Source: Haliotis cracherodii (Eukaryota). From it: a stretch of DNA of 64,000 bases. The stretch covers positions 63,612,001-63,676,000 of the forward strand of contig NW_027266286.1 of NCBI RefSeq assembly GCF_022045235.1. The letters run 5' to 3'. Numbering within the stretch: the stretch's first letter is position 1; every line of letters starts with the position of its first letter. The notes under the pieces were generated by a model. It saw nothing but the letters and a program-made list of their open reading frames with translations, ran no database searches and was not told the DNA's origin. Shown here piece after piece: positions 1-64,000 of the stretch. Made by a program: the position numbers and the translations under genes.

Positions 1-1178
1 CCTTAGTCGCCTCTTTCGACATGAATGCGCTGCTACAGATCAATATCGTATACCAGGAAGCCTTGTAAACGTGCCAAGCATGATCGTGCTGCGTGCAGAC
101 AGCAACAGTGACATGTATTGAGAGTATGTCCAATCAAATCACTGTGTGCAACAAGGAAGACTGCTTATGAATCGCTTCCAGCTATATCCATTTCTTTCAC
201 GTATGAACACATTGGTGTTTGCTGGTATATTAAAGACCCTCCCTTTTCCATACCGTGACGGGTATTATTCGGATTCTGAAATAATTCAGCAATATAACAG
301 CCACATTTAATTGAATATGGGCGGGTCTTAGAATGAGATCGTGTTGTGCTTTTTAACCGTAACCTATTAAAGTTGAATGAGTTGGGTCTGACGCCCCGTT
401 GAACAGTATTTCACTTTATGTCAGCTTAATGTAAAAGGAAAACCCTTACATTTGTGTTGGGGAACTACACCACAAACGATCCCACGATTTGTACAACTTT
501 AGAAGCATATTATTGTTGATTAGAGATTCTGTTTTAGCAAAAATCACTGTATCAGTTGGTCACATACATTTTCATGATCAGGAAATTTTCAGATAACAAA
601 TTCAAACAAATGTGATCATTCTGCTACAGATAGTGCGTATCACTTTCAGCTACATAAGTAGTTAGTCTGTTTTAGCATGAACGTTGCGTGAGATGTGCTG
701 TATAAACGCTGAGCTGCAGAGGGAACCTTACACTAACGCTTAATCTCTGAAAATATATCATTTTAATAGAAACAAATACATACTTTTGAATTTAATAGGT
801 ATATGGGGGATCCTAAACCTGATGAAAATCTAGACTTGCTTCATTTAGGGCTTTTGTATTATGGAAAGGGCTGGGCGGAAGGGAAAATAATATGGTTCGG
901 AGACTGTGCGAGAGACAACTTGTGGAAAATCTAGACTTGTTTCACTAAGGCGAAATAGTATGTTTCATGGACTGTGAGACAGACTGACGGAACCTGCAAA
1001 GTAGGGCGAGGAATATGTTGTATGGTCATTTTCTTCATAATTTTGCGAACAGAAATAATAACATTTTTCAGACGCGGGTCTCCCTTTATTACCATGGATG
1101 TACTTGTAGATTTCTAAAATGGCAACAAGCAATAATGTAAAACTCTTCTTTCATACAGTGGTAGTTTATGTACAAAAC

Positions 1179-1239
1179 CGCCGTGATATTGCTGGAATAT
1201 TGCTAAAAGCGGCGTAAAACCAAACTCACACACTCACTA
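1179..1239 (+). mobile_element. SINE family A 3' tail (5'-truncated) with 11-bp TSD
   Basis: Tail consensus; ATGTACAAAAC at 1168-1178 and 1240-1250. Confidence 0.85.
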
Positions 1240-1716
1240 ATGTACAAAACTGCTTAACATAATCTTGTCTGTGGACCAACTAAACCTTTTCGTTTTATAA
1301 GTGAGTGAACATCGCAGTCTAATATAAAACATAAGCATTTAAAACATACCATCATCAAAAATGTTGTGCTTGGCTTTCAAACAAATAGTAAAATGATATA
1401 AACCTTTGCCCTTTTTATTTTTATTTTCAGTGTAAGTTACAAGTCAAAACGATCTTAGCTCCAACACTGACGTGATTATGTGATTAAGTCTCTGATATGC
1501 ATATTGTATAAACATTCATGTGATGCAAAACCATGGGGTTCCTGGTGAGGAAAATGTCTCTAATAAGTATCCAATATGTCTGATCTGCGTATCATCGTAC
1601 CCTACGGCCTGGGTAAGTGCTCATGCACCCAAACGCTGGTTTGCCCGGCTTATGTTCGGACATCTACAGACTGCCGTGATGTCGCTGAAATATTACTTAA
1701 GCTTGTTTTCATTTTG

Positions 1717-1765
1717 TGAGTGAGTGAGTGAGTGAGTGAGTGAGTGAGTGAGTGGGTGGGTGGGT
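1717..1765. repeat. (GAGT)n/(GGGT)n microsatellite, probably a minus-strand SINE tail
   Basis: Read directly; followed by GGTTTGTTTTAACG. Confidence 0.8.
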
Positions 1766-3487
1766 GCGTGTGGTTTGTTTTAACGTCCGCTTAAAAATAA
1801 CATCATTTAAGGTTTCTAAAACATTTATATATTTTCAAGCACCTACCTTTGTCTCGTCTTGGAGGTATATTGTGTCACTGTCGCCTCCAAACTGTATCCA
1901 GAGGCTACACGAACAGTTAAATTCGGTACAACACTATTCCAATGTCGGGATCAACGAGCACGTTTGTATACCAGAGACGCCTACGTGAATATAACATATC
2001 TCTACGCCATTTAATAATAGATGCACGTGTCTTCCGGGTCTCCAATGAGAGGACCCCAAGTAATTACAATGCCAACTCTCAACCATGACTCAACACCAGT
2101 TTTCAATGTTGCACTTATAATGCAATATATATGTACAGAAAAGTAACGCTTACAAAATATTGTGACGAAAGCCTGGTACTGAAATTCAGCACAATGATCA
2201 CAATGACGATTTACGATCAACACAAGTTGAAATGTCAAATGCAATATGAGACACAGACAATTTCTTTGTCGCCGCTCATGTATTCATGCGTTGTATACAT
2301 AACAGAACGGTAGTACATAGCAGGTGTGTCTGTTTTCCGGTATGCATGGACCCAATTGGGATTGGTCCGCAGTAACCGAGGCATGTTTTCGACGAATATT
2401 CATGGATCGGGTCGGTTTATGAGTATCATTTACTTGATAATTTATCAAAATAATTACATTACAAAATAAATTCCTTACCTAATATTATTATCATTTTTTA
2501 GAGTTATATTTTATTGTTTTTCTTCAGGTCTACGTTCCTCAGAAAATAACGACCTCATCAGCAGAGTACTGACGTACTACAGTGTTCAAGCCAGCCCGTA
2601 CCGGTCCAGGGCCAAATAATTAATTTAATTTCTGACTTTAAGTTTATATATTTTGTATGTAGGAACACATGTATGATTTATAATGTATGCTGTATGTACA
2701 TGAGAAATATAATAACGAAAGTCATGTTGCCCTCTTTTAAATCCCTTTATAATCCTCATCCCTCTATTGTACACTTGTCAGTAATGGTTGGGTAATTTTT
2801 AACCCAGAACAATAGGTGCCGGCAAACCGAGGTGTCCCCATCGGTGACTTGATGATCGTATTCAGACAGCGTGTCAAGCTGCTCAGTATTACTCTCTCTG
2901 ACTGACTGACTGATATAGAAGATTTAACGTGCGCTTTCCGACTGTAGCGTATTTCGCACACGGGCCTGGCCAGACCATTTAGTGTATTCCGAAAAGGGCG
3001 AAAGTGGTGTGTGCAACCCAAGAGGGGGCTTTTAGGGGTTGCTTAATTATATTGAATTTTTGGAATTTTTAAATTTGGAATAAATGCCGAGGTGGGTGGA
3101 GGAGGGAACTAAGGGGGCCGGGTGAGGTGGGTGTTTGTATGTTTATTGCATTTTGGATTGGCAGATTAATTAGCTTTTAGATGCGCTTAATTAGGTTTGT
3201 TTTGATTAGGAATACGCCTAGGGCCTTGAAGTTTTCTAGTTTATTTTGAGGGTTTAGAGTAGGGACCCTATTTAGATTGAGGGTGGTTTGTAGTGTGGTT
3301 CTGTGTGTTTGGTAGTGGGACCACTCGTTTAAGAACAAAACACCTTTAGTACAGATTGTGTAATATCATCACTTGCGAACGAGACTATTTTGACATCAGC
3401 TGGTCAATCGAATACGGCGAGTCGGTAGCGCTGAGCAACGCCATTCTGCAACATCTACTTTACTCCCGATAACATTTCTAGTGTACC

Positions 3488-3555
3488 CCGCCGCTTTTTG
3501 CTGGAATATTGCTAAAAGCGGAGTAAAACCATACTCACTCACTCACTCACTCACT
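3488..3555 (+). mobile_element. SINE family A 3' tail
   Basis: GCTGGAATATTGCTAAAAGCGGAGTAAAACCATACTC(ACTC)n. Confidence 0.8.
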
Positions 3556-4059
3556 ACTCGATAGCCGCTACTATTTTTCACAAAACACCAGTAATGCATA
3601 GACGGAGTAATTACACGTGAAAACTGTATTACTGACATATTTTCCGTGAGATTTTACAGTTAATCTATCTATACACTCGTTGTCATACAAGGGGTACCTA
3701 ACAAGACACGTATAGTAATGTCTGTGTCAACCACAAGTTTGTCTGTTCAAGATTCAAAATAACAGACAGCATTGCTAGAGCTTTACAAATTGCCGCGTAA
3801 CACCAGAAAGAAAAAAAGACAAACTCAAGGAATTCAGTGATAATTTTAATCTTATTCCTCGTATAGACAAATAATTCCATTAACGAGAACTTTCGATTTT
3901 AAAGCAATTATTATGCTACCAAAATGGCACCATTAGGATTCACCTGTCAGTTGATATTGCTTTCATTTAATTACTGCGCTGGGAGCTTTTGGATAATATG
4001 CACATGTTACATTCTTGACGCAAAATACATATGGTGTATGGCTGGCACTGTGTGAATAT

Positions 4060-5255
4060 GACGTGTACCTCACACAATACACACACGTAGTATGCCTCAC
4101 ACAATACATACACGTAGTATGTCTTACATAATATACACATGTAGTATGTCTTACACAATATAAACATGTATGCTTCACACAATATACACAAGTAGGATGC
4201 GTCACACAATACACACACGTAGTATGTCTTACATTATATACACATGTAGTATGTCTTACACAATATACACATGTATGCCTAACTCAGTATACACATGTAG
4301 TATGCCTCACACAATACACACACGTAGTATGTCTTACATAATATACACATGTAGTATGTCTTACACAATATACACATGTATGCCTAACTCAATATACACA
4401 TGTAGTATGCCTCACACAATACAAACACGTAGTATGTCTTACATAATATACACATGTAGTATGTCTTACACAATATACACATGTATGCCTCACAAATATA
4501 CACATGTAGTATGCCTCACACAATAAACTAATTTAGTATGCGACACAATATACACATGTAGAATGCCTCACATAATATACACATGTAGTTTGCCTCACAC
4601 AATATACACATGTTGTATGTCTTACATAATATACACATGTTGTATGTCTTACACTATATACATGTACACATAAATGCCTCACACAATATACACACGTAGT
4701 ATGTCTTACATAATATACACATGTTATATATCTTACCCAATATATACATGTAGTATTTCTTACATAATATACACATGTAGTAAGCCTCACGTAATATACA
4801 CATGTAATATGCCTCACACAATATACACATGTAATATGCCTCACACAATATACACATGTAGTATGCCTCACACAATATACACAGGTAGTATGTCTTACAT
4901 AATATACACATGTAGTATGCCTCACACAAGATACTCATGTAGTATGCCTCACATAATATACACATGTAGTATGTCTTACACAATATACATATGTAGTATG
5001 TCTTACACAATATACACATGTAGTATCTTTTACATAATATACACATGTAATATGCCTCACACAATATACACATGTAGTATGCCTCACACAATATGCACAT
5101 ATAGTATGCCTCACACAAGATACACATGTAATATGCCTCACACAATATACACATGTTGTATGCCTCACACAAGATACACTTGTAGTATGCGTCACACAAT
5201 ATACACATGTAGGATGCCTCAAACAATTTACATATGACTTATGCTTCAGACAATA
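4060..5255. repeat. 27-bp minisatellite (ACACAATATACACATGTAGTATGCCTC)n
   Basis: CATGT recurs at 4801, 4828 and 4855; about 40 or more units. Confidence 0.95.
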
Positions 5256-5878
5256 CACAGAGAGTGTATGTGTTAATGTTATTCCGCTTTCTGCTTAATA
5301 CCCCATGCAACAGCCGTGTAGTAATTTTACATAAGTTCACCGCTATCTTTGTACCGCCGGATCCTTCAACATATAATTCGTGTCAAATGACGTTCGACTT
5401 TAAAATCGGCTTTTGCCTAAACCTTATGTATATCATACATAGCCATTACATATGTAGAATTTGATATGGTGAAAAAGGCAAATTGGAACAATTTCAATTT
5501 TTGGAACGGCACCAACTATTGGCTCAGGTGACTGGATAATAAACAACTTAAATGTACATATATTACAACTCGTAGCAGGGGACCAGCTCGCTTAGCAGAG
5601 GTACCACTGTACACGACCAACCCACACAACAACACAAGACCTGAGTAACAAATAAACAGTGAGTTTATCAGTCGGTCACAGAGTCATTTATATCATCAGT
5701 CAACAATAGAATGCTTACAAACAATTATTAGAGAATGTTTACAATTGATTATTGATATACAGATGTACTAAGAACATCAGATGAGTATGATATAGAAGGA
5801 TTGACCATGATTGATACATGGGATGTGATCATTATTATACAAAGTATAAAAGTTTCCATATAGTTGACTATAGTATAC

Positions 5879-5991
5879 CTGGGTGCCGTTATACAAAACA
5901 ACCTTAGCGTTACGACTGTCGTAAGTCTATGTTAAGGTATGGGAGTTACGATCACCTTAGCACTAAGATAGCTTTGCACAACGGCACCCAG
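5879..5991. mobile_element. MITE with terminal inverted repeats CTGGGTGCCGTT / AACGGCACCCAG; second copy at about 6021-6133
   Basis: 12-bp TIRs plus subterminal CTTAGCG / CTAAGAT symmetry; related fragments at about 18245-18284 and 44790-44878. Confidence 0.7.
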
Positions 5992-6470
5992 CACGCTCCA
6001 TATAGTTGACTATAGTATACCTGGGGGCCGTTATACAAAACAAACTTAGCGCTACGACTGTCGTAAGTCTATGTTAAGGTTTGGAAGTTACGATCACCTT
6101 AGCACTAAGATCGCTTTGCGCAACGGCACCCAGCACGCTCCAACTGATCCATTACCCGACTGGGTATTCACACAAGATACCTATGTTAGTCATGATTCCA
6201 AGGTAAACAACGTAATAAAGTTAATCCAGTTCCAGTTACCACAAGAACGTGCGGGTATTGCCCAGGGTAATAGCATACAGCAAGACGTAACAGATAACAA
6301 AACAGAAACGTGTTTTACTGATTGTCTGGTTTGTCTTCACTTCAGGCAGTCGTTGAATGGCAGGAGTTCTGCTGTGCGGCGTCAGACAATATTATACCTA
6401 ATGCCTTTTTGTACAAATTGTGTGAATCTAATATAATTTTCACGGCTACGTTTCCCTTTACACTAAATGG

Positions 6471-6750
6471 GGGGCACGGGTGCCGCAGTTGTCTAAGGCG
6501 CCGCGACTCGCTGTGCAGAGTTGCGTCCCTTGGGCACGCCAGAAACCTATGATTGTGGGTTCGGATTCCCGATTCGCCCAGATTATGTTTCTGGGTTTGT
6601 CAGCACCATGCCCGTGCTAGTGGGTTTCACCGAAGTGGTAAACGCCCGAGACCTGCTTCACTTTGGGCTTTCCTCCCACCTTAAGCTGACACGCCGCGAT
6701 AAAACTGGACTAATGTTAAAAGCGGCGTTAAACCCAACGCACGCAGTCAC
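6471..6750 (+). mobile_element. SINE family C (tRNA-Leu-like head, V-domain-like body), full length with TSD
   Basis: GTCTAAGGCGCC...GTGGGTTCG head; GTGGGTTTC...GGGCTTTCCTCCCAC V-domain-like body; shared tail; near-TSD TTTACACTAAATGG (6457-6470) / TTTACACCAAATGG (6751-6764). Confidence 0.85.
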
Positions 6751-7392
6751 TTTACACCAAATGGAACCTGTTTCGGCGGATAAACTAAACTGGGTATTCT
6801 CTTGCATTGCTATTCTATATTTGTATTTACCTGAGTGAAGAAACAGAGGTTATTAGTCAGCCGCAGAGTGATGTGTGGCTGTGTGTCGTCTGTATTTATA
6901 ATACCTATTCTAGCTACTACAGATAATCTTATTTTCTGAGTAAAATGGCGATAAATGTGTTAATGCGAAGTTTAGTGACGCTGTGTCGACAATTACATAA
7001 TTTAGTTTGGCGAAGGCATTGAGGATAACGGTGTTTAAGAGAAAAGTTTAATATGAAGAAGAATAACTGTATGTCACCGTCTGTATACGTGGTACAGGTG
7101 ATTTGATAAGGGTGGCTGACAAACAGAGCCGAAGATACAGATAAAGGTATTAACGCCTGAAATGTGATTGCCTAACTATGTCTGACAGCACAATAAGAGA
7201 TGCTGGTCCTAGATGATGTCCGATGCGGGTCAAATCAATTTGAAGCTTGGCAGGTTTAAGATTTGGTCAGTTATTTCGAAATATTCCAATTTTCAATTCT
7301 TAATATGTCACATGTGACGTGACAGCATATTTATAAAAGTTAATACAGACATGTTATATCACTGAGAAACAGATGTATTAGTTCGGTATTGA

Positions 7393-7556
7393 TGAGTGAG
7401 TGAGTATGGTTTTACGCCGCTTTTAGCAATGTTCCAACAATATCACGGCGGGAGACACCAGAAATGGGCTTCACACATTGTACCCATGTCGGGAATCGAA
7501 CCTGGGTCTTCGGCGTGACGAGCGAACGCTTTAACCACTAGACTACCCGACCCCCC
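7393..7556 (-). mobile_element. SINE family A, full length
   Basis: Reverse complement is nearly identical to 34871-35034. Confidence 0.9.
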
Positions 7557-9779
7557 TAGGTTGATATTGAATCAATATAATTGATGCTTTTGTGTTAAAA
7601 TATACATCTTTACGTGGAGGCTGCATGTTATGTATCATTCTAAGTACCAATGAGACTGTGAAACCTCGTTGACATATCATATATAAAGAGAATTTTTTTG
7701 CCAAGTGTGTTTTCCTTAATATCATAGTATTAGGAACCATATTGTATTATGCAAGGCTTTTGTGATCACAGTGCATTTGTTTTATTCCTTATATATGATA
7801 TTTACGATACGGAAACTCGAGAGTTATGATCTCTTTATCACAAAATGTCTTTCTAAAAATATTTTAAGACATATTGCTATTCACTATGTTAACTTTAGAA
7901 ACCGCGTAGGAATATTAAGCCTGAGTGAACCGCCACATGTATGATATAGTGCTGAATGGTTTGCAGCCGTAGCTGTTTACATCAGCACTCACACATCGGG
8001 AAGCCACTATTCAATCATTTGGGGAACGGTATACGAAGAAAACCCCACTTGTATGTACATAGCTCTCTGAATATCCTTACTGCTAGGTGAGCTCACTTGC
8101 ATATTTGCCGGATTGGAATATCCCATCCATAACACTACCCAATATATGATTAGTCGAGTTATCAGTAGAGAAACCAGGGAGTACCAGTAGAAGACCCCAG
8201 TGTCGATGCAGTGTCATCTCGGGTACGTAGGTTACACCTTCTTCAGCGATATATCGAGAAACATGTGATAGATTTCAGATGGAATGTTTGCCATGATGTG
8301 TGCATATGTAAAATGTAAATCATCCTTCTGTTGTAAACATACCAACAAAAGTACCACTTCTAAACTGCAGGGCCACAGAAACTATACACTTGAAACCTGG
8401 ATTTGACAAAACAATTACAATCATTATGAAAAGGTTACAAAATTGAAAGCAGTCGCCGAAACACTGCAAACTAAAGGTCAAAACACAACTATGATACCTG
8501 TATCAAATACCACCTACAGCCATCAGACATGGGTGTATACTTTCTTGTGCCCGGCTTTTTGTATGACGATACGTTCATGTTCCCTTATATTTACAAATAA
8601 AACACATGAGTCTTCATGCAGCTAATGTAAGATGTCCACGAAGTACAAAATGTATTAGACGAGCAATGTGTTCATCATTTCTGTCACAAAGACCCTGAAA
8701 CATATATATCCAATACAGCCCATGCAAGTCTACAATACTTGGCAAGTCTAGATTATTGCAGTATCTGAAAATGAAGAGTTGGGCTCCTTTTTATCATATT
8801 TCATAACTATAATTTAACAACTGTTTTTATCTGTAAAGTATGTCCATTTCAGAGACTTGTTTTTAGTCTAGTGGCCAACATGTATACATTGCTTGTTGTC
8901 CGTCCAAGGGGTCAGGCCAGGGTCAGCCGTGACATGTACTGTATGTCGGATGTCAGAACGAACAATGTGAAGTCCTCCATCTGTCGGCCTCAGTTGACCT
9001 TGTATGTGAGTTTGCCAAGCATGGACATTGCACCCCGGCGGTCAGGGTCCGGTCCGACAATAACAGGAAGACCGAGGATGGCATGCCCTTTTCACTCTCA
9101 GAGATCAGGATATTTCGTCGTCAGCTATTTCATTAATGTTGGTAATACGTTTAACTTACCAATTATATATTATGAGTATGGAAAGTTTGGTAAAACGGAC
9201 ATCAAATGCAACAGTTATATTATACATCAGATTTATCGTCACGCCTTATTTATTGTCATACTGACAGTGAGATCCCCTGGGGAAACGTAGGATGCTTCTT
9301 ATTATAAATATGAAAATTCGTGGCCAAAGTTCAAAAGAATAATTATGATCACTTTTCACTAGAGCTGTTAATGTGTCTTTCTAAAGGATGTATTTTCGAT
9401 TTTGGATATTTGGTTTACTGATCTGTAAATGAGCGCTGTCACGGAGGTGTCATGATAACGGCATTGCCTAAAAGTCGGGCTGGGCCGGGCCAAGAGGGGC
9501 AAAGTGTTACTGGCTAATTACTTAATTATCGGCGACCATACCTACGTATTATTGATGCACCATACACATATGACATTAATGAACAATCACCAAACAAAAA
9601 AGTGCACCATAAATAAGTAATTCGGAGTAAATCGCTTAAAAACCAGTAAGTGGAGCAGTGTGTAAGCGTCGCTGATCTTTGTAACATGTAAAAGAACAAT
9701 CGTTAAACGAAATAAGATTTGAAACGTATCAAATACTTCTAGCTATCGTGATACAACGTTCCATCTGTGCGCATAGTGT

Positions 9780-11245
9780 TTATATTTATAAGAACGTTCT
9801 ATATATAAGTAAATACCACTTTATACTGTCACTGATCGTCGTATTTAAAGCAGACACGTTGGTTAAAGTAAGACCTCTTCTCCCTATACTCCAACAGTCA
9901 CACAGGTGTTCGGTCCGACTTGGCCCGGGCTCTCAAAATCAACTTTAAACTCACATATGTATCATCAAATGGATTCACATCTATAAACTAGAATAATATC
10001 TACCTAAATACCACTTTATAGTGTCTCAGATCGCTGTACTTAAAGAAAACAAGGTGCTCAAAGTGAAGCATTTTTACTGTATTTTCTTTAGAAAATCTAT
10101 GTCAGAAGTGTTCGGTCCGACTTGGCCCGGGTTGTCAAAATCAACTTAAACCTCACAGATGTATCATCAAATGGATTCGCATCTTTAGAATAGTATTATA
10201 TCTGCCTATATACCACTTTATAGTGTCTCAGATCGCTGTACATAAAGAAAACAAGGTGCTCAAAGTGAAGCCCTTTTCACTCTACATTCTCAACATAGTC
10301 TCTATCAGAAGTGTTTGGCTTGTGTTGGGTCCGACTTGGCCCGGGTTGTCAAAATCAACTTAAACCTCACAGATGGATCATTAAATGGATTCATATGTTT
10401 CGATTAGTGTTATATCTACCTAAATACCACTTTATAATGTCACGGTACATCGTATTTAAAGAAAACAAGGTGCTCAAAGTGATGCCCTTTTCCCTCTACA
10501 TTCTCAACATAGTCTCTATCAGAAGTGTTTTGCTTGTGTCGGGTCCGACTTGGCCCGGGCGATCAAAATCAATTTTAAACACACAGACGTATCTTCAAAT
10601 GTGTTTACATCTATAGATTAGTGTTCTATCTACCTATATACCACTTTATAATGTCACAGTACATCGTATTTAAAGAAAACAAGGGGCTTAAAGTGAAGCA
10701 TTTTTACTGTATTTTCTTAGGAAAATCATCTTTAGATAATTATTATATCCACCTAACTACCACTTTATAGTGTCTCAGATCGCTGTTATTATAGGGTACA
10801 TCGTATTTAAAGAAAACAAGGTGCTCAAAGTGAAGCATTTTTACTGTATTTTCTTTAGAAAATCTATGTCAGAAGTGTTCGGTCCGACTTGGCCCGGGTT
10901 GTCTAAATCAACTTAAACTTCACAGGTGTATCATCAAATGGATTCACATCTCTAGATTAGTATTACATCTACCTAAATACCGCTTTATAGTGTCCCAGAT
11001 CGATGTACTTAAAAAAAACAAGGTGCTCAAAGTGATGCCCTTTTCTCTCTACTTTCTCAACATAGTCTCTATCAGAAGTGTTTTGCTTGTGTTGGGTCCG
11101 ACTTGGCCCGGGCTGTCAAAATCAACTTAAACCTCACAGATGTATCATCAAATTGATTCGCATCTATAGATTAGTGTTATATCTACCTATATACCACTTT
11201 ATAATGTCACGGTACATCGTATTTAGAGAAAACAAGGGGCTCAAG
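9780..11245. repeat. Complex ~200-215-bp tandem repeat with GGTCCGACTTGGCCCGGG core
   Basis: Core at 9912, 10114, 10328, 10542, 10881 and 11095. Confidence 0.9.
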
Positions 11246-12811
11246 TAAATACAGAAACAGAGGGTCTAAAATTGCCACAGTGTTAGGCCCGAAAGTCTAT
11301 TTAGGATTTAAATTGTGATTAGGGAAGTAGAGGGTAGAGAGAGAACAAGATAACAAATCTTAACAAAACATACCTGCCAAACAAGTGCTAGTTCGTTCGT
11401 ATCCGTAATCTGTCACAAACTGTGATGAACGCATAGTGTGTTCGATGAAGGAAATACAGCCCTTCAGATCTGTGTTTACTGAATACACCTTGATCTATGT
11501 TCAGTGATATAATTTATAAGATATTGAAGCTACATGGCCGCCCATAGTTTCGAGGAAATGGCTACACCTCAAGGTTTCGTGCTCAACTAATATATATGAA
11601 TGTACATGATGTCTCATCTTGATGTACTTTAATAATGCAATTCGACAAAGAAGATGTACAGATGCCTCGACAACATTTTTCACACATGAATGACTTCAAC
11701 TTTGGCTCTCAACTTGTACAGGTAAACACGGCTATTAATGCTCATGTGTGTCAGGTTGCCCCAACCTCGCCGTCGTGTCTGTACACAAAACAAGTGCATA
11801 GTCTAAACTAGGCTACATATCATTTCTTCTTCAGCCGTTTCAATAATGCAGTGCGCTGTCACAGCATGCTGCGTAGGTCTGTACAGCACAATGTATTTTA
11901 TTAGTAATTGCTTTAGCATGATGTGCTAATTCGTATCACAGCTTGTATGTATTACAGAACCACATTCCTTTTATTCCCATGAATAAACACCTTGAATTTT
12001 CCAAATATGTGTTACTTTGGGATAACGTATAAAATAATATCATTCGAAGTCTACCATCTACCGTGTAACTTCACGTGCTCATAAATCCAACCTTTTGGAT
12101 TTGTTTGTCGTCTACCGCCGCACTCAGTAATAGTCCTGCTGTAATATACGGCGGACCGTAAATAATCGAGTCTGGACCAGACAATCCAGTGCCTGATATG
12201 AGCAAAGCCACGTGTCATCCAGGAACGATGTATCGCTGTGAGCCAAGTGTCGGCAGTGTTGCTTGAATGTCAAAGTATCAAATCTACAAAAATCCAGCTT
12301 AGAACCAGCACAGGTTGCTGGGAACGTATTGTAACTCGGAATCCTATAGGGTCGCAACCATCAATACGTGTTGTTGGACTAGTTTTGTGAAATTCCAGCT
12401 TTCAAATGCCACTTGAACGCCTCTGTTCGGAAATTATCATAGCAGTACACATATCACCATAGTGACACTCATGTGGCATGATTCCGGGGTATTACAATTG
12501 ACGATGAAAAGTTTCGACAATAACGGGCCCGGGTATTGTGATATTTTGTATAATGACTGGCTAACCATCGCCCGTATATTTACCAGGTATGTTGAGGGTT
12601 GTCTCGACAGGGACATGCCTCCAAGCAGTTCAGTTCACCCGTCCATCACCTCAATGATCTCGTCTCACTGGTATCAATGTAGACAAGCAAATGAAATTTA
12701 CGAGCGCTTCATGGAGTTTGCTTTATTTGAGTTGCGTCCCCTTAATCGCCCGTTCGTCGAATCTCACGTCTCATTCGTGACCAACTCTTGTTATACCGGG
12801 ACAAGCCTTCT

Positions 12812-13020
12812 TGTTACGGAAAGGGGCGAGTGGTGACGAATGTTCTTGCAGGTTACGGAAAGGGGCGAGTGGTGACGAATGCTCACGTCTTTGATTATCA
12901 TGAGTGGGAGATTTTCATGAGTGGGGGATTTTCATGAGTTGGGGATTTCATGAGTTGGGGATTTTCATGGGTGAGTGGGTGAGTGAGTGAGTGAGTGAGT
13001 GAGTGAGTGAGTGAGTGAGC
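12812..13020. repeat. Cluster of short tandem repeats: 30-bp direct repeat x2, ~18-bp TCATGAGTGGGGGATTT x4, then (GAGT)n
   Basis: Read directly. Confidence 0.85.
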
Positions 13021-13084
13021 AAACGGTTGATTCCAAGTGCAACGATCAATGCCGACGGTGTGCAATGACACACAATCAACCGTG

Positions 13085-13220
13085 CAGTGGGGTAGCCCAG
13101 TGGTTCGAGCGTTCGCTCATCAAGCCGATCAACAGGGGTCGATTCCCCACGTGTACACTATGTGAAGACCATTTCTGGCGTCCACTCCCTGACATTGCCA
13201 AATGCGGCATAAAACCAAAC
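13085..13220 (+). mobile_element. SINE family A, degenerate
   Basis: GGGTAGCCCAGTGGTTCGAGCGTTCGCTC...GTCGATTCCC...ACACTATGTGAAGACCATTTCTGG. Confidence 0.7.
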
Positions 13221-13721
13221 CTTTTTCGCTTTAGCTGGATCTAATGACATGCAGGAACCACTGAGGGCCCTTGCAGAAGTTCGAGATATGTGCTTTCAAA
13301 CTGATACATTTAAACAGTCGGTTTGGCCAATTTACTGCTACAGCCTCGCGTTACGTATATCGGTGCACCCCACCTTCCATAACTGTTTAACATTCGAACA
13401 AAACCGACTGAACAAATATGCACAAGGCCAGTCAAAACACAATGAACTTACATATACCTTGTTAACATGCTCGTTGCTTGTTGCTCACTTTCAGTGTTGC
13501 TTCTGTTTAACAGTGACATTGTGTCCATATATAAAGGGTAATTACAATGAAGTAATTGCTAGAATGGTCGTGGAATAAAATATATCAGGTGGAAAATGTA
13601 TTTTTGCCAGTTTTGTTAATTTTCCCTAGCCTTGAGGAAATATAGGACAATTTGTTGTACATTTCGCCCCGACATATAAATTGATAGGCGTTTTCATACA
13701 AATATCTTAAAATCCATCAGG

Positions 13722-13923
13722 AAAGCCCGAAGTGATGCAGGTCTCAGACGTTTATCACTTCGGTGAAACCCACGAGCACGGGTATGGTGCTGACAAACCT
13801 AGAAACATAATCGGGGCAAACTGGGATTGGAACCCAGAATCATAGGTTTCTGGCGTGCCCAAGGGACGCAACTCTGCACATTGAATCGCGGCGCCTTAGA
13901 CGACTGGGCCACCCGTGCCCCCG
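13722..13923 (-). mobile_element. SINE family C, lacking tail
   Basis: Reverse complement of the family C head and body. Confidence 0.85.
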
Positions 13924-14379
13924 AGTCGGCGGAGTAGCAGCTCAGGACAATATGTTAGTAGTAGAGGCCGAGTAAGGTGAGGGTCGGGTGACCGTTCTGT
14001 TTGACAATACTGATCTGTGCTCGTGCTGCATAGCCAGTGGTTGCTTGTACGTGCCGCCGTGACATACTGGATTTTTGCGGCGTAAAACGCCATTTACGTG
14101 CTCCCGCATTGTGTGCTATGAAATAACCTCGTGAGTAGGTCGTGTATCCACCCCGTGTTATGGTAGGATCGTCAGGACATTATTTTATGCCACATTCAAC
14201 TACCTTGGGTATTATTTGTCGTAAATATCCTGGGCCTATTGTCACCATTGCTTCGTGAGTGACACCGCCACCTTCACCACTCGTATCATTTACACAGTGA
14301 CGCCTCTCTCACACTCAGTAATGTAATCTCATGGACTACTATTTGTAGCGTTGTATAATATAAGTAGAATCAGAAGAGG

Positions 14380-28454: not shown

Positions 28455-28690
28455 TGTTTGTTTGTTGGTTAACGCCGCATTCCAGCTATATGACAAAGGT
28501 AAATAATTACGTTTTTACCAGGCAATCCAGTGATTGATATCATGAGCTCCGATCTATGTCATTCGGATACGATGACATGCATCAACCAAGTCAGCGAACC
28601 TGACTAACCGATCCCGTTGGTTGCCTCTTACAACAGGTATAGTCGCTCCTTTCGACAAGCATGGGTCGCTGAAGACCTACAATAATTCTA
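28455..28690 (-). mobile_element. Family B retroposon, degenerate
   Basis: ACGATGACATGCATCAACCAAGTCAGCGAACCTGAC...GCATGGGTCGCTGAAGACCTA. Confidence 0.8.
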
Positions 28691-30860
28691 TACTCACTCT
28701 CTCACACAGGTTGTGTTACTGTTAAATCGAGTTTCATGACTTTTTATCGTTGTGTAGCTGTTATCGAGTTATGCGAATAACCTCTCTTTCAGTCGTTCAA
28801 AATGTACAGACAAAAGATATTGAGTATTTTGTGGACAATTAACAGTTTCTCAACTACTCCTTATTTTGTCAAAATTTAAACTCTAAAACATATAGGGTTA
28901 ATTCTCATCAACGTTGTCAAGCATCTTTTCAATCTTGTTTGCTTAATGTTCTTTCTCTGTACTTTATTCGAGAACGACTGACCTGCACAACTCTGTAATC
29001 AGGTCACTGTGTACACTCTACACTGTATAGGGTTAATATCATTAAGAGAGGTCAACCATCTATCAAAAAAATGCCGACACTACATTCAGTGAACGCTATG
29101 TCCCCTGCTCCGGGTGACAAGATAGCCCACCATGCACAGGTATTTACATTTACCTGTTGGCCCTGCTGACGTCACGACAGGTAAATACGCGGAGATAATC
29201 ACTTTAACTAACCTGTAACATTTGGAAGGTTTGAAAATAGGGCGTCTGACGCATGCTCAACAGCACAGGTATTTGCAGAGAAGATTTTTTGAGGATCGTT
29301 CCCTTGAAAGGATAATATTACTTACACTTTGAAACAGTTAACGAAATGACGCGTGGTTCAAGTCAGCAGTTTATACCAATGTGCCTTAAATGGTATATAT
29401 CTGAAGATGAGTTGTCTGTCTTGGTGTGACTGGAATTTCTGCAAGTTTGCGATTATAAATTACCATTTACCAAACACACAGTGACGAACAGCAAGATAAC
29501 AGAGGGAAAAGAAAGGGAACGAAAGGTGAAATAGATAAAATATGTTGAAAATGACGTTAAAACGGAGGCTAGAGCTATGTCTCCAGTAGTTCAAAATGCA
29601 TGTACAAGTCAGACCTCGGACGCTCGACCAGAGTGAAACTATATCAAAATAAGCTAGTTCTACTTCGATATACTAAATGTCAGCCTACCCATTTTCGAGA
29701 TACTTTTGTTACAGGCTTTTTGTTTCGAAAAATATCAGTTTGGGATATCCTTCATATAATTTACTTATTTGCAATGCAATACCTAATGCCGAAGTTCGAC
29801 ATTCCCCAACTGAGATGTCTTTCGACTCATCCAAGTATGATATGCCCTTGTTCGACATAAGCCAGTGTGAGTTAGATATTTCCAAGTATGAGAACGCCAT
29901 TGCCAAACACTCCAGTACGAGATCCCAAAGTTTGAGAAGTACTTAATCCATTTTGAAATGTCTTCGCTTGCCGTATCTAACTCAAGGATCTCATTATATA
30001 TGATATTTGAATTCTCAATATCTTAAAATCCCAACTTCGTGTGGTACATAATATTCCAAATGGAGCCCAGAACAATGCAAAATTTCAGGCTTGGAGCTGA
30101 GGCAATCTAGACTTGCCAAATCATTCTAGATTTGAGGCAGGTTCATTTCTAAATCTACTCTCTTGGATATGGGGGACAGACTACAAGTCTCCATATGAAT
30201 ATTGTTGATTTCACTGAAAAAAGTCCAGTAATTGAAACACTTATGCAATCACCGTACCAGTACGTGACACTCCGCCTGCGAATCCCTAACACATATTATA
30301 CTTTAACATAAAACCAAGATTTGATTAAATAATGTCAAAAATGCATAGAAACTAACCTCGGTGCACTTATATTCTAATCCACAATTACTGCATACAAACG
30401 CACCCAACCATGAAGTGAATACGTCCACAATAAAACGCCGACGTCAAATTATACCCTTCACGAACATGTGTGGGTTCTTGTGTATAGGAGTTCATTCACC
30501 CCTGGCAAGATGATAGGTCGAGTAACATACATATATGTATACAGGGATGAATACCAAAGTGTGATCCCAATCACTGACCCGTGAAATAACGTGTTGACAA
30601 AAGTATGTTCCGAGACCCTATATCGACTGCAGTCACTTTTCACACCTAACGCCTCTATTACCTCGTGTAATTTAATGCGTCAGTGTGTCACCTTGGCCTG
30701 TCCTTACACATAACGACAAGAAACCCCAAGCTCAATAGAACATACATATGTATAGTTTTCAGGTCTGTTATTTTAGGTCGTATTGCCTGTGTCAAATTTG
30801 AATTATTTCAGAGTTAACATTTGGTATGTAATTTAATACTGGATCTGTGCAGAAGAATAG

Positions 30861-31112
30861 TGCGGAAGCCTTTTAATACGGTAGACGTTTAGGGCCATTT
30901 GTTTTTTGTATTTTTTTCTCGAAATATCAAGATACTTACATGAAATTTGAAGATGGTACTTTGAAATTTCAAAATGCTATTTTGAAATTTCAAGATGCAT
31001 AATTTGAAATTTCAAGACAATAAGTTATATTTCAACTTATTATCTTGAAATTTCAACTTAGTATGTTGAAATTTCAAGAAAACAAACAAACAAAAACAAA
31101 TGTCACTCCGTA
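30861..31112. mobile_element. Non-autonomous DNA element with an internal array of TTGAAATTTCAA palindromes and a 6-bp TSD
   Basis: Ends TGCGGA / TCCGTA, subterminal CATTTGTTTTT / AAAAACAAATG, GAATAG at 30855-30860 and 31113-31118. Confidence 0.6.
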
Positions 31113-32649
31113 GAATAGTGTTAATGATGGGAGGATTTATTCTATGACACAGCAAAGTATGCTGTGTGATTCATTCTGAAAACGTTTCATTGTGCATGAG
31201 GCCGATGTGGCGTATACTTTATACCACAGGTGGGCATATTTACGTATACCCGCGCTGTGTATGTACATGGACCTATGATTCACATAGTTTACGGTCCGTT
31301 TACTCTTGACAACCATTTAACGTTGTGAATCATAAATCATCCAGTGTCCTTTCTAACATAATGACGTACACCTACAAAATTGGTTGTAAACATGTAGATA
31401 CAATATGTTAGATTTCTCTTGATATTGGAGTGTAGTACTAGACAGCCCTTGTTACAGAGAACACCTCCCTCCAATATCCTAAAAGCTATTAATCAATGCA
31501 TTTCAACTTTGCAGAAAATCATATATGTATAAAACTACACTATAATAATTACTTCATAAGACATTCACAGTTGTCTTTATCGTAATATGAAATTGACTGT
31601 CATAAGTGATATACAAATATACTTAGATGAAAGAATATGTTTCTATACAAACAAAAATTGTTTACATACATATTCAGTACATTGGAATGATCTTGAGCTG
31701 AAATGTTTTGATAACTCCAGACATTCAATCCATCGAATTTACGAAAAAACGCAAATGAGTGCACATTAGATTCTCGATTTTCCAATTTTCGGATGCACGG
31801 GGGTCACGGGGAATAGCTACGTAAATCTTCATAATACATATTGTGTAGAGTTAATATTGCTACAATCACATTTGACGTGGCAAAAGACACATTGATATCA
31901 ACTATTATATAGTTCTGCGCTACAATAATTAACGGTTTATACATGACATTCACGATATCGTAATCAGCTGAAGAACCTGTACTTGTAGATATGTCTGAAA
32001 TGATTCTATTGTCCAAATGAGTGTCCCAGAAAGACATATGTCGATGACGTCATCGACACAAACCGTGAGGAATGTGGTTCGAAATCCATGTGTTCTCTAT
32101 CCTCCATGTGTCCCGCCCCTCCACCTATCCCCATCCCCACCCCCAACCCTCTATCCCCTCACCCCACCCCCTACCCCACCTCTCCCTCCCCCTGGTCCTG
32201 TGACAGACTGCGTGAGTCACGATGCACCATTGATTCCATTGTCCTCTGTGATGAACCAGTTGATGGCCTACGGCAGACGCGGTTAAGGTTACGATAACCT
32301 AGTCTTTATAACTGAAGAGTGTAGTTTGAGCTGTTCAACCTGTGTTGACATGTTGCCCTAGCTTATTCTCTGTTGTAAAACCTTATTGCGTTCACGGTCG
32401 TTATTTCTTATTGTTTTGACATTCTTGCATCTACTATTGGTTTCTGGAATTTGTCAAGCAAGTATGTTGGAAGGGAGTGAATGAGCTTGGATTTATTACT
32501 ATTTTGCATCCTTACTATGTGATAGTGATTCATAAACACATGCTCATATAGCATATAGTCGGAATACAATCGACTCGAGAGATTTCTGTTGGATATGGAA
32601 AGGGTTTTGTCGCTTTTTAAGCGTCTTTTGGCTTTGTTCCAGGTATGGA

Positions 32650-32748
32650 GATCACAGAATGGGCTTAACACACTGTGCACCTTGTGGGGAATTGAACCCG
32701 GGATTTCGGCGTAAGAAGTCAACGACATTAAGACATGACCTCCCCTCA
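32650..32748 (-). mobile_element. SINE family A head, degenerate
   Basis: CAGAATGGGCTTAACACACTGTGCACC...GGGAATTGAACCCGGGATTTCGGCG. Confidence 0.6.
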
Positions 32749-33149
32749 AATTGCTGGAGTGACATTTGCACAGTGTTTTAGGTAATGCTTAAAAAATAGC
32801 ATGTCACCACTCCGGGGTCTTCCCTGTTGGCTCAAAACTGAAATTCGGGAGGGTTAAGGGGATTAGGGCTGGGGGATTATACATGTTGTCTGTTTCCTTA
32901 GAAGCTGAAGTTGAAGTTGAATTTTGAGTGAACACTAATCACCCAGAACAGTTTTGATTTTTAATCAAGTTGTGTTGTTGTTCCCGACTTTTCCTGTATG
33001 TTCCCGTGTGTCCTGAGAGTGCCACGAGTTTCAGTTAATGTATCTGAAATCTATTATCAATTTTGTACATTAAAAAAATATATAAATTATATAAACATAC
33101 CGTTTTATTGTTTTTCATCTGAACTATGTCTGGTGTTTTCATTGGGCAG

Positions 33150-33435
33150 GGGGGACACGGGTGGCCCAGTCGTTTAAGGCGCCGCGATTCGCTGTTCAGA
33201 GTTGCGTCCCTTGGGCATGCCAGAAACCTATGATTGTGGGTTCGAATCCAGGTTGGCCCTGATTATGTTTCTAGGTTTGTCAGCACCATACCCGTGCTCG
33301 TGGGTTTCACCGTACTGGTAAACGTCTGACACCTGCATCACTTCGGGCTTTCCTCCCACATTAAGTTCACACGCTCTGATATAACTTGAATACTGTTAAA
33401 AGCGGCGTTAAACCCAACTCACTCATTCACTCACT
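33150..33435 (+). mobile_element. SINE family C, full length
   Basis: A box TGGCCCAGTCG (33162), B box GGTTCGAATCC (33239), V-like body, tail and (ACTC)n. Confidence 0.9.
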
Positions 33436-33581
33436 TAAGCAGGAGATGAAACAGACTATACTATAATCCCCCATTGTTCAGCCAATTAATACCTGTGTTA
33501 CAACTGACTGCATCTGAGCTCAAATTGGAGATTTTGAGCTAACTGGGAACTAATCCACCAATCCAATGCTGGACGGGAAGT

Positions 33582-33840
33582 GGGTGAGTGAGGGAATGAT
33601 TTGAGTTTAGCGCCATTTTGAACAGTATTCCACCTAAATATCACACCGCCTCAGCTTTATGTAGGAGGAAAGCACGTAGTGATGCAGGTCTCAGACGTTT
33701 ACCATGGTGCTGACAAACCTGGAAACATAATCGAGGCGAAGCAGGATTCGAACTGCACAATCACAGATTTCTGACGTGTCCAGGGGACGCAACTCTGCAC
33801 AGCGAACAGCGGCGCCTACAACTTGGCCATCCGTCACCCC
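33582..33840 (-). mobile_element. SINE family C, inverted relative to the 33150 copy
   Basis: Reverse complement matches family C with an internal deletion. Confidence 0.8.
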
Positions 33841-33964
33841 ATTTTGACATGAACCCCAACGAAATGATTGCCTTTATTCATTAAACGTCTTGTATTTTAA
33901 AATAATTGCATATGTAGTTGATATTTGAACATCGAACGTCATATGTGCATCACTGTGCCATGGA

Positions 33965-34173
33965 CCGCCTTCGTAGCCCGCAGAAGGTCCGGGGTTCGAT
34001 CCCCGGGCGCGTCATTTCAAAACTCGTTAAAAGATGCTGCTTGTATCTGCCTGGCGCTCAGCATTAAGGGTACTGGTGGGCTCGGAGTCAGTATACTGTG
34101 TCTGAGTGGGGTATTTATGTTGAACTGCGGAATGGTATCTCTGTAGGCTTTCGCCCGGACAAGTACAAGCTGT
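33965..34173 (+). mobile_element. SINE family D, second copy, truncated by gap
   Basis: GGGGTTCGATCCCC B box, then GTTAAAAGATGCTGCTTG...CCTGGCGCTCAGCATTAAGGG...GGGCTCGGAGTCAGTATA. Confidence 0.6.
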
Positions 34174-34413
34174 NNNNNNNNNNNNNNNNNNNNNNNNNNN
34201 NNNNNNNNNNNNNNNNNNNNNNNNNNNNNNNNNNNNNNNNNNNNNNNNNNNNNNNNNNNNNNNNNNNNNNNNNNNNNNNNNNNNNNNNNNNNNNNNNNNN
34301 NNNNNNNNNNNNNNNNNNNNNNNNNNNATCGACATTTTCATTAACCAAATGGAAGACAGGAGTCTGTAAGTCTATCATGGGACAGAGTAACAGCAATAGC
34401 TTTGAGTCCGTAA

Positions 34414-34680
34414 GGCCCGTGAAGATCCGGGGTAGAATAGCTCTTCAGCAAACCATGCTTGTCGTAAAAGGCGACTATGCTTGTCGTAAGAGGCGACTAA
34501 CGGGATCGGGTGGTCAGGCTCGCTGACTTGGTTGATGCATGTCATCGATCCCAATTGCGTGGACCGATGCTCATGATATCAATCACTGTATTGTCTCAAC
34601 CAGACTCGATTATTTACAGACTGCAGTCATATAGGTGGAATATTGCTGAGTGCGGCGTAAAACAACAAACCAACCAATCA
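34414..34680 (+). mobile_element. Family B retroposon, full length
   Basis: Matches the other copies from head to (CAAC)n tail. Confidence 0.9.
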
Positions 34681-34870
34681 AATGTAACTGTGAAAATACC
34701 AAGTTATTCCCTGATTGCGTATAAACTGACAATGGCTTGTTACTACATGTGTTTCTGGTCAGACATCACATGGTGTCTTTGAAATGCAGTAGAATATGGT
34801 CTTCTTTAACACGATAATGAGTTAAGAGGGTATAACTACATGGTCCCGAAAAATCCTTCTCGGCATTCGA

Positions 34871-35034
34871 GCAGTCGGGTAGCCTAGTGGTTAAAGCGTT
34901 CGCTCGTCACGCCGAAGACTCGGGTTCGATTCCCGACATGGGTACAATGTGTGAAGCCAATTTCTGGTGTCCCCCGCCGTGATATTGCTGGAATATTGCT
35001 AAAAGCGGCGTAAAACCATACTCACTCACTCACT
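34871..35034 (+). mobile_element. SINE family A (tRNA-derived, ~165 bp), full length; 5' part of a composite insertion
   Basis: A box TAGCCTAGTGG, B box GGTTCGATTCC, tail GATATTGCTGGAATATTGCTAAAAGCGGCGTAAAACC plus (ACTC)n. Confidence 0.9.
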
Positions 35035-35906
35035 ATGACTATGACCTATCTACTTCTCAGCAATCTCTGGGATATTCTAGCCAAGGACAACTATTTCCGT
35101 TTCTGATGCTTCTTCATATCTTCAGTCCAAATGGCATTTCTAGGATTAAAATGTAATCTGCTCATTTTACACGGTTCAATGCATTGCACATTGTATTGTA
35201 TGTCATTTGCATGGTCATTGACATGTGACAGACTACACAATGTGGATTTGGAGCTAGTAAAACCAAACTCACTCACTCTCGGCATTCGAACTACGGATAT
35301 TTCGATAGATGATCGATGGCCACTAGGACTTCGAGATTATAACGAGGTTTCACTGAAATGTAATACAATCAAGATACCGACACGAACATCCGTTCGTGTA
35401 CTCCAATCAAGAGATGTAAAGGCATAGTATACTACATAAGTCGTCCGTTATCGTATGTGGTTATGCATCTAGCTAATGTGAAACACAATGCCTCAACTTA
35501 GGAGGCCAGTTATAATCCTCTTATTTGATCAAAAAGCGTGTGAATACAGAGTAATCTACTTTCCATGCGACATCTGCCCATTCGAAAAACCTCAGGATAA
35601 GATTTCAACAAAGCAGAGTAAACAAAGTCCATTTTTAGCACAATAACAGCTATCCTCGAATATCCTCATAAGGTCATATGGGAAGCACATTTACTTGGGG
35701 CTACGTTTTTGAGACCCGCTCTGGTGCTCAAGTCAGATTGTTTTTGAAACATCAGTTCGACCTGTAAATATTCGAATCTGGACCAGATAATCCTGTGAGT
35801 TATATTATGATAAACGACTTCCTACTATTCAGCCACGTCACTGAGTCTGACCACCCGATCCATCAGGTGACCACCAAGTGTTTCGGGACTTTTTCGTCGC
35901 TGAAAT

Positions 35907-36155
35907 GTCCCGTGAAGATCCGAGTTAGAATATGTCTTCAGCATCCCATGCTTGCCGTAAGCGGCGACTATGTTAACTGGCGACCAATTAATGGGATCGG
36001 GTGGTCAGGCTCACTGACTTGGTTGGGTATATCATCGTATCCCAATTGCGTAGATCGAAGCTCATGATGTCAATCACTGGATTGTCTGGTCTAGACAGAA
36101 TGCAGTCATATAGCTGGAATATTGCTGAGTGCGGCGTTTAACAACAAACAAACAT
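35907..36155 (+). mobile_element. Family B retroposon, full length (preceded by an inverted family B fragment at about 35765-35860)
   Basis: GTCCCGTGAAGATCCGAGTTAGAATATGTCTTCAGC...GCGGCGTTTAACAACAAAC. Confidence 0.85.
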
Positions 36156-36554
36156 AACCGGAATCCCCAGGAGAGAGATAGATGGGGTCATCTCGGATTT
36201 CCCTCAAATGTAAACAAATGAAACGTTTTGAATAGCAATAGTTAGCTTTGGACTGATGCGAAGGGGTTGCTGGTAGCCAAGTGCTCCCGGCGTTCTTCTG
36301 TCAGGTAGAAAATTCGGCTTCGATTCCGTATATGGGTTTCATTGAAACATGCAAAGGATTTGGCCCATGGAGTTGAAACGTCGACGATCCTCTCCAACAT
36401 ACATGACTACAATGTGTGAAGACCGACTATGGTTCCTCCCATTCCAGATCTTTGGAGTCCAAGTACAGCGAAATAAATGCAACGAACAATATTTCCATAA
36501 TCATAAGAAATCTCTACTAAAGGCAGAGTCGATTGTACGATACTAATAATCTCA

Positions 36555-36680
36555 TAAGCGTGTATTTATGAATCACTATCAAATAGTGATAATACCAAGT
36601 TTTTTGCGAAATACTGAGGGTATCCTGCCCTACGATGGCACCGGTCACAGACGCATGCAAAGGCAAGTCAACGTTAAAGG
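36555..36680 (-). mobile_element. Short interspersed repeat family E (possibly a Penelope-like element terminus); other copies at about 23320-23380, 25095-25215, 39380-39462 and 42225-42260
   Basis: Recurrent + strand motif ATGAATCACTATCAAATAGT...ACCAGGTGTTCGCGAAAAGGTGAGCGTATCCTGCC...GTGGCACC. The PLE assignment rests on recalled similarity only. Confidence 0.5.
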
Positions 36681-37834
36681 TACTCAAGGGTTGTCCGTGT
36701 ATGTAAAAGATGTTTAAGAACACCCGATTCTTCCATATGCGCTACAGTTAGACTGCCATGCCGATGACAGATTAACTATAGTACTATGAAAGAATCAGTG
36801 TTCTTTAACTTCTTTTGAGTAGTATATGTAAATGTTCCTAACTGCCGACTGTGGTTCATTAAAAGGCATTTACTGTCAGCAACATCTACACATCATGTGT
36901 ACATCTGGATCTGAACCTGATAAACGTAAAGACTTTCATTCAACTCCAGTATGAGATATCCAACAAATGTGTCCATGAACTCCCCCCAAAACATATCGAT
37001 CGAACGCATCCCCTTTTTGAGAAAACGCGCGAACTCGCGTTAGAAGGCGTTAGCGTCTAATTACGTGGTGTGTTTGGAGTAAAAACACCTCAGATTTTCT
37101 GTATGTGCCTCACTCACAATTCCTGTGTCCACGACCGAAGCACGTTCCAGTGGCGCTATGACTCAAGCTTGTTTGGATAAGCAGTGTCGTCTTATCCAAT
37201 CCCAAGACCATTAAGGTGCATATTTACTATGTGTCGCATCATTACATTGGAAAATGTTATTTTTTCTCATAAAAGTATGCGTTAATTGAATCAAAATGCA
37301 CGCAAACTTTGATCGAACGTTTGTATTTTTTCAAATTAATGAATGTGCAAACAAATACTGCACAGTGTGGCTCACGGAGAAGTAACCTTTTACACTGACG
37401 GTTTTTTATATTTATTTAACACGTGTGAGGAGGACTTACGTAATTCCGGTGTATTCTGGATGATTCTGGCGACGAACACGTGTTACCCTGGTATATTCAT
37501 TCATGTGGGTGTACATGTCCACGTTTAGTACATCGTGAATAGTGAGCTTGTACATGCAGCGAAACCCCTCTTGACCGAAAACTCCTCCCTTCCGACGATA
37601 ACCATAGAGAACGTCTACATATCTACCTATTCATAAGCAGTAAATCCTGAAACGTAGAAATTCGGACGTTTCACCTATATACTACTACTTCTTATAATAC
37701 TAATAATAATCATAACAATGATTATAATTATAGTAATAATGATAACACCCTCACACGAAGAATCTTGTCAGACAATAGATACCACCACCTCGCTCTTCCC
37801 TCAATCCGTAACTGATGTTCAGTGTGTAGGTGAC

Positions 37835-38480
37835 CCTGCCGAGTTCTTCGCTTGGAGGAAGTCAATTGACCTTAAAAGTGAAACAGAAGGCTTTCTGTTT
37901 GCTGCTCATGAGGACCAGTCACTTCCCACTCGAAACCGTCAAAATGTGAATATCAAATGTAGAATATGCAATGAATTTAATGCGACTGTCCAACACATTG
38001 TCAGTGGATGCCCAGCTTTGGTACAAACACAGTATCATAAGCGACATGATGGAGTGGCTCGATCCTTTTATTACCGTCTTCGCCATTCTTGTTGTATTGA
38101 CACAGAGGTCCATCCGTGGTACGACACCAGAATATGTTGAGGACACCACGGAATATGATAATAGGCCTGTTTACAGCCTCGAACATATCCAGGCCAACAA
38201 ACCTGATCTTGTCCTTTTTTTAAATCCAATGAAATCAATTATATTATTGAATTTTCTGTCCCTTTCTACACTAATGTGATCGACAAGATTCAGGAAAAAC
38301 ATGGCAAATACGAGGACCATTGTTCTCGGTGCCTTAGGTTTGGTACCTCCAAATCTGTTGACTGACATTGGGAGAGTACCCGGGTTTGCTGCCAGGAAGA
38401 CAGCCCTTCTGACAATCTGGGTAATGTAGAAGGCTGCAATGTTGGGGAGTCTTCACATTCTCCGAAAGGCTCTGCTTAGG
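37835..38480 (+). pseudogene. Decayed 3' part of a restriction-like-endonuclease non-LTR retrotransposon (R4/Dong-like)
   Basis: Translates across frameshifts to LKSETEGFLFAA..DQSL, CCHC knuckle CRICNEFNATVQHIVSGC, RHD motif (KRHDGVA), ANKPDLV endonuclease core, IVLGALGLVP and KAAMLGSLHILRKAL. Confidence 0.85.
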
Positions 38481-41344
38481 TTTGACTGGGCAGCACTTCC
38501 TGGGAGACCTACATCACTTTGGGATTTCCTTACACGTCATATAACTGAAATACTGTGAAAAACGGCGTTTAACAAAACTCATTCATCCGTATCTTAATAG
38601 TGCATATCTGGCATATCATAGACATACAAAAGAAACAAAACCGTACAATGTACGTTGACAAACTTTATGATGAGTGATTATGTCGTTTTACAGCATTCCG
38701 TTCAAAATTCAAGGAGGACAAAACAAAATTATCTTTACATAATATGCTTTTATTTTCGTTCAGCATGCATGCAGTCCCCCAAATGTTTTCAGATAAACGT
38801 TTTGTATGCGCAGTTGATCCTCACACAGCTGTGCTTCAGCTGTGAGGTCAGGGATGATGTCGACTTCGCGTGGGATGGCTCATAGAGGCTGGATGAATGC
38901 AAACTTGTATTTATATGCATAATAAAACTACACAATGACTCGACATCACATTGATAAGTTTCTGGCATATTCACAATTACTGTTGCAGGGCATCTAAGAA
39001 GAGCATCCTGTTTATTTGAATTGCAATGCATGAGCAATTTGTGATGTTGATTTTCATGAATCTATGCGCCTCGGGTTAATCCTTGTTTGTAAATCTAATT
39101 CTTGGACTCGTTCAAAATGTATTTCATGGGCACAACAGAAATATTCATGATTCCTTTTAAGTAAATCCTAAAAACATTTATACAGTATTTATGTCAGATA
39201 GATTCAGTGGGTTTTTGTTATTCCGGCTTTCCACACTTAAACCGTTTTTATGAGTATGTGGTCATGGGACAAACTACAATTCATTTCTTCTATAAATAAA
39301 GCAAGAAAACCTTTTCCATATTCATAATCATTCCCTGCCAAAAAACGGAATCGATGGGACGATGCCGACTATATCATGAGCATGTGTTTATAAATCACAA
39401 TCAAATAGTAATGACACCAGGTGTTCGCGAAAAGGTGAGCGAATCCTGCCCTAGTGGTGGCATAGCATGTCTTAGCAGTTTTATTTATTTATTCACATAA
39501 CCAGGTAACGTGAATATTTCCTATTGAACACTTACACGTCCACATAACGAGAGTAATATTCAACGATTCGCATATTCGTAAAAGATATGTATTAGTACGG
39601 ATATTCATGAAAATCTATTTAGTGCGAGTGGGAGATTAAGTGTACTTCCCATACGATATATAAAAGTGTTTCCCGAGGTGGATGGAAACGTTCTTGATCT
39701 AACAACTGTTTAAATTAAAAAAAATAAAATTATACATATATACAACGTAACATATTGGCCATAATCGCGTATAACATGCACATCTCAACTGCAAATAAAC
39801 GAGAACCATTTTGAATTCTATTCGGGTTAATGAATGCGTTGAGGTGCATGCATGTCTATGTCCATTTTGAGTAAATAAATGGTTTAGTCTGTTTACCTTT
39901 ATAGAGTCGATGTTACATTTTCATGTCCATTCCGAAATATGAAATCTGTACTTTACTCAGAAAGTGTTATCCCAAATATAACACGTGTTACACTTGGCCA
40001 CTTTCTAAATGGCATTGTGTGTTCATGACCGAAATATGTAGTTTCAAACTGCACAGCTAATGCTTTATCATTCTTAAACTGCACTTCGAATAGGTGAGTT
40101 CAGATCAGGCTTTATACCCCATTGTGACCATGCAACAACCTGAGGTAACAATCAAAGGACATCACTAACATTTCTACCACAGTTAGCTTGTTTACAAACT
40201 GAAAAAGTGGAAAAATGAGTTATTATCATAAATAGACTCTTGCATTCGTGTCGTTTGATATGAAATGTATCAACTCGAGCTCGGGTGAGATTCTCTATAT
40301 CAACTTATGTCTCCGATTGAAGATTATTTTATCATCCCCATAATGACAATTCACTCACCTGTGTCATTAACTTTCATGAATATATTTTACATCAATCGCA
40401 CTACAAGGGAATAAAACGAAATCATTGATAATGGACAGTACAGTACTATAGAAATTTTTCATCTTTCATTGGGAAAAAGGTAACAAATCCGTTCGAGGAA
40501 ATCTTCAAAGGTGCAGAAACCGTGAGAAGAATTTTGATCAACGGAGGATGTAACGTGACCACAATACACAATCAAAACAAACTCGGCGGTTCCTACACAA
40601 ATATACATGATGCAAAAAACATCATATCAAACCATCATATCTCTTTCAAAATAATTCTTCCAAACAGAGAGAATATGGCGGCCATCTTTTGTACCGAAAC
40701 TATTTTAAAAAGTATATCTCAACCGGTTCAGGTTTACAAGCCTAGACATTCTAATCTGTCTGTGGTTCTCAGTCGGTCAAGATTCACAGCAACTTGTAAA
40801 TATTTGGAAGAGCTTATCGGTTTCTCTTCAACCTGATCCACATTCACATCAGAGGAATATAAATGGGATCTCAGATTTAATTACTTGATCTTGCATTCTA
40901 GATAGACCCCACGGCCTAGTTTTATATCTGAACATTTCTCTAAACACAATGAAGCTGTTTTTGCAACTGAATCCTTGGAGTCAGTGGTTGAACGGAGAGC
41001 ATTCAATTTGGTTAGTCACTGATGCGATTCAGTGCAAACAAGGTTTGTAAATAATTAAATACATTATTGATGTGAACTGAGGATATGTGGCCCCGACTGA
41101 GGTTTTTTGTATAGATGTTTATGTCAATGTTCAGTCATATATAATTATAATGATAGCGAGTGCCGTTACTCAAGGATATTTCAAATATGGGATACCGATC
41201 CACAAGAAGGGGAGGACAATTTGCGCCCACGGGGATGTCTACTTCTTGCCTAAATGTCTATCTCTTAGATTTTACATAGATGTTATCAATGAGGAAGTTC
41301 AGCATTTCACATATTTCAGTCAGTTAACTTCAGATGACATTTGC

Positions 41345-41525
41345 TTCCATTTTTTTTTATAAATTGACGTGAACCTCTGAATATAGATACGTTACTGTAT
41401 GTGTGTTCACCACGTTTTGTTACAAAAGCCCAAGGATTTCCGGAATGAAGTTTTTCCTTAAGTTTGTCATGTGGGATAGTAGTGTACAGAGTTGAAACAT
41501 AAAACGTATTGGCAGAATGGGAACA
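41345..41525 (-). pseudogene. Penelope-like element reverse transcriptase fragment
   Basis: Translation TFYVSTLYTTIPHDKLKEKL...WAF matches the PLE RT motif xFDFSTLYTxIPHDKLK with the catalytic D lost; abuts the 43-bp minisatellite. Confidence 0.7.
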
Positions 41526-41529
41526 TGAG

Positions 41530-41910
41530 ACAATGATGGGAAACTTTGAGACAACCACAAAGAAACTCATCAATAACTACAGAGGTCTGTACAACAACCA
41601 CATTAGAACTTTGAGACAACCGAAAGGGACCTTGAGACAATCATATGAGAACTTTTTGACAACCGAAAGGGACCTTGAGACAATCATATGAGAACTTTTT
41701 GACAACGGAAAGGGACCTTGAGACAATCATAATGAGAACTTTGAGACAACCGAAGGGGACCTTGAGACAATCATATGAGAAACTTTGAGACAACCGAAAG
41801 GGACCTTGAGACAATCATATGAGAACTTTGAGACAACCGAAAGGGACCTTGAGACAATCATATGAGAACTTTGAGACAACCGAAGGGGAACTTGAGATAA
41901 CTTGAGATAA
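41530..41910. repeat. 43-bp minisatellite (GAGAACTTTGAGACAACCGAAAGGGACCTTGAGACAATCATAT)n
   Basis: Unit starts at 41821 and 41864. Confidence 0.9.
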
Positions 41911-43994
41911 CAAAGCTTTAAGGCATCCGTAATTAAACAGTTCAATAACACAAGGGGACATGACAACTGAGGGAAACTTTAGACAACTGCATGACAAACG
42001 TTGAGACAGTTACAGGGACACTTTGATACTTCAACGGAGAAACAGTTATATTGACAGTGAGAAAACCACAGGTAAACTTGAAAATAACAACGAAAGAATT
42101 TAACGAAAATCTGAATTAAACATAGCTATGACATGGCTGTAATTTACACGCGACAGGGCACGTTCCATATTCATAAGAAATTTCTGCTTGTCCATTGTAC
42201 AATTCCGACTACGTCATAAACATGTATTTATGAATCATTGTCAAGTAGTCAGGATACCAGTTGGAGAGTTTCGAGGCAATGGAAGTTCAACGTACAATCA
42301 CACATGTGACCGTGTAAAAACGTGCAGATGGATCTCATGATTTGCTGTCATGCTTCGAGAAAGATATAACTTCCAAAGAACCGGGTTCAATATCTACACA
42401 TATGACCTCATCCTCATTTAAAAAATATATACACAGTACAAAGTTTCAGCCCTTTGTAATATTCAAACGCATACACATTGAAAACAGCGTGCAGTTCATT
42501 TTACTCAGCGGTAGATAAATTACAATGCAGATTTGGCAGGAATAAAACATCCTTTTTGAACTAAGGGCGTTCCTGTTTGAAAGTCAGTATGCTCTGAAGT
42601 TCTAATGACAGTGCAGTTTATACAGCCTTATGTTTGTGGTGCGAGTGTTATGCAGTGGCTGCAGCAAGGTGAACACGCACCGCCCTATGTTATTTGCCCA
42701 GGACGCCGGATGTTGGGAGATAGTGAGGCAGCATGAGAGGGACATCTTGACGAGTACAGATGCATGAGCAATACACATGTAACTGTCTTGTCATCTGCAC
42801 TCACTCAATCAACTGTTCAAGGATAAGATGATACAGGCAATAAAATTTATATATTACCTCTGCCGGAGCATACTACCTTATATGCTGAAAATAACATCTA
42901 TTAAATTGTATGTAATGTGACTTTGGGTTGTTGAAGCGATTACAAATGATTTCCAAATGAAGTTATTGAAATACAGACTCTGAGTTATATATGTGAAAAA
43001 TCTGAAAATGTATTTCCTTAAAAACTGAATTGATAAACGTTAAGACGATTGGCATGTTAAGAGGCGATATTTACATAGGTCGATGTCACGAATTTGTGTG
43101 CGTGAAGGGAAATATAAAGGATCGAAGTAATAGTTGGCTATGTCAAAGTTTCATTTGACGAACAATAAATTGGGTGACACATGGTACAAAACATCCCTTA
43201 TATATATTTTTGAGTGATGGTGTGGTCACACGTTGGCTCCCACACGGAAATAAAAGCGACAAAACAAGCGGGTTCGAATTCAAATCTGCCCACAGATGCT
43301 ATTTGTGTTTTACCCTACTCACGTCATACGCCATGTTTATATATCATTGACATGCAAAGATTGTTTCATATAAATTTATTTGATGAGGATTCTTTGATAC
43401 ATTTCTCTAAATTACATGCTTCCAGGAGTGAGAGAGTTTGGTTTACCACCGCTTTTAAAAGGTATTTCAGGTATATCACGAATTGCCGGACCTCGAATCA
43501 CAATCGAGTAACGACAAGCAGATCCTGAGCATGTTAAGGGAAGCAACTCGTGTGCAGTGACTACCGCATATGGTGCTAATAGCTACTGTGTAAGTATATA
43601 AAGAAACAAGTGCTTTAATGTCAAGATTCTTTTAACCATCAGTTATTCAAAGCATTCTTTAAAATGCTCACAAAAATCAATAAGGATATAACGTGGTAAG
43701 AGATATACACTCTTGTGTAAACAAATCACCACGCTAAGCACATGCAACATGCACATCTTAACATCATGAATATAAAGACAGACTTTTCTCCAGAAAAACA
43801 AAGAAGTGCACAATTAATCTGCCTCTGGCATGCCTACATCATATTTTGTGTCACGTATTATTTCTGTGCATTGCCTGGGGGAAACGCGGTCACGTTTCAT
43901 TTGACCTTGTGACGTTACAATCTTAGTCTCACTTGAGAACCCGCCGTAAAGTTTCCAAGACCTTTCATCGAAAGTAGTAAATATGATAACAGTG

Positions 43995-44055
43995 CTCCAA
44001 ATATGAGAGTGTTATAAATCAGCTCAAGAGGGGAAGGTGTTATATTTGCCCAGTG
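43995..44055 (+). promoter_or_regulatory. Putative TATA-type core promoter of exon variant 1
   Basis: TATAAA at 44013-44018, one-mismatch CArG-like CCAAATATGA at 43997-44006, about 130 bp before the ATG. Confidence 0.4.
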
Positions 44056-44143
44056 ATCTGGATGTTCTCGACAGATACCATTGGTGTACTGACAGGACAT
44101 TTGCTACACAAGAGGAATTTGTGATTCTGTCCTTTCTACAAAA

Positions 44144-44206
44144 ATGTCAATTTATCGCAACTACCGTGCTCCGAAATATGGTGATGCCAGAGACACCCAA
44201 ATGAAG
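44144..44206 (+). CDS. First coding exon (variant 1) of a calponin/transgelin/myophilin-like CH-domain protein: MSIYRNYRAPKYGDARDTQMK
   Basis: AAAATG start, 21 stop-free codons, strong phase-0 donor AAG|GTAAGA. The peptide fits the invertebrate myophilin/MP20-like N-terminal pattern (RAxKxGxxxExQxK) and aligns with the exon at 57335. Not in the ORF track because it is too short. Confidence 0.7.
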
Positions 44207-47200
44207 GTAAGATGGACTGTGATGGAATGACAGATGTATTGACCGACGATTCATTGGTTGGAAGCGACCACAGAGACTGCCACAGACTCCAAACATCCAA
44301 AGACGGCCATTCAAGATACATTGAATGTGACGTTAAAGGATAGGCGTTTGTAATGACAGTCATGGCAATAGGTTTTGTTTGTCAAAGGTATATGAAACGG
44401 TTACGTTTTTACTATGACACCAGTGAGACATTTTTATAGTTGTTTTTGTTTTTTATCACAGCTGTATGTCATGCCTATATATATAATGACTATGTCGAAT
44501 TCAAACAGTAGTAACTATAGGTTTTATAGGTCAGTGAATGAATAGGTACTGGAGTTACACATAACATTTTTAGCATACGTTCTTCACTTCAAACTGTATA
44601 TGTGACACAGGCTATCACAACATGAAACAGTTTAATGATTATTATCCAATTCGTATGGTTGAGTGTTTTGGTTGATAATTTTATTTCTGATTAAATTCAA
44701 TCATTACAGTTGAACGCAATTTGAATTAATTCGTGTTCGGCAAGGGTAACGTTATAACGTAATAATTTAGGTACCTTGAGGCTTCCATGCAGGGTCCATT
44801 TGCACAGAACGACCTCAGCGCTACGAGTATCTATCTATTAGTCCATGTTAGAGTATCCAAGTAGCGCTATGAGCGCAAGTAGACATTATGACGCTCTCCG
44901 GGCGGACGGTCTACCACTAGACCACGGAGGCGGTCCGAAAATCGGGGAATGAATAAGGGAACACTATCATGAAGTAGTGTTTCCTTATTTGTTTCCCTCA
45001 GTATATGTTTAAATTTTTAACGTTAAATGAGAGATATGTATTTTTCAAAAAACACATCACAGACTTTATGTTAGTCTAGTAATCCACCTGCGCAACCATC
45101 TGCGAGCTGCGACCTTGTTCGGTGTGGGTCACAGTGCCCAGACGTTATGGACCACTGTTTTTCTCTGACACAGTTTCTATCAATTACGGGACAGACGGTG
45201 TAGATGTAACTCTGACTATACGGCAAATGAAACCTAATAGTTTGACTATATCACACAGTAGCAGAGAAGGTAAACAATTGTAAAAATAAATATCAAAAAA
45301 TGAATAATTAATAGGGATTGATTGATCTTTAGGACTACATCCAAATGAGTAAACGCTAAATACTAGACGGAGACGGAGTTAATTTTAGCGCGCCCGTGTA
45401 AAGGCCATCCTATCACACCGCATCTGGTCGTGGCTAGGTATGGTCGGTGACGGAAACTAAAATATGTTACACCCATTTGCTAAAGCCTCGACAGTGAACT
45501 CGGGAGTGTCTCAAAGTCAACTTGAAATAATAAATACCAGATGTAAGAAAGCCTGGAGGTTATAGTGCACGAGCAAGCCATATCTATGAACGTCAATGAG
45601 GTGTACAACATACCACAGTTGTAAGTGAACACAGCATGGTGCATTTAACTGACGCAAGAGACACTTTAAAAGAGCGCAACAGTCAAATGTCAACAACTCG
45701 CGTTTTGTTTTTAACTTTTCTCCTCAGCTCTGTGGGGAGTATAATACTACCAGCTTAAGTACTTGTCTATCGAGAAGCATATCATAATCATTTACACCCG
45801 CACTACTCATTATGAAAAACATATCTTTATAACTTGATAATTATCATCCTGTAAGGGTACTGATAGGCCACAGGAGTGAGGTTCTGCGTTTGACAGAATC
45901 ATGTTCGTGGGTTCGAATCCCACATTCCCCCTGTTTCTTACACTTTCTTCTGTCAACACCAGTTGCGCGGGTTTCACAAATGTTAATTTATGACCCATTC
46001 TATTCGGTCTTCCCAACACCTCCCCCCAACCCGTAAAAAAAAAATCAGTGTGACATATGATAATTGTAAGAATCCCTACATCTTCCTTGATTAATATCAT
46101 TGTCACTTTGACATTCAATCTACCTGACACGATCCGGACCACAGAACATAGATAGATGTGCTGATCTTAATATTGTAAATGTATGATTCATAATCACTTC
46201 ATAGATTTATACAAACTCTTATAGATTTGTCATTTTCCTATGCTAATCCTCTGGGCAGTATTTGAATGTTCCACTCATGTACATTCTGGTGTAATTGTTA
46301 AACGACTAACGCAATCTAGTCAAACACAGTCTTCTATTATGTACATGTATATTAATAATTCATTTTTTATCGAAACGATAACGGTCAGCGGTATTGTGTG
46401 TATACGGTTATAAACCCGTATTATATACTTTAGTTCTCTAAGCTATGGGGGCATTTGGACTTCCCCGTCGAGATAAGGCAACAAAAGGAAACAGAAATGT
46501 AAGGACAAATCCGGACATGTATTCACTGACTCACGTTCCGCTAAGCGCTGACATACTCTACAACTGGGATTGGTGGATATCAAGGGGTCAACGCCTTAAT
46601 ACCAGGAACAAAAAAACCTAGCACATTCCATTCTGGGATATGTTTTAAATGTTATCTAATCATATTAAAGATCCTATCGATCTGTTACAAGAGTATTCAC
46701 TTTGGGTTCAAAATTAGGTACTGTTCGAGCAATAGGCTGTTATAAAGTATGTTCTGTTTATGTTCATATGTTCATCATATATAAATTATATACATATATA
46801 ACATTTAAAACCAACATAGATAACACCAATTACATACACAAGCATCATTAAGGCTGTAAAGGAAGAAGACTGTATATTCCACACCGACCTACGCCTCCGA
46901 CACATAAACTGAATGATATCATACCTACGTGATAGTGTGCAATGAATGCGAAATATATTAGGCATATATTCTGAACAATTTGAAGTTGTAAAGATTGGCA
47001 GAAATTAGGTTACAGTAAGTTATTATATCATTACATGCTCACGCGGCCTTGGACCTTTGTCATCTAGACCCAACTAACAAGTAAACCTGGTTGAAGTGTG
47101 GGTGAGCACATTGGCTGCTACCACATGGCGGCCTTACCCTGTTTGTAGGGTCTTCAGATATATCAATTTATCATTCCTTTACAAGGGAACGTTTGCCCAT

Positions 47201-49914
47201 ATCAACGGATTTATAGCTATCTTAATGTTGTTTTATGTTGTCAAGTCAATGAATCTGTACACAAAGGTCACAGCAAGCTCTAGAAGGACAATAAATCTGT
47301 CACAATGTCAAGCTAACGTCAAAGTGACGTTAACGTTGGATCACCGATGAAACGCTTTGATGTATCATATAGACTGCACTTCGTCCGATACCAAAGAAAT
47401 ATATCCGATGTTATTAGTATATTTTGACATATGTATCCTCCTGTTAACAATGAAGTATTCTTCTTTAAGCCAGCATGTAAACCATTTCGTTCTGTGCTAA
47501 TATGCTGAATTACCAGCTCTTAGAATACACGTGTAACGTGCGTATCCTACGCACTATCAAGGGTATTTTGTAGATGACATTAGAAATAAGAGTAAATAAT
47601 GCTTTCATAACTGAAATATATCAAATTTATTTGTTGCTTTTTCTCAGAAGATATTTGTTGGAGAATGAATACCAAAATAATGCTACCATTTAATATCATT
47701 ACACAAAAAATATATGAGACGAGACTATTTATGAAGAATAGTCAACATGTGTATCATGGCAACTGACATATATTCGCATAATCGTGTGTGTCAGCGATCC
47801 ATAAGCGCTTTGACTTGGTTATTAATAAACAGGCACGGAACAATGTTTCATACTGTACAACCCCAAGCTGAAACTTTTATAAATAGACTCAAATACAACT
47901 ATTTTACATTAGAGGCTGTCATTCTGACAATGATTCTTCACACCTTGTCCTGACGTGTTATCTAAATCTAGCCCTAACGGCCAGTTAACATGATTTATTG
48001 TTTTTACAAAACGGGTTTCACTGATAGGCGTAGCAGATGTCTGATAAATATATGTAGACAGCGTATATGAAGACACACTCTAGTTTTATTAACTAGAAAT
48101 CAATGAAAATACCTTGAAATATATGCTACGATTCATAAATAAATTTGCTCAATTGGAATTCTGGAGAAAGATAGGTCCCCAGCACACCATGATGAGTTAA
48201 CGGGATGGCGTGTTTACAGTGTTTGATCTAGCAACATATGTGCCATCAAACACAAGCGTCGGTCGTTGCTCATGTTCTCAACCACTGGTTTGCCTTGTCA
48301 TGACATATTTATAGACCGACAAGTTAATGCTGGAATATTGCAGTATGAAACATCATTCACTCACACACTCACTGGGTTAATTATTTCGTACTGCTTATGT
48401 CAATGCACTTTATTCAAATAATTGAAACAGAATTGAAAATAAACTAGTCGCAATACTTTGACATACGTCATACACACATACAGCGATTAATAGTAATCAA
48501 CTGGGACTATATAGGGCTTTGTTAAAGTTATGAGTTATAACAATACTAGGTATTCAGCAGGGATGGCTATTACACCCCTATTTCTCTATATAAAATATGC
48601 AACGTACACATGCATAATTTCTACACCTTACTGTGTGGTATTAAACAATCATACTGCGTCTTTGTTGCACGGACACGGATGTAATAACATACATTTTCTA
48701 GTACAAAACAGAGGGATTCAGCTGCATTGGCAGTGTAAAAACGCGTAGATATACGCTGTTCTTGTTATGGTATAGACACATACAAGTGACGTTCACACCA
48801 AAACCTCTGCCAATGCCTACTCTGTGAATAAATTTAAACAAGCTTTAGGAATGTTATCCATGCAGGACGTAAATCAATGACATATTTATCACACTCTTAG
48901 GAATTTCACGCGATATGGAAGCCCATTGTAAACCCAACCCTCTTGTGGAGTATCATCTAGCACTTCTCATAACCACAGTTCCTCCTGTGTAAGGGACATA
49001 TGTAAGCGATCCATTATAGCATATTTCCGGCGACCGGTACATACAGGGCGTCTGGAATTGACCGATAACAGTTGTGGTTTAAAGTTAATCCAGTGCGCTC
49101 AATTTGTTGCAACAATAGTTTCTCTTTGTGGGCTTGTACCTTTGTCACCTTCTATATCAGTCGTGACCTGGCAAAAATATGCACATATAATTTCATTACT
49201 ACTAAGTCTTTTATTTGATTCGTGTACCGAAGTGAAAGGTCACAGTGTCAGCTTTGTTGGGTGTAAGCGTTGGCCAAGAAAAGATCATACGTACACATAC
49301 GCGAAATACTGTTAATCTGATTTATGTCGTTACAGTATATATCATAAATGGATCAGATGTAAACCTCTGACATATCCGTAGATAAGCCACAGTTTTCAAT
49401 AAGCCGCTTTATGGACCGACCATTTGATATTCGAGGGGGAGGGAGAGTGTGTGTAAGTGGGGGAGGGGGGAGGGGGGAGGCTTGAGGTAAATGCTTGAAA
49501 TATTAAGAAATAATTTCTGCTAGAAACAGTATATTTAAAGTCATAGTTTTACTTGAAGACATCTGGTTTTGCAGCTGCAGCTGAAATAATATCTAATCCT
49601 TATACCAAATCCCAGTCTTGTAACATCCATTGTTTGTCTAATCCTTGAATGTCAAGAGTTCTCTGTAAATTGTCCCGTTTACTATATGGATGCCCTGTGT
49701 GCACAAGCGGAAGCCTTACATGGATATGTTATTTGAGACAATGTGTATAAACATATCCGTGTTCACCACAATGTCACCGCCATGTCATAATAATCAATGC
49801 CTTTCACTTTCAAAATCTTTCGAGTATATAGAGGCAGGGTCAGTTTGGCAGCACATTATCTTTACCCCAAAAGTGACTGTTTTGATGTTCATATTACGAA
49901 GTTGAGTAGTGCAT

Positions 49915-52900
49915 TATGAAAGAAAGCAGAGAGAGCGTGAATAAGAGAACGAAGAGAGTGTGAATGAGAGAATGTAGAGTGTGATTGAGAGAATGTAGAG
50001 AGTGTGAATAAGAGAATGAAGAGAGTGTGGATGAGAGAATGAAGGGAGGCTGTGATTGAGAGAATGTAGAGAGCGTGAATGAGAGAATGTAGAGTGTGAA
50101 TGAGAGAATGTAGAGTGTGAATGAGAGAATGTAGAGAGTGTGAATAAGAGAATGAAGAGAGTGTGGATGAGAGAATGAAGGGAGGCTGTGATTGAGAGAA
50201 TGTAGAGAGCGTGAATGAGAGAATGTAGAGTGTGAATGAGAGAATGTAGAGAGTGTGATTGAGAGAATGTAGAGAGTGTGAATGAGAGAATGTAGAGAGT
50301 GTGAATAAGAGAATGTAGAGAGTGTGATTGAGAGAATGTAGAGAGCGTGAATGAGAGAATGTAGAGTGTGAATAAGAGAATGTAGAGAGTGTGATTGAGA
50401 GAATGTAGAGAGCGTGAATGAGAGAATGTAGAGAGCGTGAATGAGAGAATGTAGAGAGCGTGAATGAGAGAATGTAGAGTGTGAATAAGAGAATGTAGAG
50501 AGTGTGATTGAGAGAATGTAGAGAGTGTGAATAAGAGAATGAAGAGAGTGTGGATGAGAGAATGAAGGGAGGCTGTGATTGAGAGAATGTAGAGAGCGTG
50601 AATGAGAGAATGTAGAGTGTGAATGAGAGAATGTAGAGAGCGTGAATGAGAGAATGTAGAGTGTGAATGAGAGAATGTAGAGAGTGTGAATGAAAGAATG
50701 TAGAGAGTGTGAATGAGAGAATGTAGAGAGTGTGAATGAGAGAATGTAGAGAGCGTGAATGAGAGAATGTAGAGAGTGTGTATGAGAGAATGTAGAGAGT
50801 GTGAATGAGAGAATGTAGAGAGTGTGAATGAGAGAATGTAGAGAGTGTGAATGAGAGAATGAAGAGAGTGTGAATGAGAGAATGTAGAGTGTGATTGAGA
50901 GAATGTAGAGAGTGTGAATAAGAGAATGAAGAGAGTGTGGATGAGAGAATGAAGGGAGGCTGTGATTGAGAGAATGTAGAGAGCGTGAATGAGAGAATGT
51001 AGAGTGTGAATGAAAGAATGTAGAGTGTGAATGAGAGAATGTAGAGAGTGTGAATATGAGAATGAAGAGAGTGTGGATGAGAGAATGAAGGGAGGCTGTG
51101 ATTGAGAGAATGTAAAGAGCGTGAATGAGAGAATGTAGAGTGTGAATGAGAGAATGTAGAGAGTGTGATTGAGAGAATGTAGAGAGTGTGAATGAGAGAA
51201 TGTAGAGAGTGTGAATAAGAGAATGTAGAGAGTGTGATTGAGAGAATGTAGAGAGCGTGAATGAGAGAATGTAGAGTGTGCATAAGAGAATGTAGAGAGT
51301 GTGATTGAGAGAATGTAGAGAGCGTGAATGAGAGAATGTAGAGAGCGTGAATGAGAGAATGTAGAGAGCGTGAATGAGAGAATGTAGAGTGTGAATAAGA
51401 GAATGTAGAGAGTGTGATTGAGAGAATGTAGAGAGTGTGAATAAAAGAATGAAGAGAGTGTGGATGAGAGAATGAAGGGAGGCTGTGATTGAGAGAATGT
51501 AGAGAGCGTGAATGAGAGAATGTAGAGTGTGAATGAGAGAATGTAGAGAGCGTGAATGAGAGAATGTAGAGTGTGAATGAGAGAATGTAGAGTGTGAATG
51601 AAAGAATGTAGAGAGCGTGAATGAGAGAATGTAGAGAGTGTGAATGAGAGAATGTAGAGAGCGTGAATGAGAGAATGTAGAGAGTGTGAATGAGAGAATG
51701 TAGAGAGTGTGAATGAGAGAATGTAGAGAGTGTGAATGAGAGAATGTAGAGAGCGTGAATGAGAGAATGAAGAGAGTGTGAATGAGAGAATGTAGAGTGT
51801 GATTGAGAGAATGTAGAGAGTGTGAATAAGAGAATGAAGAGAGTGTGGATGAGAGAATGAAGGGAGGCTGTGATTGAGAGAATGTAGAGAGCGTGAATGA
51901 GAGAATGTAGAGTGTGAATGAGAGAATGTAGAGAGTGTGAATAAGAGAATGTAGAGAGTGTGAATAAGAGAATGTAGAGAGTGTGATTGAGAGAATGTAG
52001 AGAGCGTGAATGAGAGAATGTAGAGTGTGAATAAGAGAATGAAGAGAGTGTGATTGAGAGAATGTAGAGAGCGTGAATGACAGAATGTAGAGAGCGTGAA
52101 TGAGAGAATGTAGAGAGTGTGAATGAGAGAATGTAGAGAGTGTGAATGAGAGAATGTAGAGAGTGTGAATGAGAGAATGTAGAGAGTGTGAATGAGAGAA
52201 TGAAGAGAGTGTGAATGAGAGAATGTAGAGAGTGTGAATGAGAGAATGTAGAGAGTGTGAATGAGAGAATGTAGAGAGTGTGAATGAGAGAATGTAGAGA
52301 GTGTGAATAAGAGAATGAAGAGAGTGTGAATGAGAGAATGTAGAGAGCGTGAATGAGAGAATGTAGAGAGTGTGAATGAGAGAATGTAGAGAGTGTGAAT
52401 GAGAGAATGTAGAGAGTGTGAATGAGAGAATGTAGAGAGCGTGAATGAGAGAATGTAGAGAGGGTGTGAATGAGAGAATGTAGAGAGTGTGAATGAGAGA
52501 ATGTAGAGAGCTTGAATGAGAGAATGTAGAGTGTGAATGAGAGAATGTAGAGAGCGTGAATGAGAGAATGTAGAGAGTGTGAATGAGAGAATGTAGAGAG
52601 TGTGAATAAGAGAATGTAGAGAGTGTGAATGAGAGAATGTAGCGAGTGTGAATGAGAGAATGTAGAGAGTGTGAATGAGAGAATGTAGAGGGTGTGAATG
52701 TGAGAATGAAGAGAGCGTGTGAATGAGAGAATGTACAGAGAGTGTGAATGAAAGAATGAAGTGAATGAGAGAATGTAGAGAGTGTGAATGAGAGAATGTA
52801 GAGAGTGTGAAGGAAAGAATGTAGAGAGTGTGAATGAGAGAATGTACAGAAAGTGTGATTGGAAGAATGTAGATTGAGCGTGAATGAGAGAATGTAGAGT

Positions 52901-55105
52901 GTGAATGGGAGGATGTACAGAGAGTGTGAATGAGAGATTGAGAGATTGTGAATGTGAGAATGAAGAGAGAGTGTGGATGAGAGAATGTAGAGAGTGTGGA
53001 TGAGAGAATGTACAGAAAGTGTGATTGGAAGAATGTAGATTGAGCGTGAATGAGAGAATGCAGAGTGTGAATGGGAGGATGTACAGAGAGTGTAAATGAG
53101 AGATTGAGAGAGTGTGAATGTGAGAATGAAGAGAGAGTGTGAATGAGAGAATGTAGAGAGAGTGTGAATGAGAGTGTGAATGAAAGAATGTACAGAAAGT
53201 GTGATTGGAAGAATGTAGATTGAGCGTGAATGAGAGAATGTAGAGTGTGAATGGGAGAATGTACAGAGAGTGTGAATGTGAGAATGAAGAAAGAGTGTGA
53301 ATGAGAGAATGTAGAGAGTGTGAATGAAAGAATGTACAGAAAGTGTGATTGGAAGAATGTAGATTGAGCGTGAATGAGAGAATGCAGAGTGTGAATGGGA
53401 GGATGTACAGAGAGTGTGAATGAGAGATTGAGAGAGTGTGAATGTGAGAATGAAGAGAGAGTGTGAATGAGAGAATGTAGAGAGAGTGTGAATGAGAGAA
53501 TGTAGAGAGTGTGAATGAAAGAATGTACAGAAAGTGTGATTGGAAGAATGTAGATTGAGCGTGAATGAGAGAATGTAGAGTGTGAATCGGAGAATGTACA
53601 GAGAGTGTGAATGTGAGAATGAAGAAAGAGTGTGAAAGAGAGAATGTAGAGAGTGTGAATGAAAGAATGTACAGAAAGTGTGATTGGAAGAATGTAGATT
53701 GAACGTGAATGAGAGAATGTAGAGTGTGAATGAGAGAATGTAGAGAGTGTTTGAATTAAAGAATGTTGAGAGAGCGTGAATGAAAGAATGTAGATAGAGT
53801 GTTTGAATTAAAGAATGTAGAGAGAGTGTGAATGAGAGAATGTAGAGAGTGTGAATGAAAGAATGTACAGAAAGTGTGATTGGAAGAATGTAGATTGAGC
53901 GTGAATGAGAGAATGTAGAGTGTGAATGGCAGAATGTACAGAGAGTGTGAATGTGAGAATGAAGAAATAGTGTGAATGAGAGAATGTAGAGAGGGTGTGA
54001 ATGAGAGAATGTAGGGAGTGTGAATGAAAGAATGTACAGAAAGTGTGATTGGAAGAATGTAGATTGAGCGTGAATGAGAGAATGTAGAGTGTGAATGAGA
54101 GAATGTAGAGAGAGTGTGAATGTGAGAATGAAGAAAGAGTGTGAATGAGAGAATGTAGAGAGAGTGTGAATGAGAGAATGTAGAGAGTGTGAATGAGAGA
54201 ATGTAGAGAGAGTGTGAATGAGAGAATGTAGAGAGTGTGAATGAAAGAATGTACAGAAAGTGTGATTGGAAGAATGTAGATTGAACGTGAATGAGAGAAT
54301 GCAGAGTGTGTGAATTAAAGAATGTACAGAAAGTGTGATTGGAAGAATGTAGATTGAACGTGAATGAGAGAATGTAGAGAGTGTGAATGAAAGAATGTAC
54401 AGAAAGTGTGATTGGAAGAATGTAGATTGAGCGTGAATGAGAGAATGTAGAGTGTGAATGGGAGAATGTACAGAGAGTGTGAATGTGAGAATGAAGAAAG
54501 AGTGTGAATGAGAGAATGTAGAGAGTGTGAATGAAAGAATGTACAGAAAGTGTGATTGGAAGAATGTAGATTGAGCGTGAATGAGAGAATGCAGAGTGTG
54601 AATGGGAGGATGTACAGAGAGTGTAAATGAGAGATTGAGAGAGTGTTAATGTGAGAATGTAGAGAGAGTGTGAAAGAGAGAATGTAGAGAGAGTGTGAAT
54701 GAGAGAATGTAGAGAGTGTGAATGAAAGAATGTACAGAAAGTGTGATTGGAAGAATGTAGATTGAACGTGAATGAGAGAATGTAGAGTGTGAATGGGAGA
54801 ATGTACAGAGAGTGTGAATGTGAGAATGAAGAAAGAGTGTGAATGTGAGAATGAAGAAAGAGTGTGAATGTGAGAATGTAGAGAGAGTGTGAATGAGAGA
54901 ATGTAGAGAGTGTGAATGAAAGAATGTACAGAAAGTGTGATTGGAAGAATGTAGATTGAACGTGAATGAGAGAATGTAGAGTGTGAATGAGAGAATGTAG
55001 AGAGTGTTTGAATTAAAGAATGTTGAGAGAGCGTGAATGAAAGAATGTAGATAGAGTGTTTGAATTAAAGAATGTAGAGAGAGTGTGAATGAGAGAATGT
55101 AGAGG
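49915..55105. repeat. ~5.2-kb purine-rich 21/23-bp minisatellite (GAGAGAATGTAGAGAGTGTGAAT)n with domain-specific higher-order variants
   Basis: Read directly; lies between the two first exons. Confidence 0.97.
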
Positions 55106-55261
55106 CGAGGAGGAGGGCAGAAGTACCGAGATACAATTGAAAATTGGATTTGACAAATGAAACACAAACGTTGTCAAGAGTTTACAAGACTGACAACGGT
55201 AGTCGCTACACCGCAAACGTAAAGTCCATACCACACCTATGACACTCGTAACAAATACATC

Positions 55262-55512
55262 GACCCGTGAAGATCCGGTGTAGAATAGGTCTTCAGCAGC
55301 CCATGCTTGCCGTAAAAGGCAACTATGCTTATCGTTAGAGGCGATTAACGGGATCGGGTGGTCAGGGTTGCTGATATGGCTGATGCATGTCATTGTATCC
55401 CAATTGCGTGGATCGATGCTCATAATGTCAGTCACTGGATTGTCTGGTCCATTTTTTACATATAGCTGGAATATTGCTGAGTACAGCTTTAAAAAACAAA
55501 CAAACAAACATC
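55262..55512 (+). mobile_element. Family B retroposon, full length with internal deletion
   Basis: GACCCGTGAAGATCCGGTGTAGAATAGGTCTTCAGC...(CAAA)n. Confidence 0.88.
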
Positions 55513-56537
55513 ACAATCGAATATAACTATTTAATTCCAGTTTTAGCCACTATTAAATATGGATGTATACTTTTATTTCCCCGGCAGTTTATACATACTG
55601 CAGTGATAGATTGATAAGGAGGTGGATTCGGGGTGACAGACAGAACTGAAATAGAACGAGGAAATATGGAGGCAGAGATGTCAGATGAGATGACAATAAC
55701 GAAACAAATAGAACGTGAAACTGAAAGAACGTCTTGCTTGAGGCTGGATACGTTCTATTCTGCACCATTATGTTATGCATGCACAGAGAAGATGTAACAG
55801 AGGTTGACAGTCCATCCACGAAGCATTATCATGTTCCCGTAGGCGTTAACTATGTTAAGTATCGAGTGATGACTCGTATAACAATAGTGTAATGTGTGGG
55901 GTGTTGGCTGGTGTGTATGTGATAATAGTGTATGGTGTTGATTCGGAAACAGCATCATTATGCGGTGTAGACTTCCATTATCTGCAAGCATAAGGATGAA
56001 GTGCATTCCATCGGGTGGGGCATCCGAAGGATAGTGTCCTGTACACATACATTAAATCATATCGAATATCGTTATTAGTACGTCACGTAGGTTCACCCTA
56101 ACAACTTCACAAAATAGTGTGACAACAGCAATCTTAGCAAATCAAAACTGAAAATGTACAATGATAATGGTTTCATTAATAAAAACCCGTCGTGACATAA
56201 AGTGACCTTTTTATATATATTGAATAATTTTATTTCTATCGACGGTAAGGTTCAATTTATCCTTGCTCCAATTTCAGGGAAGTATAGTTATTATGTCAAC
56301 ATGATAGGCAAGTCTGGAGGAAGCCAGTCTTTTATATTGACAACATGTTCTTATTAAGTATATAGTTCAAGGATTATGATTTAAACTAATAATCTTTTCC
56401 TCAAAGATTTGTAATCATTGCCTGGGAGACTTGTGCAAGTCTAGGGTCAATAATCTTACACCCCCTTCACGTATTGATTTGTGAAAGTTACTATTATCAG
56501 AAAAGTACAAACGCGAATGGCGTACATATAAATTAAT

Positions 56538-56634
56538 TAAGGATAAGAATTTATGGATGAAGAACTTCTTTGTTACAATTAATGAGCTCTTAATTGTAAT
56601 AAAGAAGTTCTTCATCCATAAATTCTTATCCTTA
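56538..56634. repeat. Near-perfect 97-bp palindrome (45-bp arms)
   Basis: TAAGGATAAG...GTTACAATTAA-TGAGCTC-TTAATTGTAAT...CTTATCCTTA; one arm mismatch. Confidence 0.95.
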
Positions 56635-56989
56635 CTTAGTACTCCAACATCTAAATGTCTTTTAAAGAAGTTATATCAATTAATGATGCCACCTGGCGAT
56701 ATTCCCGAAGCTTGTGACTGTGTCTCAAAGAGTGTGATTAGTCTTTAGGTAGATATATTCGCAACCAGACGCTGCCTTATGAAACGGAGACGACACCTAA
56801 CACCTCAGGGGTTAATGACCCAAGCTGACACTGTGACAGTCAAAGCGAATATTTTCAGCCTTACGTGAGATAATCAAGAAATATGAGATAAATATGATGA
56901 CGCGTATCTACCGAGAAAAGCCATACTCCATTTAACACGGGAATCAATAACAGGCGTGTCTCATTGATCGGAAACCGCAATAATACCAT

Positions 56990-57300
56990 AAATGGAGAAT
57001 ATCTACGCCGGCGGAAATTGTTGTGACCCGCGCGCGGACGAACCTTCTAGACGCAGTGACGGTTTGTTTTCTCACCGTTCTATTCAACTCGGGCCCGCAT
57101 TGAAATATCTCAGTGCGCGACGTCTTTCTGCCGTCAGGGCTCCTCCCTATGTTCCCCAACCGCCTGTCCCACGTTTAGTCACGTGACCGTTGATGAATCA
57201 TTGGCGCGCCTAAATTGTCGTCTGTACATTTAGCCGAGCTGAGCGAGATCAGAGCAGACGATACTTTTGCGCTGGGACGTCAAGTTTATTTGTGCTTACA
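56990..57300 (+). promoter_or_regulatory. CpG-rich, TATA-less promoter region of exon variant 2
   Basis: Local CpG/GC enrichment against an AT-rich background; palindromic E-box GTCACGTGAC at 57178-57187; reverse CCAAT (ATTGG) at 57200 overlapping TTGGCGCG. Confidence 0.5.
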
Positions 57301-57334
57301 TTGATTATCATTCGGATACCTGTACGTAGGAAAG

Positions 57335-57385
57335 ATGTCATACAGAGCCAACAAATCAGGCCTTAGCGCCGAGACACAGGATAAG
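57335..57385 (+). CDS. First coding exon (variant 2) of a calponin/transgelin/myophilin-like CH-domain protein: MSYRANKSGLSAETQDK
   Basis: AAGATG start, 17 codons, phase-0 donor AAG|GTATGA. Resembles the transgelin/calponin/myophilin N-terminus (GLSAEVQxK / RAxKSGxxAEAQxK). Lies directly after a CpG-rich promoter-like region. Downstream exons were not found in the window. Confidence 0.75.
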
Positions 57386-58438
57386 GTATGATAATTATTT
57401 CATTTTTTAAATATTCAACAGGTTGTCAGTGTGGTATAATTGTTTCCGCGATGGTTAAAGATTTTATTGGGAGAAACATTGGACGACTCGATGACTAAAA
57501 TGAAATTTAAATGTGTTATTTTCCAAAGTGACAGATATTTCATGTAGGTCAGACTGTTGGAGAGTGCTGTGCATTCCTCTCCAGCTGTTATCAAGACCGG
57601 CTGTATCCCGTAGCGATTCACGGGATCTTGGGTCTTTCAACAATGTGGCTCTAAACCAATGAACCAACACACTGTTTACATATTTTGTTCACGGAAATTG
57701 ATTTTACACATCTGCAGTGTTTAGGAGGATACTCAAACAGTCAAAATTAAAACGCTTGGTAAACCGTTTAATTTTCGCTTGTCAAAGAAGAAGTTTTCAA
57801 ATTCTGAAGTAGGACACACCTACAGTTTAAAAAGAAACAGCTTATATTACTTACATTAAAATAGTTGATGGGGAATGACGCCTCCTTTTTGACATGTGTT
57901 GACATTAAATCCACCTTAACGTATGCAACACGAATATGTACTTTCACGTTTCGTTAACCCTTTAAACAGTGCACGAGTGCTCATCCAATGGTTTGTTGAA
58001 GTAATCTATTTGCACCCACTTATTAACGATCAAATGAGCCAGTGTCAGATTTGCGATTGATTTTGTTCTACCTACATATTAACACCATTTACTAGTCAAT
58101 AGATGGCATGGGTGACGCAATCGCTGTCTGTGCAGAGTTGCGTCCCTTTACCTACTATGATCATGGGTTCGAATCTCAAAGTTTAACTGAATATGTTCCT
58201 ACGTTTGCCAGCACCATACTATTCGAACAAAATAGGTTGTTGAGCCTCTTTCTGGATTCCCTTACTTGCAGTGGTGTTATTTGAGTGGATGTGGATATCA
58301 CTAGGTTATCAGTCGGTGTGTGATTAAGATTCCGTTATCTGTAGAGGAAGGACTGTACGAATCACCATTACAACCCTTATCCTGTATGGACGTATACCAA
58401 AGCACATATCCGGTTCACTACATACAATAAACGTGTAT

Positions 58439-58701
58439 ACCCGTGAATATTCCGGGGTAGAATTGGTCTTTAGCAACCCATGCTTGCCGTAAAAGGTGAC
58501 TGCTTGTCGTAAAATGCGACTAACGGGATCGGGTGGTCAGGCTCGCTGACTTGGTTGATGCATGTCATTGATCCCAATTGCGTGGATCGATGCTCACGAT
58601 ATTAATCACTGGATTGTCTGGTCCAGACTCGATTATTTACAGACCGCCGTCATATAGCTGGAATATTGCTGAGTGCGGCGTTAAACAACAAACCAACCAA
58701 C
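58439..58701 (+). mobile_element. Family B retroposon (~260 bp, non-tRNA structured head), full length with 14-bp TSD
   Basis: CAATAAACGTGTAT at 58425-58438 and 58702-58715; starts ACCCGTGAA; tail ATATAGCTGGAATATTGCTGAGTGCGGCGTTAAAC plus (CAAA/CAAC)n. Confidence 0.9.
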
Positions 58702-58737
58702 CAATAAACGTGTATGTGATTTCAAATTCACTAAGTG

Positions 58738-58870
58738 GGGGAGTGAGTATGGTTTTTAGGAATATTCTAGAAATATCACGGTGGACACCAGAAACGTGCT
58801 TCTTACATTGTACCCTTATTAGGAATCGAACCCGGGCCTCGGCTTGACGTGCGAACGCTTTTACCACTCG
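58738..58870 (-). mobile_element. SINE family A, degenerate
   Basis: GAGTGAGTATGGTTTT...ACACCAGAAA...TACATTGTACCC...GGAATCGAACCCGG...GCGAACGCTTTTACCACT. Confidence 0.75.
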
Positions 58871-59249
58871 ACTTCTTCACAGCCCACTTCCCCGAGCATG
58901 CATAGCATACACCTGCGTGTGTGAGAGTATTGAAGGTATAAATAATACCTTTTGAATTTAGAAACCGTTCGGCTTCACGTTTCAAACTAAGCTAAGAACT
59001 ATTGCATGTCGGGTAAAGAACATTCATCTTCACAATGTCCTAGGGTCACAACTACAGATACGATTTCACCTTTGTGTTACTGACAGCCTTACCCTAGTGC
59101 TATCAAGCCGCTGAACTGACGTTAACTTAGACGCCATCAATGTTGAACTGAACAATTATAGCCAACACAGGTACAAGAAATAACTTGTTCACAAGTCATA
59201 TTAACTTTTTAATACAACATATGTGAATCGTTTGCCTGTCACAACCAAG

Positions 59250-59360
59250 GGCCGTGTCGATTCCCCTGAAGGGTGCACTATGTAAAGCCCATTCTGGTGA
59301 CCTTCTGGGGATATTGCCGGAATATTGCTAAAAGCAGTGTAAAACCACTCTCACACACTC
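59250..59360 (+). mobile_element. SINE family A, partial
   Basis: TCGATTCCCC...AAGCCCATTCTGGTG...GATATTGCCGGAATATTGCTAAAAGCAGTGTAAAACC. Confidence 0.7.
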
Positions 59361-61634
59361 TAATAACATTTTGTGTCGTACAGGTATGGTATGTATGCTA
59401 CATGCCAAAGTAGCTTATGGACACAAGGTTCTGTAGAGTGCATATTGACTGTCTTTTTACCTGTCTATTCACTGAACACCGCGTGGTAGTCTGCCTTGGG
59501 AACATTATTCAGTGTCGACGCAGCCCGAATCCATCATCTTCCACATGCGTCATGTTTCAAATAGCTGCATAATTTAGTCCTCAATATTGCGTACTGAAAT
59601 GTTCACACTGAGCGCAGTGTAAAGACCCTTCAAAAGACGTTTAGCTTGCTCGACTAGACGATTCCAGCATGTTGCTTGTATAGGATTACCAGGTATCGAG
59701 AGGTTAACGCTTGGATTTATCTTCGTTTTAAAGCAAAGTATGGCGACACTGTGTCTATTTTATCCTGAAACTAATGTGTGCAACTATGCGAGCAATATGA
59801 CGCAAATAAATCACCATCACATACATGTTTTAAACTTTATTGTGTGAATAGTTAAACGAATAGGACAGAGTCGCTAACCTTGTCTAAGCCCAGCCTCCAG
59901 AACTTTCACCTACTTCTGTAACACAATAGCAATCCTTTAACCATTGTATTCCAGTCGCCTCCTCATCCCAGGTTTCCTGTGGCTCTTCCATCACGTCACC
60001 TTTTCTTCTACAGAGGACAAACAATTTGTGAAACAGTGACACGGGTGTCATTCACTTCGCTTAGCTTGTGTGGGGTTAACTGCTTTTCAACGCACGACTG
60101 GTTGCCACCTCCATGCCTTTTAATAATGTATCATAAAGTTCACCAGAGTTTATACAATACTAAACCCATTTAGAAATACCGATTGCACGACAACGTGTGA
60201 TATGGTAGGAGTTGAACAAACAACAACCTCAACCCTGAGTTACCGTGCATGTGTATGGGACATGCAGAAAGGAGCTGCATGTTCGAGGATATGGTTGAGT
60301 GGATGTGTGTGGGTGGGGGGTGGGGGCATTTAGATCCTTTTAAAGGAGTTCTGGTCATTCAGCGCTGAATTTAAGAACATTCCAGCCATATTACAACGGG
60401 GGACTCACTGGTTGTTAACCCTTGGGAAACCACATCACCCATTCAGGGGAGATGGGTTAATTTAGTGGCATTCCACAGATACAGATGTGTAAACTGATAC
60501 CTCCATAAACCGTTTATACAGAAACTGTTATCAAAGAATTTGTAGAGTACGTTATAAAACTACAGGGCATAAGTCGAAAGGTCTTCACAAGGGTGTGTCG
60601 CTGAACCCTTGATAGTAATCAGCAGGTCTCCTATATCGTGCGTTAAGTTGACGGCTTCCTCGTGTCAAGTAGGCAAACAAAGCAAGCAACTCATGAGCCA
60701 CATGGAGGAATACTATTATAGACAGAAGTATTAGCATAAGCCCAATAATAAAACGCAGCAGAAATTGTGTTGCTTTATATCGCTTTCGGATCAGATGATC
60801 ATTTTACTCATCCAAAAAAGATACTTTGTAAATTTCATGCTTTGATATGCCTTGTTCAATCTTATTATTGGAAGACGAAGTCACTATCGAAGTGTTAGCC
60901 GACAGGGAAATGAGTTACACATTTCCGTCTGTTGTGTTGTTGCGTGGAAGTTTGGGAATCATTTGTATACACATGGTCATATCATGACATGGTTTTTGAC
61001 CCCGAAATGTTTTCCCTTTCAATGTGGACATGCGAAATGTAATTTTGTTTACCGCTCTGTTTCTGTCATCGGTGTTTCTGCTCAGTGTAATCCAGACAAT
61101 ATTAAAACACATTTGTTGTTCAATATTATTACATGTATAATGGAATATCCTTCGGCTGCTATTAATGATCTGGAACACTCGTACTTGGCGAAAGTCTTAT
61201 TAATTAACTGTTGAGGAGATACAGCCCTGCAATTATTACCAGATATAACAACTTCATTCTACCAGTGGTCTCGGATGTTTGAGACACAAAGTCGTAAAGA
61301 AATGGGCACTGAGGTTTTACCTCTGTTGATAAAGAGGTTTACAGTGATTGGTTGACCTCTTGTGCTGAGTCTAACACGCCACTTTTCCCACTCAATAACC
61401 CGGTATTATTATTATCCCGTTCAATTATAGGGTAATTGAAAATCAATCTCCTCGGCATCTTGCCATATAAATGACAATAAATATGAAAATGTCAATATAG
61501 GAGGGATTCTTAATGTTTGCTTTGCACGTCAACTATAATGTAAATGTAAATGTAGGTGTAAAAATAACTAAATGGTTTCTGTGTACAACGTTTCCATATA
61601 TCTATAGTTCATGCATATTTGGTTCATAGTTGGG

Positions 61635-61890
61635 AGGGTGCACGGGTGGTCCAGTCGTCTAAGCCACAGAAGTTCCTTGTGCAGAGTAGCTTCCCTGGCG
61701 CGAACCAAAAGACAATGATTCTTATGTTCGAATCCCATTTCGCCCTTATTGTGACTGTTTGTCAGAAAATATCCGTGCTTGTGGGTTTGACCAAAGTGGT
61801 AAACGTCAAAGACCTCTTCACTTCGAGATCTCCTCCCATATCAAGCTGACCAGCCGTGTTCAAAGCGATGTTAAATTCAACTCATTCGCT
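61635..61890 (+). mobile_element. SINE family C, degenerate (another partial copy at about 58105-58220)
   Basis: GCACGGGTGGTCCAGTCGTCTAAG...GTTCGAATCCCA...GTGGGTTTGACCAAAGTGGTAAACGTC. Confidence 0.7.
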
Positions 61891-63713
61891 AATAGTTATG
61901 AAGTCCAAAGGCATGTGTGTTTTATATGCTGTAATAGCGATGGGTAAACACCGTTCTACAACATTGTAATGTGCAAAGGCAATCTTTGTCCGAACTGTGG
62001 CACTTAAAGGGTTAATATATTAACATATTCACTTGATTTCATGTCCTTTTAAGAGGGAAGTTATTTTTCCTGTGAGAACTATTCACCTGACCTCAACAAA
62101 TGGTGGCCTGTGTACTTTGAACTCATCATCATATTGTGGAACATATGATATTGTAAACCATTTATACCTGATTCAACAATGTTCCATGTGTGTATTCTGT
62201 AGACCGTGGAATATAATTAATCATAGGTCAGGGATATATGTACATGGATGAACGGAAAGGGAAACCGCTGGAAAGTTTTAAAGCACATAAGCAACACGCA
62301 GAATCACATCTTGTTTAAAATCCAAATGTATTGAATTTCCCACCATACTGTACTTGTATGGGTAGTCATTTAAATGTTTTGAAAATATACCTGATTTCGC
62401 TTTTTGAGATTGGTATTATTTCCTGTAGAATGACTCCATCCAATTAATTAATTGTTTCGTTTGATGTCACTCATGTATTGTTTATAGGGCACAACCTGTT
62501 ACAATATTGATGAGACAGCGCAACAGTGAATCATTCACTACACCGTGTAGGTGATACATGCTGAGTCAGCGGTTTCTCTCACCGATCAATACTGGTGTGA
62601 TCACGGGACTCTTCAATAACTAAGGCGATAGGCCTTTGGTCACCTGCAGACAAGAGCCATTGCGCCACATATATTTTCCGGTTGAAAATAGGTCCGTAGG
62701 GTTCGAGTCTCCAAACAGTTATGAATTTCCAAAATTACGTGGAACAGGGTGGGAACAGGTCCCTCCATAATTGTCCAGGGACCATGGGAGTCCTAGGTTT
62801 CAGCCAAATCAATAAACCCCTGACTGAACATAGGCCATTTGGTTCCCAGTCTCTTCAGTGCAAAGGATTGTGTTGGTCTTTAACAAGCACGGATCAATGT
62901 CCATCGTCGACTAGAACAGACCCACAGTCTATTGATCTATCCACTTTCAGCCCATAAGCGATTACGAGATAATTCCCCAGCCCAAGATGGTCTCTTTAGG
63001 AACGTCCCAAATTCAGATATCCAATCATAGCAACAGACTGGCATCCCCATGGCTTAACCTTTATCACGTAGCTCACGTCCGGAGAGGAGGATGGATGTCA
63101 CTCGTTTATGTTAACCTGGATCATCCATGCCCGTCTCCATTAGTGTAATTTCCCACTTATGACAAGGGTTGTTTAAACTGGTGAATTTGTCCAAAAATAT
63201 TATTGATTCAGGAGTTTGTGATATAACTGCGTATAAATATCAGTAAATACAGAGGAATGTTAAAAACATCTTACTCAGTTAAAATCTCAAAGTATTAGTT
63301 GAAAATTGGAAACATTCTGATACTTAATTTTAACAAGCAAAGTGACATGACGTTCAAAGTTAGGTCAGACCATTCGAGACTTCAGCCCATCCCAGTAGAA
63401 TCACAGACATCCTTTGCTATTTGCTCTGCTCGGATGAGGGGTTGTTTCTGTATTTATTTTACCGCTCAGTGAGGTACACAAGGGGAAACAGCTAATGTCA
63501 TGCTTGTTCAGACATGTCGTTGTGGCCTCTTGGCAGACCCATTAAGCCTCATCCCATCTGAGTGTCAAAGGTTTAACATAGAACTCCTCGTTTGATACTC
63601 CCTATGCCTATGTGAACGCTTGAGCGTCATGTAAATTGACATTATTCCATCACATCTTGAATGATGTATATACACATATACTCATTCACTGACATATTGT
63701 ATAAACACATATA

Positions 63714-63850
63714 GTGAGTGAGTGTGGTTTTATGCCGCTTTAAGCAATATTCCAGCAATATTACGGCGAGGGACACCAGAAATGCACATTGTACCAATGT
63801 GGGTAATCGAAACCGGGTCTTTGGCGCGAAGAGCGAATGCTTTAACCACA
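63714..63850 (-). mobile_element. SINE family A
   Basis: Reverse complement matches the family A head and tail. Confidence 0.8.
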
Positions 63851-64000
63851 GTTCACAGTTTCACACAGTAGTAAAGTGGATAGTGGATACAGAACATTTC
63901 TAGTGCTGAGCTCCATACTTATGTATATGTTTCCGGACAGAAATATGTCTGACAGTTCAAAAGGATTGATAAAACATAAAGCAAAACATGACTCAACATT

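What the first reader, a model, noticed from the sequence alone, without database searches (positions are those of the whole stretch)
34858..35289. Composite SINE insertion: full SINE + ~225 bp of nearby sequence + second SINE tail inside one 13-bp TSD
Seen: TCTCGGCATTCGA occurs at 34858-34870 and 35277-35289. Between them lie a complete family A SINE (34871-35034), a segment (35033-35258) nearly identical (about 5 substitutions plus a small 5' indel) to 26986-27215, 8 kb upstream in the same orientation, and then a second minimal SINE tail GTAAAACCAAACTCACTCAC. Inference: one target-primed reverse transcription event began on a SINE tail, jumped to a local template (nascent transcript or DNA of this locus), then jumped to the 3' end of another SINE RNA and copied it in full. 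This differs from simple 3' transduction because the 26986 donor is not preceded by a same-strand family A SINE and lacks the tail. It would be a SINE-mediated route for duplicating local sequence.
Basis: partly seen in the sequence, partly recalled or inferred. Interest (0 to 1): 0.72.

Follow-up and report, generated by a model that had tools for sequence, protein, structure and literature searches.

The report
Neighbouring SINEs template local repair duplications
A 225-base stretch was copied from 8 kb away into a short mobile element, likely when a break in that element was repaired from a similar element next to the donor stretch; the genome holds several more such local copies, including mirror-image ones, that look like retrotransposon cargo but likely are not.

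Summary
The structure is real: one 13-bp TSD around a SINE, a 225-bp copy (X) of 26986-27215 and a 22-nt tail stub. X has two hits in the genome and other individuals span the junction. The double template jump is not supported. In two sister species the donor carries an (ACTC)n SINE-type tail exactly at the SINE/X junction, and one has the empty acceptor. A survey found eight more cases: five of this type, two mirror forms (head stub, segment, full SINE), one complex. All 7 mapped donors, the window's included, lie on the same contig, 2 kb to 1.24 Mb away; 5 of 7 have a SINE at the matching end. One donor SINE lacks its 5' 50 nt while the copy is full length; one mirror copy holds DNA upstream of its donor SINE. 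A SINE transcript cannot supply either. Best reading: a break in an existing SINE, one end invading a nearby SINE, synthesis into its flank, microhomology joining. This is a homology-primed variant of repair-mediated duplication (Pace 2009) that mimics SINE transduction.

The parts
34858..34870 (+). Left copy of the 13-bp target-site duplication of the acceptor SINE insertion
   Evidence: run X7 (organism B) shows left flank, one copy of the 13-mer and right flank, i.e. the empty allele
34871..35034 (+). Near full-length tRNA-headed SINE (consensus 4-166). Inferred hybrid: body from the acceptor's own SINE, 3' end with ATAC-type tail (35010-35034) copied from the donor's SINE
   Evidence: hybrid origin inferred
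35033..35258 (+). Captured segment X, copy of 26986-27215; overlaps of 2 nt at both ends (CT, GT); first 10-15 nt rearranged
35257..35278 (+). Tail stub (AAAC variant, unlike the ATAC tail at 35010); inferred to be the right end of the original acceptor SINE
   Evidence: probable plain-SINE allele with this tail in run X2, record 11
35277..35289 (+). Right copy of the 13-bp target-site duplication
26986..27215 (+). Donor of X, 8,047 bp upstream, same strand. No SINE before it here or in run X5; preceded by an (ACTC)n SINE-type tail in organisms B and C; no tail after it in any of the four runs laid

Best explanation
The composite is likely a DNA-repair product: an existing SINE at 34871 broke near its 3' end, the long left end likely invaded a same-family SINE that then sat just before the donor at 26986, copied that SINE's tail and 225 bp of flank, and was joined to the 22-nt right stub through a 2-nt overlap. 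Shown: the anatomy; the empty acceptor in organism B; a SINE-type tail at the donor junction in organisms B and C; the same anatomy and its mirror image at other loci, with every mapped donor nearby. Inferred: the break; the order (plain SINE first, capture later); that the B/C tail belongs to this SINE family; that the SINE-bearing donor allele was polymorphic in the ancestor of organism A and was later lost or became rare; the pathway (one-sided invasion or SDSA finished by end joining, from established knowledge).
For: (1) Donor junction: X7 and X11 each have one contig over X that runs on into the donor's right flank and is preceded by ACTC repeats at the composite's junction base. (2) Locality: 7 of 7 mapped donors are on the acceptor's contig, at 2.0, 4.3, 8.0, 11.8, 36.6, 119 and 1,242 kb. 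For the 5 clean cases mapped by genome-wide search, the chance of all lying within 1.25 Mb is about 4e-14. Ordinary copies show no local kinship: 14 of 109 same-locus pairs share a non-CpG variant, against 10.3% of 23,973 pairs from different loci. (3) A SINE sits at the homologous end of the donor in 5 of 7 in this assembly (L135, L223, L388, L383, L137). (4) L240 is full length but its donor L388 is only consensus 51-164, without the A box; they share A137C, C158T and C162G (each in at most 4 of about 220 other copies) and no variant in 51-136. (5) Mirror form, predicted before testing: L319 = TSD, head 1-33, 231 bp of DNA upstream of donor SINE L383, full SINE, TSD; it shares C34G with L383 (5 of 222 other copies). 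Rates are alike: 3 tail-side cases in 78 short-tail breakpoints, 2 mirrors in 38 head breakpoints. (6) 0 of 5 X ends checked fall at a T4 run in the donor (nearest 101-434 nt further on) and 4 of 7 X copies contain T4. (7) Stub and first tail differ (AAAC, ATAC). Run X2 has a 51-nt contig with 7 non-X letters, stub, TSD and right flank, converging with the composite contig on the same right-flank contig: the plain-SINE allele that the model predicts.
Against: Only 14 nt of the B/C tail are visible and the contigs end 27-34 nt into it, so its family is not shown. The 7 letters of X2 record 11 were not printed, and that allele could be a later deletion between the two tails. The acceptor state in organism C is unknown. 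Donor L265 (of L029) has no SINE in this assembly. L303 and L290 have no second copy found. The mirror test rests on 1 mapped case of 2, and its segment is itself part of a repeat (best other hit 97% at 11.8 kb, next 94%). L388 could have lost its 5' end after the event. Shared variants in L048/L135 and L190/L223 are one each, no more than random pairs give (631 of 2016 share at least one). Sequence cannot tell a later break from a switch during the integration of the acceptor SINE itself.
Confidence: 0.7

Rival explanations
1. Capture during retrotransposition: the acceptor SINE's integration intermediate (nascent cDNA or second strand) switched once onto a neighbouring SINE locus, as DNA or as a tethered read-through RNA, so that insertion and capture were one event.
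For: One TSD encloses everything; the copy starts at the SINE 5' end; the stub begins at the 3' foot of a predicted stem (centroid structure, though the whole fold is not better than shuffles, z 0.44). L1 templated insertions are known, mostly under 250 bp and within 15 bp of the site (bioRxiv 2024.08.27.596794, passages).
Against: The RNA version fails on L240 (donor lacks the 5' end), L319 and L097 (upstream flank copied) and on the T4 runs. The probable plain-SINE allele in X2 argues for two steps. The stub position was chosen by my patterns; stubs of about 22, 24, 29, 50 and 75 nt were found, so no hot spot is shown.
Confidence: 0.18
2. Classical repair-mediated duplication without SINE homology: a staggered break duplicated the 22-nt tail and X was captured by microhomology at both ends.
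For: The donor has no SINE in this assembly or X5; L265 has none either; Pace 2009 lists microhomology plus 4-21 nt duplications.
Against: The B/C tail lies at the same junction base; the two tails differ; 5 of 7 donors have a SINE at the matching end.
Confidence: 0.05
3. One reading: one reverse transcription with two jumps (SINE tail, SINE-free local template, second SINE RNA).
For: Tripartite chimeras within one TSD exist (PMC2104539); all parts share one orientation; L029/L265 would fit.
Against: SINE-type tail and X are adjacent at the donor in B and C; mirror forms and donor-shared 3' variants are not predicted.
Confidence: 0.04
4. Ordinary 3' transduction from a source allele that carried SINE, X and a second tail.
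For: The SINE-X adjacency existed at the donor.
Against: No tail follows X at the donor in 4 of 4 runs laid or at L135, L223, L265, L388, L137; a free RNA would not land within 1.25 Mb in 7 of 7 cases; mirror forms are unexplained.
Confidence: 0.03

Closest known systems
[quoted passage not shown] 2009, PMC2671141; parts 1-3 of 8 and passages read)
   Same: A single-copy segment of about 50-600 bp from the same chromosome inserted into a transposable element, microhomology at the joint, no poly(A), attributed to SDSA.
   Different: Here one end appears primed by up to 140 nt of homology to a paralogous SINE, so part of the SINE is duplicated. Their pipeline dropped fragments over 95% of consensus, which excludes this form. 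Donors here reach 8 kb to 1.24 Mb, beyond their 5-kb set; their species were vertebrates.
One-sided invasion; homologous repair finished by end joining (Belmaaza and Chartrand 1994, seen only as a reference entry in PMC4888836; Richardson and Jasin 2000 and Tremblay et al. 2000 recalled, not held)
   Same: One broken end copies an ectopic repeat past the homology and is joined without homology.
   Different: Those are, as recalled, induced breaks in cultured cells; here natural germline products between dispersed SINEs, in both polarities.
3' transduction by L1, SVA and, in theory, Alu (Halabian et al., bioRxiv 2024.04.29.591526; parts 1-2 of 3 read)
   Same: Element plus downstream flank inside one TSD, with a traceable source element.
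   Different: They confirmed none in 118,489 AluY copies and require a T4 terminator after the segment. Here X ends are not at terminators, copies stay local, mirror forms exist and a donor can lack its 5' end.
Tripartite template-switch chimeras (Gogvadze et al. 2007, PMC2104539, part 1 of 5 read); Alu/L1 chimeras (PMC13174262, passages)
   Same: Full-length 5' part, truncated 3' part, same orientation, one TSD.
   Different: Their parts are separate RNAs; here the 5' and middle parts are genomic neighbours at a nearby donor.

Membership tests
Repair-mediated duplication (Pace 2009) | Insert of 50 bp or more inside a transposable element with one other copy in the genome | tested here: met
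   2 hits for X in G000
Repair-mediated duplication (Pace 2009) | Donor on the same chromosome within 5 kb | tested here: not met
   Same contig but 8.0 kb; 2 of 7 mapped donors are within 5 kb
Repair-mediated duplication (Pace 2009) | Microhomology, filler or deletion at the joint; no poly(A) | tested here: met
   2-nt overlap at the X/stub joint; 0-4 nt in the other cases
Repair-mediated duplication (Pace 2009) | Element split into two colinear fragments, neither over 95% of consensus | tested here: not met
   Left part is consensus 4-166 of 166, stub repeats 143-164
Repair-mediated duplication (Pace 2009) | Pre-event allele with the uninterrupted element | tested here: inconclusive
   X2 record 11 fits a plain-SINE allele but its 7 unmatched letters are not shown and it could be a reversion
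3' transduction by a Pol III SINE | Source element directly upstream of the carried flank | tested here: met
   SINE-type tail at the donor junction in organisms B and C (family inferred); full or partial SINE at L135, L223, L388, L137; none at L265
3' transduction by a Pol III SINE | Carried flank ends at a T4 terminator and holds none inside | tested here: not met
   0 of 5 ends at T4; T4 inside 4 of 7 copies
3' transduction by a Pol III SINE | Whole element of the copy derives from the source | tested here: not met
   L240 full length, donor L388 only 51-164; not testable for the window's own locus
3' transduction by a Pol III SINE | Copies dispersed without regard to source position | tested here: not met
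   7 of 7 mapped donors within 1.25 Mb on the same contig
Tripartite template-switch chimera (Gogvadze 2007) | One TSD, same orientation, full 5' part and truncated 3' part | tested here: met
Tripartite template-switch chimera (Gogvadze 2007) | The three parts come from separate templates | tested here: not met
   Tail and X are adjacent at the donor in organisms B and C
Tripartite template-switch chimera (Gogvadze 2007) | Middle part is a copy of a cellular RNA | not testable with these tools
   Needs RNA data from this organism
tRNA-derived SINE | tRNA-like head with A and B boxes, short tandem-repeat tail, TSDs, many copies | tested here: met
   Rfam tRNA hit; box-like motifs at consensus 13 and 56; 118 of 325 long copies with own TSD in 1.45 Mb
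tRNA-derived SINE | Named family and partner LINE | tested here: inconclusive
   No RT-like frame recognised upstream of 95 tail-module hits (read by eye, no profile scan); not compared with the consensus sequences of PMC4758252 or PMC4824008 (passages only)

The most novel reading that the evidence does not exclude
The capture is made during SINE integration itself: the retrotransposition intermediate searches out a neighbouring SINE, up to a megabase away, and copies its flank on either side, so that an active SINE family duplicates local DNA at hundreds of sites per genome by a route that is neither transduction nor classical template jumping.
Probability: 0.18. Interest if true: 0.68.

Novelty: new variant of a known kind. 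Interest (0 to 1): 0.47.

Why it matters
A SINE with flank inside one TSD and a traceable source is the standard sign of 3' transduction. These loci show that sign and yet have features that an RNA cannot give, so claims of SINE transduction need a check for locality, for mirror forms and for where copy and source share variants. The form would be missed by the published screen for repair-mediated duplications, which drops near full-length fragments. It also gives a natural record of how far a broken repeat reaches for a partner (2 kb to 1.2 Mb here). One off-centre case in 168 tails suggests, very roughly, hundreds to a few thousand events in this genome (inference, wide interval). No function of the copied segment is shown.

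Tried and rejected
High-copy repeat: rejected, 2 hits. Misassembly: rejected. Coding role of X: only short chance-sized frames, no protein search made. RNA: no RNA holder listed; this says nothing on expression. The first read lay was swamped by SINE contigs; joints there are unusable. My first reading after one search was read-through RNA plus one jump; dropped. General local hopping of the family: not seen (14 of 109 against 10.3%). Kinship of the composite SINE with the truncated copy at 26732-26843 through C92A: within that background; C92A is not clearly linked to the AAAC tail (3 of 8 against 36 of 221, p 0.14). A frequency printed for position 30 was the wrong column; the right one (34) is. 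Candidates dropped: L084 (middle part high copy); L011, L028, L045, L075, L093, L109, L285, L330, L379 (tandem duplications of their own flank); L287 (insertion inside the SINE); L032 and L053-55 (array of tail units). Tail-only and head-only loci without a TSD were not mapped. Partner LINE not found. Ten literature searches brought no description of this SINE-homology-primed form; the library lacks most subscription papers, two recalled papers were not held and no supplements were read, so absence from print is not shown.

Full report
Observation. The window (G000 contig C23; 1.18 Gb in 80 contigs) holds the structure as described. The 13-mer lies at 34858 and 35277 only. Between are a SINE of a 166-nt tRNA-headed family (consensus from 64 copies; Rfam tRNA), a segment X that matches 26986-27215 with 5 substitutions in 215 ungapped bases and a rearranged start, and a 22-nt tail stub. 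X has two hits in the genome. An earlier scan note calls this genome an abalone; I did not test that. The family's published name and partner LINE were not established.

Other individuals and species. Of 17 runs listed I laid 6. Contigs of four runs of organism A from two studies span the X/stub/right-flank junction (X1, X6; X2, X5). On the repeat-free stretch 35036-35750, run X7 (organism B) has left flank, one 13-mer and right flank: the empty allele. In X7 and X11 (organism C) one contig covers X, runs on into the donor's right flank, and is preceded by ACTC repeats at exactly the base where the composite's SINE meets X; the contigs stop 34 and 27 nt into the repeats, of which 14 nt are printed. 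In X5 and in this assembly the donor has plain flank there. No run shows a tail after X at the donor. So SINE-type tail and X were neighbours at the donor, and the second jump is not needed. Of the five substitutions, two are private to the composite, two it shares with B and C, one with B only, which puts the copy at about 1% divergence. In X2 a 51-nt contig with 7 non-X letters, the stub, the TSD and right flank meets the composite contig at the same right-flank contig; I read it as a plain-SINE allele, but the letters are not shown and it may be a reversion.

Survey, tail side. Patterns for an intact tail without its normal upstream bases gave 243, 215 and 26 matches (subsets in 21, 22, 52). 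I examined 242 loci, 1.45 Mb, picked partly by eye for contexts unlike a decayed SINE; dropped were an array of tail units and refetched places. They held 247 central tails (78 short) and 168 off-centre tails. Of the 78, 18 had an enclosing TSD; most are internally deleted SINEs, three are sandwiches: L048 (X 73 nt, TSD 13; a later insertion splits its first tail), L190 (107 nt, TSD 13), L240 (78 nt, TSD 14 with one mismatch). L029 (about 265 nt, TSD 12 with one mismatch) was found off centre, L290 (35 nt, TSD 13) among the head loci. L097 is a complex form without TSD that holds an inverted SINE end plus X and a direct copy of the donor SINE with 134 nt of upstream flank. Donors: L135, 119 kb, opposite strand, full SINE before X; L223, 1.24 Mb, same strand, full SINE with its own TSD; L388, 4.3 kb, opposite strand, SINE 51-164 only; L265, 36.6 kb, opposite strand, no SINE; L137, 2.0 kb, full SINE. 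L290 has no second copy found. None of these donors has a tail after X.

What the survey says about the template. All mapped donors are on the same contig, whereas ordinary copies show no local kinship, so a freely diffusing RNA is unlikely. No X ends at a T4 run (0 of 5) and 4 of 7 contain one. L240 is full length though its donor lacks the first 50 nt with the A box, and the two share three rare variants only at positions 137-162: a recombinant of the acceptor's 5' part and the donor's 3' part, unless the donor was cut later.

Mirror test. A break near the 5' end of a SINE, repaired the same way from the long right end, should give head stub, DNA upstream of a nearby SINE, full SINE, all in one TSD; a SINE transcript holds no upstream DNA. 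I wrote this prediction down and then searched four head breakpoints: 25 of 25, 30 of 55, 28 of 45 and 30 of 32 matches examined, 113 loci. 75 were decayed whole copies, 21 internal deletions, 17 head-only. Two are mirrors. L319: TSD of 11 nt (read by eye), head 1-33, 231 bp, full SINE; the 231 bp belong to a repeat, but the best other hit (97%; next 94%) lies 11.8 kb away and is directly followed by a SINE with its own TSD that shares C34G with the copy. L303: TSD 12, head 1-33, 131 bp with no second copy found. Two in 38 breakpoints is close to 3 in 78 on the tail side. The numbers are small.

Mechanism. Shown: anatomy, empty allele, donor adjacency in B and C, recurrence, locality, one recombinant copy, one mapped mirror. 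Inferred: a SINE inserted normally and made the TSD; a break near one end left a long arm and a stub too short to anneal; the long arm invaded a nearby paralogue, was extended through it into its flank, came off and was joined to the stub by 0-4 nt of microhomology. The many tandem duplications with the same breakpoints would be the sister-chromatid version (inference). For this locus the SINE-bearing donor allele must have been present in the ancestor of organism A and since lost or become rare; it was not seen in this assembly or X5, and X2 is ambiguous (its donor contig starts at the junction base). The main open rival is capture during integration of the acceptor SINE, which gives the same sequence but no plain-SINE ancestor.

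Against the reading. The B/C tail is seen only in part; organism C's acceptor is unknown; L265 has no SINE; two of nine cases have no donor; shared variants in L048/L135 and L190/L223 are no more than random pairs show.

Known relatives. Closest is repair-mediated duplication (Pace 2009, PMC2671141; parts 1-3 of 8 and passages): same local capture into an element, but their screen required two colinear fragments under 95% of consensus and kept donors within 5 kb, so this form works like it and fails two of its criteria. One-sided invasion is the established pathway (seen as a reference entry in PMC4888836; otherwise recalled). Alu transductions were not confirmed in primates (bioRxiv 2024.04.29.591526, parts 1-2 of 3). 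Tripartite chimeras (PMC2104539, part 1 of 5), Alu/L1 chimeras (PMC13174262, passages) and L1 templated insertions (bioRxiv 2024.08.27.596794, passages) share the look but not the donor adjacency or the reach. PMC4758252 and PMC4824008 (passages) and PMC9132208 (abstract) gave background only. Ten searches found no account of this form; supplements and subscription papers were not seen.

Verdict. Real, recurrent, and most likely a repair product primed by homology between neighbouring SINEs: a new variant of a known kind. Interest 0.47.

Noticed in passing
window 26732-26843 (-): A 5'-truncated copy of the same SINE family with a 17-bp TSD, inserted into another repeat 143 bp before the donor; it shares C92A with the composite's SINE and the AAAC tail with the stub, within chance.
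   Followed up: yes
L025, L035, L049, L074, L091, L098, L267, L268, L276, L280, L286 (locus centres): Many TSD-flanked SINEs with internal deletions that join the head to a later part or straight to the tail; could be end-joined breaks or RT skips.
   Followed up: partly
L011, L045, L093, L028, L285, L330: Tandem duplications of a SINE end plus its own flank, with a breakpoint inside the SINE; the likely sister-chromatid counterpart of the sandwiches.
   Followed up: partly
L097 4999-5679: Complex local copy: inverted SINE end plus 292 bp of flank capped by a tail stub, joined to a direct copy of 134 bp upstream flank and the SINE, from 2 kb away; no TSD.
   Followed up: partly
L032, L053-L055 (G000 C3 about 8.432 Mb) and G000 C12 13.310-13.312 Mb: Tandem arrays built from the SINE's 3' end: units of about 63 bp on C3, and four tail matches spaced 673 bp on C12 (not fetched).
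   Followed up: no
window 6469-6751, 33148-33435: A second repeat family appears to share the last 60 nt (consensus 105-166) and the ACTC tail with the SINE studied; 42 of 95 tail-module hits have the same 20-mer before the module, suggesting one partner LINE.
   Followed up: partly
window 49930-55104, 14380-16037, 4068-5259: Long minisatellites: 23-bp units over 5.2 kb and 1.6 kb, 27-bp units over 1.2 kb.
   Followed up: no
window 37658-38276 (+): Overlapping frames of 160 and 109 aa whose text recalls the C-terminal cysteine-histidine region of a non-LTR retrotransposon (recalled, no search made).
   Followed up: no
L048 about 993-1420: A 430-bp element with TA at both ends sits inside the first SINE tail of this sandwich, so it arrived after the capture (donor L135 lacks it).
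   Followed up: partly
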